Origin: Alphaproteobacteria bacterium
GTDB taxonomy: Bacteria; Pseudomonadota; Alphaproteobacteria; JAAXGF01
Length of the DNA stretch: 64,000 nucleotides
Assembly: GCA_963555825.3 (NCBI GenBank)
Contig: CAUVXB020000001.1
Location: 1,952,001 to 2,016,000 of the forward strand
Direction of reading: 5' to 3'
A program made the position numbers and the translations under genes. Positions 1-64,000 of this stretch are shown here, in pieces (position 1 is the first letter of the stretch; the number at the start of each line of letters is the position of its first letter). The notes beneath the pieces are model-generated. The model was not told the origin of the DNA and made no database searches. It worked only from the letters and a program-made list of their open reading frames with translations.

Positions 1-2
1 TG

Positions 3-812
3 GTGGCGATGTGCGTCAACGACATCGTTGTCACGGGCGCCGAGCCGCTGTTCTTCCTCGACTACTTCGCCACTGCCCGGCTCGATCCCGAGGTCGCGCG
101 CGACGTTGTCGCCGGCATCGCCGAGGGTTGCCGTGCCGCCGGCTGTGCGCTGATCGGCGGCGAGACCGCCGAGATGCCGGGGCTCTACGCGCCAGGCGAC
201 TATGACCTTGCCGGCTTCGCGGTCGGCGCGGTCGAGCGCGATGCGGTGCTCACCGGCGACGGTATCGAGGTCGGCGACATCGTCATCGGGCTCGCCTCCG
301 ACGGCCTGCATTCGAACGGCTTTTCGCTGGTCCGGCGCGTGGTCGAGCTGGCGCAGGGCGACTATGGCGACACGGCGCCTTTCGCACGTGAGACGACGTT
401 CGGCGACGCCCTGCTGACGCCAACGCGCATCTATGTCCCGAGCTGTCTCGCGGCCGCGCGGGCGGGTCTCGTCAAGGCGATGGCTCATATTACCGGCGGC
501 GGCCTGGTTGAAAACCTGCCGCGCATGCTGCCCGACGGCATGGCACTCGACATCGACGCCGGCGCCTGGCCGATCAGCCCGGTCATCGCCTGGCTCGCGG
601 AGACCGGCGGGATCGCAGCCGGCGAACTTGGCCGCACATTCAATTGCGGCATCGGCATGGCCGCGATCGTCGCGCCCGATGACGTGCAGGCGGCGATCGA
701 CCTGTTCAACGGCAACGGCGAGACCGCCTATCGCATCGGCGCGGTGGTCGGCGCTGAGGCGGGCCGGCCGGCGGTCACCATTCGAAACGTGGAAACGGCA
801 TGGCCCGGCTGA
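3..812 (+). CDS. purM: Phosphoribosylformylglycinamidine cyclo-ligase (5'-truncated by window edge)
   Basis: AMCVND, EPLFFLDY, GGETAEMPG, HSNGFSL, HITGGG, TFNCGIG motifs; followed by purN. Confidence 0.97.
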   Translation: MAMCVNDIVVTGAEPLFFLDYFATARLDPEVARDVVAGIAEGCRAAGCALIGGETAEMPGLYAPGDYDLAGFAVGAVERDAVLTGDGIEVGDIVIGLASDGLHSNGFSLVRRVVELAQGDYGDTAPFARETTFGDALLTPTRIYVPSCLAAARAGLVKAMAHITGGGLVENLPRMLPDGMALDIDAGAWPISPVIAWLAETGGIAAGELGRTFNCGIGMAAIVAPDDVQAAIDLFNGNGETAYRIGAVVGAEAGRPAVTIRNVETAWPG

Positions 813-1453
813 AACTCGCCGTCCTGATTTCGGGGCGCGGCAGCAACCTGCAGTCCCTGATCGACGCCTGCGCGGCACCCGACTTTCCCGCCGAGATCGT
901 CATCGTCGTCTCCAACGAGCCCAACGCCGCCGGGCTCGATCGAGCGCGCGCGGCGGACATCCTGGCAACGGTCATCGACCATCACGATTATGCCACGCGC
1001 GAGGCGTTCGACGAGGCGCTCAGCGAAGCAGTCCGCGCGGCGGGCGCCGAACTCGTCTGCCTGGCCGGCTTCATGCGTCTGGTCACCGAGGCGTTCCTGC
1101 ACGATTGGCGTGACCGACTGATCAACATTCATCCGTCGTTGCTGCCCGCCTTCGGCGGCCTCAACACCCACGCCCGCGCGATCACCGCTGGCGTCCGGTT
1201 CACCGGCTGCACGATCCATTTCGTGCGCGCCGAGATGGACGCCGGTCCGATCATCGTGCAGGCCGTGGTTCCGGTGCTGGCCGACGACACACCCGACAGC
1301 CTCGCCGAGCGCGTACTCGTTGCCGAACATCAGGCTTATCCGCTGGCGATACGCTTGATCGGCGAGGGGCGCGTCCGGGTCGTCAACGAGGTCGCGCACA
1401 TCGACGGCATCCGTTCACCGCGCGAAGTTCTTATGAATCCGACCGGAAGCTGA
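800..1453 (+). CDS. purN: Phosphoribosylglycinamide formyltransferase
   Basis: LISGRGSNL, LAGFMR, INIHPSLLP, GCTIHFV, D.GPII. Confidence 0.97.
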   Translation: MARLKLAVLISGRGSNLQSLIDACAAPDFPAEIVIVVSNEPNAAGLDRARAADILATVIDHHDYATREAFDEALSEAVRAAGAELVCLAGFMRLVTEAFLHDWRDRLINIHPSLLPAFGGLNTHARAITAGVRFTGCTIHFVRAEMDAGPIIVQAVVPVLADDTPDSLAERVLVAEHQAYPLAIRLIGEGRVRVVNEVAHIDGIRSPREVLMNPTGS

Positions 1454-1624
1454 CCGCCAATCAATATTCGAGCGAAGGATCCGATTATTTCAGCCTGCGA
1501 CCGCAGGCCGCCGACCGTTCGGCCAGTCTTTGCGGAAATAAGATTGGCCCACGCGGCGCTTGAGCGCAGGTCATCTTTGCGCGAGTCAAAGGTGACCACA
1601 CAAAAAGGGTGACCGCACCAAGAA

Positions 1625-2047
1625 CTACCCAACGATGTCGATGTCGCTGAAGAAGAAGGCGATTTCGGCGGCGGCGGTCTCGGGCGCGTCCGAGCCGTGC
1701 GTCGAATTGGCCTCGACCGATTCGCCGAAGTCGGCGCGGATCGTACCCGCATCGGCGGCGACCGGGTTGGTCGCGCCCATGATCTCGCGGTTGCGGGCGA
1801 TCGCGTTCTCGCCCTCGAGCGCCTGCACGACCACCGGGCCCGAAATCATGTAATTGCAGAGATCGTTGTAAAACGACCGCTCGGCATGAACCGCGTAGAA
1901 ACTCTCGGCTTGGCTTCGGGTAAGCTGAATGCGCCGCTGGGCGACGATCCGCAGGCCCGCTTCCTCGAAGCGCGCGTTGATCGTGCCGGTCAGATTGCGC
2001 CGCGTCGCGTCGGGTTTGATAATCGAAAGCGTGCGTTCGGTGGCCAT
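1625..2047 (-). CDS. ndk: Nucleoside diphosphate kinase
   Basis: [31 protein letters not shown]. Confidence 0.98.
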
Positions 2048-2188
2048 GGCGTCGTTCCTGCCCTTGTGTATCCTGGTATCGGGAAGGCGCCTTATAGCGG
2101 CTCAATCGCGGCGCGGCAACACCCCGGTCCGGCGGCCGTGCGTGTCGGGCTTTTCGCATTGCCGGCCGCGTGCTATGACCCCGGCGCC

Positions 2189-4081
2189 ATGCTTCGAATT
2201 AACAACATAACATGCCGCATCGCCGGACGCGTCCTCTTGGAGGGCGCCAGCGCCGTCGTGCCGGTCGGCCACAGGGTCGGCCTGGTCGGCCCCAACGGCT
2301 CGGGCAAATCGACGCTCTTGCGCCTGATCACCGGTGGGATCGAGCCGGACGACGGAGACATCAAGCTGCGCCGCCGGGCGCGCATCGCGACCGTCGCGCA
2401 GGAGGCGCCGAGCAGCCCGATGAACCTGCTGGAGGCCGTCGTCGCGGCCGACCGCGAGCGCGCCGACCTGCTCGCCGAGGCCGACACCGCGACCGATGCG
2501 CACCGCATCGCCGAGCTGCACACCCGGCTGGTCGACATCGACGCCCATTCGGCCGAGGCGCGCGCCGGCGCCATCCTGGCCGGCCTCGGCTTCGACGCCG
2601 ACGCCCAGCGCCGCCCGCTCGACTCCTTCTCGGGCGGCTGGCGCATGCGTGTCGCGCTTGCCGGAACGCTGTTCACCGAGCCCGATCTCCTGCTGCTCGA
2701 CGAACCGACGAACTATCTCGACCTCGAGGGCACCATGTGGCTCGAGGGCTATCTCGTGACCTATTCGCATACCCTGCTCGTCGTCAGCCATGACCGCGAC
2801 CTGCTCAACTCGGTCGCCAAAACCATCCTGCACATCGACGGCGGTAGGCTCACATCCTACACCGGCAATTACGACGACTTCGTGCGCGTGCGCACCGAGC
2901 GGCTCGCCCAGCAAGTCGCCGAGCGTGCCAAGATCGACGCCCAGCGGCGCCACATGCAGGCCTTCGTCGACCGCTTCCGCTACAAGGCATCGAAGGCGCG
3001 CCAGGCGCAGAGCCGCCTCAAGGCGATCGCCCGGCTGGCCCCGGTCGCCGCGGCGGCGAGCGGCGCGACCACGGTCTTCCGGTTCCCCCAGCCGACGCAG
3101 CTCGCACCGCCGATCGTCAGCCTCGACGGCACGTCGGTCGGCTACGACGATGGCAAGCCGGTGCTCTCGGGCCTCGATCTGCGCATCGACATGGACGACC
3201 GCATCGCGCTGTTGGGCGCCAACGGCAACGGCAAGTCGACGCTCGCCAAGCTGCTCGCCGGCCGGCTCAAGCCAATGTCCGGCCATCTCACCGCTTCGTC
3301 CAAGCTGCGTATCGGTTATTTCGCCCAGCACCAGATCGACGAGCTCAGGCCCGGTGAGACCGCCTTCCAACACATGAAACGGCTCTTGCCCGAAGCCGGC
3401 GACGCCACGGTGCGCGCGCGTGTCGGCGGCTTCGGCCTGGTCCAGGACAAGGCCAATGTCGACGTCGCGGATCTGTCGGGCGGCGAGAAGGCCAGGCTGC
3501 TGTTCGCTTTGATGAGCCACGCCGCGCCTCACCTGATGTTGCTCGACGAACCGACCAACCATCTCGACGCCGACGCCCGCGACGCGCTGATCCAGGCGCT
3601 CAACGATCACCAGGGCGCGGTCGTGCTGATCACCCATGACCGGCACCTGATCGAGACCTGCGCCGACCGCCTGTGGCTGGTCGCCGACGGCACGGTCGCG
3701 CCTTACGACGGCGACATCGACGACTACCGCCGCCAAGTGCTCAAACAGCGCCGCCAGCCACGCCAGCGCCCGGTCGAAGACGTGGCGACCGCCAAGCCGC
3801 CGCGCCGGAACAAGCGCGAGGCGCGCCAGGCGTCCGCCAGGGCGCGCGAGGACAAGTCCGCGCTGCGCCGCGCCGTACGCGACGCCGAGGCACTGGTCGC
3901 AAAGCTGACCGCCGAGGTCGCCAAGATCGAGGCATCGCTCGCAGGCCCGGAGGTCTACCAGGGCCCGACCGCGGCGCTCGCCAAGCTCGCCAAGCGGCGC
4001 AGCGACGTCAAGCGCCGCGCCGCCGCCGCCGAGCAAGCCTGGCTCGCCGCCCAGCAGGCAATCGACACCGCGGCGGAGTGA
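2189..4081 (+). CDS. ABC-F family ATP-binding protein (YheS-like)
   Basis: Two NBDs (GPNGSGKS / SGGWRMR / LLLDEPTN; GANGNGKS / LSGGEKAR / LDEPTNH), no TM segments; start taken at ATG 2189. Confidence 0.92.
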   Translation: MLRINNITCRIAGRVLLEGASAVVPVGHRVGLVGPNGSGKSTLLRLITGGIEPDDGDIKLRRRARIATVAQEAPSSPMNLLEAVVAADRERADLLAEADTATDAHRIAELHTRLVDIDAHSAEARAGAILAGLGFDADAQRRPLDSFSGGWRMRVALAGTLFTEPDLLLLDEPTNYLDLEGTMWLEGYLVTYSHTLLVVSHDRDLLNSVAKTILHIDGGRLTSYTGNYDDFVRVRTERLAQQVAERAKIDAQRRHMQAFVDRFRYKASKARQAQSRLKAIARLAPVAAAASGATTVFRFPQPTQLAPPIVSLDGTSVGYDDGKPVLSGLDLRIDMDDRIALLGANGNGKSTLAKLLAGRLKPMSGHLTASSKLRIGYFAQHQIDELRPGETAFQHMKRLLPEAGDATVRARVGGFGLVQDKANVDVADLSGGEKARLLFALMSHAAPHLMLLDEPTNHLDADARDALIQALNDHQGAVVLITHDRHLIETCADRLWLVADGTVAPYDGDIDDYRRQVLKQRRQPRQRPVEDVATAKPPRRNKREARQASARAREDKSALRRAVRDAEALVAKLTAEVAKIEASLAGPEVYQGPTAALAKLAKRRSDVKRRAAAAEQAWLAAQQAIDTAAE

Positions 4082-4084
4082 GGG

Positions 4085-4534
4085 CTAGCCCCCCTTCTCC
4101 CAGCCCCCCTGCGGGGTCTGTTGCCAGTAGGTCAAGGTGTGGCCGGCGTCCTTGAGGCGCTTCCAGCGTGCCCGCGCGGCCTCGACCGCGGCCTCGTCGT
4201 TGCCGTCGAACAGGTCGAGGCAACGATCGAAGCCATCGAGATAGGCTGGCTCGACGCCGTCGACAAGCACCAGGAGGGTAGCGCCGTTAGGGTTCTCCTC
4301 GGTTGTCGTCAGGTAGATCGGCTGCGCCTCGGCGTTGCCGTCGCGCGACGTGCCGTGGGGCAGGAACGATGCCGGGTCGAACGTCCAGAGCGCCGCGTCG
4401 AGTACCGCGATGCGCTCTTCCGACGCCGCCAGGACGACGGCGCGCATGCCCGCCTCGTGGGCCTTGCCGAGCAGCCTCGGCAGCGCCCGGTCGAGCGCCG
4501 TCGCGGTCAGGTGGTAGAAGCCGACCTCGGTCAT
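4085..4534 (-). CDS. holC: DNA polymerase III subunit chi
   Basis: FYHL, LWTF..SFLPH, AR.RWK, YWQQ; adjacent to pepA as in other alphaproteobacteria. Confidence 0.93.
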   Translation of the reverse strand: MTEVGFYHLTATALDRALPRLLGKAHEAGMRAVVLAASEERIAVLDAALWTFDPASFLPHGTSRDGNAEAQPIYLTTTEENPNGATLLVLVDGVEPAYLDGFDRCLDLFDGNDEAAVEAARARWKRLKDAGHTLTYWQQTPQGGWEKGG

Positions 4535-4559
4535 CGCCCGCGCTTGGCAGCCGCCCGCC

Positions 4560-6050
4560 TCACGCCTCGTAGTTGTCGGCGACCAGGCGGTCGAGCAAGC
4601 GCACGCCGAAGCCGGTACCGCCCTTGGGCACGGTCGCCGTGGCGCTCTTCGACCAGGCCACGCCGGCGATGTCGAGATGCGCCCAGGGCGTCTCGTTGAC
4701 GAAGCGCTGCAGGAACTGCGCCGCGGTGATGCTGCCCGCCTCGCGGCCCTTGCCGACGTTCTTCATGTCGGCGATGTCGGAGTTGATGTCCTTGTCGTAG
4801 CGCGCGCCCAGCGGCAGGCGCCAGACCGGCTCGCCGACCGCCTTGCCGGCGGCCGTCAGCTTGGCCGAGAGATCGTCGTCGTTGGCGAACAGCCCGGCCT
4901 GGTACGAGCCGAGCGCGACGATGACGGCGCCGGTCAGCGTCGCCAGATCGACGATGAAGCGTGGCTTGAACTTGGACTGGCAATACCACAGCGCGTCGGC
5001 CAGCACGAGGCGGCCCTCGGCGTCGGTGTTGATGACCTCGATGGTCTGGCCCGACATCGAGGTGACGACGTCGCCCGGCCGCTGCGCCTTGGCGGACGGC
5101 ATGTTCTCGACCAGGCCGACGATGCCGATCGCGTCGACCTTGGCGGCGCGCCCGGCGAGCGCCTTCATCAGGCCGATGACGACGCCGGCGCCGCCCATGT
5201 CCCACTTCATATCCTCCATGCCGCCGGCCGGCTTGATCGAGATGCCGCCGGTGTCGAAGGTGACGCCCTTGCCGACGAAGGCGATCGGCGCGGCCTTCGA
5301 GCGCTTTGGCGCACCGTTCCAGCGCATCACGACGAGTCTGGAATCACGGTCGCTGCCCTGGCCGACGCCCAACAGCGCGCCCATGCCGAGCTTGGCCATG
5401 CGCGCCTCGGTCATGACCTCGACGTCGACGCCGAGACGCGACAGCGTGCGCGCCTGTTTGGCGAGCGATTCGGGGTAGATCACGTTAGCCGGCTCGGAGA
5501 CCAAGTCTCGCGTGAAGAACACGCCGTCGGCGATCCTGTCCAAGCGGCCGAACGCCTTCTGTGCCTCGCGCGGATGCGCGGCGACGACGGTGATGCGCTC
5601 GAGCGTCGGCTTGCTCTCGGCCTTCTCCTTGGTGCGATACTTATCGAAACGATAGCCACGCAACCGGGCCCCGAACGCGAGGTTGGCGGCATGCGCCGAT
5701 GACCCCACCGACTTGCCCTCGACCATGACGGCAACCTTCTTGGCGCCCGCGTGGTTGAGATGCGCAACGAGTTGGCCGCCCAGTTCCTGAGCCGCCAGGT
5801 CGTCGATCTTGTCGCGCTTGCCGTGGCCGACGAGGACGACGCGCGCGGCCTTGACGCCGCTCGGCGCGTTGACGTCGAGGAACTGCCCGCGCGCGCCGGT
5901 GAACCGGCTGGTCGCCATCGCGCGGCCCAGGGCGCCGCCGGTCGCCTTGTCGATATCGCGCGCGGCGCTGCCAAGCATCCTGCCCTCGAAGATGGCGACT
6001 GCTACGGACTCGGGAGCGACTGGCGATTTGGCGGCGAATGTGATCTTCAT
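4560..6050 (-). CDS. pepA: Leucyl aminopeptidase (M17)
   Basis: VGKGVTFDTGG, MKWDMGG, NTDAEGRLVLAD, WAHLDIAG. Confidence 0.97.
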   Translation of the reverse strand: MKITFAAKSPVAPESVAVAIFEGRMLGSAARDIDKATGGALGRAMATSRFTGARGQFLDVNAPSGVKAARVVLVGHGKRDKIDDLAAQELGGQLVAHLNHAGAKKVAVMVEGKSVGSSAHAANLAFGARLRGYRFDKYRTKEKAESKPTLERITVVAAHPREAQKAFGRLDRIADGVFFTRDLVSEPANVIYPESLAKQARTLSRLGVDVEVMTEARMAKLGMGALLGVGQGSDRDSRLVVMRWNGAPKRSKAAPIAFVGKGVTFDTGGISIKPAGGMEDMKWDMGGAGVVIGLMKALAGRAAKVDAIGIVGLVENMPSAKAQRPGDVVTSMSGQTIEVINTDAEGRLVLADALWYCQSKFKPRFIVDLATLTGAVIVALGSYQAGLFANDDDLSAKLTAAGKAVGEPVWRLPLGARYDKDINSDIADMKNVGKGREAGSITAAQFLQRFVNETPWAHLDIAGVAWSKSATATVPKGGTGFGVRLLDRLVADNYEA

Positions 6051-6234
6051 GGCGTCCTCGTCTTGTGACTTTCCGGGTGATCGCGGGCGTACGGCGCGCG
6101 TCTCGCGAGAAACTTAGCCGATGCGGCGGGGATTAACAGCGATAGTTGCTTCCATCCATGGCGGCGCGCGTTTCGCCGCTACCCCGAATCACCGCTCGGG
6201 CGGTATGATGGGCCCGATTTCGCACCGGCGACGG

Positions 6235-7095
6235 ATGACACGGATGATTGCGATTCTCGGGGCGACGGGCAAGACCGGACGCTATCTCGTCAAACGGCTG
6301 TGCGACGAGGGCCATGACGTGACTGCGATCGGCCGCTCCGCGGCGCGCCTCGAGGCGATCGACCCGCGCGCCAATACCGCCATCGCCGACATCGAGGAGC
6401 GGGCGACGCTCGGTCAGGCGCTGGCCGGTGCGAACGCGGTCGTGAGCTGCGCCCATGCCCGCTTCACCGAGGCCGTGCTCGCGGTTCTCCCGGTGTCCTG
6501 CCAGCGACTCGTATTGACCGGTTCGACACGCCGTTTCTCGACGCTGCCCGACCCCGCCGCCGACGCGGTCCGCGCCGGTGAAGCGGCATTCCTCGCCTCG
6601 GGCGTCGCGGGCGTCATGTTGCACCCATCGATGATTTACGGCGCGCCCGACGACCGCAACGTCAACCGGTTGCTGCGTCTGGTGCGCCGCTACACCGTGA
6701 TTCCCCTGCCAAACGGCGGCCGGCATCTGGTCCAGCCCGTGTTCGTCGACGATGTCGTCGCGGCGCTCGCCGCGGCAATCACGCGGCCCGAGGCGCCAGG
6801 GCCGTCGATCGTCGTGGCCGGGCCCGCGCCGATCAGTTACGCCGACATGCTGCGCGCCTGTGCGGTCGCCCTCGATCGTCGGGTCGCGATTTTTCCGGTG
6901 CCGACCGCTTTGCTCGTCGCCGGCGCACGGATAGCGGTGGCAGTGGGGTTCAAGATACCGTTCGACGCCGCCGAGATCAGGCGCGCGACCGAGGACAAGC
7001 GCTTCGACGTCGGGCCTCTCGAGAACCGGCTCGGCATCACGCCGCGACCCTTCGACGAAGGCCTGCGCCTCAAACTGGAGCGTGGTTGGACATGA
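6235..7095 (+). CDS. NAD(P)-binding epimerase/dehydratase-like protein (atypical SDR)
   Basis: N-terminal ILGATGKTG Rossmann motif, PSMIYG, QPVFVDD; start uncertain (6235 or 6244). Confidence 0.75.
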   Translation: MTRMIAILGATGKTGRYLVKRLCDEGHDVTAIGRSAARLEAIDPRANTAIADIEERATLGQALAGANAVVSCAHARFTEAVLAVLPVSCQRLVLTGSTRRFSTLPDPAADAVRAGEAAFLASGVAGVMLHPSMIYGAPDDRNVNRLLRLVRRYTVIPLPNGGRHLVQPVFVDDVVAALAAAITRPEAPGPSIVVAGPAPISYADMLRACAVALDRRVAIFPVPTALLVAGARIAVAVGFKIPFDAAEIRRATEDKRFDVGPLENRLGITPRPFDEGLRLKLERGWT

Positions 7096-7203
7096 TCTCG
7101 GCCAATAGCGTGGCGCGCCGCCCGTACGCGTACGCAACGGCTGACTGTACGCAGCCGGGGCAGCGGGCGTATAATCGCGGCTCAGCAGGGCAAATGATCA
7201 CGC

Positions 7204-8325
7204 ATGCAGGGACTCACACGGTACGTCTTGCGCCAACTCATCTGGGCGACATTGTTCGTTACGCTTGCCCTGACGGGCGTGGTGTGGCTGTCGCAATCCT
7301 TGCGCTTCGTCGATCTGATCATCAATCGTGGCCTTTCGGCCGCGACCTTCCTTCATCTCACGGTTCTGCTGCTGCCGACCTTTCTGGCGATCATCCTGCC
7401 GATCGCGCTGTTCTGCGCCATCGTCTACACCTATCATCGCCTGTCGACCGACAGCGAGATCGTCGTCATGCGTGCCACCGGGTTGAGCCAGGCGGCCCTG
7501 GCGCGACCGGCGCTGATCCTGGCCGCCGTGACGACCGTCGTGTGCTACGCCATCACGCTCTACTTCATGCCGCTGGGGTTCCGCACGTTCAAGGACCGGC
7601 AGTTCACGATCCGCAGTGATTTTTCGCACGTGCTTTTGAAGGAAGGCACCTTCAACACATTGCCGGACGGATTGACCGTCTACCTGCGGGCGCGCCAGGC
7701 CAACGGCGAGTTTGTCGGAATCTTGGTACACAACAACCGGAACCCCGATGTGCCCGTCACCATGATGGCCGAGCGAGGCGCGCTCGTATCGACTCCACGC
7801 GGACCCAGGCTTCTGTTGATCAACGGCAACCGGCAAGAAATGCAACGGGCATCCAACAAGTTGAGCCTGCTCTACTTCGACCGCTACAACATCGATCTCT
7901 CGGGCCTTGCCAACGTCGATGAGCAACGCTGGCGCGAACCGCGCGAGCGGTACCTACACGAACTCTTTGGTCCGCCCAAATCAGGCAGCGACAGGGCCTA
8001 TCGCAACGGACTCCTCGCCGAGGGACACCAAAGGCTGGTCGCGCCGGTGTTCAGTATAGCCTTCGCCCTGATCGGACTCGCCGGCCTGTTATCGGGTGAA
8101 TTCAGCCGGCGCGGCCAGATGCCGCGCATGTTCGCGGCCGCGGCCGCGGTGATCGTATTCCAAATTCTTTCACTGACGCTGGCAAACGTCATCGTCAAGA
8201 CGCCGGTGTTGACGCCGCTGCTCTACATGAACGTCGTGTTGGCGGTGTTGGCTGCCGGCTATGTCCTGCTCCGCGAACGGTCGCCACGTGCGCCCCGTGT
8301 CCGCGCCGCGCCGGATGTCGGCTAG
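7204..8325 (+). CDS. lptF: LPS export ABC permease LptF
   Basis: Six TM segments, DSEIVVMRATGLS, EGHQRL; first of the lptFG pair. Confidence 0.92.
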   Translation: MQGLTRYVLRQLIWATLFVTLALTGVVWLSQSLRFVDLIINRGLSAATFLHLTVLLLPTFLAIILPIALFCAIVYTYHRLSTDSEIVVMRATGLSQAALARPALILAAVTTVVCYAITLYFMPLGFRTFKDRQFTIRSDFSHVLLKEGTFNTLPDGLTVYLRARQANGEFVGILVHNNRNPDVPVTMMAERGALVSTPRGPRLLLINGNRQEMQRASNKLSLLYFDRYNIDLSGLANVDEQRWREPRERYLHELFGPPKSGSDRAYRNGLLAEGHQRLVAPVFSIAFALIGLAGLLSGEFSRRGQMPRMFAAAAAVIVFQILSLTLANVIVKTPVLTPLLYMNVVLAVLAAGYVLLRERSPRAPRVRAAPDVG

Positions 8326-8334
8326 AATCGAGCG

Positions 8335-9429
8335 ATGCGCCTGTCATTCACCTTGACGACATATATTGCTCGGCATTTCCTGAGCGGCATCGCGCTCGTG
8401 CTGTTGGTCCTGGTCGGGCTGGTCGCACTGATCGACGTGATCGAGTTGCTGCGGCGTTCGTCCAGCCGTGAAGCGGCGACTTTCTTCGCGGTCCTACAAA
8501 TGGCGCTCCTGCGCGCACCATACCTGGCACAGAAGATTATCCCGTTTGCCGTCTTGTTCGGCGGCATGCTGGCGCTCACCCGGCTGACCCGAACCCACGA
8601 GCTCGTCGTGGCACGCGCGGCGGGTGTATCGGTCTGGCAGTTCCTGCTGCCCGGACTCGCGCTGGCTCTCGTGATGGGTGGGTTCGTTGTCACCGTCTTC
8701 AACCCCTTGGCGTCGGCCACGACGTGGCGCTACGAACAACTCGAGGCGAAGTTCCTGCGCGGCCGACCAAGCCTGTTGGCCGTTTCTTCGTCCGGCCTAT
8801 GGCTGCGCGAAGGCACCAAGGAAAGCCAGTCGGTCGTCCATGCACTGCGCGTCTCGCAAGAGGATATGGAACTCCACGACGTCATCATCTTCGTTTACGA
8901 GGGCACTGACCGGTTCGTGCGTCGCATCGACGCGCCGACGGCCAAATTGCAGGACGGGTACTGGCAGCTGCGCGACGCCTGGATCAGCAGGCCCGATGAG
9001 GCGGGTTTCTATGTCGCCGACTATCGCATCGACACGAAGCTGACGCTCGACCGCATCCAGGAGAGTTTCGCGAGCCCCGAGACCATGTCGTTCTGGGACC
9101 TGCCCGAGTTTATCGAAACGTTGGAGGCGGCGGGCTTCTCGGCCCGCAACCACCGCCTGCATTGGCACTCGATCCTCGCCGGACCGCTGTTGCTCTGTGC
9201 GATGGTGCTCATCGCGGCGACATATTCGCTTCGGCTCACGCGCCGCGGCGGCACCGGATTGTTGATCCTGGCCGGCCTGTTCACCGGATTTCTGTTGTTC
9301 TTCCTGAGTAAAGTCGTGCAAGCGTTGGGGCTGTCTGCAGGCATCCCCATCGTGCTCGCCGCATGGGCGCCGGCCGGGGTCTTTACGCTCCTAGGCGTCG
9401 CTATGCTCTTGCACCTGGAAGACGGGTAA
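8335..9429 (+). CDS. lptG: LPS export ABC permease LptG
   Basis: ELVVARAAGVSVWQ, C-terminal LLHLEDG. Confidence 0.93.
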   Translation: MRLSFTLTTYIARHFLSGIALVLLVLVGLVALIDVIELLRRSSSREAATFFAVLQMALLRAPYLAQKIIPFAVLFGGMLALTRLTRTHELVVARAAGVSVWQFLLPGLALALVMGGFVVTVFNPLASATTWRYEQLEAKFLRGRPSLLAVSSSGLWLREGTKESQSVVHALRVSQEDMELHDVIIFVYEGTDRFVRRIDAPTAKLQDGYWQLRDAWISRPDEAGFYVADYRIDTKLTLDRIQESFASPETMSFWDLPEFIETLEAAGFSARNHRLHWHSILAGPLLLCAMVLIAATYSLRLTRRGGTGLLILAGLFTGFLLFFLSKVVQALGLSAGIPIVLAAWAPAGVFTLLGVAMLLHLEDG

Positions 9430-9434
9430 AAACG

Positions 9435-11579
9435 GTGCGCGGCCTGTTCGCCGTCGTCTTGCTGGCGCTCGGATTGGCCGCGGCCGATGCCCGTGCGCAG
9501 ATCGCCACGCTCGACGGTTCGGCGCCCGTGGTGCTGCGCGCCGACGACGTCGCCTATGACAGCCGACAAGGTATCGTCATCGCAACCGGCAATGTCGAGG
9601 TCGCGCAGAACAATCGCATTCTCTTCGCCGACCGGATCACCTTTGACAAGCAGACCAACACCGTCAAGGCATCGGGCAACGTGTCCTTGCTCGAACCGAC
9701 CGGCGAGGTACTGTTCGCCGAGGAGGTCGAGCTGACCGACGAGATGAAGGAAGGCGTGATGCGCGACATCCGCATCATCCTGACCGACAACTCGCGGATG
9801 GCCGCGAACGGCGCAGTGCGTAGCGGCGGCTATCGTACCGAGATGCGCCAGGCCGTATTTTCGCCGTGCAAACTGTGCCCCGATAACCCCGACGCCGCGC
9901 CGCTCTGGCAATTGAAGGCGGCACGCGTGGTGCACGACCAGCGCCGCCACGAAATCGAGTACAGCGACGTCGTGCTCGAGGCCTTCGGTGTGCCGATCGC
10001 GTACGCGCCGTTCTTTTCGCACCCCGATCCGACGGTCAAGCGGCGCAGCGGTTTCCTGACGCCGACTTACCGCAGCGGCAGCGAACTCGGCTTCTCGTTG
10101 CAGGTGCCGTACTACTTCAATTTGGCGCCCAACCGAGACGCGACGCTCGCGCCGATCTTCACCACCAAGGAAGGTCCCGTACTCGTCGGCGAATACCGGG
10201 CGCGCACCGAACGTGGCGAATACCAGCTCGCCGGCAGCATCACCAACCCCGAAAGCCGCGGTCTCAACGGCGAGACGATCGGCGGACGCGACGTACGCGG
10301 TCATATCGAGGGTACTGGGGCCTTCCAGCTTTCAGATGTCTGGCGCTGGGGTTATCAACTCGATCGCGCGACCGACGATACCTACCTTCGTCGTTATAAT
10401 TTCAGTAACGAGGACACGCTCACCAGTCGGCTTTATCTGGAAGGCATCGATGGGCGGAACTATGCCGGCATAAATGGCTACGCGTTTCAAGGTCTAGAGG
10501 TCGACGACGATCCTGGCCAGGCGCCACTCGTCCTGCCCATCGCCGAATACAACCTGGTACTCGAAAAAGGCCTGTTCGGCGGGAATTACACGTTCGACGC
10601 CAATCTGATGTCACTGTCTCGGACCGAGGGAACCGATACCCGCCGGCTCTCCGTCGACGGTGGCTGGCACCTGCCATTCATTGGCAGCGCCGGCGACATT
10701 TACACCCTGAATACGCAGCTTCGCGGCGATCTCTATTGGGTCGATGATCTGGCGAATCGGGGGCGAACGGCATCGAGCGACGAGATCACCGGCCGCATCG
10801 TGCCTTCGCTTTCGCTCGACTGGCGTTATCCGTGGATCCGCCAAGCCGGCACGACGCGCCAAATCATCGAACCTGTCGCGAAAATTGCGGTCAGCCCCTA
10901 TGGCGGTAATCCCGACGGCATTCCCAACGAGGACAGTCAGGACTTCGAGTTCGACCACACCAACCTATTCGATCTGATGCGCTTCCCCGGGCTCGACAGG
11001 GTCGAGGGCGGACCACGGGTGAGCTATGGGTTGCGCGCGGGCGTCTATGGCATTAGCGGCGGCCGCACGACGGCGTTCTTCGGTCAAAGTTACCGCGTCA
11101 AGGCGGATTCAACGTTTGAGCGCGGCAGCGGACTCGAAGATAAATTTTCGGATTTCGTTGGCAGCGTGAACATTTCGCCGGCCGATTTCGTCGACCTCTC
11201 GTTCCGATTTCGGCTGGATCACGACGACCTTTCGCCGCGCCGGTCGGAGGTCAATTTGAATGGCGGGCCCAACTGGCTTCGCATCAACTTTGGATACCTG
11301 TCGCTCGACGACCCACCGGACAATCTCGACGATGACGTCGAAGCGCGTGAGGAGATCAACGTATCGGCCCGCTTTCGGTTCGCCTCAAACTGGTCAATCT
11401 CGGCAAACACCCGACGCAACCTGACCACGGACAATACGATTAGATACGGCTTCGGCATCAACTACGGCGATGAATGTCTGATCTTCTCGACCCGATTCGT
11501 CCGGAGTTTCACCCAAGATCGCGACGTCGAGCCCACAACGTCGATCCAATTCGTTGTCACGCTGCGTAATTTGGGCTGA
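9435..11579 (+). CDS. lptD: LPS assembly outer-membrane protein LptD
   Basis: Signal peptide, OstA-like N-terminus, FSPC..C, KRRSGFL.P, PNEDS, DR.EGG, C-terminal beta strand; GTG start inferred. Confidence 0.92.
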   Translation: MRGLFAVVLLALGLAAADARAQIATLDGSAPVVLRADDVAYDSRQGIVIATGNVEVAQNNRILFADRITFDKQTNTVKASGNVSLLEPTGEVLFAEEVELTDEMKEGVMRDIRIILTDNSRMAANGAVRSGGYRTEMRQAVFSPCKLCPDNPDAAPLWQLKAARVVHDQRRHEIEYSDVVLEAFGVPIAYAPFFSHPDPTVKRRSGFLTPTYRSGSELGFSLQVPYYFNLAPNRDATLAPIFTTKEGPVLVGEYRARTERGEYQLAGSITNPESRGLNGETIGGRDVRGHIEGTGAFQLSDVWRWGYQLDRATDDTYLRRYNFSNEDTLTSRLYLEGIDGRNYAGINGYAFQGLEVDDDPGQAPLVLPIAEYNLVLEKGLFGGNYTFDANLMSLSRTEGTDTRRLSVDGGWHLPFIGSAGDIYTLNTQLRGDLYWVDDLANRGRTASSDEITGRIVPSLSLDWRYPWIRQAGTTRQIIEPVAKIAVSPYGGNPDGIPNEDSQDFEFDHTNLFDLMRFPGLDRVEGGPRVSYGLRAGVYGISGGRTTAFFGQSYRVKADSTFERGSGLEDKFSDFVGSVNISPADFVDLSFRFRLDHDDLSPRRSEVNLNGGPNWLRINFGYLSLDDPPDNLDDDVEAREEINVSARFRFASNWSISANTRRNLTTDNTIRYGFGINYGDECLIFSTRFVRSFTQDRDVEPTTSIQFVVTLRNLG

Positions 11580-11716
11580 CCGCCACCACGCCGCACCCGT
11601 CAACGCATGCGACGGCGTCACTCGGGGTGACGCTGCACCGTGGCGTTACGCGAAGATTTGATATATTCCTTGCGCGACCGATCGTGATCGGATCGGACCT
11701 CGAACGGTTTTCAGGG

Positions 11717-12997
11717 ATGAAACGTCACTACACCCTTGCCACACTCGCGTTCGTCATGGTCGCGCTGGTTCAGCTCACCCTTGCGCCCCATGCAACAGCG
11801 CAGGAGGTGCAGCGCATCGCGGCCATCGTCAACGACGAAGTCGTCTCGGTGATGGACTTGGTCGGCCGAATCAATTTGGTCATCTTTTCAACGGGGCTCC
11901 AGGATTCGGCCGAGACCCGCAAGCGTATCGGGCCCCAAGTCCTGCGCACGCTGATCGACGAGCGATTGCGCTTGCAGGAAGCGAAGCGTCGGAACATTAC
12001 CGTGACGGAAGCCGAATTGCGCGAAAGAATTCGATTGATCGAGCAGCAGAACAACATCCCCGAGAACCAGATTACCAAATTCCTGGAGGCACAGCGCATC
12101 GCACCCGAATCCATGTTTACCCAAATTCGATCGGAAATTTCCTGGATCAAGCTGGTGCGCCGACGGCTGCAATCGACCGTGACGATTTCGGATGACGAGG
12201 TCGACGAATGGTTCGCCCAACGCCAGGCGAGCGAAGGCCGGACCGAGTATCGTCTGTCAGAAATCTTCACCATCGTCGAAAATACCCGGGAAGACGCCGA
12301 AATTCGCGACAGTGCGACACGAATTGTCGACCAGTTGCGCGGCGGCGCGGATTTCGCAAGCATGGCTCGGCAGCTTTCGAACGGGGTCACGGCGGCAACC
12401 GGGGGCGACGCCGGCTGGGTTCTGCAAGAACAACTACAAGAGGAAGTCAGCGCCGCGGTCGTGGCGCTAGAACCGGGCCAAATTTCCGATCCGATAAGCA
12501 CGAGTGGCGGCTACCTGATCGTTCTTTTACGTGATCGCCGGGAACGTCTCGCCACGAAGCCCAACGAAGTAAAGGTCGCGCTGAAACAGATTCTTTTGCC
12601 CGTCTCGGGCGACGCCGGCGCTGACGAAATCGAGAGCCAAACAGAGCTCGCCCGGGAGATAAGCGGCACGGTCGCGGGTTGCGATGACATGGCCCGAACA
12701 GCCGCCGAGCTGGACCCATCAACCTCGGGCGATGTCGGCACCGTACGTATCGGCGATTTGCCGGTTACCCTACGATCGGCGGTGCTCGGGCTCGAAATTG
12801 GCAAAATCAGCCAACCCGTGCGAACCGAATCCGGCATCCATCTCTTGATGGTTTGTGAGCGGATCGAGCCGCCGGGATCGCGAATGCCGAATCGGGAAGA
12901 GGTTCGCGCCCGTTTGATGGAGAACAAGCTTGAATCTCTCTCGCGCCGCTACCTTCGTAATCTGCGCCGCGAAGCCTTCGTGGACATCCGTATATGA
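11717..12997 (+). CDS. surA: Periplasmic peptidyl-prolyl isomerase/chaperone SurA
   Basis: Signal peptide, IAAIVNDE, parvulin-like GGDAGW, YLRNLRREAFVD; lies between lptD and pdxA. Confidence 0.9.
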   Translation: MKRHYTLATLAFVMVALVQLTLAPHATAQEVQRIAAIVNDEVVSVMDLVGRINLVIFSTGLQDSAETRKRIGPQVLRTLIDERLRLQEAKRRNITVTEAELRERIRLIEQQNNIPENQITKFLEAQRIAPESMFTQIRSEISWIKLVRRRLQSTVTISDDEVDEWFAQRQASEGRTEYRLSEIFTIVENTREDAEIRDSATRIVDQLRGGADFASMARQLSNGVTAATGGDAGWVLQEQLQEEVSAAVVALEPGQISDPISTSGGYLIVLLRDRRERLATKPNEVKVALKQILLPVSGDAGADEIESQTELAREISGTVAGCDDMARTAAELDPSTSGDVGTVRIGDLPVTLRSAVLGLEIGKISQPVRTESGIHLLMVCERIEPPGSRMPNREEVRARLMENKLESLSRRYLRNLRREAFVDIRI

Positions 12998-14010
12998 CCG
13001 AGCGTCGTTCAGGCTCGCCACTCGCCGTAACGATGGGTGAGCCGGCAGGCATCGGCGGCGACATTTCTTTGAAAGCATGGCGACGCCGCACCGAGTTGGA
13101 GCGCCCATTTTTCGTCATCGACGATCCCGACCGCCTGCGCTCGCTGTCGGCACGGATGAACATCGACGTTCCGGTCGCCGAGATTGCCGAACCCGAAGAG
13201 GCGGCCGCGGCATTCGGTGAGGCGTTGCCCGTCCTGCGCCAATCGATCGATGCCCCGGTCGTACCGGGGAGACTCGACGCCGCAAACGCGCCGGCCGTCA
13301 TCGCCGCCATCGACCGTGCTGTTGCCCTGGCGATCGGCGGCAGGGTCGCGGCCATCGTGACCAACCCGATACACAAGAAGTGCCTCTATCAGGCCGGCTT
13401 CGATTACCCCGGCCACACCGAATATCTCGCTGCCCTGGCGGGTGGTGGCGCGCGGTCGGTGATGATGCTTGCCTGCCCGGGGCTGCGTGTCGTGCCGGTA
13501 ACCATTCACATGGCGCTCGGTGATGCCATCGCCGCGCTCGACGCCGACGACATCGTGCGCTGCGGCGCCGTCACCGACCACGCATTGCGACACGACTTCG
13601 CCATCGCAGCGCCACGCATCGCGGTCGCCGGGCTCAACCCGCACGCCGGCGAGGATGGCAGCATCGGCCGTGACGAGATCGAAACCATTGCACCGGCGGT
13701 CGCGCGGCTCGCCCGGGCGGGTGTCGATGTCAGCGGGCCCGCGCCGGCCGACAGCCTGTTCCACGCACGCGCACGCGCTTCATACGATGCCGTACTGTGC
13801 ATGTATCACGACCAGGCACTAATCCCACTCAAGACGATTGATTTCGACCGCGGGGTCAACATCACGCTCGGCCTGCCGTTCGTCCGCACCTCGCCGGACC
13901 ACGGCACCGCCCTCGACATCGCGGGCAGCGGCGCGGCGCGCGAGGACAGTTTGCTTGCCGCCCTCGCGACCGCCGCCGAGATCGCGCGCAACAGACGAAA
14001 CGATGGTTGA
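12994..14010 (+). CDS. pdxA: 4-hydroxythreonine-4-phosphate dehydrogenase
   Basis: TMGEPAGIG, GHTEYL, GLNPHAGE, MYHDQ, RTSPDHGTA. Confidence 0.97.
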   Translation: MTERRSGSPLAVTMGEPAGIGGDISLKAWRRRTELERPFFVIDDPDRLRSLSARMNIDVPVAEIAEPEEAAAAFGEALPVLRQSIDAPVVPGRLDAANAPAVIAAIDRAVALAIGGRVAAIVTNPIHKKCLYQAGFDYPGHTEYLAALAGGGARSVMMLACPGLRVVPVTIHMALGDAIAALDADDIVRCGAVTDHALRHDFAIAAPRIAVAGLNPHAGEDGSIGRDEIETIAPAVARLARAGVDVSGPAPADSLFHARARASYDAVLCMYHDQALIPLKTIDFDRGVNITLGLPFVRTSPDHGTALDIAGSGAAREDSLLAALATAAEIARNRRNDG

Positions 14011-14860
14011 ACCGCCGCCGGCGGTCGCGCTGCCGCCGCTTCGCGAGGTTATCGCCCGCTACCGCCTCAGTGCCCGCAAGTCGCTGGGACAAAACTTCCT
14101 GCTCGATCTCAACTTAATCGATCGCATCGCCCGTGCCGCCGGTGACACCACGAGGACATCGATCATCGAAATCGGGCCGGGACCCGGCGGGTTGACGCGC
14201 GCCCTGCTCGCCAACGGCGCCCAAGCGGTGATCGCCGTCGAGCGCGATCCGCGGTGCATAGAGGCGCTCGCGGAGCTCGCCGGCGCCTACCCCGACAGGC
14301 TGCGCATCATCGAGGGCGACGCGCTCGACATCGACGCGGCATTGCTTGCGCCGGCGCCGCGCGCCATCGTCGCCAACCTGCCCTACAACATCGCGACACC
14401 GCTGATGTTCGCCTGGCTCGGCAACATCGGCGCGTTCACCAGCCTCACGCTCATGCTGCAACGGGAAGTCGCGTTGCGCATCACCGCCCGGCCGGGCAGC
14501 CGGGATTACGGCCGGCTATCGATCGCCGCTCAATGGCGCTGCGAGACATGGCGGCTGTTCGACGTGCCGCCCACCGCCTTCGTCCCGGCGCCGAAAGTGA
14601 CCTCGAGCATCGTCCGTTTCGTGCCGCGCCCCGAACCGCTCGCGCCAGCCGACGCGGCGACGTTGGAACGGGTCGTCGCGGCAGCCTTCGGTCAAAGACG
14701 GAAGATGCTGCGCTCGAGCCTCAGACAGCTCGGCGTCGACGCCGAAGGTCTTCTGGCCGACGCCGGTATCACACCGACATTGCGGGCCGAGGATATCGAC
14801 ATCGAGGGCTTCTGTTCGATCGCCCGCGCCTTCGCGGCGCGCGACGACGCCGCATCATGA
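14003..14860 (+). CDS. rsmA: 16S rRNA m6,2A dimethyltransferase
   Basis: KSLGQNFL, EIGPGPG, ANLPYNI, RRKMLR. Confidence 0.96.
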   Translation: MVEPPPAVALPPLREVIARYRLSARKSLGQNFLLDLNLIDRIARAAGDTTRTSIIEIGPGPGGLTRALLANGAQAVIAVERDPRCIEALAELAGAYPDRLRIIEGDALDIDAALLAPAPRAIVANLPYNIATPLMFAWLGNIGAFTSLTLMLQREVALRITARPGSRDYGRLSIAAQWRCETWRLFDVPPTAFVPAPKVTSSIVRFVPRPEPLAPADAATLERVVAAAFGQRRKMLRSSLRQLGVDAEGLLADAGITPTLRAEDIDIEGFCSIARAFAARDDAAS

Positions 14861-14953
14861 CCCTTGCAGCCGCCATGTCGGTCGTGTAGAGAGCGTCTCG
14901 AGCGAGGGTGGCCCCGTCGGGCCGCCCGTTGACCGGCGGAAGAGAACCCAGGC

Positions 14954-15049
14954 ATGTCCTGCGTTACCTGTACAGAACGGCGACGACGACGACATACGCC
15001 CGCACGACCGTGCGCGGCGTCCGCCGCCGGCTATCGCCTGTCCAGGTAA
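14954..15049 (+). promoter_or_regulatory. Putative Arg-rich leader peptide uORF (MSCVTCTERRRRRHTPARPCAASAAGYRLSR)
   Basis: ATG 14954 after purine-rich GGAAGAGA; CGG CGA CGA CGA CGA run; TAA at 15047-15049; 110 nt upstream of the GNAT start. Confidence 0.6.
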
Positions 15050-15159
15050 GCGCGCCACCACCAGAACCCCGCGTTCAGCGCACTTCCCGACATCGTCGAC
15101 CCGGCATGCGGACGCAATACGTCCCAACCAAGTTTCGACCAAAAAGCCGGTGTCTGACC

Positions 15160-15693
15160 ATGATTACGATCGTTCCCCAACGGCCCGCCGACGCGCCGAT
15201 CATCGAGCAACTCCTCGACGGCGCCTTCGAACCCGAGCGTCGGTTGCGGCCCGCCTATAGCCTGCGCGGCAATGCCGCACCGCTCGACGAACTCGCTTTT
15301 ATCGCGCGTGCCGACGGGCGGCTTGTCGGCACCATACAATTCTGGCCGGTGACGATCGGTCGTACCTCGGCCGCCTTGTTGCTCGGTCCGCTCGCCGTCG
15401 TGGAAGCCTTCCGCCGCCGTGGCGTCGCCGCCGCGCTGGTCGGCCACGGCCTAGATGCGGCACGCGATCAAGGCCACCGCATCGTCGCCGCGATCGGCGA
15501 GATGCCAGTGTTCGTGCGCTTCGGGTTCGTTGCAGCGCTTGATCAGGGCCTGACGATGCCAGTGCCGGTCGCGCCGGCGCGCTTCTTGGCTTGCGCGTTG
15601 ACACCGGGTGCGCTCGACGGCGTCGGCGGTGTCTTGGGATCGGCCGTGGCGGCCGGCGCGTCGCCAGTCAGGACGCTTCGCCGAGCGATCTGA
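15160..15693 (+). CDS. GNAT family N-acetyltransferase (YhbS-like)
   Basis: LLGPLAV..FRRRGVA acetyl-CoA motif, F.RFGF; overlaps the convergent gmk 3' end. Confidence 0.85.
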   Translation: MITIVPQRPADAPIIEQLLDGAFEPERRLRPAYSLRGNAAPLDELAFIARADGRLVGTIQFWPVTIGRTSAALLLGPLAVVEAFRRRGVAAALVGHGLDAARDQGHRIVAAIGEMPVFVRFGFVAALDQGLTMPVPVAPARFLACALTPGALDGVGGVLGSAVAAGASPVRTLRRAI

Positions 15694-16300
15694 CGAAGCG
15701 GGCGAGACCTTCGTCGCGGCGCGTGCGACGCAGTCGCTCGGCCTTCAGGATGGCGCGGACATTGGCGACGCTCTCGTCGAGGACGTCGTTGACGATGACG
15801 TAGTCGTATTCCGGCCAATGGCTCATCTGTTCGGCGGCGAGTTTCATGCGCTCGGCGACGACCGTATCGGAATCCTGGGCGCGCCCGCGCAAGCGCCGCT
15901 CGAGCTCGGCCATCGACGGCGGCAGGATAAAGACGCGCACGACGTTTTCAGGCATCGCCGTGGCGAGGTCCCTGGCGCCCTGCCAATCGACGTCGAACAG
16001 CACATCGGTGCCGAGATCGAGCGCCTCGACGACGGGCGCGCGCGGCGTGCCATACGCGTTGCCAAAGACGGTTGCGTGTTCGAGCAGCTCGCCCTCGGCC
16101 GCCATCTCGTCGAACCGCTCTCGGTCGACGAAGTAATAATGTTTGCCTTCGCGCTCACCGGTGCGCTGCGGCCGGGTCGTCGCCGAGACCGACAGAGGCA
16201 TTTCCTCGAGGTCGGATATCGCGAGTGCGATCGCGGTCTTGCCCGCCCCCGAGGGGGACGACAGGACGAGCATCAGTCCTTGGCGGCCTATCATCGGCAT
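15668..16300 (-). CDS. gmk: Guanylate kinase
   Basis: SSPSGAGKT, SVSATTR, YGTP, DVDWQGA, ILPPS; start approximate. Confidence 0.95.
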   Translation of the reverse strand: MPMIGRQGLMLVLSSPSGAGKTAIALAISDLEEMPLSVSATTRPQRTGEREGKHYYFVDRERFDEMAAEGELLEHATVFGNAYGTPRAPVVEALDLGTDVLFDVDWQGARDLATAMPENVVRVFILPPSMAELERRLRGRAQDSDTVVAERMKLAAEQMSHWPEYDYVIVNDVLDESVANVRAILKAERLRRTRRDEGLARFVRSLGEAS

Positions 16301-16317
16301 GGTCACACGCAACATTC

Positions 16318-17205
16318 CTATTCGAGGTTCTGTACCTGCTCGCGCAACTGGTCGATCACCACCTTGAGATCGAGCCCGATGCGCGTGAGTTCGACATCCG
16401 TCGCCTTCGAACACAGGGTGTTGGCCTCACGGTTGAATTCCTGGCACAGGAAGTCGAGCCGGCGGCCGACGGCGCCGCCCGCTTCGATCAGTTCGCGCGC
16501 CGCGGCGACATGGGCACGCAGCCGATCGATTTCCTCGCGACCGTCGGATTTGACCAGCAACAACGCAACCTCCTGGGCAAGCCGCTCCTCGGGCAACGCG
16601 GGCGTCGCATCGATCAATGCGCCGACGCGCTCGTTCAGGCGCGCACGCAGCGCTTCAGGCTGCAGCGCGGCATTATCCGCCGCTTGTTCGGCGAGCTTGG
16701 CAATCTCGTCGAGTTGATCGGCAAGCACCGCGGCGATGCGCGCACCCTCGTCCTGGCGTGACGCAAGCAGCGCGTCCAGGGTCTCGCGTAAGTTGCTGAC
16801 GATCAGCGCGTCGCGCTGACTGCGCGTCTCGGGCGCCTCCTCCTCCTCCGCCAGCTCAACGACGCCACGGATTGCCAACAGTGCCTCGAGCGAGGGCGGC
16901 GCGGCATCGACGTCTTGGCGCAGTTCGCGGCAAACATCGAGCATCTGATCAAGCGCATCGCGGTTGACGCTGAGACGCGTCTGCCCTTGGCCACCGTCGA
17001 TTTGCAGGGAGACGGACAGGCTGCCGCGAGCGAACAACTTGCCGGCGATACGGCGGATTTCGGGATCGATCGCGTCCATACCGGCCGGCAGCCGGCACCG
17101 GACATCGAGCCCGCGTCCATTGACGCTCTTGGCTTCCCAGGCCCAGGCGACAGAGCCGTCCTGGCCCGCGCCACGCGCGAAACCGGTCATGCTGGCAACG
17201 GGCAC
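16318..17205 (-). CDS. yicC: YicC/YloC family endoribonuclease
   Basis: SMTGFA, KSVNGRGLD, GRRLDFLCQEFNREANTLCSK, REQVQNLE. Confidence 0.94.
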   Translation of the reverse strand: MPVASMTGFARGAGQDGSVAWAWEAKSVNGRGLDVRCRLPAGMDAIDPEIRRIAGKLFARGSLSVSLQIDGGQGQTRLSVNRDALDQMLDVCRELRQDVDAAPPSLEALLAIRGVVELAEEEEAPETRSQRDALIVSNLRETLDALLASRQDEGARIAAVLADQLDEIAKLAEQAADNAALQPEALRARLNERVGALIDATPALPEERLAQEVALLLVKSDGREEIDRLRAHVAAARELIEAGGAVGRRLDFLCQEFNREANTLCSKATDVELTRIGLDLKVVIDQLREQVQNLE

Positions 17206-17323
17206 TGGCTCCTCGTAAGGTAATGATTGCAGCGGTTTGCGTCCGCCATGGCGGGCCTAAGCACTATATACTCAGCGTACTGGAGCCAACAAGCCACCAG
17301 CGACGGAAACTGCGAAAGGCAGC

Positions 17324-18100
17324 ATGCGAAATCCACGGTCGATTCTGATCACCGGCGCGAGCAGCGGTCTGGGCGCCGCGCTCGCCGAGGCGTATGCCGC
17401 CGACGGCGCCACCTTCGCGCTCATCGGGCGCAACGAAGAGCGACTCGAGGCCGTCGCCTCGCGCTGTCGCGCCCAGGGCGCACAAGCCGAATGCGCCACC
17501 ATCGACGTCACCGATGCCGCCACGCTCGCAGCATGGATCGCCGACATCGACGACCGTGCGTCGCTCGACCTGGTCATCGCCAATGCCGGCATCTCGGGCG
17601 GCACGTCGGGCGGCGAAGGCGAGGATCAGGCGCGGCGCATCTTCGCCGTCAATCTCGACGGCGTACTCAACACCGTGTTGCCGGTGATACCGCGCATGCG
17701 CGCGCGGCGCCGCGGCCAAATCGCTCTGATGAGTTCGCTCGCCGCGTTCCGTGGCTTTCCTGGCGCGCCGGCCTACTGTGCGACCAAAGCAGCGGTCAAG
17801 CATTGGGGCGAGGCGCTGCGCGGCACCCTGCGTGGCGACGGCGTTGAGGTATCGGTCATTTGTCCCGGCTTCGTCCGCTCGGCGATGACCGATGCCAACC
17901 CGTTCCCGATGCCGATGCTGATGGACTCAGGCCCCGCCGCCGCCCTGATCAAGCGCCGTCTGGCGCGCAACGCCGCGCGCATCGCATTCCCCTGGCCGAT
18001 GTACGCGGCCGTCTGGTTCTTCGGCATGCTGCCGCCGCTGATCACCGACCCGCTGTTCGCCCGCCTGCCCGAGAAACCGACGCTGCCCGAGGACGTCTAG
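17324..18100 (+). CDS. Short-chain dehydrogenase/reductase
   Basis: ITGASSGLG, ANAGI, YCATK, PGFV. Confidence 0.9.
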   Translation: MRNPRSILITGASSGLGAALAEAYAADGATFALIGRNEERLEAVASRCRAQGAQAECATIDVTDAATLAAWIADIDDRASLDLVIANAGISGGTSGGEGEDQARRIFAVNLDGVLNTVLPVIPRMRARRRGQIALMSSLAAFRGFPGAPAYCATKAAVKHWGEALRGTLRGDGVEVSVICPGFVRSAMTDANPFPMPMLMDSGPAAALIKRRLARNAARIAFPWPMYAAVWFFGMLPPLITDPLFARLPEKPTLPEDV

Positions 18101-18105
18101 CGTCT

Positions 18106-19098
18106 TTACTGGGTTTGCTGCTTGCGGGTGCGCTGGATCTTGCGCCACTTTGCGACGTTACGATTGTGCTCGGCGAGCGTCTCGGCGAAGGCGTGGCCAC
18201 CGGTGCCGTCGGCGACGAAATAGATGTCCTTGGTCGGCAGTGGATCGAGCACGGCGGCGATCGCGGCGCGCCCCGGATTGGCGATCGGCATCGGCGGCAG
18301 GCCGGTGACGCGGTACGTGTTGTAGGGGCTGTCGACATCGAGGTCGGCGCGCGTCAACGGCCGGTCCATGGCGCCGTCGGGGCCGGCGATGGCGTAGATT
18401 ACCGTGGTGTCCGACTGCAGGCGCATGCCCTGGTTTAGCCGGTTGACGAAGACCCCCGCGACGTGCCGCCGTTCCTCGGCGAGCGCGGTCTCCTTCTCAA
18501 CGATCGAGGCAAGTACGCGCGCTTCGGCGGGCGACGCCAGCGGCAGGCCCTCGGCACGGTCGGCCCATAGCTCCGCCAGTGCCGTATCCATCGCACGGCG
18601 CATGCGGTCGGCGATCTCGCGGCGCTTGTCATCGCGCGAGTAATAGTAGGTCTCCGGCAACAACGTGCCCTCGCCCGACACCTCGCCGGTCTCGCCCACG
18701 AGATTGGCCGCGCTGGCAATCATCGCCAGCGTCTGGCGGTTGGTCAGGCCTTCGGGAATGGTCAGGCGGTGCTGAACGGTGCGTCCGCCCAGCAGAACCG
18801 CCATCACGCCCTCGGCGCTGATGCCGGGTGCGAACGCGTACTCGCCGGCCCGCAACGCGCGCGCCTTGCCCGATGCGCGCACGCCGATGGCAAAGACCCA
18901 CCACCGCTCGACGACACCCGCCTTCGCCAGACGCTGCGCGAGTTCGTCGAGGCCAATGCCCTGGGGCAGCATGACGACAATTTCCTCGCGCGCCGGGCCG
19001 GGCCGCTCGAACGCCTGGCGGCCCCATTGGTAGGCGGTCGCGGCGGTAGCGGCGACGATCAGAAGGAATAAGGCGGTACGGGCGAGGATCCGCCGCAC
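18106..19098 (-). CDS. mltG: Endolytic transglycosylase MltG
   Basis: N-terminal TM, LASIVEKET, SPYNTY, GLPP.PI.NPG, YFVADG. Confidence 0.94.
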   Translation of the reverse strand: MRRILARTALFLLIVAATAATAYQWGRQAFERPGPAREEIVVMLPQGIGLDELAQRLAKAGVVERWWVFAIGVRASGKARALRAGEYAFAPGISAEGVMAVLLGGRTVQHRLTIPEGLTNRQTLAMIASAANLVGETGEVSGEGTLLPETYYYSRDDKRREIADRMRRAMDTALAELWADRAEGLPLASPAEARVLASIVEKETALAEERRHVAGVFVNRLNQGMRLQSDTTVIYAIAGPDGAMDRPLTRADLDVDSPYNTYRVTGLPPMPIANPGRAAIAAVLDPLPTKDIYFVADGTGGHAFAETLAEHNRNVAKWRKIQRTRKQQTQ

Positions 19099-19102
19099 GG
19101 AC

Positions 19103-20362
19103 TCACGTCACCTTGGAGAATACCAACGAGGCGTTGGTTCCGCCGAAGCCGAAGGAATTCGACAGCGCCACGCGCACCGGTCGTTGCTTGGCGTCGTGGG
19201 GCACCAGGTCGATGTCACAACCAGGCGACGGATTGTCCAGGTTGCGTGTCGGCGGCACGACGCCGTCCTTGATGGCGAGAATCGAGAATACGGCTTCGAC
19301 GCCGCCCGCGGCGCCCAGCAGATGACCGATCGACGATTTCGTCGACGACATCGAGAGCGAATATGCATGGTCGCCGAACAGGCGCTTTACCGCGGACAGC
19401 TCGATCTCGTCGCCCAACGGCGTCGAGGTGCCATGAGCGTTGATGTAATCGACATCGTCGACATTTAACGTGGCGCTTTGCAGCGCCGCGCGCATGGCAC
19501 GAAAACCACCGTTGCCGTCGGGCGGTGGCGCGGTGATGTGGTGCGCGTCGCCCGACATGCCGTAGCCGACGACCTCGGCATAGATCGTCGCGCCGCGTTT
19601 CTTCGCGTGCTCGAGTTCCTCGAGCACGATGATCCCGGCGCCCTCGCCCATGACGAACCCGTCACGATCGCCGTCCCACGGCCGCGACGCACGATCCGGT
19701 TCATCGTTGAAGTGTGTCGAGAGCGCGCGCGCCGCCGCGAAGCCCGCCATGCCCAGCCGGCACACCGCAGCCTCGGCGCCGCCGGCGACGATGACGTCGG
19801 CCTTATCGTCGCGGATCAACCCCGTCGCGTCGCCAATCGCATGGGCGCCGGTCGAACACGCCGTAACGACGGCATGGTTCGGACCCTTGAAGCCAAAGCG
19901 GATCGACACCTGACCCGAGACCAGATTAATCAGCGCCGAGGGAATGAAGAATGGGCTGATGCGCCGCGGCCCACGATTTGCGAGCGTCAGCGAGGCGTCG
20001 TCGATCGATTTCAGACCGCCGATGCCCGAACCGATCATCACCCCTGTGCGTTCGCGCGCGTTTTCGTCGTCGGGCGTCCAGCCGGAATCCTCGACCGCCT
20101 GTACCGCGGCCGCGATGCCGTACAGGATGAAGTCGTCGATTTTGCGCTGGTCTTTCGGCACGACGAAATCGTCGGGGTGGAAGGCGTCCGCATCGTCGCC
20201 GCGCGGAACTTGCGCGGCGACCTGGCAGGAGATGTCGCTGACGTCGAAGGTCTCGATACGGCCGAACCCCGACTCTCCGTCAAGCAGCCGTTCCCAGGAA
20301 CGCTGTACGCCACTGGCGAGTGGCGTGACCAGCCCGAGACCGGTGACGACGACGCGTCTCAT
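19103..20362 (-). CDS. fabF: 3-oxoacyl-ACP synthase II
   Basis: TACSTG, NAHGTST, KSSIGHLLGAAG, NSFGFGG. Confidence 0.97.
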   Translation of the reverse strand: MRRVVVTGLGLVTPLASGVQRSWERLLDGESGFGRIETFDVSDISCQVAAQVPRGDDADAFHPDDFVVPKDQRKIDDFILYGIAAAVQAVEDSGWTPDDENARERTGVMIGSGIGGLKSIDDASLTLANRGPRRISPFFIPSALINLVSGQVSIRFGFKGPNHAVVTACSTGAHAIGDATGLIRDDKADVIVAGGAEAAVCRLGMAGFAAARALSTHFNDEPDRASRPWDGDRDGFVMGEGAGIIVLEELEHAKKRGATIYAEVVGYGMSGDAHHITAPPPDGNGGFRAMRAALQSATLNVDDVDYINAHGTSTPLGDEIELSAVKRLFGDHAYSLSMSSTKSSIGHLLGAAGGVEAVFSILAIKDGVVPPTRNLDNPSPGCDIDLVPHDAKQRPVRVALSNSFGFGGTNASLVFSKVT

Positions 20363-20414
20363 GGCGACGGGTCAGGGTGGGGTCGAGAGGACGGCGTGTC
20401 CTGTATGCAACCGG

Positions 20415-20648
20415 CTAGACGTTGTCCCCGATAAAGGTGATGGCGTCTTTTACGGTGAGGATGTTTTCGGCCGCGTCGTCGGGAATCTCGCAACCGAACT
20501 CCTCCTCGAACGCCATGACCAACTCGACCGTATCGAGGCTGTCCGCCCCGAGGTCATCTATGAAGCTCGCCGAATCGGTAACCTTCGCTTCGTCGACCCC
20601 AAGGTGCTCAATAACGATCTTTTTTACGCGCTCAGCGACATCGCTCAT
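20415..20648 (-). CDS. acpP: Acyl carrier protein
   Basis: [29 protein letters not shown]. Confidence 0.97.
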
Positions 20649-20806
20649 AATCGCTATCCCTCTGTTTTCTAAATTTCGGCTTTCTTTGGCATTGGCGGCG
20701 CCGCTAGCGCCACTTTCGTACAAGATCTCGCCGGCCCCTGAAGGCGAGGTTTCGTAACATACTTTCTAGCCCTTGACCAGTCGCCGCGAACGCGCCCGGA
20801 ACGGCA

Positions 20807-21544
20807 TCAAACCATGAGCAATCCGCCGTTCACATGGAGCGTCTGACCGGTGACGTAAGCCGCTTCGTCACTCGCCAGGAACACGGCGCATCCGGCGATA
20901 TCCTCGGGCACGCCGGCGCGACCCATCGGGATGCGGCCGAGCATCGCGTCGCGCGCCACGTCGCCCAGCACGGCGGTCATCGCGGTCTCGACCATGCCAG
21001 GCGCGATGCAGTTGACGGTAATGCTGCGGCGCGCCACTTCCTGCGCCAACGCCTTGCTGAAACCGGCCATGCCCGCCTTCGCCGCGGCATAATTCGTCTG
21101 ACCCGGGTTGCCACTCGTTCCGACCACCGAAGTGACGCCGATGACCCGGCCCCATCGTTGCTTCAACATGCCGCGTAGCACGGCGCGGGTCAGTCGGAAG
21201 GCCGCAGTGAGGTCGACGTCGATGACGGTCTGCCAATCGTCGTCGCTCATGCGCATCATCAGGCCGTCGCGCGTCAGCCCGGCGTTGTTGACCAGGATAT
21301 CGAGACCGCCCATCACCGCCTCGGCCACTGCCGGCAACGCTGCCAGCGCCTCGGCATCGGCCAGATCGGCCGTTGTGACATGGGCCCGTTCGCCGAGTTC
21401 GCTGGCGAGCGCGTCGAGCGCGTCGCGCCGGGTGCCCGATAGCGCCACGGCCGCCCCCTGGGCATGGAGCGCGCGGGCGATGGCGCCGCCGATGCCACCC
21501 GACGCGCCGGTCACCAGCGCACGTCTGCCGCTCAAGTCGAACAT
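20807..21544 (-). CDS. fabG: 3-oxoacyl-ACP reductase
   Basis: TGASGGIG, NNAGLTRD, GQTNYAAAK, GQTLHVNGG; between fabD and acpP. Confidence 0.95.
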   Translation of the reverse strand: MFDLSGRRALVTGASGGIGGAIARALHAQGAAVALSGTRRDALDALASELGERAHVTTADLADAEALAALPAVAEAVMGGLDILVNNAGLTRDGLMMRMSDDDWQTVIDVDLTAAFRLTRAVLRGMLKQRWGRVIGVTSVVGTSGNPGQTNYAAAKAGMAGFSKALAQEVARRSITVNCIAPGMVETAMTAVLGDVARDAMLGRIPMGRAGVPEDIAGCAVFLASDEAAYVTGQTLHVNGGLLMV

Positions 21545-21555
21545 CGCACAAACCC

Positions 21556-22497
21556 CTATAATGTCTGCAGCAAAGCCTCGATGTCGTCGGGCGCCGCGAC
21601 CGATATGGCCGAAAGATCGCGGTCGATACGCCGCGCGAGACCGCTCAATACCTTGCCCGCGCCCAGCTCGACCAGCGTGTCGACGCCGTGGTTGCGCATG
21701 TACAGCACGCTCTCGCGCCAGCGCACCCGTCCCGTCACCTGCTCGACGAGCAGCCGGCGGATGTCGGCCGGTACGGCGACCGGCGCGGCGGTCACGTTGG
21801 CGATCACGGGGACCGACGGCGCCGCGATGATCACGCCGTCCAGGGCTTCCGACATGGCATCGGCCGCCGGCGCCATGAGCGCGCAATGGAAGGGTGCGCT
21901 TACGGGCAGTTCGACGCATCGCCGCGCGCCGTGGTCGGGCGCGATCACGATAGCGCGCTCGACCGCCGCGCGCGCGCCGCTGATGACGACTTGGCCCGGT
22001 GCGTTGTCGTTGGCCGCGACGCAGACTTCGCCCTCGGCCGCCGCCTCGGCAACCGCCTCGGCGGCCTCGATGTCGAGACCCAGTAGCGCCGCCATCGCGC
22101 CCTCGCCAACCGGCACCGCCTGTTGCATGGCCTGGCCGCGATGACGCACCAGGCGCACCGTATCGGCCAGACCGAGGGCGCCTGCCGCCGCCAGCGCGGC
22201 GTATTCACCGACCGAATGGCCGGCGACGAATTCGGCATTCTCGGCCAGCGTCACACCGCCCTCGCTTTCGACGACCCGCACCACCGCCAGCGACATCGCG
22301 GCCAGTGCGGGTTGCGTGTTCTCGGTGAGCGTCAACTCGTCCTCGGGGCCGTCGAACATCAGCCGCGAGAGGTGTCGGTCGAGTGCGTCGTCGACCTCCT
22401 CGAACACGTGCCGCGCAGCGGGAAAGGCCTCGGCGAGAACGCTGCCCATGCCGACATGCTGAGACCCCTGGCCCGGAAAAACGTATGCACGCGCCAC
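21556..22497 (-). CDS. fabD: Malonyl-CoA:ACP transacylase
   Basis: VFPGQGSQ, GHSVGE, VSAPFH; GTG start inferred. Confidence 0.95.
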   Translation of the reverse strand: MARAYVFPGQGSQHVGMGSVLAEAFPAARHVFEEVDDALDRHLSRLMFDGPEDELTLTENTQPALAAMSLAVVRVVESEGGVTLAENAEFVAGHSVGEYAALAAAGALGLADTVRLVRHRGQAMQQAVPVGEGAMAALLGLDIEAAEAVAEAAAEGEVCVAANDNAPGQVVISGARAAVERAIVIAPDHGARRCVELPVSAPFHCALMAPAADAMSEALDGVIIAAPSVPVIANVTAAPVAVPADIRRLLVEQVTGRVRWRESVLYMRNHGVDTLVELGAGKVLSGLARRIDRDLSAISVAAPDDIEALLQTL

Positions 22498-22717
22498 GCT
22501 TTCACCCCCTTTCGCGATGATCTGATTGCCCGATGGGCGAAGCTTACAATCGGCAACGTCACGGGGACTGTCAAGCGCGCTTGCGCGGCGCGCGAATTCG
22601 AGTATAGTGCGCCGCCTCATAGCTCCTTGCCGGCCTAGCCGGCTTAGCTCGAACCGCCGTAGCGCGAGTTGTTTCGCCCGGCGCCGAGCACCCAACAGCC
22701 AGAAGGAGTAGCTAGGG

Positions 22718-23410
22718 ATGCCGCTCTACGAGAGCACGTTTATCGCGCGCCATGACATGTCGACCCGCCAGGTCGAATCTCTGGCCGAAGATATAACCAC
22801 CATCGTCAAGGACAACGGGGGCGAGGTCGCCAAGACCGAGTTCTGGGGTCCACGCACGCTGGCCTACCGGATCAAGAAGAACCGCAAGGGCCACTACGTC
22901 TTCTTCAATCTGGATGCGCCGTCCGAAGCGGTCCAGGAATACGAGCGCAACATGCGCCTCAACGAGGACGTTCTGCGCTACATGACGGTTCGTGTCGACG
23001 AACTCGATCCCAACCCGTCCGCGATCATGCAATCGCGCTCGGCGCGCGACGATCGGTCGCGCCGTGGCGGACCCGGGAGAGACCATGGCGACGCGGCACC
23101 GGGCGACGGCGAGGCGGCAAAGACCAAGGATGAGCCTGCCGCCAAGGCGGAACCCGCGGCCGACGGCGACACGGCGAAATCGCCTGACCCGGCGACGCCC
23201 GACACCGCCGCGGCGGCAGCCGAGGCCACGCCGACCGAGGCGGCGAGCGAAGCGGCTGACGCGGCGGCAGCCGACGCCACGCCAACCGAGGCGAAGAGCG
23301 AAGCTGCCGACACTAAGAAGCCCAAGCCCAAGCCCAAGGCCAAGGCCAAATCGAAGGCCAAGAAGGCGGACGACGACGCAAGCGCTGACGAAGATGGAGA
23401 GACGTCATGA
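22718..23410 (+). CDS. rpsF: 30S ribosomal protein S6 with long low-complexity C-terminal tail
   Basis: MPLYE, WG.RTLAY.IKK, EDVLRY; about 125-aa Ala/Glu/Asp/Lys-rich extension. Confidence 0.95.
23210..23311 (+). repeat. Imperfect 51-bp tandem duplication in the rpsF tail
   Basis: gcggcggcagccgaggccacgccgaccgaggcg... at 23210 and gcggcggcagccgacgccacgccaaccgaggcg... at 23261. Confidence 0.85.
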
Positions 23411-23682
23411 CCGAAGCAAGCGAGGCCGCGGGCGGTACCACGGTTGCACGGCCCGAGCCGCGCCGGCCTTTCGTCCGGCGCCGCAAGGTGTGCCCCTTCT
23501 CGGGCGATAACTCGCCCAAGATCGACTACAAGGATGTCAAGCTGCTCCAGCGCTACCTGTCTGAGCGCGGCAAAATCGTGCCGAGCCGAATCACGGCAGT
23601 GTCCGCGAAGCGGCAGCGCGAATTGGCCCGGGCGATCAAGCGGGCACGCAATCTGGCGCTGCTGCCGTTCGTCGTCAAATAG
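23407..23682 (+). CDS. rpsR: 30S ribosomal protein S18
   Basis: [35 protein letters not shown]. Confidence 0.98.
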
Positions 23683-23685
23683 GAA

Positions 23686-24657
23686 TTGTCGGCGGCCGCC
23701 GGACATCTCATGTGGAAGCAGCTCGCCATCGTTCTAACGGCCGGAGTCGCCAGCGGTTTGGTATTCGTTGCACCGTCGGCGAATGCATCGGTTGGATTGC
23801 TCGTGATCAACTATTTCGCGCAGTTGCCCCTGTTGCTCATCGGTCTCAGTCTCGGCACGATGTCGGTCGCCACGGCGGGTATGGCGGCGCTCGTATCGGT
23901 CACCGTCGTCATCGGACTGGCCGGCGCGCTGCAGTACCTGATCGTCTTCGTCATCCCGGCCATGGTCGTCGTCAACCGTTCGCTGCTTAGCCGGGTGGGG
24001 CCCGACGGCGGTACCGAATGGTATCCGACCGGCAACCTGTTAGCGATCCTTGCCGGTTACGGCGCCATCGCATTCATCGCGGTGTTGATCATGCTCGCCG
24101 GCCAAGACGGTGGCCTTCGTGCCTTGATCCAAGACGCGATCGTCGCATTCGTCGCGATGTTCGCGCCCTCAGTGCCCGAGGGCGATCTGATCGCCATCGC
24201 GAAGCATTGGGCGCAATCGGTGCCGGCGATGATCGTCATGTCTTGGATGCTGATGATCGTCGTCAATTCGGCGATCGCGCAGAGCACATTGGTGGCCTCG
24301 GCCAAGAATTTCCGCCCGACACCCCGCTATTCATACTTCGAGCTGCCCCGATTGCTGGCCGCGATACTCGCGGCGGCCCTCGCCGTTTGGGCGCTTGGCA
24401 CAGACGACGTGGCGTTCATTGGCCGCACGCTCTCGATGGTCTTCGCGACACCATACTTTTTGCTCGGTCTTGCGGTTATTCACCGGCTGGTAAGTAAGTG
24501 GCCGTTACGCCGCCTGTTTTTGATCATTTTTTACATCATGCTGCTTCTGCTTTTGGACTGGCCCAGCTTCGCCGCGGTGGTCGGGCTCGGCTTTGCCGAG
24601 CAGTGGCTTGGACTGCGCCGGCGCTACGCGACTGGCCCGCCAGCTAAGGAGGACTAA
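23686..24657 (+). CDS. Predicted membrane protein (DUF2232/YybS-like)
   Basis: Multiple TM helices, EWYP.G motif, position between rpsR and rplI; start uncertain. Confidence 0.8.
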   Translation: MSAAAGHLMWKQLAIVLTAGVASGLVFVAPSANASVGLLVINYFAQLPLLLIGLSLGTMSVATAGMAALVSVTVVIGLAGALQYLIVFVIPAMVVVNRSLLSRVGPDGGTEWYPTGNLLAILAGYGAIAFIAVLIMLAGQDGGLRALIQDAIVAFVAMFAPSVPEGDLIAIAKHWAQSVPAMIVMSWMLMIVVNSAIAQSTLVASAKNFRPTPRYSYFELPRLLAAILAAALAVWALGTDDVAFIGRTLSMVFATPYFLLGLAVIHRLVSKWPLRRLFLIIFYIMLLLLLDWPSFAAVVGLGFAEQWLGLRRRYATGPPAKED

Positions 24658-24659
24658 TC

Positions 24660-25334
24660 ATGCAAGTGATCCTGCTCGAACGGATCGAAAAGCTCGGACA
24701 GATGGGCGACGTGGTCGACGTCAAGCCGGGCTATGCGCGCAATTTTCTGATGCCCAAGGGGAAGGCGTTGCGCGCAACCAAAGATAATTTGGCGCAGTTC
24801 GAGCAGCGCCGTGGGCAGCTCGAGGCGACGAATATCGAAAAGCGCAGCGAGGCCGAGGCGCTCGCCGATCAAGCCAAGGAATTCGCCTGCATCCTGTTGC
24901 GCCAGGCGAGCGATAGCGCCCAGCTCTATGGCTCGGTCACGGCGCGCGACATCGCGCAGGCGATCAGCGACAGCGGCGTGACGGTTCACCGCACCCAGGT
25001 CATGCTCGATCAGCCGATCAAGATGCTCGGCATCCACACGGTTCGCGTCGCGCTGCACCCCGAGGTGATCATCGACACCGAGGTCAACGTCGCGCGCACC
25101 GCCGAGGAAGCCGAAGCGCAGGCCGGGGCCGCCGCGCGCGGCGAAGCTCTGCCGACGCTCGCCGCGGCCGAGCCCGAAGAGGCTGGTGATGCCGAGGCGG
25201 CGCAAGAGGCGCCGGCCGATGATGACAGCAGCGACGAACCCGACGGGACCGAGACCGAGGCGGTCGAAACGGCGAGCGAATCCGAGGCCGAGCCCGGCGG
25301 CACCGATACGGGCGAAGCCGACCCAAAGGACTGA
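24660..25334 (+). CDS. rplI: 50S ribosomal protein L9 with acidic tail
   Basis: MQVILLERI, GYARNFL, LYGSV, VALHPEV. Confidence 0.97.
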   Translation: MQVILLERIEKLGQMGDVVDVKPGYARNFLMPKGKALRATKDNLAQFEQRRGQLEATNIEKRSEAEALADQAKEFACILLRQASDSAQLYGSVTARDIAQAISDSGVTVHRTQVMLDQPIKMLGIHTVRVALHPEVIIDTEVNVARTAEEAEAQAGAAARGEALPTLAAAEPEEAGDAEAAQEAPADDDSSDEPDGTETEAVETASESEAEPGGTDTGEADPKD

Positions 25335-25621
25335 TGGCCCTGCCCTGCCGATGCAGGGCGTCGTCTACGCAGTCCCGCCGTGGCAGCCGGCCCCGACGGG
25401 TTCAGACCGGCGTGCGCCGCGAATTTGCCACAGGCGCGCCGGACGGCGCGGCGCTGTCGTTTACCTCGACGTCGGCTCGACTATCCCCGATGTTATCCCC
25501 CTGTGGACGGAATCAATCCCCAAGTAATTCGATCCAGTCGCTAGCATTGAGACTGCATGCCGGGTGCCATACGTGTTACATAACTGGCCGAGGTGAGGAT
25601 CGATAGGTCGGTGGGTGGTTG

Positions 25622-27136
25622 ATGGCGGTAGAGAGCGTTTTCAGCGAACGGGACGACAGCGTTTCATACCGCAGCCTGCCCCACAATATCGAGGCCGAAC
25701 AGGCGCTGCTTGGCGCCATGCTGGTCAACAACGAAGTCGCCAACCGGGTCTCGGCGTTCCTCAGACCGGACCATTTTTTCCAACCGGTTCACGGCCGCAT
25801 CCACGAAGCCATTCTGGCGCTCGTCGAGCGCGGCCAGATCGCGACGCCGGTCACGCTGAAGACCTATTTCGAGGGCGACGAGGCACTCGTCGACGTCGGC
25901 GGCGCCCAATATCTCGCCCGGCTCGCCGGCTCGGCCGTGACGATCATCAATGCCGAGGACTACGGGCGCACGGTCCACGACCTCTACCTCCGCCGCGAAC
26001 TGATCAATCTCGGCGAAGACGTCGTCAACACGGCGTTCGACCACCGCGTCGACACGCCGGCCCAGGCGCAGATCGAGGAGACCGAGCAGCACCTCTTCAA
26101 CCTCGCCGAGGAGGGCCAGTACGAAGGCGGATTCGTCGCGATGCGGGAGTCGCTCGATACCGCGATCGGCGTGATGGAGAGCGCCTACAAGCGCGACGGG
26201 GGTATGACTGGCGTGCCCACGGGACTGGTCGACATGGACAACCTGCTCGGCGGGATGCACGCGTCGGACTTGATCATCATCGCCGGCCGGCCTTCGATGG
26301 GCAAGTCCGCGCTCGCCACCAATATCGCCTTCCACGCCGCCAAGAACTATCGCGTCGAGACCGACGACGACGGCAACCCGGCCGTCGCCGACGGCGCCGT
26401 CGTTGGGTTCTTTTCGCTCGAAATGTCGGCCGAGCAACTGGCTCTCCGCATCCTCGCCGAGGAGACCGGTGTCCCGTCCGAGAAGCTGCGGCGCGGTCAG
26501 CTGACCCGGGCCGATTTCGAAAATGTCGTGCTGGCGAGCCAGCAACTGAGCCGCGTGCCCTTCTTCATCGATGACACGCCGGCGCTCTCGGTCGCCGCGC
26601 TGCGCACCCGGGCGCGCAGGCTCAAGCGCACGCACAAACTTTCCATGGTCGTCGTCGACTATCTGCAGTTGCTGCAGCCGGCCGGGCGGTCCCGGCACGA
26701 TAACCGCGTCGTCGAGATCGGGCAGATCACCCAGGGCCTCAAGGCGCTGGCCAAGGAACTCGACGTGCCGGTGCTCGCGCTCGCCCAGTTGTCGCGCGCG
26801 GTCGAACAGCGCGAGGACAAGCGTCCGCTGTTGTCCGATTTGCGTGAATCGGGCTCGATCGAGCAGGATGCCGACGTGGTCATGTTCATCTTCCGCGAAG
26901 AGTATTATCTGAGCCGCAGCGAACCGACCCACCGGACCGAAGAATCCGACGAGAAGTACACCGAGCGCTACCAAAAATGGCACTCGAGGCTCGAGTCGGT
27001 CGCCGGTACCGCGGAAGTCATCGTCGCCAAGCAACGCCACGGCCCGATCGGCAACCTGCGCCTGCAGTTCACCGGAGAAACGACGAAATTCTCCAATCTC
27101 GACTCCGATCACGGTGTTGAAGATGCCCCGTTCTGA
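25622..27136 (+). CDS. dnaB: Replicative DNA helicase
   Basis: PHNIEAEQ, AGRPSMGKS, FSLEM, DYLQL, DLRESGSIEQDAD, KQRHGP; no intein apparent. Confidence 0.97.
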   Translation: MAVESVFSERDDSVSYRSLPHNIEAEQALLGAMLVNNEVANRVSAFLRPDHFFQPVHGRIHEAILALVERGQIATPVTLKTYFEGDEALVDVGGAQYLARLAGSAVTIINAEDYGRTVHDLYLRRELINLGEDVVNTAFDHRVDTPAQAQIEETEQHLFNLAEEGQYEGGFVAMRESLDTAIGVMESAYKRDGGMTGVPTGLVDMDNLLGGMHASDLIIIAGRPSMGKSALATNIAFHAAKNYRVETDDDGNPAVADGAVVGFFSLEMSAEQLALRILAEETGVPSEKLRRGQLTRADFENVVLASQQLSRVPFFIDDTPALSVAALRTRARRLKRTHKLSMVVVDYLQLLQPAGRSRHDNRVVEIGQITQGLKALAKELDVPVLALAQLSRAVEQREDKRPLLSDLRESGSIEQDADVVMFIFREEYYLSRSEPTHRTEESDEKYTERYQKWHSRLESVAGTAEVIVAKQRHGPIGNLRLQFTGETTKFSNLDSDHGVEDAPF

Positions 27137-27378
27137 GGCCTCGCCGATCGGCTCGGACGCGCGCTTGCGGCCCGACGACGCGACGCGGTTGGAACCAAAG
27201 CGCCGCACAGTCTGGGCGCGATCTCACGGTTTCTCGATGGCCGGCACCACGCCGCCTCGATTCGCCAATCGTCACGCGGACGCGTCGCGCCGCCGTTTGG
27301 TCGACTCGGCGCCCGACGCCGAGACACCGACGGAATAGCGGCGTTCGCCACGTACGTCACCTTCCGACCGGTCCGACC

Positions 27379-28482
27379 ATGAACGACATCGAGCGCGCCA
27401 GCGCGGTCCTGACCATCGATCTCGACGCGGTCGCCGAAAATTATCGTCGTCTTTCCACTCACTCGGGTGTCGCCGAATGTGCGGCGATGGTCAAGGCGAA
27501 CGCCTACGGCGTCGGCATCGAACGTGTCGCGCCGGTCCTCGCGCGTGTCGGCTGCCGTCAATTCTTCACGGCTTCGCTCGACGAAGGCATGCGCCTACGA
27601 GCGCTGGAGCCCGAGATCGACATCGCCGTCCTGAATGGCGTTTTGGGCGGCGACGAAGAGACCTACGAATGCCACCGCCTGGTTCCTGTGCTGAACGATC
27701 TCGGCCAGATCGAGCGCTGGGCGCGGCGCGGCCTCAATGACAATCCGCGGGCCGCCATCATCCACCTGGACACCGGCATGTGCCGCCTTGGCCTGCCGGC
27801 GGACGAAGTCGACCGCCTCGCCGATGAGCCGACGCGGCTCGACGGCCTCGATCTTCGCCTCGTCATGAGCCACCTCGCCTGCGCCGAGGACCCGGCGCAT
27901 GCCATGAACGAGGCGCAGCGCAAGCTCTTCGAGGCGCAGCGCGCGCGTTTGCCGGCGGCCCCGGCAAGCCTCGCCAACTCGGCGGGCATCTTCTTCGGTG
28001 CCGAATACCATCTCGACATGGTGCGCCCGGGGATCGCGCTCTATGGTTCGAATCCGCTTTTTGGCGCACCGAATCCGATGGTTGAAGTCGTTCGATTACA
28101 GGGCAAAATCACTCAGCTGCGTGACGTTGACTCGCCCCAGACCGTTGGCTATGGTGCCGCGCATCGTGTCGCCGGGCCGGGGCGAATCGCAACCGTGCCG
28201 GTCGGTTATGCCGACGGATATTTGCGATCGGCCAGTGGCCGCGCCTTCGCCGCGATCGGCGACACTCGGGTGCCGTTGGTGGGGCGCGTTTCGATGGATT
28301 TGATAACCCTCGATGTTTCGACCCTGCCGCCCGGTCGCGCCGAAATCGGCACGACCGTCGACCTCATTGGCGGCCCTTGCCCAATCGACGAAGTCGCTGG
28401 CTGGGCCGGTTCGATCGCCAACGAGTTTCTCACCGGCCTCGGGGCCCGTTATGCGCGCCGCTACGTCGGCGAGGAAACATAG
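27379..28482 (+). CDS. alr: Alanine racemase
   Basis: VKANAYG PLP-lysine motif, DTGM.RLG, SHLACA, GYADG, GRVSMD. Confidence 0.96.
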   Translation: MNDIERASAVLTIDLDAVAENYRRLSTHSGVAECAAMVKANAYGVGIERVAPVLARVGCRQFFTASLDEGMRLRALEPEIDIAVLNGVLGGDEETYECHRLVPVLNDLGQIERWARRGLNDNPRAAIIHLDTGMCRLGLPADEVDRLADEPTRLDGLDLRLVMSHLACAEDPAHAMNEAQRKLFEAQRARLPAAPASLANSAGIFFGAEYHLDMVRPGIALYGSNPLFGAPNPMVEVVRLQGKITQLRDVDSPQTVGYGAAHRVAGPGRIATVPVGYADGYLRSASGRAFAAIGDTRVPLVGRVSMDLITLDVSTLPPGRAEIGTTVDLIGGPCPIDEVAGWAGSIANEFLTGLGARYARRYVGEET

Positions 28483-28485
28483 ACG

Positions 28486-28551
28486 ATGAACCCGCTCGCA
28501 CTCATCGGCCGCGCCGAAGGTCCGAACCAGATGGCGGTAAGGAACGCGTGA
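28486..28551 (+). pseudogene. Probable deletion scar: MlaE-like start fused to MlaF-like end (MNPLALIGRAEGPNQMAVRNA)
   Basis: 21-codon ORF at the position where mlaE-mlaF usually lie between alr and radA; termini resemble those proteins from recall. Confidence 0.6.
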
Positions 28552-28592
28552 ACGCCTCGGCGCCGTTTTCGGCCACGCCCGAGGCCCGTTGA

Positions 28593-29966
28593 ATGGCCGC
28601 CTCCGCCAAGCGTTACGCCTGTCAGGAATGCGGCGCCAGTCACGGCAAGTGGGCCGGCCGATGCGACGCCTGCGGCGCCTGGAACACGATCGTCGAGGAG
28701 CTGCCGCGCGAGGCGACGCCCAAGGGACTGGGTAGCGGCGCCGGACGCAAGATAGAACTGGTCGGCCTGCGCGGCGATGAACCCGAGCCCCCGCGCATCA
28801 CCACCGGCATCAGCGAGCTCGATCGTACCTTCGGCGGCGGCTTGGTGCGTGGCTCGGCGGTGCTGATCAGCGGCGATCCGGGCATCGGAAAATCGACCCT
28901 TCTGTTGCAGGCCGCCGCGGCGCTGGCCCGTCGGGAAGCCTCCTGCGTCTACATCTCGGGCGAGGAAGCCACCGGGCAGCTCAGGCTGCGCGCCGGCCGC
29001 CTCGGGCTCGGCGAGGCGTCGGTGCTGCTCGCCGCGGCGACCAATGTCCGCGACATTCTGACCAGTCTCGATACACCCGAGGGCGTCGACGTCGTGGTCA
29101 TCGATTCGATCCAGACGATGTTCGTCGATTCGCTCGACTCGGCGCCAGGCACCGTCGCCCAGGTGCGCACCAGCGCCCAAGAACTAATCCGTTTCGGCAA
29201 GCGCAAGGGTGTCGTGATGCTGCTCGTCGGCCATGTCACCAAGGATGGCCAGATCGCCGGACCGCGCGTGCTCGAGCACATGGTCGACACCGTCCTCCAT
29301 TTCGAGGCCGAGGGCAGTCACCAGTACCGCATCCTGCGCGCTGTCAAGAACCGCTTCGGCGCGAGCGACGAGATCGGCGTTTTCGAGATGACCGACGGTG
29401 GCCTCAACGAAGTGCCCAATCCGTCGGCCCTGTTTCTCGGCGATCACGAGCACGACATCAGCGGCGCCGCCGTCTTCGCCGGGCTCGAGGGCACGCGTCC
29501 TGTGCTGGTTGAAATTCAGGCGCTCGTCGCCCCCTCGCCGCTGGCCACGCCACGCCGCGCGGTGGTCGGCTGGGACGGCGCACGGCTCGCCATGTTAATG
29601 GCCGTGCTCGATGCACGATGCGGGCTTGCGCTGGGCGGCAACGACGTCTACTTAAACGTCGCTGGCGGCTTGCGTATCGGCGAGCCGGCGGCGGACCTCG
29701 CGGTTGCCGCAGCGCTGGTCTCGTCGGTCACCGGCGAACCGTTGCCGGGTACCACGGTGGTATTCGGCGAGGTCGGGTTATCGGGCGAGGTACGACAGGT
29801 GAGTCAGGCCGACATTCGGCTCAAGGAAGCGGCCAAATTGGGCTTTACGAGGGCCATCGCGCCGCGGCGTAAGCGCGGCGAACCGGCCGGTGCGATTGCG
29901 GTCAACGAAATCACGCGCCTGCAGGACATGGTCGACCTGTTCGGCACATCGTCAGCCCGCGGGTAA
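28593..29966 (+). CDS. radA: DNA repair protein RadA/Sms
   Basis: C4 zinc finger, GDPGIGKST, IDSIQT, KNRFG. Confidence 0.97.
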   Translation: MAASAKRYACQECGASHGKWAGRCDACGAWNTIVEELPREATPKGLGSGAGRKIELVGLRGDEPEPPRITTGISELDRTFGGGLVRGSAVLISGDPGIGKSTLLLQAAAALARREASCVYISGEEATGQLRLRAGRLGLGEASVLLAAATNVRDILTSLDTPEGVDVVVIDSIQTMFVDSLDSAPGTVAQVRTSAQELIRFGKRKGVVMLLVGHVTKDGQIAGPRVLEHMVDTVLHFEAEGSHQYRILRAVKNRFGASDEIGVFEMTDGGLNEVPNPSALFLGDHEHDISGAAVFAGLEGTRPVLVEIQALVAPSPLATPRRAVVGWDGARLAMLMAVLDARCGLALGGNDVYLNVAGGLRIGEPAADLAVAAALVSSVTGEPLPGTTVVFGEVGLSGEVRQVSQADIRLKEAAKLGFTRAIAPRRKRGEPAGAIAVNEITRLQDMVDLFGTSSARG

Positions 29967-29974
29967 CGGCCGAG

Positions 29975-30643
29975 ATGGACGTGTCATCGGTCAACATCGC
30001 CGACGCTGCCGTTGCGATCATTCTGCTGGTTTCCGGCGCGCTTGCCTTCTTTCGCGGCGCCGTACGCGAGCTGCTCGCAATCGTCGGCTGGGTGGCGTCC
30101 GCCGGCATGACCTTCTTCGCCTTCGACTACGTCCAGCCCTTCGCGCGTGAGCTGATTGAGGTGCCGCTAGTCGCCGATGGCGCCGGCGCGCTTGCCATCT
30201 TCATCGCCACGCTGGTTCTCTTCGCCTTGATCGGCGGCATCGTCTCGCGGCGCATCAAGGCAAGCAGCTTGGATGCGGTCGACCGATCGCTCGGCTTCGT
30301 CTTCGGCCTGTTGCGGGGCGGTGCGATCATCTCGATCGCCTATGTCATGGTGATCTGGGCGACCCTGCCCGACGACCCGCCCGACTGGCTTCGCGACGCA
30401 CGCGCCGGTCCGATCGTGGTGCATGGCGCGGCGATCGTCTGCCGGGCGATCCCGCCGGCGGCGCGCGCCGCCGGAAACGGCGCCTGTGACAAGGTCTCGG
30501 AAGCGATGAGAGACACGCTGGACGAAGCCGAGGTCTTCGAACTTCTGAGCAATCCGCCGCCGACGGTCGACAGCGAGCAGCGCGACGGCTATACCAACGC
30601 CGAGCGCAAGGCAATGGAACGACTAATCCAGGGTACCGAATGA
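29975..30643 (+). CDS. cvpA: CvpA family membrane protein
   Basis: RGAVRE, DRSLGFVFGLLRG; directly upstream of purF. Confidence 0.9.
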   Translation: MDVSSVNIADAAVAIILLVSGALAFFRGAVRELLAIVGWVASAGMTFFAFDYVQPFARELIEVPLVADGAGALAIFIATLVLFALIGGIVSRRIKASSLDAVDRSLGFVFGLLRGGAIISIAYVMVIWATLPDDPPDWLRDARAGPIVVHGAAIVCRAIPPAARAAGNGACDKVSEAMRDTLDEAEVFELLSNPPPTVDSEQRDGYTNAERKAMERLIQGTE

Positions 30644-32103
30644 CAGCGCCGCCGTTTATCCACCCCTTCGACGACGACAAGCTGCACGAAGAGTGCGGCG
30701 TCTTCGGCATCTTCGGCCATCACGATTCGGCCGCGCACACCACTCTCGGCCTCCACGCGCTGCAGCACCGCGGCCAGGGATCGGCCGGTATCGTGACCTT
30801 CGACGGCATGCAATACCACAGCCACCGCAGCCTCGGCCTGGTCGGCGACAACTTCAGCTCGGCCTCGGTCATCAACCGGCTCAAGGGCCGCGCGGCGATT
30901 GGCCACAACCGCTATGCCACGACCGGCGAAATCGTGCTGCGCAACGTTCAGCCGCTGTTCGCCGAGTTCGCGTTCGGCGGCCTGGCGATCGCGCATAACG
31001 GCAATCTGACCAACGCGATCACGCTGCGCGATCGGCTGGTGAAGCGCGGCTGCCTGTTCCAGTCGACTACCGACACCGAGATCATCATCCATCTCATCGC
31101 GACCAGCCCCCACGCCACCGTCGTCGACCGCATGGCCGATGCGTTGAACCAAGTGACCGGCGCCTTCTCGATGATCGCGCTGAGCAACGATTCGCTGATC
31201 GGCGTGCGCGACCCAAAGGGCGTGCGCCCCCTGGTGCTCGGCATCATCGAAGGCGCGCCGATCTTGACGTCGGAGACCTGCGCGCTCGATATCCTGGGCG
31301 CCGAATTCGTTCGCGACGTCGAGCCGGGCGAGATCGTCGTGATCAACGACGACGGCATCACGAGTCTCAGGCCGTTCCGAGACACGTCCAGCCGATTCTG
31401 CATTTTCGAGTACGTCTATTTCTCGCGGCCCGACAGCCACGTCGAGGGCTTGAGCGTCTACGAGGTCCGCAAGCGCATCGGCGCCGAACTGTCTCGCGAA
31501 TCGGGCGTCGACGCCGACATCGTCGTGCCGGTGCCAGACTCGGGTGTCGCCTCGGCGATCGGCTATGCGAGGGAGGCCGGGCTGCCGTTCGAGATCGGCA
31601 TCATCCGCAACCACTATGTCGGCCGCACCTTTATCGAGCCGACCGACCAGATACGCCACCTCGGCGTCAAGCTCAAGCACAACGCCAACGCCGCCAGCCT
31701 GACCGGCAAGCGGGTCGTGCTGGTCGACGACAGCATCGTGCGCGGTACGACGGCGACCAAGATCGTCGAAATGGTGCGCGGCGCCGGCGCCGCCGAGGTC
31801 CATATGCGCGTCGGTGGCCCGCCGACGACACATTCGTGCTTCTACGGCGTCGATACGCCGTCGCGCGACAACCTGCTGGCGGCGCGGCATGACGTGTCGG
31901 GCATGGCCGACTACATCGGCGTCGACAGCCTCGCGTTCCTGTCGATCGACGGTCTCTATCGCGCGGTCGGCAGCCACGGCCGTAATGACGACGCGCCACA
32001 ATACTGCGACGCCTGCTACACCGGCGATTATCCCGTGCCGCTGATCGACCGCGAGGGCGGCACCGACCGGCGTCAGCTATCCCTGCTGTCCGAATCGGAG
32101 TGA
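30640..32103 (+). CDS. purF: Amidophosphoribosyltransferase
   Basis: EECGVFG, LQHRGQ, CIFEYVYF.RPDS, VDDSIVRGTT, CFYG. Confidence 0.97.
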   Translation: MTAPPFIHPFDDDKLHEECGVFGIFGHHDSAAHTTLGLHALQHRGQGSAGIVTFDGMQYHSHRSLGLVGDNFSSASVINRLKGRAAIGHNRYATTGEIVLRNVQPLFAEFAFGGLAIAHNGNLTNAITLRDRLVKRGCLFQSTTDTEIIIHLIATSPHATVVDRMADALNQVTGAFSMIALSNDSLIGVRDPKGVRPLVLGIIEGAPILTSETCALDILGAEFVRDVEPGEIVVINDDGITSLRPFRDTSSRFCIFEYVYFSRPDSHVEGLSVYEVRKRIGAELSRESGVDADIVVPVPDSGVASAIGYAREAGLPFEIGIIRNHYVGRTFIEPTDQIRHLGVKLKHNANAASLTGKRVVLVDDSIVRGTTATKIVEMVRGAGAAEVHMRVGGPPTTHSCFYGVDTPSRDNLLAARHDVSGMADYIGVDSLAFLSIDGLYRAVGSHGRNDDAPQYCDACYTGDYPVPLIDREGGTDRRQLSLLSESE

Positions 32104-32791
32104 GCGGCGTGATCCAAGGCCGGCAGCGGCTCGCCGGTCGCGTTGCCTTGGTGACCGGCGCGTCGCGCGGTATCGGGGCGGCGGTCGCGCGCCGATTCGG
32201 GGCGGAAGGCGCGCATGTCGTCGCCGTTGCGCGAACGGTCGGCGGTCTCGAAGAACTCGACGACGCGATCAAGGCGGTTGGCGGCGGCGCGACCCTGGTA
32301 CCACTCGACCTTTGCGACTTCGACGCCATCGACCGGCTCGGCACCGCGGTCGCCGATCGTCACGGGCGCATCGACATCCTGGTCGGCAACGCCGCGATGC
32401 TCGGCGGGCTACGCCCGATGGGCCACTTCGAGCCCGACGTCTGGGAGCGCGTGTTCGACCTCAACGTCACGGCCAATTGGCGCCTGATCCACAACTTCGA
32501 CGCGTTGCTCCGGGCGTCCGATGCCGGCCGCGCGATCTTCGTCACCTCGAGTGTGACGCGCGGCACCTTCGCCTATTGGGGCGCTTACGCGGCCAGCAAG
32601 GCGGCGCTCGAAAGCATGGTCGAGACCTATGCCGCCGAGCTGGCAAAGACGAACGTCCGCGTCAATCTGCTCGACCCCGGTATCGCGCGCACCGCGATGC
32701 GCGCCGAGGCGATGCCGGGCGAGGACTCGATGTCGCTGCCGACCTCGCAGTGGCGGGCTGCCACTATTCGGGTAGACGCGTCGAGGCATAG
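32100..32791 (+). pseudogene. SDR (YciK-like) with apparent frameshifting deletion near 32741
   Basis: TGASRGIG, YAASK; SDR-like sequence stops at PGEDSMSLPT, and a plausible C-terminus (DLAVAGCHYSGRRVEA*) continues in the -1 frame to TAG 32791; the called ORF runs on to 32960. Confidence 0.65.
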
Positions 32792-32959
32792 CAGCCGTAC
32801 TCTGAGCTACCGACTCGGGCACACAATTGACGCCGAATCGAGCCTTGTTAAATTGTCGACACCTCTGAAGGAATCTATAGCCGGCCGCGAGTCCTGCTGG
32901 CCCAAACGCTGGCGCTGGGATTATGGCATTAGGCGCACCTACGCTCTAACATCCGAATA

Positions 32960-33075
32960 GCGAGAAAATGTTCTGGTTTCTATATTTAACGTTTCGCGTC
33001 CGACACCCCATTATGGTATCATTACAGTAATAATTTTCACCATTTACATGATTATAAATTGTAAGGGAGGACGCC
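32960..33075 (+). promoter_or_regulatory. AT-rich promoter region and strong RBS of the protease module
   Basis: Sharply lower GC than flanks; TTACA-N11-TGTAA inverted repeat at 33044-33064; AAGGGAGG before ATG 33076. Confidence 0.55.
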
Positions 33076-33576
33076 ATGCGACCAGAATTGACAGTTGAAT
33101 CTCTCGAAGCGCTTAATGCCACTGAAGAGGATGTTAAGGCGCTCGGCGACGCGTACGAGACGCTCTCGGCTCGCTTTATGCCGGAGGCAACCGCCATTAT
33201 GGCCGAGGCCGCCATCGACCATCCGGAGGCGCCTGGAAACATCGTCGGCTTTGGAATTGGCGAGAAAATATCGAAGGGAGAGTCGACGGGACGTCCGGCG
33301 GTGAAGGTCCTCGTGCGCGCGAAGGTCGATCCGGACCGACTGACCGAAGCCACCATGGTCCCGGACGCGGTCGATGGTATTCCCACGGACATCGACGAGA
33401 CCGGAGAAATCGTCGCCTACCAGTTCAGGGGCAGGCACCGGCCAGCGCCGGGCGGCGTGTCCATCTTCAACTGTAGAGTGAACGCGGCGGGGACGCTCGG
33501 GTGCTGGGTCGACGACGCAAGCGATAAAAGCGCTAAATACGAAAAAAAGAACAAGAAGATCAAGCGTGCGTCTTGA
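33076..33576 (+). CDS. N-terminal part of a NAL1-like trypsin-fold serine protease
   Basis: VGFGIG.K, VP..VDGIPTD..ETGEI.A N-domain, then RPAPGGVSI and AGTLGC.V protease start. Confidence 0.75.
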   Translation: MRPELTVESLEALNATEEDVKALGDAYETLSARFMPEATAIMAEAAIDHPEAPGNIVGFGIGEKISKGESTGRPAVKVLVRAKVDPDRLTEATMVPDAVDGIPTDIDETGEIVAYQFRGRHRPAPGGVSIFNCRVNAAGTLGCWVDDASDKSAKYEKKNKKIKRAS

Positions 33577-34163
33577 GCAACAACCACGTGATCGCCATGG
33601 TCAATGACGGCTCGCCGGGAGATCCAATCTCCCAGCCTGGAAGGCTCGATGGCGGGGTATGTCCAGACGATGTCATTGCCAGGCTCTTGCGTTTCGTTAC
33701 GATGAACTTTTCCGGCGGGAGCAACGAGGTCGACGCGGCGATCGCGCAAGCTGAATCCGAAAGAGTCGTCGAATCTCGCATCTTGCGTGCGGCAGGCCAA
33801 CTCGACAAGCTTGTACCGCCGGAAGTCAAAGGCGCGGTCAACATGAAGGTACAGAAGAGCGGCCGAACGACCGGGTGGACACACGGAGGGATCGATCTGT
33901 TGGGGGTCACCGTCAACGTGAACTATGCCCCTCCCGGCGCCCCGCCCAGAATCGCTCGCTTCGACAACCAATTCCGCGTCACCGTCCCTGGCGGAGGGGC
34001 CTTCAGCAAGGCCGGCGATTCCGGATCGTTGGTGACGACCGCGGAGAACCACCCGGTCGGACTGTTGTTCGCGGGCGGCGTCGGCGCGGGCGGCCTCGAC
34101 GTAACGTTCTGCAACCACATCGAGCTCGTCTTGTCCGCATTGGGCGTTACGATTCACTATTGA
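33537..34163 (+). CDS. C-terminal catalytic part of the NAL1-like serine protease (-1 frame)
   Basis: LSNNHV (His), QPG, VDAAIA (Asp), KSGRTTG.T, GDSGS (Ser), VGLLFAG; frame open from 33537, track start TTG 33573. Confidence 0.8.
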   Translation: MRKKEQEDQACVLSNNHVIAMVNDGSPGDPISQPGRLDGGVCPDDVIARLLRFVTMNFSGGSNEVDAAIAQAESERVVESRILRAAGQLDKLVPPEVKGAVNMKVQKSGRTTGWTHGGIDLLGVTVNVNYAPPGAPPRIARFDNQFRVTVPGGGAFSKAGDSGSLVTTAENHPVGLLFAGGVGAGGLDVTFCNHIELVLSALGVTIHY

Positions 34164-34184
34164 GCCCACGCACATGCGGCCGCC

Positions 34185-34544
34185 GTGGACGGGCCAACAT
34201 GGGGATTGATTTGGGTGTGGCGGCCGTTTGCACATGGGGGAGCGCCGTGCTACGCATGGCTGGCCGCTGGCGTAGCCGTCCTGCTGTTTGCCGGCTCCCT
34301 TGCGGCGGACGGCCAACTCGAAGTTACGGACGACATGGCTATCGAAAAGGTATTGGAGCGGCAACGGGAAGCGCTGATGCGCCGTCCCGAGGCCGTCGGC
34401 GTCGGAATCGGCGAGCGCGCGGGCAAGCCGGCGATCGTGCTCATGATCAAACGCAAGACGCCCGAGGCGCTGGCGGGGCTGCCCGCTGAAATCGACGGTC
34501 ATCCCTTGATCGTCGAAGAGGTCGGCGAGGTCACCGCGTACTGA
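34185..34544 (+). CDS. Small exported protein resembling the protease N-terminal domain
   Basis: Hydrophobic WLAAGVAVLLFAGSLA segment, then VGVGIGE, PAI, LPAEIDG.P..VEEVGEVTAY; start uncertain. Confidence 0.7.
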   Translation: MDGPTWGLIWVWRPFAHGGAPCYAWLAAGVAVLLFAGSLAADGQLEVTDDMAIEKVLERQREALMRRPEAVGVGIGERAGKPAIVLMIKRKTPEALAGLPAEIDGHPLIVEEVGEVTAY

Positions 34545-34609
34545 ATGCCCCTCGGCTGGCCGTGTTCCGTATGCCTTCGCGGCCGGGCGAGCGACAAGCA
34601 GGCGCTGGC

Positions 34610-35965
34610 TTACCGACCACGACGCGTTCTACGGTCGGCGTAGGGGTTCTTGCCGGCGCGCAGCAGCAGGCGGATCGGCACGGCATCGAGACCGAATGCA
34701 TCGCGCAGGCGGTTGGTCAGGTAACGGCCGTACGAATCGGGCAATGCATTCGGCTTGCTGACGAACACCGCGAATGTCGGCGGCCGCGCCTTGACCTGAG
34801 TGACATAGCGAATCTTCAGCCGCCGGCCTTCGACCATGGGCGGCGGGTGTTCGCCGACCACATCCCTGAGCCAGCGGTTGAGCTTTCCGGTCGAGACGCG
34901 CTTGTTCCACAGGTCATAGATCTCGAACAGCTTCGGCATGAGCGTGTCGACGCCACGGCCGGTCAGGGCAGAGAACGTCACCAACGGCATGCCTCTCACC
35001 TGGGTCAACGATTCGCCGAGGCGTTCTTGGATGAGCGCGCGCATCGCGCGATCGTCCTTGACCAGATCCCATTTGTTGGCCGCGACGACGAGCCCGCGGC
35101 CTTCCTCGACGACGTGGCGCGCGATGTTCAAATCCTGGCGCTCGAGCGCCGCGAGCGCGTCGAGCACGAGCACGACGACCTCGGCGTGGCGAATGACGCG
35201 CAGCGTTTCACCGGCCGAGAGTTGTTCGAGCTTGACGTCGATCCGGGCGCGGCGACGCAAGCCCGCCGTGTCGACGAGGCGCACCGGCCGGTCCTTGTAC
35301 GACCATTCGACGGCGATCGAGTCGCGCGTGATGCCCGGTTCGGGTCCGGTGATCGATCGCTCGTCGCCGACCAGGCGGTTGAGCAGCGTCGACTTGCCGA
35401 CGTTCGGCCGGCCGATGATGGCGAGTTGCAGCGGCCGTTCATCCCTCGGTGCGGCGTCCTTGATGGCGGCCTCGGGCGCGTGGGCCGCCAGCGCGTCGTA
35501 AAGCTCGGCCATGCCCTCGCCGTGCTCGGCCGAGATCGCCACCGGATCGCCAAGGCCGAGCGCGTAGGCTCCGAAGAAACCTTCGTCGCCGCCGCGGCCC
35601 TCGCACTTGTTGACCACGGGGACGACCGGCGCGTCCAAACGACGCAGCACGTCGGCGAAGTGCTGGTCGACCGGCGTCACCCCGGCACGGCCATCGATCA
35701 CCAGCAGCGTCACGTCGGCGGCCTCGGCCGCGCGATCGGTCTGCGCCTGCATGCGGCCTTCGAGGCTGTCGGGGTCGGCCTCGGCGAGACCCGCGGTATC
35801 GATCACAGTGAAGCGCAGGGGGCCGAGCCGCGCTTCGCCCTCGCGGCGGTCGCGGGTCACGCCCGGCGTGTCGTCGACGATGGCGAGGCGGCGCCCGACC
35901 AGACGATTGAACAGGGTCGACTTGCCCACGTTCGGTCGGCCTACCACGGCTACGGTAAAGGTCAT
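34610..35965 (-). CDS. der: Ribosome biogenesis GTPase Der
   Basis: Two G domains (GRPNVGKS x2, DTAG x2, NKCE/NKWD). Confidence 0.97.
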   Translation of the reverse strand: MTFTVAVVGRPNVGKSTLFNRLVGRRLAIVDDTPGVTRDRREGEARLGPLRFTVIDTAGLAEADPDSLEGRMQAQTDRAAEAADVTLLVIDGRAGVTPVDQHFADVLRRLDAPVVPVVNKCEGRGGDEGFFGAYALGLGDPVAISAEHGEGMAELYDALAAHAPEAAIKDAAPRDERPLQLAIIGRPNVGKSTLLNRLVGDERSITGPEPGITRDSIAVEWSYKDRPVRLVDTAGLRRRARIDVKLEQLSAGETLRVIRHAEVVVLVLDALAALERQDLNIARHVVEEGRGLVVAANKWDLVKDDRAMRALIQERLGESLTQVRGMPLVTFSALTGRGVDTLMPKLFEIYDLWNKRVSTGKLNRWLRDVVGEHPPPMVEGRRLKIRYVTQVKARPPTFAVFVSKPNALPDSYGRYLTNRLRDAFGLDAVPIRLLLRAGKNPYADRRTRRGR

Positions 35966-35975
35966 CTCGGGACGC

Positions 35976-37298
35976 CTATCGGAGCGCGACCAGATCGCCC
36001 TCGCTGGTGAAGACATAGACCGTGCCGTTGGCCACGGCAGGCGGCAAGTCGACACCGTCGGGGAGCTCGATCTGTCCCAAAATCCGCCCCGAATAGGGCG
36101 AAATCGAAACCGCCTGGCTGTTGGTGCCAACCACGATCAAGCGGTCGCTGACCAGGATCGGTCCGGTCCAATAGATCGGATCCTCGCGATCCTCCGGATC
36201 CTCGTAGCGCGGCAGCGATCGCACCCAACGAATGCGTCCGTCGCGCCGCGACAGGCACAGAACGTCGCCATCGGTCGTCAGCAGGAACAGAAAGTCGCCG
36301 GCAATCCACGGCGTCTGGACACCCGACACCTCCTGATCCCAAAGGCGATCGCCGGTGCGTAGGCTGATCGCGACCAGCCGCCCCGAGAAGCTCACCGCAT
36401 AGACCCTGTCGCGGTCGATCACCGGGCTGCCGTTGATGTCGCTCAGCACCGACGAAGCACCCAGCCGCGTGCCGAACGACAGGGTATCGCTCCAGGCGAC
36501 GCGGCCGTTGTCGGCGCGCAGTGCGAACAATTCGCCCGACGAGTAGGCCGTGACCACAAGCCCGCCCGCGACCGCCGGGCTCGCCGTGCCCAACAGCTGT
36601 GCGTTCTCGGTGATGCCGCTGTGCGTCCAAAGTACGCGGCCATCGAGCGCACTCAAGGCGAACAGCTGATTGTCATAGCTGACGACGAACAGCCGGCCCT
36701 CGCTCAACGTCGGCGACGAACGAATTGGCGCGCCGACCGCGACACGCCAGATCTCGCTGCCGTTCGACGCGTCGAACGCGACGACTTCGCCGACGCCGGT
36801 GGCTGCGAAAACGCGGCCACTGCCGTACGCGATACCGCCGCCGAAGGCATCGTCCTCTTCATCGTCGGGCAACGCGCCGGCTTCCCAGACGCGTCTGCCG
36901 GTCGACGCGTCGTGTGCGCTGATCGTGCTCTCGGCATCGAAAGTGTAGACCCGGCCGTCGGCGACGATCGGCGGCGCCATCAGACCACGGCCTTCGGAAT
37001 CGCCTTCGCCGGCGTCGGCGCTCCACGCCCGCGCCAACGGTCCCGGCGCCGCAATATGGTGCATCGCGTGGTTTGCATAGCCACCACTTTGCGGCCAGCT
37101 GAGGTTGAGCGTCGGTTTGGGCAGTCGAACCTCGAGATCGGCGATGCGTTCGTCAGGCTCCGGCGCGCGTTCGAGCGCCAGGACCGAAATCCGCTCGCCG
37201 GGCAGCGGTGGCGCCTCCGGCTCGCCCAGATAATCGGGAAGCAGGTCGCAGGCGCCGAGTGCGAGCGCGAACGTTGCGACAGCGGCCGCCCGCTTCAT
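35976..37298 (-). CDS. bamB: PQQ-like beta-propeller lipoprotein (BamB-like)
   Basis: Lipobox LGAC, PLPGERISV, tryptophan docking repeats; yfgM-bamB-der order. Confidence 0.85.
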   Translation of the reverse strand: MKRAAAVATFALALGACDLLPDYLGEPEAPPLPGERISVLALERAPEPDERIADLEVRLPKPTLNLSWPQSGGYANHAMHHIAAPGPLARAWSADAGEGDSEGRGLMAPPIVADGRVYTFDAESTISAHDASTGRRVWEAGALPDDEEDDAFGGGIAYGSGRVFAATGVGEVVAFDASNGSEIWRVAVGAPIRSSPTLSEGRLFVVSYDNQLFALSALDGRVLWTHSGITENAQLLGTASPAVAGGLVVTAYSSGELFALRADNGRVAWSDTLSFGTRLGASSVLSDINGSPVIDRDRVYAVSFSGRLVAISLRTGDRLWDQEVSGVQTPWIAGDFLFLLTTDGDVLCLSRRDGRIRWVRSLPRYEDPEDREDPIYWTGPILVSDRLIVVGTNSQAVSISPYSGRILGQIELPDGVDLPPAVANGTVYVFTSEGDLVALR

Positions 37299-37960
37299 TA
37301 TCCAGCGCCGCCGGGGCGGTCTCCGAGTATGGCGAGAAACTCGGCGGCCCGGCCGCGAACTTCTTGGGGCGCCGTGGCGTCGTCGACCAGACCGGTAAAG
37401 ATGTTGCGCGCGGCAGCCATCTCGCCGCGGCGAAACGCGAGTAGGCCGGCCAGCTCGCGAGCGCTCGCCCGCCATGGCGACGCCTCGGTCATGAGCGGCG
37501 CCAGTCGCGCATCGAGCTCGCTAGGCGCCGCTGAGTCCATTTGATAGAGCACCGCGAGAAAGGCCGCCAGGTCACGCAGGGCCTGGTCGGCGCCGCCGTC
37601 GTCGGCCAGCCGATCGAGCGCGGCAACCGCACCCGCGCTGTCGCCCGCCGCATTCAGCGCCTGGGCCTCGCGCAAACGGGCAAGTGCCGCATAACCGGCG
37701 CCGGCGTCCTCGGCGAGCTGTGCGAAACTCGCCGCGGCGGCCGCGGGCCGGTCCTCGGTCAAATGGGTCACGGCGACCGAGAACGCCGTCCCATCGCTCA
37801 GCCGCTTGCTGAGACTGTATTCCTTCCAGCCGACGCTGCCGGCGACGCCGAGCACGACGCCGAGCGCGGCGCCAATGACGTAGTTGCCGTATTTCCGCCA
37901 TTGCTTGAGCATTTGCTCATGGCGGACCTCCTCGTCGACTTCACGAAAAACGTCGGACAC
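37298..37960 (-). CDS. Tetratricopeptide-like membrane protein (YfgM family)
   Basis: SDVFREVDEEVR, W.KYG, single TM, helical repeats. Confidence 0.85.
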   Translation of the reverse strand: MSDVFREVDEEVRHEQMLKQWRKYGNYVIGAALGVVLGVAGSVGWKEYSLSKRLSDGTAFSVAVTHLTEDRPAAAAASFAQLAEDAGAGYAALARLREAQALNAAGDSAGAVAALDRLADDGGADQALRDLAAFLAVLYQMDSAAPSELDARLAPLMTEASPWRASARELAGLLAFRRGEMAAARNIFTGLVDDATAPQEVRGRAAEFLAILGDRPGGAG

Positions 37961-38038
37961 GGGCGGTTCCAGAATGGCTGAAAAGGGCGGCTAAGATAGA
38001 CTGTGACGGTGGCGTTAGCAACCGGTCCCGTAACGGAT

Positions 38039-38596
38039 TTATGCGTCGTCGCGCCACTTGATCGAGCAGCCGATACTGGCGATCTGGTGGTCGGGCCCCT
38101 TGCCGGTCCGCGCCACCTGACGCATCGCTTCGTAGAGATCGCGGCTGGCGTCGGGCGCCGCTTCGGTGCGCGATTCGTCGAGCCGGCCGCGATAGCACAG
38201 CTCGTCGTCGGCGTTGAGGCCGAAGAAGTCCGGCGTACACACGGCGCCGTAGGCGCGCGCCACTTCCTGGCTTTCGTCGTAGAGGTAGGGAAACGGGAAG
38301 TTTTTCTCGACCGCGACGCGTTTCATGTTGTCGAACGAATCGGCCGGATAGGCGCTGACATCGTTCGACGAGATCGCGACGCAGGCGATGCCGTCGGCGG
38401 CGAGGTCGTTGGCGTCGCGCACGATGCGGTCGAACACGGCCTTCACATAGGGGCAGTGGTTGCAGATGAACATGACCAGCGTGCCGTGTTCGCCGCGCAG
38501 GGCGTCCAGCGAATGGCGCCCGCCGTCGACGCCGGGCAAATCGAAGCCCGGAGCCGTCCAGCCGGTATTACACTCGGGTGTCTCGGTCGCAACCAT
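38039..38596 (-). CDS. Thioredoxin-family (AhpC/TSA-like) protein
   Basis: FICNHCPYV, FPYLYD, AVCTPDFF, SIGCSIKW. Confidence 0.9.
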   Translation of the reverse strand: MVATETPECNTGWTAPGFDLPGVDGGRHSLDALRGEHGTLVMFICNHCPYVKAVFDRIVRDANDLAADGIACVAISSNDVSAYPADSFDNMKRVAVEKNFPFPYLYDESQEVARAYGAVCTPDFFGLNADDELCYRGRLDESRTEAAPDASRDLYEAMRQVARTGKGPDHQIASIGCSIKWRDDA

Positions 38597-38806
38597 GCGT
38601 CGGTCTCTCCTCACTAGTCCGGCCCAGGCGGGCGGCGCCCGCCTCGTCAGGACAATACATGATGAGCAGGCTGGACATCCAGAGTTACCGCGACTTCGGG
38701 CCACATGAGGGCCGACGACCGGCACCTGTCGAACGACGCCAACCGAGCGTGGGCCGCACCACGTTCGCGCTAGCCGTCGCTCGGCCGAGGCGATATATTC
38801 TAAACG

Positions 38807-38833
38807 CGACATCGACTTGTCATATTGTGACAC
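38807..38833. promoter_or_regulatory. Putative GbdR/GlxA-type operator upstream of the regulator
   Basis: CGACAT at 38807 and TGACAC at 38828, 21-bp period. Confidence 0.45.
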
Positions 38834-38854
38834 GAGCGAAACGAGGTCGGCGAC

Positions 38855-39823
38855 ATGGTCAACGTCACGCGGCCCGACAGCCCCGAGCGGATCGGCATCC
38901 TGCTGGTGCCCAACTTCTCGATGATGGCCTTCACCTCGGCGATCGAACCGATGCGTTCGGCCAATCGGATGAGCGGCCGCACGCTCTATAGCTGGCACTT
39001 GTTGTCCAAGGACGGCGGTCCCGTCGAGGCGAGCAACGGCATCGCCATCATGCCCGACGCGGCGCTGAGCGACGGCGCGATGATGCCGACGCTGATCGTC
39101 TGCGCCGGCATCGACGTGCACCTCTATCGCGACAAGGAGGTGTTCTCGTGGTTACGCAAAATCGCCCGCCAGGGCGCGCGCATCGGCGCGCTCTGCACCG
39201 GCAGCCATATCCTGGCGCGCGCCGGCCTGCTCGACGGCCACCGCTGCACGATCCACTGGGAAAACATCCCCGGCTTCGTCGAGGAGTTTCCCGACATCGA
39301 GGTCACCACCGAGCTGTTCGAGACCGGCGTCAACCGTTTCACCTGCTCGGGTGGCACCGCGGCGCTCGACATGATGCTCAACATGATCGCGACGCGCCAT
39401 GGCCACGATCTCGCCGCCGCGGTCTCCGACCAGTTCATTCACGACCGCATCCGCAGCGCCACCGATCACCAGCGCATGACGCTGCAGTCGCGCCTCGGCG
39501 TGCGCGACAACAAGCTGATCTCGGTCATCTCGCAAATGGAGGCCAACATCGAGGAACCGCTGTCGCGCACCGACCTCTCGGCCAGCGTCGGGTTGTCGAC
39601 CCGCCAACTCGAGCGGCTCTTCCGCAAGTATCTCGATGCGACGCCCAAACACTACTATCTCGAGCTCCGGCTGCACCGGGCGCGCCAGCTTCTCATGCAG
39701 ACCGGCATGTCGGTGCTCGACATCGCGCTCGCCTGCGGCTTCGTCTCGGCCTCGCATTTTTCGAAATGCTATCGCGAGTACTTCGGCAACACGCCACGCG
39801 AAGAGCACCGCACCGCCGCGTGA
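38855..39823 (+). CDS. GlxA/GbdR-type AraC regulator (GATase-like + HTH)
   Basis: IEPMR.AN, ALCTG, TIHWEN, RQLERLF, ACGF.SASHFSKCYR. Confidence 0.92.
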   Translation: MVNVTRPDSPERIGILLVPNFSMMAFTSAIEPMRSANRMSGRTLYSWHLLSKDGGPVEASNGIAIMPDAALSDGAMMPTLIVCAGIDVHLYRDKEVFSWLRKIARQGARIGALCTGSHILARAGLLDGHRCTIHWENIPGFVEEFPDIEVTTELFETGVNRFTCSGGTAALDMMLNMIATRHGHDLAAAVSDQFIHDRIRSATDHQRMTLQSRLGVRDNKLISVISQMEANIEEPLSRTDLSASVGLSTRQLERLFRKYLDATPKHYYLELRLHRARQLLMQTGMSVLDIALACGFVSASHFSKCYREYFGNTPREEHRTAA

Positions 39824-39906
39824 GCCCGCCCCCTGCCCCGCGAAAATAATCGTTACCGCGGCGATGCCGATGTGCTCGGCCGCGCGCGACGCGCGATCAA
39901 GAAAGA

Positions 39907-41907
39907 CTAGGACCGCCGGCGTCGGCGTCGGCGCCCGCCGCTCTCTCCGTCATCGGGTTGGCTGATCGTCTTCGGTTCCGGCAGCGTCACGGCGGCAGCC
40001 AGGTTGGGAAAGGGCGCCGTCTTGTGCGGCAGCGCCATGGCCTCGACGAAATGCTCCTGGAAACGCGGCTCGATTGCGGTCTCGACCTTCTCGACCTCGC
40101 GCACGACCCGCTCGATCTCGCGGCGCGCCGCGCGGTTCAACAGCGCGATGCGCGCACCCGTGCCCGCCGCGTTGCCGGCGGCCGCGACCTTGGCCAAATC
40201 GCAGTCAGGGATCATGCCAAGCACCATGGCGTATTTGACGTCGATGTGGCTGCCGAAGGCGCCGGTCAACGTAATGCGATCCACAGTCTCGACGCCGGCG
40301 CGGTCCATCAGGAGCCGCGCGCCGGCATATAGCGCCGCCTTGGCGAGCTGGATCGCGCGCACGTCGTTCTGGGTGATGCGCAGCGTCGGCGGCCCCTCGA
40401 CCAGCGTGTAGGCGAAGGTACGGCCGTCGGCGACGATGTACGGGCAGCCTTCGGCGAGCGAGCCGTCGATCACCCCGTCGGTCGTGATGATGCCCGCGAG
40501 GTACATCTCGGCGATCGCCTCGATGATGCCCGAGCCGCAGACGCCGGTGATCTTGGCGTCGAATTCCGGGTCGTCGGACCATATCTCGCCGCCGATCACG
40601 GTGAAGCGCGGCGCCAGCGTCTCGCGATCGACGCGCACGCGCTCGATCGCGCCGGGCGCGGCGCGCTGGCCGCAGCTGATCTGCGCGCCCTCGAACGCCG
40701 GACCCGTCGGGCTCGACGCGGCGAGCAGGTGATCGCGGTTGCCGAGCACGATTTCGGCGTTGGTTCCGACGTCGACGACCAGCGTCATTTCGTCACCGAG
40801 ATGCGGCCCCTCGGCGAGGATGACGCCCGCCGTGTCGGCGCCGACATGGCCGGCGATGCACGGCAACACGTAGACGCGCGCGTTGGCGTAGAGGTGCAGG
40901 TCGAGCTCGCTCGCCCAGATGGTCAACGCCTCGCCGCTGGCGAGCGCGAACGGCGCGCCGCCGAGTTCGATCGGATCGATACCGAGGAGCAGGTGATGCA
41001 TTATCGGGTTGCCGACGAAGGTGACCTCGACGATGTCGTCGGTGCCGATGCCCGCCTCGGCGGCGACTTCGGCGGCGAGCTGGTCGACCGCCTCGCGCAC
41101 GACGCGCGTCATGTCGGCGTCGCCGCCCGGGTTCATCATGATGTAGGACACCCGGCTCATGAGGTCCTCGCCAAATCGGATCTGCGGGTTCATCGTGCCC
41201 GCCGCGGCGACCACCTCGCCGGTGCTCAGATCGCAGAGATGCGCGGCGATGGTGGTCGAACCGATGTCGACCGCCAGGCCATAGCTGCGATCGTGGAAGC
41301 CGGGCCAGATGGCGACGATCTGGGTCGCCTCGCGGACCGCCGCGGTGACTTTCCAGTCGCCCTCGCGCAAGGTGTCCTGAATATAGCGCAGCACGCGCAG
41401 GTCACTCGCCAGGTCAGCGAGTCCCCATTGCGCCTCGAGCGCCTCGATCAGGCGGCGCAGATCGGACGCCGGCTTGTGCATGTCGGGCGTCTCGACCTCG
41501 ACGTAGTGCAGGCGGACCACCGGGTCGAGTTCGATCTTGCGGGCGTCGGCGCGCTTGCGCACGAGCTGCTTGTGAACCTGGCTCTCGGCCGGCACGTCGA
41601 TCACGACGTCGCCGGTGACGCGCGCCTGACAGCTCAGCCGCCGGTCATCCGCCAGGCCGCGCTTCGACGCATAGCGCTGTTCGACGGCGGTCGCTTCCGA
41701 CAGGTTCTCGGCGCGCGATACGACGCCGTGCTTGGCGAATGCGCCTTCGCTGACGGTTACCTGGCAGCGGCCGCAGATGGCGCGCCCGCCGCACACCGAA
41801 TCGATGTCGACGCCCAATTCACGCGCCGCCTGCAGGAGCGGCGTGCCGAGCGCGAAGCGGTCGCGCCGGCCCGACGGCGTGAAGACGACGAGGGCGTCGT
41901 CAGACAC
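39907..41907 (-). CDS. ASKHA-domain reductive activator of corrinoid proteins (RamA/RACo-like) with 2Fe-2S domain
   Basis: CGG.AICGRC...RLSC, DIGSTT, DVGTNAE, GPAFEG, GVCGSG; GTG start inferred. Confidence 0.88.
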   Translation of the reverse strand: MSDDALVVFTPSGRRDRFALGTPLLQAARELGVDIDSVCGGRAICGRCQVTVSEGAFAKHGVVSRAENLSEATAVEQRYASKRGLADDRRLSCQARVTGDVVIDVPAESQVHKQLVRKRADARKIELDPVVRLHYVEVETPDMHKPASDLRRLIEALEAQWGLADLASDLRVLRYIQDTLREGDWKVTAAVREATQIVAIWPGFHDRSYGLAVDIGSTTIAAHLCDLSTGEVVAAAGTMNPQIRFGEDLMSRVSYIMMNPGGDADMTRVVREAVDQLAAEVAAEAGIGTDDIVEVTFVGNPIMHHLLLGIDPIELGGAPFALASGEALTIWASELDLHLYANARVYVLPCIAGHVGADTAGVILAEGPHLGDEMTLVVDVGTNAEIVLGNRDHLLAASSPTGPAFEGAQISCGQRAAPGAIERVRVDRETLAPRFTVIGGEIWSDDPEFDAKITGVCGSGIIEAIAEMYLAGIITTDGVIDGSLAEGCPYIVADGRTFAYTLVEGPPTLRITQNDVRAIQLAKAALYAGARLLMDRAGVETVDRITLTGAFGSHIDVKYAMVLGMIPDCDLAKVAAAGNAAGTGARIALLNRAARREIERVVREVEKVETAIEPRFQEHFVEAMALPHKTAPFPNLAAAVTLPEPKTISQPDDGESGGRRRRRRRS

Positions 41908-42802
41908 GGCGGCGACGTCCCGTGCGGCGCACGCTGCCGTGGGCAACACCGTCGGCCGCGGGCACGCGGAACTTGCGGATCCAGCGGCGGCATTCCGGGT
42001 CGTGGCCCATCATCACGTCGGCGCCCATCGTCGAGATCATGACCTCGGCATGCAGCGGGTTGGTAATCGCCGAGGTCAGTCCGGCGCCGATCGCCATCGA
42101 CAGGAAGGCGCCGTTGAGGCCGTTGCGGCCAGGCAGGCCGAAGCTGATGTTCGATGCGCCGCAGCAGGAATTGACCTTCAGCTCCTCCTTCAGCCGGCGC
42201 ATGATCTGCATCGCCGTATGACCGGCCAGGTTGATCGCGCCGATCGGCATGATCAGCGGGTCGACGACGACGTCGGCGCGTGGAATACCGTGGTCCTCGG
42301 CGCGCTCGACGATCTTCTTGGCGATCTTGAAGCGCTCGTCCGGATCCTCGGAAATGCCGGTCTCGTCGTTCGAGATAGCGACCACCGCGGCGCCATATTT
42401 CTTGATTAGCGGCAACACCGATTCGAGGCGCTCCTCCTCGCCGGTTACCGAATTGACCAGTGCTTTGCCCTGATAGACTTCGAGCCCGCGCTCGAGCGCG
42501 GTGACGATCGAGGAATCGATCGACAGCGGCACGTCGGTGATCGATTGCACGAGCTGGATCGCCTCGCCAAGGATGCGCGGCTCGTCGGCCAGCGGGATGC
42601 CGGCGTTGACGTCGAGCATATGCGCGCCGGCCTCGACCTGCGCGATGGCGTCGGATTCGACCCGGCTGTAATCGCCCACCGCCATCTCGTCGGCGAGCAG
42701 CTTGCGCCCGGTCGGGTTGATGCGCTCGCCGATGACGACGAAGGGTCGGTCGAAGCCGATCACCACCTCTTTGGTGGCCGAGGAGAGAACAGTATCGGTC
42801 AT
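41900..42802 (-). CDS. Methyltetrahydrofolate:corrinoid methyltransferase (pterin-binding)
   Basis: IGERINPTG, LDVNAG, SIDSS, VNSV, DPL, GASNISFGLP. Confidence 0.9.
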   Translation of the reverse strand: MTDTVLSSATKEVVIGFDRPFVVIGERINPTGRKLLADEMAVGDYSRVESDAIAQVEAGAHMLDVNAGIPLADEPRILGEAIQLVQSITDVPLSIDSSIVTALERGLEVYQGKALVNSVTGEEERLESVLPLIKKYGAAVVAISNDETGISEDPDERFKIAKKIVERAEDHGIPRADVVVDPLIMPIGAINLAGHTAMQIMRRLKEELKVNSCCGASNISFGLPGRNGLNGAFLSMAIGAGLTSAITNPLHAEVMISTMGADVMMGHDPECRRWIRKFRVPAADGVAHGSVRRTGRRRRV

Positions 42803-43830
42803 GTCGTGGAACCTGCTTTTTGCGAAACGTTGGAAGGCCTGTGCGCACGCTTGCCCGGATGTTGCGGGCGCCGGCCGTGCAGCACGCCGGATTGGGTGAT
42901 GATCTCGGAGACCAGCTCTTCCTGACGATAAGCCATGACGTGGACGCCCGCGACTCCTTCGATCTCTTTTATCTGCTGGATCAGCTCGATACACACCAGC
43001 TTGCCCTCGAGCTTGGGATTCTCGGCGCCGTCGAGGCGCTCGATCACGGCATCGGGGATATGCACGCCCGGCACGTTACTTCGAATCCAGCGCGCCGCCC
43101 GGGGCGACGCCAGCGGCCCGACGCCGACCAGAATGTAGCAGCGCTCGTGCAGGCCCATGTCGCGCACCCGCGTCATGAAGCGTTTCAGGAGCTCGATATC
43201 GAAGCAGTACTGGGTCTGCACGAACTGGGCGCCCGCGGCGATCTTCTTGGCCAGCCTGACCGGTCTAAAATCGTAGGGCGGCACGAACGGGTTTGACGCG
43301 GCGCCCAGGAACACGCGCGGCGGCACTTTAAGCTTACGACCCGACAGAAAGGTGCCCTCGTCGCGCATCAAACGAATGGTTTGCAAGAGCGAGATGCTGT
43401 CCAGATCGAACACCGGCTTGGCACCCGGTTGGTCGCCCGCCTGCACACCGTCACCGGTCAGGCAAAGGATATTGCACACGCCCATCGCCGCCGCGCCGAG
43501 CACATCGCCCTGGATGGCGATGCGGTTGCGGTCACGGCATGAGATCTGCATCACCGGCGCGTAGCCGGCGCCGGTCAACAGTGCGCAAATGCCGACGCTC
43601 GACATATGGGTGTTGGCACCCGACGCATCGGTCGCGTTGATCGCGTCGCAGACCTCCGACAGCACCAGGGCGCGCTCGTAGACCTCGCGCGGATCGGCCG
43701 AATCCGGCGGGTTGAGCTCCGCGGTCACGGCGAACTTACCGGACCGCAGCACGCGCTCCAGACGGCCGGTCGAATCGTGGCCCGGTGGCACCAGATTCGG
43801 CGCCGAAGGCTCACGCGGGTCGTGCAGCAT
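42799..43830 (-). CDS. metF: Methylenetetrahydrofolate reductase (MetV-associated type)
   Basis: VTAELNPP, CRDRNR, LCLTGD, KK..AGAQFVQTQ. Confidence 0.88.
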   Translation of the reverse strand: MLHDPREPSAPNLVPPGHDSTGRLERVLRSGKFAVTAELNPPDSADPREVYERALVLSEVCDAINATDASGANTHMSSVGICALLTGAGYAPVMQISCRDRNRIAIQGDVLGAAAMGVCNILCLTGDGVQAGDQPGAKPVFDLDSISLLQTIRLMRDEGTFLSGRKLKVPPRVFLGAASNPFVPPYDFRPVRLAKKIAAGAQFVQTQYCFDIELLKRFMTRVRDMGLHERCYILVGVGPLASPRAARWIRSNVPGVHIPDAVIERLDGAENPKLEGKLVCIELIQQIKEIEGVAGVHVMAYRQEELVSEIITQSGVLHGRRPQHPGKRAHRPSNVSQKAGSTT

Positions 43831-44297
43831 CAGTCGGCCTCATCGCTACGTTCGGCCGCCGCTTCGCGGGTTACACGCAGCCACGACGAAGTGCCGGCGA
43901 CGTTATGCTCGACCGGCGGCTGTACTTCGCCGATCGCCATGCCTTTCGCCATGCGCTGGGCGCCGTCCCACGCTTCGACCCAGACGCAGCGCATCTCGGG
44001 CTTGACCTCGCAGTTGCCGTTCTCCCGGACGCCGCCGCACGGGCCATTGCGTAATGTCTTGGGGCAGTTCATCGGACACGACATGCCGGTCGAGCTGAGC
44101 GCGCAGAGGCCGCACATCTGGCAGTCGAACAGGAACCCCTTAATGCCGCTCTCGACAGCGGCCACCGGACGCTCGAGCCGGCCGTAGCCGATCCGCTTCA
44201 ACAGTGGATGCAGGCCCAGCAGCGTCGCCGCGAACAGGTCGTAGAACCGTTCGAGAAACGACGCGTGCCGCACCGACCAGTGACGTGCAGCGTACAT
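43830..44297 (-). CDS. MetV-like / MTHFR C-terminal cysteine-rich subunit
   Basis: CQMCGLC, CPMNCPK.LRNGPCGG, CEV...CVW. Confidence 0.85.
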   Translation of the reverse strand: MYAARHWSVRHASFLERFYDLFAATLLGLHPLLKRIGYGRLERPVAAVESGIKGFLFDCQMCGLCALSSTGMSCPMNCPKTLRNGPCGGVRENGNCEVKPEMRCVWVEAWDGAQRMAKGMAIGEVQPPVEHNVAGTSSWLRVTREAAAERSDEAD

Positions 44298-44309
44298 GAC
44301 GGTCTTTCT

Positions 44310-45257
44310 TTAACCCAACGCCCGGCGGTTGGCGACGACGCCCGATTCCGTGACCACCGCGGCGATGCCTTCTTCCTGGCGTGGCGCCATGAAATGCGCG
44401 CCCGACACGCCGTCAATCTCTTGAAATGCCTGCAACAGCTCGGCGCAGATCATGCGGCCTTCGGCGCGTTGGTCCTCAGCGCCCTCGAGACGCGCGATCA
44501 TCGCCTCGGGAATGTTCACGCCGAACAGGTTGTCGTTCATCCAGCGTGCTGACTTCGCCGAGGCGAACGGTCCGATGCCGACGATGAAGAACGCCCGGTC
44601 GAAGACACCGTGATCGCCGAGCCGCACCATATAGCGCCGCAGCACATCGATATCGAAGCAGTACTGGGTCTGGAAGAACTGCGTACCGGCGTCGATCTTG
44701 GCGAGCACGCCCTCCGGCGTCCAATCGTCGGGCACATCGCGCGGGCTATCGGCGGCGCCGATGAACAGCCCGGGCGGCGGATCGATCTTGCGGCCGCTGG
44801 GCAAGGCGCCCGCGTTCAACGCGTGCGCCGTCGCGATAATGCCCCGGCTGTCGAGGTCGTAGACCGGCGCCGCGTCGGGCTGGTCGCCGTTCTTGGGATC
44901 GTCGCCGTGCAGGCAGAGGATATTCGTGATGCCCAGCGCCGCGGCGCCGATCAGATCGCCCTGGATCGCCAGGCGGTTGCGATCGCGGGCGGTGAACTGA
45001 AGCACCGGCTCGATATCGTCGCGCGCCATCACGGCGGCGCAGGCGAGCGCCGACATATGCGTCCTGGCGCCGGCGCCGTCGGTCACGTTGATGGCGTCGA
45101 CGACGCCCTTGAGCGGCGCGACCTTGGCCAGCACGTCGGCCGGGTCCGACGAATCGGGCGGCGTCGTCTCGGCGGTCACGACGAACGCGCCCTGGCGCAG
45201 CGCGTTCTCCAGGCGACCGGGCGCGGCTAGCGGGCCGCAGATTGCCGGCGCGTTCAT
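44310..45257 (-). CDS. metF: Second methylenetetrahydrofolate reductase paralogue
   Basis: VTAETTPP, NVTD, RDRNR, LHGD, K..AGTQFFQTQ; start ATG 45257. Confidence 0.82.
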   Translation of the reverse strand: MNAPAICGPLAAPGRLENALRQGAFVVTAETTPPDSSDPADVLAKVAPLKGVVDAINVTDGAGARTHMSALACAAVMARDDIEPVLQFTARDRNRLAIQGDLIGAAALGITNILCLHGDDPKNGDQPDAAPVYDLDSRGIIATAHALNAGALPSGRKIDPPPGLFIGAADSPRDVPDDWTPEGVLAKIDAGTQFFQTQYCFDIDVLRRYMVRLGDHGVFDRAFFIVGIGPFASAKSARWMNDNLFGVNIPEAMIARLEGAEDQRAEGRMICAELLQAFQEIDGVSGAHFMAPRQEEGIAAVVTESGVVANRRALG

Positions 45258-45258
45258 G

Positions 45259-45561
45259 TCAATCGGTCTCCTGCCCGCCCGAGGCGACCAGCTTGGCCAG
45301 CCGTTCGTCGGTAAAGCTCTCTTCGATCCGCGCGGCGGCGGCTTCGGCCTCGGCTTCGAGGTCATCGCCGCAGGGCGACCGTTCGCCACGGCGCCACTCG
45401 GCAAGATAGGCGTCGGTGTCACGGTTCCCCGATCGCATGGCGGCACGGTCGATGGCCTTCTCGAACCGCTCCGTCAGTATGCGTTTGGCCTTCTTGCGTC
45501 CCTGAAGAGCGATGACCTGGGCCGGAATATCACGCCAGTAGAGGATCTCGATCTGCGCCAT
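45259..45561 (-). CDS. Small conserved protein ('virulence factor' family)
   Basis: YWRDIPAQV, RFE.AIDRAAM, DAYLAEWR. Confidence 0.8.
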   Translation of the reverse strand: MAQIEILYWRDIPAQVIALQGRKKAKRILTERFEKAIDRAAMRSGNRDTDAYLAEWRRGERSPCGDDLEAEAEAAAARIEESFTDERLAKLVASGGQETD

Positions 45562-46168
45562 TCGTTGCCCCCTCGAGGCTCGCGGTATTCAGGAAACGAC
45601 CGAGTTCGCCATAGCCCGTGTAGCGGTATTCATACGCGAGCCCGAGTCGGTCGGCGGCGGCCTTGGCCCGCTCGACGAGCCCGGCGTCCTCGATCTGGGC
45701 CAGGTAGACGAGCTTGCGATAGTTGCCGAAGTAGTCACCGAGTAGCTGAGGATAGCGGTCGAGGCCGAGACCCCGCAGGATCAACAGATCGAAATGGCGC
45801 ACCAGATAGTCGGTCAGGAAGAACGACCCCGGTTCGTCGTCCATCAGGGCCTCGAAGTTGGTCTCGCCGGCGTAGAACTGGTAGCAGTGCGGGCCGGCGA
45901 TCCGCTCGACACCCTCTTCGGCCAGAACCTCGTCCAGCAGCCCGCCGGTGCCGCAGTCGCCGTAGACGACGACGACCCGGTCGTGGCTGATTCGTGCCGC
46001 GCGAATTTTGGCGCGCACCGCTTCGGGGATCTTATCCGGCGTGTTGTGGTAATGCGCCGGCACGCAGCTGATCGACATATGGGACCAACCGTTGACGCGA
46101 ATCAGCTCGGCGATTTCCCAGGCGAGCGCGCCGCAGGCGATCAGCTGCGTCGACGGCGATCGGTCCAC
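45530..46168 (-). CDS. DUF1638 family protein
   Basis: IACGAL, H..P, YGDCGTGG, GPHC, FFLTDYL. Confidence 0.85.
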   Translation of the reverse strand: MDRSPSTQLIACGALAWEIAELIRVNGWSHMSISCVPAHYHNTPDKIPEAVRAKIRAARISHDRVVVVYGDCGTGGLLDEVLAEEGVERIAGPHCYQFYAGETNFEALMDDEPGSFFLTDYLVRHFDLLILRGLGLDRYPQLLGDYFGNYRKLVYLAQIEDAGLVERAKAAADRLGLAYEYRYTGYGELGRFLNTASLEGATNGADRDPLLA

Positions 46169-46174
46169 CTGCGC

Positions 46175-46894
46175 TCAACTCCCGCTGGCGGCGAGATTGG
46201 CTTCCATCGACCCCTGACGACTGGCCAACAGTTCCTTGGCGGTCTCGACCGCGGTCGCCGCGTCGCGGCAATAGGCGTCGGCGCCGACGCTTTCGGCGAA
46301 TGCCTCGTTCAGAGGTGCGCCGCCGACCATCACGATGTGGTCGTTGCGGATGCCCATCTCGATCATCGTGTCAATGACGACTTTCATATACGGCATGGTC
46401 GTGGTCAGCAGCGCCGACATGCCGAGAATGTCGGGCTGATGCTCCTCGATCGCCTCGAGGTAGTTCTCGACTGGGTTGTTGACGCCGATGTTGATGACCT
46501 CGAAGCCGGCGCCCTCCATCATCATCGCCACCAGGTTCTTACCGATGTCGTGGATGTCGCCCTTGACGGTGCCGATGACCATCTTGCCCGTCTTGGGTGC
46601 GCCGGTCTCCGCGAGCAGCGGGCGCAGGATAACCATGCCCGCCTTCATGGCGTTGGCGGCAAGCAAAACCTCGGGCACGAACAGAATGCCGTCGCGGAAA
46701 TCGATGCCGACGATCTTCATGCCCGCGACCAGCGCTTCGGTCAGCGTCGCGTATGGCGTCCAGCCTCGACCGAGCAGGATTTCCGTGCCCTCTACGATCT
46801 CGTCCGCGAGACCGTCATAGAGGTCCTCGTGCATCTGTAGCACGAGCTCTTCATCATCCAATGCTGCGAGATCAATATCGTCGTCGTCAGCCAT
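46175..46894 (-). CDS. Corrinoid (cobalamin-binding) protein
   Basis: FVPEVL cap domain, GTVKGDIHDIGKN, SALLTTT, VGGAP. Confidence 0.93.
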   Translation of the reverse strand: MADDDDIDLAALDDEELVLQMHEDLYDGLADEIVEGTEILLGRGWTPYATLTEALVAGMKIVGIDFRDGILFVPEVLLAANAMKAGMVILRPLLAETGAPKTGKMVIGTVKGDIHDIGKNLVAMMMEGAGFEVINIGVNNPVENYLEAIEEHQPDILGMSALLTTTMPYMKVVIDTMIEMGIRNDHIVMVGGAPLNEAFAESVGADAYCRDAATAVETAKELLASRQGSMEANLAASGS

Positions 46895-46917
46895 CGTCAA
46901 ACTCCACTGAAGGCCAA

Positions 46918-46963
46918 GCGAATTCAGGGCGCATTAGAAAGCGAATTCAGGGCGCATTAGAAA
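46918..46963. repeat. Perfect 23-bp tandem duplication
   Basis: gcgaattcagggcgcattagaaa x2. Confidence 0.95.
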
Positions 46964-47026
46964 ACGTCGGTATCGTGATCGCAAGTACCAGTTAAATTCA
47001 CCTTTGCGCCACTGCTAACACACTTG

Positions 47027-47053
47027 CGACATTCTCTATTCGTAAAACGACAT
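47027..47053. promoter_or_regulatory. Putative GbdR/GlxA-type operator in the divergent promoter
   Basis: CGACAT at 47027 and 47048, exact 21-bp period. Confidence 0.55.
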
Positions 47054-47183
47054 CGCGTTGATTTCAATGACCGCCCGGCGGCGCGCCGCGTTTTGACGTG
47101 GCAGGCGTTGCGTTCGTGGTGTATCACGCCATGAGCGTTGCCGGCGCCGCGTGGCCGGGCAAACTCCGACCGGGAGACTGAAA

Positions 47184-48713
47184 GTGGCGGCTGAACGGAA
47201 ACGGGGCGGCGGCCGGGCGGCCCGGCGGAAGCGCCGGCTCGGCGCGCCGATCGTCCAGCGACGCTACATCACGCGCGACATCCCGCTGTACGAGCTGCTC
47301 GACGCCGAGGGCATCGAGATCATCCACGAGAACTCGATGACCATCCTCGAGGAGATCGGCGTCGAGTTCCGCGACGACGACGCGCTCGAGCGCTGGCGCG
47401 CCGCCGGCGCCGAGGTATCCGACAGCCGCGTGCGCATCCCGCGCGAGCTGGCGATGGCGACCCTGGCGCTGGCGCCGTCCGAGTTCACCCAGCACGCGCG
47501 CAACCCCGAGCGCAATATCGTCGTCGGCGGACGTCACACGGTGTTCGCGCCGACTTACGGCTCGCCCTTCGTGCGCGACCTCGACGGCGAGCGCCGTTAC
47601 GGCACGCTCGAGGACCTGCATAACTTTGTCAAACTCACCTATATGACGCCCGTGCTGCACCATTCGGGCGGTGTCATTTGCGAGCCCGTCGACGTGCCGG
47701 TTCCCAAGCGCCACCTCGACATCGTCTACAGCCACATCAAATATTCCGACAAACCGTTCATGGGCATGGTGACGGCCGGCTCGCGCGCCGAGGACACGGT
47801 GGCACTGTGCAAGGTCTTGTTCGGCGACGACTTCGTCGAGGACAACACCGTTCTGATCTCGGTGACCAATTGCAACTCGCCGCTGGTCTGGGACGCGACC
47901 ATGCTGGCGGCGCTCAGGATTTACGCCCAGCACAACCAAGCGGTGCTGGTCACGCCCTTCATCATGGCCGGCGCCATGAGCCCGGCGTCGACGGCCGGCG
48001 CGATCGCCCAGCTCAACGCCGAGGCTATCGCCGGCATGTGCTTCGCCCAGCTCGTCCGGCCCGGCGCGCCGGTCGTCTACGGCAACTTCGTCACGACCGT
48101 CTCGATGCAGTCGGGCGCCCCGGTCATGGGCACGCCCGAGCCCGCCATGATGATTTACGTCACCGCCCAACTCGCGCGGCGCTACGGCGTGCCGATCCGC
48201 ACCGGCGGCATGTTGACCGGGTCAAAGCTTGCGGACGCGCAAGCCGCCTACGAATCGGTGCAGACCATGATTCCCACGCTCATGGCGGGCACCAATTTCG
48301 TGCTGCATTCGGCGGGCTGGCTCGAGGCGGGCTTGAGCGCCGGCTACGCCAAGTTCGTCCTCGATACCGACCAGATCGCCATGCTCGACGTCTTTGCCGG
48401 CAACGTCGATCTATCGACCGAGGCCCAGGCGATGGACGCCGTGCGCGAGGTCGGGCCGGGCAGCCACTATCTCGGCTGCGCGCACACCCAGCGCAATTAC
48501 GAGACCGCCTTCTACCGGCCCTTCACCGCCGACAACAACAGCTTCGAGCAATGGCTCGACGAGGGTGGCAAGGACGCGACCACCCGCGCGCACGAGACCG
48601 CCCGGAACATGCTCGATGCCTACGAGGCACCACCGCTCGATCCCGGTGTCGACGAGGCGCTCCGCGACTTCATCGCCCGACGCAAGGCCGAGCTTCCCGA
48701 CGGCGTTACCTGA
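47184..48713 (+). CDS. MttB-superfamily methyltransferase, non-pyrrolysine (MtgB-like)
   Basis: IHE.S..ILEEIG, N.NSPL, GAM.P, G.P..G.PE, SK..DAQA, H..GWLE; no in-frame TAG; GTG start after GGAG. Confidence 0.9.
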   Translation: MAAERKRGGGRAARRKRRLGAPIVQRRYITRDIPLYELLDAEGIEIIHENSMTILEEIGVEFRDDDALERWRAAGAEVSDSRVRIPRELAMATLALAPSEFTQHARNPERNIVVGGRHTVFAPTYGSPFVRDLDGERRYGTLEDLHNFVKLTYMTPVLHHSGGVICEPVDVPVPKRHLDIVYSHIKYSDKPFMGMVTAGSRAEDTVALCKVLFGDDFVEDNTVLISVTNCNSPLVWDATMLAALRIYAQHNQAVLVTPFIMAGAMSPASTAGAIAQLNAEAIAGMCFAQLVRPGAPVVYGNFVTTVSMQSGAPVMGTPEPAMMIYVTAQLARRYGVPIRTGGMLTGSKLADAQAAYESVQTMIPTLMAGTNFVLHSAGWLEAGLSAGYAKFVLDTDQIAMLDVFAGNVDLSTEAQAMDAVREVGPGSHYLGCAHTQRNYETAFYRPFTADNNSFEQWLDEGGKDATTRAHETARNMLDAYEAPPLDPGVDEALRDFIARRKAELPDGVT

Positions 48714-48717
48714 CGCG

Positions 48718-49626
48718 ATGAGTCCGAAATGCGGCGCTGCCGCGGCGCGCGATCCGCTCTACGCGCGCGGCATCGTTCTCGTCATGCTCGCCGGCGGCTT
48801 CTGGAGCCTGGGCGGCATTCTCGTCCGGCTCGTCGAGCAGGCCGGCGGCTGGCAGATCCTCATGATCCGCTCGATCGCGCTCTCACTCACGCTGTTCTGC
48901 GTACTCGCCGTGCGCCATCGCGGCGGCGTCTGGGCGGAGTTCCGCAAGGCCGGCCGCGCCGTGGTGATCGGCGGCCTGTGCCTCGGCGTGGCGTTCGCCG
49001 GGTTCGTCTTCGCGCTGCTCAACACGACGGTGGCGAACACGGTGTTCATCATGTGCGCGTCGCCGTTCTTCACCGCACCGCTCGCCTGGCTGGTGCTTGG
49101 CGAACGGGTGCGCCGGGCGACCTGGATCGCGATGGTCTTCGCGATCACCGGGGTCGGCGTCATGGTCGCCGACGGCGTTGGCACTGGCGCGCTGTTCGGC
49201 AACGTCGTCGCCATCGTCTCGACCGTCGCCTTCGCCGGCTTCGCCGTGTCGCTGCGCGCGGGCCGCGATGTCGACATGCTGCCGCTGATCTGCCTGGCCG
49301 GCGTGTTCACCGCTATCGCCAGCGCGGGCCTGAGCGAAAACTTCGTCTACACGCCGCGCGATCTGGCGCTGTGCGTGGTCATGGGCGTGGTCCAGATCGG
49401 CATCGGCATGACGCTGTTCACGATCGGCTCGCGTCACGTGCCGGCGACCGAGCTCACGCTCTTGGCGCTGACCGAGGTGGTGCTCGCCCCGCTCTGGGTG
49501 TGGCTCGCGCTCGACGAGGTGCCAACCGCCCTCACGCTGGTCGGCGGCACCATCGTGCTCGCGGCGATCATCGGCCAGGCGCTCTCCCGGCCGCGCCGCA
49601 AACCGCCGCCGATCGGCGCCGTCTAG
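48718..49626 (+). CDS. DMT/EamA family transporter
   Basis: About 10 TM helices, SPFF, LGER, E.VLAPLWVW. Confidence 0.88.
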   Translation: MSPKCGAAAARDPLYARGIVLVMLAGGFWSLGGILVRLVEQAGGWQILMIRSIALSLTLFCVLAVRHRGGVWAEFRKAGRAVVIGGLCLGVAFAGFVFALLNTTVANTVFIMCASPFFTAPLAWLVLGERVRRATWIAMVFAITGVGVMVADGVGTGALFGNVVAIVSTVAFAGFAVSLRAGRDVDMLPLICLAGVFTAIASAGLSENFVYTPRDLALCVVMGVVQIGIGMTLFTIGSRHVPATELTLLALTEVVLAPLWVWLALDEVPTALTLVGGTIVLAAIIGQALSRPRRKPPPIGAV

Positions 49627-49633
49627 CCCGAGC

Positions 49634-50323
49634 TTAAGTGACCAGCGCGATCGGGCGGACCGGGCAGCCGGTGCCATCGCGCATCTTGAGCGGCACCGCC
49701 ACCAGGATGAACTCCTTACCCACCAGCGCGCCCAGATTGCACATCTGTTGGATCATGCAGATGCCGGCCTCGAGCCACACCCGGTGGGTCGGCCACCACC
49801 ACTCGGCGGGGTCGTCCATGCCAATCAGGTCGGTGCCGAACAGCGTGATCTTGTGCTCGACCAGCCACTCGGCCGTCTCGACCGGAATATACGGGCGCTC
49901 GGTGGTGAAACCGGGCTTGCCCCAGTCGCCGTCGACACCGGTCCAGCACAGCACCGCGGTGCCGCCGCCGATCAGCCGTCCGGACGCTGTCTCGGCGGTC
50001 TCGAGGTCGGCGATCGAGATCGCCTCGCCGTTGGACTTGTGGGTCAGGTCGAGCAGGTGGCCGGGCAGCACCAACTGCTCGAGCGGGATGCTGGCCACGT
50101 CGTCGCCCTCGCGCAGGCAGTGGCGGGGCACGTCGAGATGCGTGCCGCAATGCTCCGGCAACAACATCATGCGCGATTCCATCGACAGCTTGCCGCCGCT
50201 GACGGTTTCGCCGTGCTTGAACGAGCTGGTCGGCCAGAAGGCGACCTGCGCGCCGCCGATATTCGCCATGTCGTGGAACAGCTCGTGGCCGAGATCAATG
50301 ATTTGCTTGATCGGCGATGTCAT
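49634..50323 (-). CDS. Cyclase family metal-dependent hydrolase (kynurenine formamidase-like)
   Basis: HCGTHLDVPRH, GTD, PLK..GTGCPVR; RBS AAGGAGGAG. Confidence 0.88.
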   Translation of the reverse strand: MTSPIKQIIDLGHELFHDMANIGGAQVAFWPTSSFKHGETVSGGKLSMESRMMLLPEHCGTHLDVPRHCLREGDDVASIPLEQLVLPGHLLDLTHKSNGEAISIADLETAETASGRLIGGGTAVLCWTGVDGDWGKPGFTTERPYIPVETAEWLVEHKITLFGTDLIGMDDPAEWWWPTHRVWLEAGICMIQQMCNLGALVGKEFILVAVPLKMRDGTGCPVRPIALVT

Positions 50324-50432
50324 GGTCTCCTCCTTCGCGCCGTCGTGCCGATGACGAACCGATGATATCACGCGCAGCGCATGGATTTTCGCACACCGAT
50401 TCGCTAGTCTCGCGGCCCAGGGAGGACGATCA

Positions 50433-51830
50433 ATGGAACGCCGTCTCGCGGCCATACTCGCCGCCGACATGGTCGGCTTTTCGCATCTCATGGAGCTCGA
50501 CGAGGAAGGCACCGTCAGGCGCCAGAAGACCCATCGGCGCGAAATGATCGACCCGACGATCTCGGAACACCACGGCCATATCGCAAAGACCACCGGCGAC
50601 GGCATGCTCGTCGAATTCGCCAGTGTCCTCGACGCCGTGCAATGCGCGGTCGAGATTCAGACCGCGATGGCCGCCCGGGAGGCCGACACGCCCGAAGACG
50701 ATCGCATCCGCTATCGGATCGGCATCAACCTGGGCGACATCATCTTCGACGACGACGACATCTTCGGCGACGGCGTCAATGTCGCGGCCCGGCTCGAAAC
50801 GCTGGCCGAGCCGGGTGGCATCTGCATTTCGGATGTCGTCCACCAGAGCGTGTTCGACAAGCTCGACATGTCGTACAAGGACCTCGGCTCGCAGCGCGTC
50901 AAGAACATCTCCAAGCCGATCCACGTTTGGAAATGGCGCATGGGTGGTGAAGCCGCGGACGAAGAACCCGAGACCCCATCTGCCGCCCTCGAACAGGAAA
51001 TTCGCTTCTGCGCGGCGCGCGACGGCACGCAGATCGCCTACGCCACGGTGGGCCAGGGACCGCCGCTCGTGAAGGCGCCGAACTGGCTCAATCACCTGGA
51101 ATACGACTGGCAAAGTCCGATCTGGCGGCACCTGCTTATGGCGCTCGCCCGCGATCATGCCCTGATCCGCTTCGACCAGGGGGGCAATGGCCTATCCGAC
51201 TGGGACGTCGCGGATATCTCCCATGATGCGTTCGTCTCGGATCTGGAAACGGTGGTCGAAGCGGCCGGGCTCGACCGCTTTCCCCTATTTGGCATCTCGC
51301 AGGGCTGCGGCATATCGATTCGCTACGCGGTCCAAAACCCCGGGTGCGTCAGCCGCCTGATCCTCTACGGCGGCTATGCGCGCGGCCGCAACAAACGCGG
51401 CTCACCGGCCCTGGTACAACAGGCGGAGGCCGAGCAAACCCTCATACGGCAGGGTTGGGGTCAGCAGAACCCGGCGTTTCGCCAGTTCTTCACCTCGTGC
51501 TTCGTTCCGGACGGCACGCCGGAGCAGATGGCCTGGTTCAACGAACTCCAGCGGCTCACGACTTCGCCCGAGAACGCCGCCCGCATCCGCGCGATCAACA
51601 ACGATACCGACGTCATCGAACATCTGTCCCAGGTTGCCGTGCCGACCCTGGTCCTGCACTGCAGGGACGACGCGGTCGCGCCCTTCGAGGAAGGCCGACG
51701 AATGGCCGCCATGATCCCAGGCGCGCGGTTCGTCGCGCTCGAAGGCCGCAACCATCTCATCCTCGAGGACGAACCGGCCTGGCCGCGCTTCATCAACGAG
51801 GTCTGGGCTTTCCTCGCTGAGCCCGATTAA
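50433..51830 (+). CDS. Class III adenylate/guanylate cyclase fused to alpha/beta hydrolase
   Basis: AILAADMVGF, GDG, RIGIN.GD, GDGVNVAARLE; then GISQG, DD, GRNH. Confidence 0.88.
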   Translation: MERRLAAILAADMVGFSHLMELDEEGTVRRQKTHRREMIDPTISEHHGHIAKTTGDGMLVEFASVLDAVQCAVEIQTAMAAREADTPEDDRIRYRIGINLGDIIFDDDDIFGDGVNVAARLETLAEPGGICISDVVHQSVFDKLDMSYKDLGSQRVKNISKPIHVWKWRMGGEAADEEPETPSAALEQEIRFCAARDGTQIAYATVGQGPPLVKAPNWLNHLEYDWQSPIWRHLLMALARDHALIRFDQGGNGLSDWDVADISHDAFVSDLETVVEAAGLDRFPLFGISQGCGISIRYAVQNPGCVSRLILYGGYARGRNKRGSPALVQQAEAEQTLIRQGWGQQNPAFRQFFTSCFVPDGTPEQMAWFNELQRLTTSPENAARIRAINNDTDVIEHLSQVAVPTLVLHCRDDAVAPFEEGRRMAAMIPGARFVALEGRNHLILEDEPAWPRFINEVWAFLAEPD

Positions 51831-51847
51831 ACCCGACGACCGCGGTC

Positions 51848-52339
51848 CTAGTCTTGCGCTGTCGCGGCGGCGGCGATGGCGGCGAAGATGGCGTCGAGAT
51901 CGGCGGCCATGGCGTCGAGTGCTGTCGAGCCATAGGGCGCGAAGGTCGCCGAAGGCGCGCGATAGCTGAGCGTCGCCGTGCCGTCGTCGTTGGCGGTGAT
52001 GTAAAAGATCAGTGGCGCCTCAATGCCCGCCGGAATACTCGCCTCTAGCATGCGCACGGCAAAGTCGTTGCGGTAGACGCCGACCACGATATTGCCCGGA
52101 ATGGTGATGCCGCGGCGCTGGGCGCCAGCGCTCGCCGAGGCGCGCGTCACCACGAACATGCCGTTCGCCTTGACCGCCGCGTCGAGCCGCTCGACCAGGA
52201 CGCCGAACGGATGCGGCGTCGCCATGACGTTGACGCCGCCATAAGGAAAGTCGAGCGCGCGCGTCGGCGCGACGGCGGCGAAGACAACGAGCAGCCCCCC
52301 CCCCCCCCCCCCCAGGAGTATCGCCGCTGTCGTTTTCAT
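51848..52339 (-). CDS. Exported DUF302-like protein with G19 tract in the signal region
   Basis: GIEAPL..Y, LSY..PS..FAPY; C19 on + strand at 52295-52313. Confidence 0.75.
   Translation of the reverse strand: MKTTAAILLGGGGGGLLVVFAAVAPTRALDFPYGGVNVMATPHPFGVLVERLDAAVKANGMFVVTRASASAGAQRRGITIPGNIVVGVYRNDFAVRMLEASIPAGIEAPLIFYITANDDGTATLSYRAPSATFAPYGSTALDAMAADLDAIFAAIAAAATAQD
52295..52313. repeat. C19/G19 homopolymer
   Basis: 19 consecutive C read directly. Confidence 0.95.
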
Positions 52340-52355
52340 TGTCGGTCTCCTTGGT

Positions 52356-53408
52356 CTAGTACCGGTCGATGACCGGGATGCCGAGCGTCGCGAAGTCGTC
52401 CATCGAGGCGAGCACCGCGCCGGCTTCCTCGAGCGAGACGGTACGGCTGACCAGCTCGGCGGGCTTGAGCTTGCCGGTCTCGATCATCTGCAGCATCGCG
52501 GCGTAGCGCGGCACGTGCATGCCGTGAGAGCCGGTGATCACCAGTTCCTTGCCGACGATGATGTCGATCGGCAGGCCGATGACGCCCTGTTCCTCGCCGC
52601 TGGTCATGCCGATCTGCAGATGGCGCCCCCGCCGGCGCAGCGAATTGACCGAATTCACGCAGGTCGCGGCGATACCGAGCGCGTCGATCGAGACATGCGC
52701 GCCGCCCTTGGTGATGTCCTTGATCGCCTTGGCCGGGTTGGCATTGCCGGCATGGACCGTCTCGACCGCGCCGACCCGCTTGGCGACGTCGAGCTTCTCG
52801 GCGTCGATATCGACGGCGATGACGTTGGCGCCCAAGGCAGTCGCGATCTGCACCGCTGAGAGCCCGATGCCGCCACAGCCGTGGACGGCGACCCATTCGC
52901 CGGCCGAGACGCGCGCCTGGTCGACGATGCCGTGGAACGAGGTCATGTAGCGGCAACCGAGACTCGCGCCCTCGACGAAGCCGATCGCCTCGGGCAGCGT
53001 GACCAGGTTGACGTCGGCCTTGGGTACGGCGACATAGCGGCCGAACCCGCCCCAATAGGAAAAGCCCGGCGTGAAGCCGCGTGTGCACAGGTTCTGCATG
53101 CCTTGGCGACAGAACTCACAGGTCCCCTCGCCCTGGCAGAACGGCACGATCACCCGGTCGCCGGCCTTGAAGCCCTTGACCTCGGCGCCGACCGCCTCGA
53201 CGACGCCGCAGAATTCGTGGCCGAGCACATGGGGAAACTCGAACCGGACGCCGAGCCAGCCCCAGTCGCCGACCCAGCCATGCCAGTCCGAACGGCAGAT
53301 GCCGTTGGCCTCGACCCGGATCACCGCGCCGTCGGCGGCGCAATCGGGATCGGGCAGCTCGCGCACCACGAGGGGCGCGCGCACCCCTTCCATTACCGCC
53401 GCTCGCAT
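52356..53408 (-). CDS. Zinc-dependent alcohol dehydrogenase family protein
   Basis: GICRSD.H, GHE, C..C......C, GCGGIG. Confidence 0.92.
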   Translation of the reverse strand: MRAAVMEGVRAPLVVRELPDPDCAADGAVIRVEANGICRSDWHGWVGDWGWLGVRFEFPHVLGHEFCGVVEAVGAEVKGFKAGDRVIVPFCQGEGTCEFCRQGMQNLCTRGFTPGFSYWGGFGRYVAVPKADVNLVTLPEAIGFVEGASLGCRYMTSFHGIVDQARVSAGEWVAVHGCGGIGLSAVQIATALGANVIAVDIDAEKLDVAKRVGAVETVHAGNANPAKAIKDITKGGAHVSIDALGIAATCVNSVNSLRRRGRHLQIGMTSGEEQGVIGLPIDIIVGKELVITGSHGMHVPRYAAMLQMIETGKLKPAELVSRTVSLEEAGAVLASMDDFATLGIPVIDRY

Positions 53409-53485
53409 AGTCGTCTCCTCCAAATTGTCCTCGGCGCCACAGGGCGCGGAGTGTGCCCGCCAAGCAACCGCGCCGCAACGCCGAA

Positions 53486-54133
53486 TCATCCAGCGGCCGG
53501 AAACCCCGGATACTGGTCGGAATGATCGCGGTCGAAGCCGTCCATGCCGCGCCGGGTCAGCACGATGTCCTCGCGTTGCTCGGGCGAATCATACTTGATC
53601 GCCTTATCGGACGGCCCTTCGTACCAGCGGATGTTGAAAGCGCAGAGCCACGGGAAGAAGATTGCCTCGGCGAAATGCTCGACGTTGTCGGCGATCCACC
53701 AGCCGAGCGGCCGGAAATCGTCCGTTTCGGCGTAGCGTTCGAGATACCATGGAACGATGACGCTCGCGGTCGCCCCCATGTGGCCGTCGGCGTCGCGTAT
53801 GTCCCAAATATGGCGCGCCGCACCGTAGACGTTGTCGCTGCAGTAATAAGCGTTCTCGCCCGCGATGAGGCGCTGGTGGCAGAAGTCGTTGACGCCGGGC
53901 GAGCGGTAAGCCAACCGCACGACGATGCCGCCGAACGTGCGGTGCATCGGTTCGAGCACCAGTTGACACAGCTTCTCGCCGGTCGCGATCGCCAGATCGG
54001 GGTCTTCGGGAATGTTCGGCATGCCGTGGAAGTTGGCGACTTCACTGTACAGCATATCTCGCATGAAGAAGTGCTCCGACAGTCGAACGCGACCCAGTTC
54101 GGTCAGTTCGGCGACCGATCGAGGCTTATCCAT
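53486..54133 (-). CDS. Peptidase M15-like hypothetical protein
   Basis: RLSEHF.MRD.LYSE, N.P, AYRS..VN, HIWD. Confidence 0.55.
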   Translation of the reverse strand: MDKPRSVAELTELGRVRLSEHFFMRDMLYSEVANFHGMPNIPEDPDLAIATGEKLCQLVLEPMHRTFGGIVVRLAYRSPGVNDFCHQRLIAGENAYYCSDNVYGAARHIWDIRDADGHMGATASVIVPWYLERYAETDDFRPLGWWIADNVEHFAEAIFFPWLCAFNIRWYEGPSDKAIKYDSPEQREDIVLTRRGMDGFDRDHSDQYPGFPAAG

Positions 54134-54436
54134 GATGCCCACTCCCTGTGTTTCCGGCCCTCCTGGCTTTGCCATGCCGGGGCGCCATTGGCAAGGGCGC
54201 GCGCGGCCACTGCTGATTTCGGCTACCTAAAGGGCCGATATCTGATATGTTTTCGCAAGTGATTCGGCCGCTTCGGGCAACTTGCGGAAGAGTCATGCTC
54301 CGCTCGGTCGGCGACGCAGTGCAAACCGATAACCCCGTTCATGGTTCGCTCGTCGCTCGGCACCGTCGAGCGATTGTGGGCGTATCTGCCATGATTGAGC
54401 TGATGTAACAATCTTTCGGGGAATGGGGCACTCATC

Positions 54437-56020
54437 ATGCGACTCGGTGAAATTCGCGTAGCGCGCGGCGTCGTCACCGTCGAAGGCATCGAACAGGCGG
54501 CCGAACATCAACGCACCAACGGCGGTCGGCTGGGCGACAATCTCGTCGCGCTCGGTCTGCTCACGCAAGAGCAAATCGACGAAGTCATGCACGAAACGCC
54601 GCGGTCGCCCAAGACCATCATGGGCACCGGCCTGAGCCAAGCCAACATCACCTCGTTGGTTCTGAAGTTCTTGTACATCGAGCAGCTCGACACAATCTCG
54701 AAGCTGATCGATAATACCAAGCTGCCGTACAACATCGTCAAGATCATCATCGACGATTTGGTCAGCAAGAAATACATCGAGGTGCTCGGCTCGTCCGGCG
54801 CCGACGGCGCGCAGTCCGAGACACGATATGCGCTGTCCACAGCGGGCCGCGAGATGGGCAGCGAGGCAGCCGAGCAGAACATCTACATGGGTCCCTGCCC
54901 GGTCTCGCTCGAACAATATCAGGATCAGGTGCTCAAGCAGCGCATCACCAATGAGGTGACCGACGAGAAGGCGATCAGAGAGTGCTTCGAAGGCCTGATC
55001 ATTCCCGACCATTTCCTGGCCCAGATTGGCCCGGCGGTCAACTCGGGCCGCACGCTGCTGATGTACGGCCCGCCGGGCAACGGCAAGACGTCGATCGCGA
55101 CCCGCATTGCCGAAATCTTCACGCATATCGTCTATGTACCCTACGCGGTCGACATCGACGGCCAGATCATGCAGATCTACGATTCGAGCATTCACATCGA
55201 GGCCGTCGACGACAAGTCGAGGGAACTGCTCGCCGCCCAGCAGCCCCGGGGCCTACGTAAGGAGGACTTCGACCAGCGCTGGATCGCCTGCCGGCGGCCG
55301 GTCGTCGTGGTCGGCGGCGAGCTCACACTCGAAATGCTCGACCTCAGCTACAACGAGGACGCCAAGTTCTACGAGGCGCCGATGCATGTGAAGGCGCTCA
55401 ACGGCACCTTCATCATCGACGATTTCGGCCGCCAGCTGGTGACGCCGGAGAGCCTCCTTAACCGTTGGATCGTGCCGATGGAAAGCCGGGTCGATTACTT
55501 CAAGTTGACGACCGGCAAGAGCTTCCAGCTGCCTTTCGACGAGTTCCTGATCTTCTCGACCAACCTCGAGCCTAACGACCTCATGGACCCGGCGTTCCTC
55601 AGGCGTATTCCGTACAAAATCGAGCTGTTCGAGCCGACAGTGGAGGATTTCCACCGCATCTTCACGATCATCGCCAAACATTCGGGTCTGGAACTGCCCG
55701 ACGATGTCTTCGAATACGTGGTGCACCAGCTGAGCGTGAAGAACAGCTTCCATCTCGCCTATTATCAGCCGAAGTTCATCATCGATCAGGTGTTGGCGGA
55801 GTGTAAGTACCAGAACATTCCGCCGAAGTTCACCAAGAAACGGATCAACTCCGCACTGCAAAACCTCTACGTCCACATCGAGATGGACGATCCCGGCCCC
55901 TGCGAGCCCGCGCAGCCGGCGGCCCCCGAGGCCGAGGCACAGCCCGCGCCACCGCCGGCCGCGGCCGCGGCGCCCGAACCCGCGCCGGCCCAGCACGCCG
56001 CCCCCGAGGGCCACGATTGA
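54437..56020 (+). CDS. AAA+ ATPase with N-terminal MshEN-like domain
   Basis: RLG...G...Q..RLG..L..LG repeats; YGPPGNGKT, IIDDFG, STN, AFLRR. Confidence 0.8.
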   Translation: MRLGEIRVARGVVTVEGIEQAAEHQRTNGGRLGDNLVALGLLTQEQIDEVMHETPRSPKTIMGTGLSQANITSLVLKFLYIEQLDTISKLIDNTKLPYNIVKIIIDDLVSKKYIEVLGSSGADGAQSETRYALSTAGREMGSEAAEQNIYMGPCPVSLEQYQDQVLKQRITNEVTDEKAIRECFEGLIIPDHFLAQIGPAVNSGRTLLMYGPPGNGKTSIATRIAEIFTHIVYVPYAVDIDGQIMQIYDSSIHIEAVDDKSRELLAAQQPRGLRKEDFDQRWIACRRPVVVVGGELTLEMLDLSYNEDAKFYEAPMHVKALNGTFIIDDFGRQLVTPESLLNRWIVPMESRVDYFKLTTGKSFQLPFDEFLIFSTNLEPNDLMDPAFLRRIPYKIELFEPTVEDFHRIFTIIAKHSGLELPDDVFEYVVHQLSVKNSFHLAYYQPKFIIDQVLAECKYQNIPPKFTKKRINSALQNLYVHIEMDDPGPCEPAQPAAPEAEAQPAPPPAAAAAPEPAPAQHAAPEGHD

Positions 56021-56053
56021 ACCAGGGCGTCCGGGCGCCGGCCCAGGAGCCGG

Positions 56054-56437
56054 TCAGGGGACGACGGCGACCGCCTCAATCTCGATGAGCCAGTCGGGCG
56101 ACGCGAGCGCGTCGACGACTGCCAGGGTCGATGCCGGCTGCGGCGAGGGCAGGACACGGTCACGCGCGGCGCGGAATCCACCGACGAAGCTGGCATCCGT
56201 GATGTAGCTGTTGAGCCGCAGCACGTCGGTGAAATCGGCGCCGATAGCGGCCAACGCCGCGGCGAGATTGGCGAACACCTGCGCGGCCTGCGCCTCGACG
56301 TCGCCGGCGCCGACCAGCCGGCCGTTCGGATCGAGCGCGACTTGGCCCGATATGAACGCGAGGCCGGCGCCCACGGCGACGTGCGAATACCCTGGCGTCT
56401 CGTGAATCGTCGTTGGTTGAATATGCGTGACGGCCAT
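56054..56437 (-). CDS. RidA/YjgF family protein
   Basis: GYSH, ISGQV, PASTL, LIEIEAVA. Confidence 0.92.
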   Translation of the reverse strand: MAVTHIQPTTIHETPGYSHVAVGAGLAFISGQVALDPNGRLVGAGDVEAQAAQVFANLAAALAAIGADFTDVLRLNSYITDASFVGGFRAARDRVLPSPQPASTLAVVDALASPDWLIEIEAVAVVP

Positions 56438-56473
56438 GCCCGACCTCTTCGTGATTGATGTAGACCCGGCGAC

Positions 56474-56757
56474 AATACCAAGGATCAGTGATAAAGACCC
56501 ATAGAGACGGCTTGCCGTGGTTCTCGGCTAGGCGCGCCCGTCGCGGCGATGCCCATGTATGGCAATAGGAGGGGCATCGCAAGATGGGTGGAACGACGTC
56601 CGGGAGCCTCGGCAAGCCGCCCTTCGGGTCGCGTCCGCTTATCGCCGGAGGGCGCCAGGTTGCCTAGCCGATGCGCTGCATCGCCCGCGGCTCCCTTGCC
56701 TCACCGCCGAAAAGCGGACGCGATCTCTAGGGGCCTTTATCACTGATCCTTGGTATT
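56474..56757. mobile_element. Non-autonomous MITE-like element with 34-bp terminal inverted repeats
   Basis: aataccaaggatcagtgataaagacccatagaga (56474-56507) versus tctctaggggcctttatcactgatccttggtatt (56724-56757), 32/34 match. Confidence 0.8.
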
Positions 56758-56758
56758 A

Positions 56759-57934
56759 TACCAGTGAGCGCCTGAATTGACTCTCGGGATATTCATTGAT
56801 GGCGGATGATGGCGGATTGTGATTCTATGGTCTCCCACCAGATGTGGGGGATGTCATGGGATCAGCACTCAAGATACGGGATGATTTGACGCCTTTGGAG
56901 CTTCGGCGCTGGGCTCGCGTGGAATCGTACGGTCGAGCGGCGGCGCGGGCCTATGGGATCGCGAATGCTTTGGAGGAGATGCCCCGGGCTGATGCCGCGC
57001 GGCTTGCGGGGATGGATCGCCAAACGCTTCGCGACGCGGTTGTTCGTTACAATGCAAAGGGATTGGAGGGGCTTCACGACCGTCCAAAGGGCTACTCGCC
57101 GCGGCGGCTGACGGCAGACGAGGAAGCGGCGCTGGCGGCGGTCATCATCGCCGGGCCGGAGCCTGAGCGCGACGGGGTTTGCGCCTGGACCCGGGCCGAT
57201 CTGTGCCGCTGGCTGGAGGAGCGCTTCGCCAAGACCTACCACCCCTCGAGCATGACCCGGGTTCTACGGCGGATGGGATTTTCCCGCCAGAAGGCGCGCC
57301 CGAGCCACCCGCGAAGGGACGCCGAAGCGCAGGAGCGCTTCAAAAAAGGGGGCTTCGCGACATCCTGAAGGCGACCGCCGCGGCGCATCCCGACAAGCGC
57401 CTACAGCTGTGGTTTCAGGATGAAGCGCGCGTCGGCAACAAGGGCCGGGTGTGTCACCGGTGGTGGCGCAGGGGCGAGCGTGCCCCCGGGACGCGTCAAA
57501 TCGGCTACCAGTGGGCCTACATCTTCTCCGCCGTGCGCCCGGACACCGGCGACGACGTCACCCTGGTGATGCCGAGCGTCAACGCCAAGGTCATGGACCT
57601 GTTTCTCGCACACTTCGCCGATACCCTGGACCAGGATGCGCACGCCGTCATGATGTGCGACGGCGCCGGTTGGCACGACGAGCGCGCCCTCACCGTCCCC
57701 GACAACGTCACCTTGGCGCTGTTGCCGCCTTACAGTCCCGAACTCAACCCCGTCGAGCGGGTTTGGCTCTACCTACGCGAACGCTTCCTATCGCTCCGCG
57801 TCCTCGACGACACCGAGGCCATCATCGACGCCTGTTGCCAAGCATGGATCGACCTCATCGCAGAACCGGATCGTATGCGAACCCTCTGCGCCTATCCATG
57901 GATCATGAAGGTGATTTCATAGGCTCACTGGTAT
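56759..57934 (+). mobile_element. IS630 family insertion sequence
   Basis: Ends TACCAGTGAGC...GCTCACTGGTAT, flanking TA at 56757-58 and 57935-36, split transposase. Confidence 0.92.
56856..57922 (+). CDS. IS630 transposase, OrfA (HTH) + OrfB (DDE) joined by -1 frameshift
   Basis: OrfA ends FKKGG; AAAAAAGGGGG at 57342-57352; OrfB FQDEAR, DGAGWH, PPYSPELNPVE. Confidence 0.9.
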
Positions 57935-58080
57935 TAGGCTAGCACGCAGCGCCGGTAACCACGAAACGCGGGGTGATCGGCGTTGCTTTTGCCAATGCGC
58001 GGAAGTATGACACTCCTCGATCCGTGTGGGCCGCCGACCGGCGCCTTCCGCAACCGAAACTAATTCGACGAGGCAAGCCA

Positions 58081-59472
58081 ATGAGCACGCTGGCGAACTC
58101 TCCCAGTGCCAAGGATATCGCCTATCACCTGCACCCCTACACCAACTTCGTGGCGCACGAGGCGCAGGGTCCGCACATCATGACCGAGGGCGACGGCATC
58201 TATGTCATCGACGACACCGGCAAGCGCTACATCGAGGGATTGGCCGGGCTGTGGTGCGCCTCGCTCGGCTTCAGCAACGAGCGGCTCGCGGCGGCGGGCG
58301 CGGCGCAGTTGCGCCAGTTGCCCTACTATCACAACTTCGCCCACAAGACGACGCCAGCCGTCGTCGAACTCGCCGAGCGACTCATCGAGATGGCGCCGGG
58401 ACCGATGTCGAAGGTGTTCTTCACCAACTCCGGCTCCGAGGCGAACGACAGCCAAGTCAAGATGGTCTGGTATTACCACAACGCCATCGGCAAGCCCGAG
58501 AAGAAGAAGATCATCTCGCGCATCGGCGGCTACCACGGTGTCACCGTCGCAGCAGCGAGCCTGACCGGCCTGCCCTACGTGCAGGACGCCTTCGACCTGC
58601 CGATCGCCAACATCATCCAGACCGAGAACCCGCACTACTGGCGCTTCGGCGAGGCAGGCGAGTCGGAAGAGGACTTCGCGACGCGCATGGCGGCGAGCCT
58701 CGAACAACTGATCATTGACGAGGGCCCCGAGACGGTCGCCGCCTTCATCGCGGAACCGGTGCAGGGCGCCGGCGGCGTCATCGTGCCGCCCAAGACTTAT
58801 TTCGCCAAGGTTCAGGAGGTGCTTCGCCGCCACGACGTGTTGTTCATCGCCGACGAGGTGATCTGTGGCTTCGGCCGTACCGGCAACATGTTCGGCTCCG
58901 AGACCTACGACCTCAAGCCCGACATGGTGACGGTGGCGAAGGCGTTGTCGTCGTCGTACCTGCCGATCGCGGGCGCCATGATCTCGGAGAAAATCTACCA
59001 GGCGATCCGCGACGAGAGCGGGCGGCGCGGCGTGTTCGGCACCGGTTATACGTACAGCGGCCACCCGGTTTGCGCCGCGGTCGCGCTCGAGACGCTCAAG
59101 ATCTACGAGGAGACCGACATCGTCGGTCACGTCCGCAGCATTTCGCCACACTTCCTAAGCCGGCTGCACGCGCTTGGCGATCACCCGTTGGTCGGCGAGA
59201 CCCGAGGCGTCGGCCTGATCGGCGGCGTCCAGCTGGTCAAGAACAAGGCGACCAAAGAGATGTACGATCCGTCGCTGAAAGTCGCGCCGACGGTCATGAA
59301 CCTCGCGGTCGAGCATGGTCTCTTGATCCGCGCGCTGCCCAACGATTCGATCGCGGCGTGCCCGCCACTGATCATTACCATCCCACAAATCGATGACCTG
59401 TTCGACAGCATGGGCCGGGCGCTCGACGACATGCTCGACGCATTGACCAAACAAGGCGAAGCGGCCGAATAA
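58081..59472 (+). CDS. Class III PLP aminotransferase (omega-amine/putrescine:pyruvate type)
   Basis: GLWC, NSGSEAND, YHG, AEPVQGAGG, DEVICGFGR, AK, YSGHP. Confidence 0.92.
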   Translation: MSTLANSPSAKDIAYHLHPYTNFVAHEAQGPHIMTEGDGIYVIDDTGKRYIEGLAGLWCASLGFSNERLAAAGAAQLRQLPYYHNFAHKTTPAVVELAERLIEMAPGPMSKVFFTNSGSEANDSQVKMVWYYHNAIGKPEKKKIISRIGGYHGVTVAAASLTGLPYVQDAFDLPIANIIQTENPHYWRFGEAGESEEDFATRMAASLEQLIIDEGPETVAAFIAEPVQGAGGVIVPPKTYFAKVQEVLRRHDVLFIADEVICGFGRTGNMFGSETYDLKPDMVTVAKALSSSYLPIAGAMISEKIYQAIRDESGRRGVFGTGYTYSGHPVCAAVALETLKIYEETDIVGHVRSISPHFLSRLHALGDHPLVGETRGVGLIGGVQLVKNKATKEMYDPSLKVAPTVMNLAVEHGLLIRALPNDSIAACPPLIITIPQIDDLFDSMGRALDDMLDALTKQGEAAE

Positions 59473-59480
59473 GCCGGCGT

Positions 59481-59514
59481 CCGGGCGGCGGCGACACAGC
59501 CCGGCGCCGCCCGG
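59481..59514. terminator. GC-rich stem-loop after the aminotransferase
   Basis: ccgggcggcg / cgccgcccgg 10-bp stem; no U-tract. Confidence 0.35.
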
Positions 59515-59740
59515 GTCTCGGTATAGAATCAGCCCACCGGAAAATCACCCGATCGTGATGGAGCCATGAATTTTGGTTGACTCGCAGCACCAAGCAAGGC
59601 TGATATTAGCCGCAACAGTTGTCGCGTCACGAAGGCGATCGAAGAATGCGCCACAGGTGCCGGGACAGATACTGGGAAGCGAGCACCGCTCGAAGCGAAA
59701 TCAAGCTCGGATAGCGGCGCGTTGCCATGTCAGGGGAGAC

Positions 59741-60832
59741 ATGCCCGAAGTCAACGAACCGATCGTGAGATTCACCAAGGTTCAGAAGAGCTACGACGGC
59801 GAAATTCTCGTCGTCAAGGATTTGAACCTGGACGTTGAGCGCGGTGAATTTCTCACCATGCTGGGGCCCTCGGGGTCCGGCAAGACCACCGTGCTCATGA
59901 TGCTCGCCGGATTCGAGCCGGCGACGCACGGTGAGATCTATCTCGAAGGCAACCCTATCAACGACGTGCCGCCGCACAAGCGTGGCATCGGCATGGTGTT
60001 CCAGAATTATGCGTTGTTCCCACACATGACGATCGAGGAGAACCTGTCGTTTCCGCTCGAAGTGCGCAAGATGAGCAAGGCCGAAACCGCGCAACGAGTT
60101 CAGCGGGCGCTCGACATGGTGCAGCTCGGCGGCTTCGAGCACCGCCGGCCGGGCCAGCTATCGGGCGGCCAGCAGCAGCGTGTCGCGGTGGCGCGCGCTT
60201 TGGTGTTCGACCCGCAGTTGGTGCTCATGGACGAGCCGCTTGGCGCGCTCGACAAGCAGCTGCGCGAGCAGATGCAGTACGAGATCAAGCACATTCACGA
60301 AAGTCTCGGCGTCAGCGTGGTTTACGTCACTCACGACCAATCCGAGGCCCTGACGATGTCGAACCGCATCGCCGTGTTCAATGACGGCGTCATCCAGCAG
60401 ATCGCGCCACCCGATGACTTGTACGAGCGGCCCGAAAACGCCTTCGTCGCCCAGTTCATCGGCGAGAACAACACGCTGACGGGCACCGTGCGTCAGATCG
60501 ACGGCGACACCTGCCGGGTCGAATTGGATGACGGCGGCGAGGTGCGCGCGCTCATGGTCAACGTGGCCGGCGAAGGTAAGCGGACGACGCTCTCGCTCAG
60601 GCCTGAACGCGTCGAGGTCAACCCGGAAGACGGCATTTATCCGAACGTCTTCGAGGGCAAGGTCGAAGAACTGATCTATCTCGGCGATCACATCCGCACG
60701 CGTGCTAATGTGTGCGGTCACGACGATTTCATCGTCAAGATACCGAACGCCGGCGGCCGTGGCGCCCTCAAGGAAGGGGAAATCGTCAAGTTCGGCTGGA
60801 CGGCAGAAGATTGCCGGGCACTCGATGCATAA
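59741..60832 (+). CDS. Polyamine-type ABC transporter ATP-binding subunit (PotA-like)
   Basis: [38 protein letters not shown] domain. Confidence 0.92.
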
Positions 60833-60936
60833 GCAAACACTGCGTCAAGGGAGGTAACGGTACCGCCGACGGCGCGTCCGTCGGCGACAAAAGGTCATTG
60901 TCACCACATCGCTATCGAACAGGGAGATACATCGTT

Positions 60937-62043
60937 ATGCGAAATGCTTTGAAACTTACCACCTACGCCGCGGCGAGCGTTTTCGTCCTCGGCGTTGCCA
61001 CCGCCAAGGCCGACATCACCGTCGTGTCCTGGGGCGGCGGCTATACCGCAAGCCAACAGAAGGCATATGGCGACACCTGGGCCATGGGCGCCGACAAGAT
61101 CCACTGGGAGAACTACAACGGCGGTCTCGGCGAGATCCGCGCCCAGGTCGAGGCCGGCAGCGTCCAGTGGGATATCGTCGACGTGCTGCCGCACGAAGGC
61201 CGTGTCGGCTGCGACGAGGGTTTGTTCGAGGAGCTGCCGCGCGACAAGTTCACGCCGGCGGCCGACGGCACGTCGATGGACGATGACATCATGGTCAAGG
61301 TGCCGAACGACTGCGTCGTGCCGCAGATCTTCTGGTCCTACGTGCCGTTCTACGATGCGGCTCAGGACCATCCGGGATGGCCGGAGGGCGAGGCGCCCAC
61401 GACCATCGCCGACTTCTTCGATCTCGAGAAGTTCCCCGGCAAGCGCGGCATCCACACCTGGCCGAACGCGCTGATCGAGATGGCGCTGCTGGCCGATGGC
61501 GTGGCGGTGAAGGACCTCTACACCGTCATGGACACGCCGGAAGGCATCGACCGCGCCTTCGCCAAGCTCGACACGATCAAGAACGACTCCGTGTTCTGGT
61601 CGTCGGGCGCCAAGCCGCTCGAGTTCGTCAAGAGCGGCGAGACCGCCATTGCGCTGGCGTACAACGGCCGTGTCGGCGCCGCCGTGCTCAGCGAGGGCGA
61701 GAAATTCGTCACCGTCTGGGACGGCCAGGTTATCGAGGAAGAGTGGCTGGTCATGATCAAGGGCACCAAGAACTACGACGAGGCCCTCGACTTCCTGATC
61801 CACGCCTCGGCGCCCGCACAGCAAGCCGGCCAGGCCAAGTGGATCAACTACGGTCCGATGCGCAAGTCCGCCCTCACCATCATTGAGGCGGGCGAGCCCT
61901 GGTACAACACCGGCGTCAACATCATGGAGCACATGCCCAACCGCGACGAAATTGCGGCGCGCTCCATCTACGCCGACCCCGAGTGGTGGGCGGACAATGG
62001 CGACGAGGTTGCCGAGCGGTTCACCGCTTGGATGGGCCAGTAA
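60937..62043 (+). CDS. ABC transporter substrate-binding protein (PotD/PotF-like)
   Basis: Signal peptide, VSWGG.Y, FFD.EKFPGKR, ALLADGV. Confidence 0.9.
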   Translation: MRNALKLTTYAAASVFVLGVATAKADITVVSWGGGYTASQQKAYGDTWAMGADKIHWENYNGGLGEIRAQVEAGSVQWDIVDVLPHEGRVGCDEGLFEELPRDKFTPAADGTSMDDDIMVKVPNDCVVPQIFWSYVPFYDAAQDHPGWPEGEAPTTIADFFDLEKFPGKRGIHTWPNALIEMALLADGVAVKDLYTVMDTPEGIDRAFAKLDTIKNDSVFWSSGAKPLEFVKSGETAIALAYNGRVGAAVLSEGEKFVTVWDGQVIEEEWLVMIKGTKNYDEALDFLIHASAPAQQAGQAKWINYGPMRKSALTIIEAGEPWYNTGVNIMEHMPNRDEIAARSIYADPEWWADNGDEVAERFTAWMGQ

Positions 62044-62072
62044 TCTCGGTCTAGTTCAGCGTCTCGGGATCT

Positions 62073-62101
62073 CGGGTCGGGTGGCGCAGCCACCCGACCC
62101 G
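62073..62101 (+). other. Intercistronic stem-loop after the binding-protein gene
   Basis: cgggtcgggtggc-gca-gccacccgacccg, 13-bp perfect stem. Confidence 0.7.
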
Positions 62102-62144
62102 GCCATCCCGGAACAAACGTATTCGCAGGTTCTGCTGGGTAGCC

Positions 62145-63404
62145 ATGACGACGGCAACGGCCACTTCGGAAGAGATCCTCACCGCTGACGGTACGCCACT
62201 CAAGGCGAGCCTTCAGAGGTCGCTGCGCAGGAGCAAACTGCGCGCCGTCGCGCTGGTCCTGCCGCCCTTTCTTTTTCTCATTTTGGTCTTCATCGTGCCG
62301 ATCGGCGACCTGCTGTTCCGCAGCGTTGACGACCGGTTGATCAACAACGTCCTGCCGCGCACTTTCGCCATCTACGACAGCTGGGACCGTGAAACGCTTC
62401 CTGGCGAGGACATGTTCGAGGCCATGTTCCTCGATCTCACGACCGCCGACAAGCTGCAGCTCGGGCGCAGCAGCACGCGCATGAACTACGAGAAATCGGG
62501 GTGGCGAAGCCTGATCAAGAAGTCGAGCCGCAAGTTCAAGAAGCTCGAGGGCCCACCGTACATGGACGCGATGATCAAGGCGGAAAAACGCTGGGGCGAC
62601 ATCACATTCTGGCAATCTCTCGGCGCCATGAAGGACGAGCTCACGTTTGGCTACTACCTGAACGCCGTCGATTACAGGTTCGACGCCAACAAGGACATCG
62701 AGGCGCAACCCGAAAATCGCCGGGTCTACCTGTTGCTCTGGTGGCGCACGTTCCTGGTCAGCATCATCGTGACCGTGGCGTGTCTCATTCTGGCATATCC
62801 GGCCGCCCATCTGCTTGCCACGCTGCCGTTGCGCACCAGCAACATCTTGATGATATGCGTTTTGATGCCGTTCTGGACGTCGTTGCTGGTGCGTATCGTC
62901 GCCTGGATGATCATGTTGCAGCAGCAAGGCGTGGTGAACGACACGCTGGTTTGGCTCGGTATTCTCGACGACAATAACCGGCTGGCGATGATGTACAACT
63001 TCACGGGCACCATCATCGTCATGACGCAGATTCTCCTGCCCTTCATGATCCTGCCGATCTACAGCGTCATGAAGGGCATCTCGCCGGCCTACATGAAGGC
63101 GGCGCAAAACCTCGGCGCGTCGCCGTCGCTCGCCTTCATCAGAGTTTACGTGCCGCAGACCCTGCCCGGCGTCGGCGCGGGCGTATTGCTCGTCTTCATC
63201 GTGGCGATCGGCTACTACATCACGCCCGAGCTGGTCGGCGGCAGGGACGGCCAGTTGATCGGCAACTTCGTCGCCCGCCACATGAAGAACACGCTCAATT
63301 GGGGCTTGGCCTCGGCGATGGGCGTGATCCTTCTCGCGAGCATCCTGATTCTCTATTGGGTTTACGACAAGCTCGTCGGCGTCGACAACCTGAAGATGGG
63401 GTGA
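62145..63404 (+). CDS. ABC transporter permease (PotB-like)
   Basis: PFWTS.LVR, LPFMILP, AA.NLGA, P.LVGG. Confidence 0.9.
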   Translation: MTTATATSEEILTADGTPLKASLQRSLRRSKLRAVALVLPPFLFLILVFIVPIGDLLFRSVDDRLINNVLPRTFAIYDSWDRETLPGEDMFEAMFLDLTTADKLQLGRSSTRMNYEKSGWRSLIKKSSRKFKKLEGPPYMDAMIKAEKRWGDITFWQSLGAMKDELTFGYYLNAVDYRFDANKDIEAQPENRRVYLLLWWRTFLVSIIVTVACLILAYPAAHLLATLPLRTSNILMICVLMPFWTSLLVRIVAWMIMLQQQGVVNDTLVWLGILDDNNRLAMMYNFTGTIIVMTQILLPFMILPIYSVMKGISPAYMKAAQNLGASPSLAFIRVYVPQTLPGVGAGVLLVFIVAIGYYITPELVGGRDGQLIGNFVARHMKNTLNWGLASAMGVILLASILILYWVYDKLVGVDNLKMG

Positions 63405-63408
63405 GACG

Positions 63409-64000
63409 ATGGCGCTTCCGGCATATGCGACAACCGGTCAGCACGTCTGGCACTGGTGCTATATTGGGTTCTGCAGCATGGTGCTGTTCTTCCTGGTCGC
63501 CCCGTTGATCGCCGTCATCCCGCTCTCGTTCACCTCGAGCGCGTTCCTGAGCTTCACGCCGGAGATGCTGGCGTTCGACCCCGAGGGCTATTCGTTACGC
63601 TGGTACCGCATGCTGATCGGTGACTGCTCGGACAAGACGATTACCACCGTGTGCAGCAACAAGTGGATGATCGGCGCCGGCAACAGCCTGTTCATCGCGG
63701 TCTTTGCGACGATTGCGGCCAGTACGCTCGGTACGCTCGCGGCGCTGGGTTTGAGCCGGCAGCATATGCCGTACCGCAAGCTGATCATGGCCTTCATGAT
63801 CTCACCCCTGATCGTGCCGCTGATCATCACCGCGTCGGGCATGTTCCTGTTCTTCGCCAAGTTCAAGCTGGTCGCGACCTTCACCGGCCTGATCATCGCG
63901 CACACCGTGCTCGGCATGCCCTTCGTCATCATTACCGTTACGGCGACCCTGGTCGGCTTCGACCAGAGCCTGACGCGGGCCGCGGCGAGCCTCGGCGGCA
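63409..64000 (+). CDS. ABC transporter permease (PotC-like), 3'-truncated by window edge
   Basis: Translated by hand from ATG 63409: PLSF, SLRWY, GTLAALG, SPLIVP, AHTVLGMPFV, AAASLG. Confidence 0.88.
   Translation, partial: MALPAYATTGQHVWHWCYIGFCSMVLFFLVAPLIAVIPLSFTSSAFLSFTPEMLAFDPEGYSLRWYRMLIGDCSDKTITTVCSNKWMIGAGNSLFIAVFATIAASTLGTLAALGLSRQHMPYRKLIMAFMISPLIVPLIITASGMFLFFAKFKLVATFTGLIIAHTVLGMPFVIITVTATLVGFDQSLTRAAASLGG

Follow-up and report, generated by a model that had tools for sequence, protein, structure and literature searches.

The gene for a NAL1-like serine protease was found to be broken between two reading frames at a run of seven adenines in the window (the whole stretch of 64,000 nucleotides analysed). 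The break is best explained as a real A8-to-A7 frameshift mutation, which would have produced a young, segregating null or near-null allele (probability about 0.8). According to this explanation, a single-copy gene encoding a NAL1-like protease of ~362 aa would have lost one A from an in-frame A8, leaving A7, and the young A7 allele would segregate beside the intact A8 allele in the population of a sponge-associated alphaproteobacterium. Standard translation of the A7 allele is predicted to give a 166-aa N-terminal fragment without the catalytic triad, which would leave the allele null or almost so and on its way to becoming a pseudogene. The in-phase slippery heptamer found at the site would be a by-product of the place of the ancestral tract in the frame and not a selected signal. 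Ribosomal or transcriptional slippage may restore a little full-length protein, and nothing indicates selection for it. As an event, the frameshift would be an ordinary homopolymer indel.

The protease and its locus

The two window pieces were scanned against Pfam and matched NAL1_N (PF25608) at 25.7 bits (E 9.6e-6; cut-off 27) and Nal1_C (PF25819) at 18.0 bits (cut-off 26.1). The intact homologue P0127 likewise remained under the gathering scores (23.9 for NAL1_N and 16.5 for Nal1_C), and many homologues bear NAL1_N/Nal1_C in precomputed annotation. When a profile of 16 full-length homologues (A1) was searched against PDB by hmmsearch, rice NAL1 came up with E 2.1e-11. The match extends over profile positions 58-327 and brings the His, Asp and GDSGS motifs of the two into register. 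The AlphaFold model of the homologue P0001 showed a pTM of 0.83 and a mean pLDDT of 74.9. In the Foldseek search with this model NAL1 occupied all of the first 16 rows listed, headed by 8hau_D (E 4.1e-14). H171, D220 and S316 (P0001 numbering) are invariant in A1, and all three are found in the -1 frame of the window. Judged from profile and predicted structure, the two window pieces joined together are a NAL1-like trypsin-fold serine protease, and the profile and Foldseek matches bear out the first-pass annotation of this DNA, which had named the protein so from its letters.

The predicted protein has the architecture of rice NAL1 (PDB 7y77, 8hau, 8pmm and others): a small domain rich in beta-strands precedes a trypsin-fold protease of two barrels with the His/Asp/Ser order, and the Foldseek likeness corresponds to TM 0.58-0.60. 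It differs from rice NAL1 in being bacterial, of ~362 aa and only ~20% identical, and in having its gene frameshifted here. Parts of the text of PMC12012508 describe NAL1 as composed of an N-terminal domain, an ATP-binding domain and a serine protease domain with the triad H234/D291/S385. The alpha-lytic protease/streptogrisin group has the same fold in the catalytic domain (Foldseek E ~4e-10, TMt 0.70-0.73; profile E 5e-5 to SGPA), but the window protein has no secretion signal or classical pro-region and its N-domain is of the NAL1 type. Relatives are encoded by 590 stretches in one-genome-per-species contigs distributed over many phyla, and one copy of the protease gene was found in the host genome. 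PADLOC gave no match for intact P0127 or for the small ORF downstream of the protease, and NCBIfam gave none for either protease piece. A literature search on bacterial NAL1 homologues returned rice papers only.

The features of the locus are collected in Table 1. The sequences RPAPGGVSI and AGTLGC are both situated inside ORF1, which passes beyond the A run for 8 out-of-frame codons and then stops. The remainder of the protease domain lies in the -1 frame, where the triad is complete (His in SNNHV, Asp in VDAA and Ser in GDSGS); this frame overlaps ORF1 by 40 nt. At the A run the zero-frame codons are GAA (33541-43), AAA (33544-46) and AAG (33547-49). Frames, motifs, overlap and the coordinates and phase of the heptamer had all been reported in the first-pass annotation, and re-reading of the sequence confirmed each of them. 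The same annotation expected a -1 product of about 361 aa; its exact length would be 362 aa (158 + 204 codons). A consensus promoter scan found no match upstream of ORF1, and a promoter/terminator scan of the locus gave nothing useful.

Table 1. Features of the protease locus, in positions of the window
Feature	Position	Strand	Remarks
Upstream SDR gene	32100-32960		
AT-rich stretch	~32960-33060		upstream of the Shine-Dalgarno-like sequence
Shine-Dalgarno-like AAGGGAGGA	33063..33071	+	4 nt 5' of the ORF1 ATG; read from sequence
ORF1	33076..33576	+	166 aa; ATG 33076, TGA 33574-33576; N-terminal helical part, NAL1_N-like domain and first beta-strands of the protease fold
-1 frame	33537..34163	+	preceded by TAA 33534-33536; stop 34161-34163
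A7 tract	33542..33548	+	G follows at 33549; site of the one-base loss
A_AAA_AAG heptamer	33543..33549	+	X_XXY_YYZ phase, within the overlap
Small downstream ORF	34185..34544	+	119 aa; hydrophobic stretch at the N-terminus; includes a paralogue of the protease N-domain

The A run in public DNA and in related alleles

The stretch was present wholly or partly in 20 of 24 listed public runs, which come from nine studies, and A7 was not confined to one host label or study. Contigs were compared from four runs, namely the DNA runs X1 (the possible source sample), X2 and X6, representing three studies, and the RNA run X17. Logan contigs of X1 (depth 8.5), X2 (depth 74) and X6 (depth 33), covering 33000-34215 or 33000-34600, showed 0 gaps and 0-1 other letters across A7. 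Six contigs in NCBI, Logan and ENA also encode exactly the 166-aa ORF1 protein. The choice between A7 and A8, which the first-pass annotation had wanted checked, thus fell on A7 in the assembled contigs of all three DNA runs, and since these independent contigs from three studies agree, A7 is real DNA and no assembly error. A genome-wide count found frame breaks at 58 of 594 homopolymer positions and, for reference, at 1793 of 80000 positions chosen at random, a comparison which is dominated by IS copies and noisy at 65% GC; outside the IS copies such breaks are few and not pervasive in the genome. The idea that a sequencing or assembly error in the homopolymer conceals an intact gene, to which the 6.04 Mb genome in 2 contigs lends some colour by suggesting homopolymer-error-prone long reads, is hardly credible against the agreeing contigs, the recurring ORF1 protein and the few homopolymer frame breaks outside IS copies. 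The annotation had itself offered an A-run indel as the alternative to its main proposal; of its two forms, mutation is supported by the A8 of a close relative described below and sequencing error is excluded by the three contig sets. Contigs of the RNA run cover only 33082-33286 and 33715-34600, with the A run uncovered; they touch both ORFs, and the protease locus may still be transcribed, although DNA carry-over is possible.

The sole close DNA relative compared is L086, a 1521-bp metagenome contig of ~94% DNA identity. It possesses A8 at the same position and a single open frame through the junction, and over 200 alignment columns surrounding the site it differs from the window by 3 mismatches and a 1-base gap. 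The tract of L086 reads GAA AAA AAA GAA, and removal of any one A converts it to GAA AAA AAG AAC. Because any single-A loss from the in-frame A8 yields A_AAA_AAG in the X_XXY_YYZ phase, the phase of the heptamer is automatic, and as it follows from an A8 ancestor it is not independent evidence for a recoding signal. A phased slippery heptamer in a short overlap is what is expected when an in-frame A8 starting at codon position 2 loses one base. This is a caution for sequence scans, in which the heptamer phase carries no weight for programmed recoding.

At the protein level, P0001 (362 aa) is 95% identical to the -1 frame and unbroken through the junction. Its 90% cluster has 16 members, 15 of which are listed. 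The split ORF1 types in this cluster (166/167 aa) are P0121, P0124, P0126, P0129 and P0133, with at least 11 contig sightings, and the split ORF2 types (191/196 aa) are P0122, P0123, P0125, P0130 and P0134. Intact forms among the listed members are P0001, P0127, P0131 and P0132, each sighted on one contig. Among listed members of the same cluster the split form is therefore the commoner one in public data (at least 11 ORF1-type contigs against 4 intact). Intact P0127 (362 aa) differs from the two window pieces by 1 residue, so both tract states coexist on almost the same background. From the comparison of these alleles the ancestral state is predicted to be A8 with an intact frame. In this sponge-associated bacterium a null allele of the single-copy NAL1-like protease would be segregating, with the intact allele still in circulation.

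Outside this cluster the split was not conserved. In tblastn each of the 85 other loci (L002-L086) gave one HSP spanning residues 140-172, and the window locus alone was split. Among the 22 best protein matches, 21 were 339-362 aa long and the exception was located on a 1143-bp contig. A homologue was found in 4 of the 40 relatives searched, in all four as a single open frame with no internal stop. Nine sister clusters were also compared, where 49 of the 56 listed members were full length and none was split at the window junction. The first-pass annotation had asked whether homologues conserve the split and the heptamer; with 85/85 other loci unsplit and A8 in L086 they do not, and all close homologues outside the near-clonal group being unsplit is part of the outcome it had named as speaking against recoding.

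Among the 7 shorter members of the sister clusters four were read and three were labelled partial by the source. P0142 runs through the junction and ends after it on a 971-bp contig. Two others, P0136 (87 aa) and P0138 (43 aa), start far downstream of the junction and hold just C-terminal sequence. P0139 passes the junction and breaks ~130 residues on, with P0138 as its leftover piece, representing an independent frameshift in a sister lineage. This second frameshift, read from the sequences of P0139 and P0138, suggests that the protease gene may be dispensable in the clade. Eighteen short matches were read as well and were mostly contig-end fragments or alternative start calls; P0036, P0093 and P0097, which start a few residues before SNNHV, were counted neither for nor against a recurrent split.

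The junction is positioned in a loop which varies by up to 13 residues in length among homologues in the A1 alignment. In the P0001 model this loop has pLDDT <50 for residues 150-161 and is situated between strands 143-147 and 165-168, just before His171. The codons of the tract contribute to a surface loop rich in Lys and Glu, which is specific to the lineage and precedes the catalytic His, and a low-complexity loop insert of this kind is prone to slippage mutation.

Constraint, slippage and the alternatives to a probable null allele

The two sides of the break were analyzed for signs of decay. Nine close relatives agree at 48 columns upstream and 200 columns downstream of the break, and at none of these does the window copy have a change of its own. 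Against L086, dN/dS was 0.37 over the 61 codons upstream and 0.36 over the 204 codons downstream, values which sum both branches and cannot date the break. They are compatible with continued constraint and do not separate recent loss from function. Other split alleles carry changes at family-invariant columns: D220E, affecting the catalytic Asp, in P0125, L204I together with P249S in P0130, and P249S in P0128. Taken together, 3 of 5 distinct downstream substitutions in split alleles fall at family-invariant columns, a proportion which is not statistically significant, and the intact P0131 and P0132 show 0 changes at invariant columns. In these small numbers the pattern is suggestive of decay in the other split alleles.

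Several observations stand against the mutation reading. The window copy shows no secondary decay and its triad is intact, public data contain the split form more often than the intact one, and dN/dS is 0.36-0.37 on both sides of the break. The shift-prone heptamer, the A7/A8 junctions of IS630-like elements and the partial coverage in an RNA library are further counterpoints.

The host genome holds 37 near-full IS630-like copies in three families (16, 14 and 7 copies), which encode HTH domains followed by DDE_3. In these copies the two frames meet at A7 or A8 runs, and slippage on such runs therefore probably occurs in the host cell. The A_AAA_AAG heptamer is intrinsically shift-prone. A crude count made without gene calls placed 22 genomic occurrences of AAAAAAG inside long open frames in X_XXY_YYZ phase, and it was not used as evidence.

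With slippage of this kind, the change from A8 to A7 might be a tolerated or even favoured 'throttle' allele that supplies a trickle of enzyme, or, as a variant of the same idea, one position of an A7/A8 on/off toggle. If so, most synthesis of a NAL1-like cage protease would be off, and a ribosomal -1 shift or addition of an A by RNA polymerase would keep a trickle. This would explain why the A7 allele is the commonest form in symbionts of several host species and why the window copy is undamaged. The proposal is considered unlikely. The nearest described class is that of corrective ('savior') frameshifting alleles, in which likewise the frame is disrupted by a one-base change within a mononucleotide run, and it is at this run that ribosomes or RNA polymerase could restore it. 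In the portions of PMC5009743 dealing with homopolymer indel alleles and compensatory slippage, the class covers Buchnera and Blochmannia, and transcriptional slippage is said to be efficient on runs of at least 9. The window differs from this class in that its run has only 7 bases and that no product or slipped RNA has been observed.

Phase variation, with the A7/A8 tract as a reversible on/off switch operated by replication slippage, would account for both tract lengths occurring on nearly identical backgrounds (P0121 plus P0123 against P0127, 1 residue apart). One deletion event on one background can explain all the A7 alleles, and no sign of reversal was found among the alleles and contigs compared. 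Only A7 was present in the three deep contig sets, though contigs drop rare variants. A tract of 7-8 bases is also short for a contingency locus. A switch of this type is judged quite improbable.

The preferred reading of a null or near-null allele was weighed further against selected programmed -1 frameshifting, the main proposal of the first-pass annotation, in which recoding was thought to restrain a toxic or defence protease. Most ribosomes would stop after ORF1 and a fixed minority would slip, keeping the active protease at low dose. The correctly phased heptamer inside the 40-nt overlap would fit such a design, and it is identical in sequence and phase to the -1 sites of the E. coli dnaX and IS3 type. 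Unlike those, the window site has neither an upstream SD nor a downstream hairpin, its split is unconserved, and the host has a tRNA-Lys(CUU) which E. coli has not. No SD-like (GGAG-like) sequence was detected in the 20 nt upstream of the heptamer. Three downstream or spanning stretches folded no better than their shuffles (z 0.01, 0.99 and -0.16), and an Rfam scan of the site gave no match at E <= 1. Tsuchihashi and Brown reportedly observed in 1992 that an AAG-cognate tRNA supplied to E. coli lowers dnaX frameshifting. The tRNA-Lys set of the host comprises one CUU and two UUU. In the part of PMC5009743 that treats this heptamer, A_AAA_AAG is described as highly shift-prone in E. coli because its sole tRNA-Lys pairs weakly with AAG, and tight pairing is anticipated where, as in Thermus thermophilus, a second tRNA-Lys cognate to AAG is available. 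Following that account (PMC5009743), the tRNA-Lys(CUU) of the host removes the feature which makes the heptamer so shift-prone in E. coli.

The otherwise pristine window copy, the wide spread of the split allele and the A7/A8 runs at the frame junctions of IS630-like elements in the same genome also agree with a selected signal. They are opposed by the automatic phase from an A8 ancestor and by the absence of the split from 85/85 other loci and from the listed members of all nine sister clusters. An intact allele is present on a near-identical background (P0127), no SD-like sequence, downstream structure or Rfam element was found at the site, and the catalytic Asp is lost in one split allele (P0125, D220E). 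As control of a defence protease in particular, the proposal gains nothing from PADLOC, which gave no match. Unsplit close homologues, the lack of a stimulatory element, the PADLOC result and the tRNA-Lys(CUU) together turned the analysis away from selected recoding, which is regarded as very unlikely.

A functional two-piece protease, with ORF2 made by termination-reinitiation at TTGA (33573-33576) and assembled with ORF1, has next to nothing in its favour beyond the overlap of the ORF1 stop with a TTG in the ORF2 frame: the same TTGA letters encode Leu-Ser in intact L086 and so did not evolve for coupling, no SD-like sequence precedes this TTG or the GTG at 33588, the modelled fold, cut after the first strands of the N-terminal barrel and ahead of the catalytic His, would have to be built from two chains, and no such split was found in any other lineage among the 85 loci and nine sister clusters compared.

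Neighbouring genes

In the SDR gene upstream of the protease, the last ~75 residues are without match to any SDR model, and neither of the other two frames obviously continues it. The small ORF downstream of the protease is related to the protease N-domain with 36% identity over 72 aa (E 5e-9). It is kept in L086 and in L002, with dN/dS of 0.28 against L086. A similar small neighbour was present beside the protease in 33 of 86 loci, and bacterial NAL1-like proteases thus often adjoin a small gene encoding just their N-domain.

Organization of the protease and the small N-domain gene

The NAL1-like serine protease gene is directly adjoined by a small (+) strand ORF that contains only a paralogue of the protease N-domain. 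The two N-domains share 36% identity across 72 aa, and the product of the small ORF in the window possesses a hydrophobic stretch at its N-terminus. The same arrangement, a protease gene with an adjacent N-domain-only small gene, was also found in L002, in the ~94%-identical metagenome locus L086 and in others. When the 86 protease loci were searched by tblastn (E <= 0.01), 33 were flanked by a separate N-domain-like coding stretch, mostly situated downstream. Protease and small N-domain gene look like a conserved two-gene module.

In L002, der also adjoins the protease and the small ORF. Upstream of this module lies another piece of the C-terminus of der (residues 430-500, 76% identity), which suggests a possible insertion of the module next to der accompanied by a duplication.

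Features of the window, the related locus and the genome
Feature	Position	Strand	Remark
SDR-family ORF	window 32100-32960	+	
Small ORF	window 34185-34544	+	N-domain paralogue only; directly adjoins protease gene
L002, protease module locus	G007:C80:11366-14944		67%-identical relative
L087, IS630-like	C1:1847800-1849100		G000, outside window
L088, IS630-like	C1:1021900-1023900		G000, outside window
L089, IS630-like	C1:1828700-1830100		G000, outside window

Frame change in a sister lineage

A protease copy of a sister lineage is represented by P0139 (N-terminal part) and P0138 (C-terminal leftover), both from one contig size of 2331 bp. In this copy the loop is read through, and the frame changes about 130 residues beyond it, inside an APPGAPP stretch. 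The protease gene was thus broken here independently and at a different site.

Sequence on both sides of the protease gene

The SDR-family ORF upstream matched positions 1-190 of the 236 in the Pfam model adh_short_C2. Its last ~75 residues showed no match to the SDR Pfam models and no continuation was visible in the other frames inspected; the C-terminus may be divergent or altered. In the sequencing run X6, a single 232-base contig (depth 10.2) links window position 34092 to 34392 with 26 other letters in between. Its shorter side fits by 22 letters only, and its probable source is a G+C-rich repeat or another organism rather than a deletion variant.

Homopolymers, tRNAs and IS630-like families of the genome

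The genome has 65% GC, yet a genome-wide scan revealed very long G or C homopolymers with runs of 10 to 39, among them G39, C28, C23 (twice) and G21. One G21 run, at C2:1939607, is flanked by two long open frames. ARAGORN called a tRNA-His with anticodon ATG in addition to the normal GTG one; this unusual call may be a mis-prediction.

Three IS630-like families are present in 16, 14 and 7 near-full copies with 94.6-100% identity. In each family, a DDE_3 transposase frame comes after the HTH domains, and the two frames join at a run of A7 or A8. These families are an IS expansion with recoding-type junctions.
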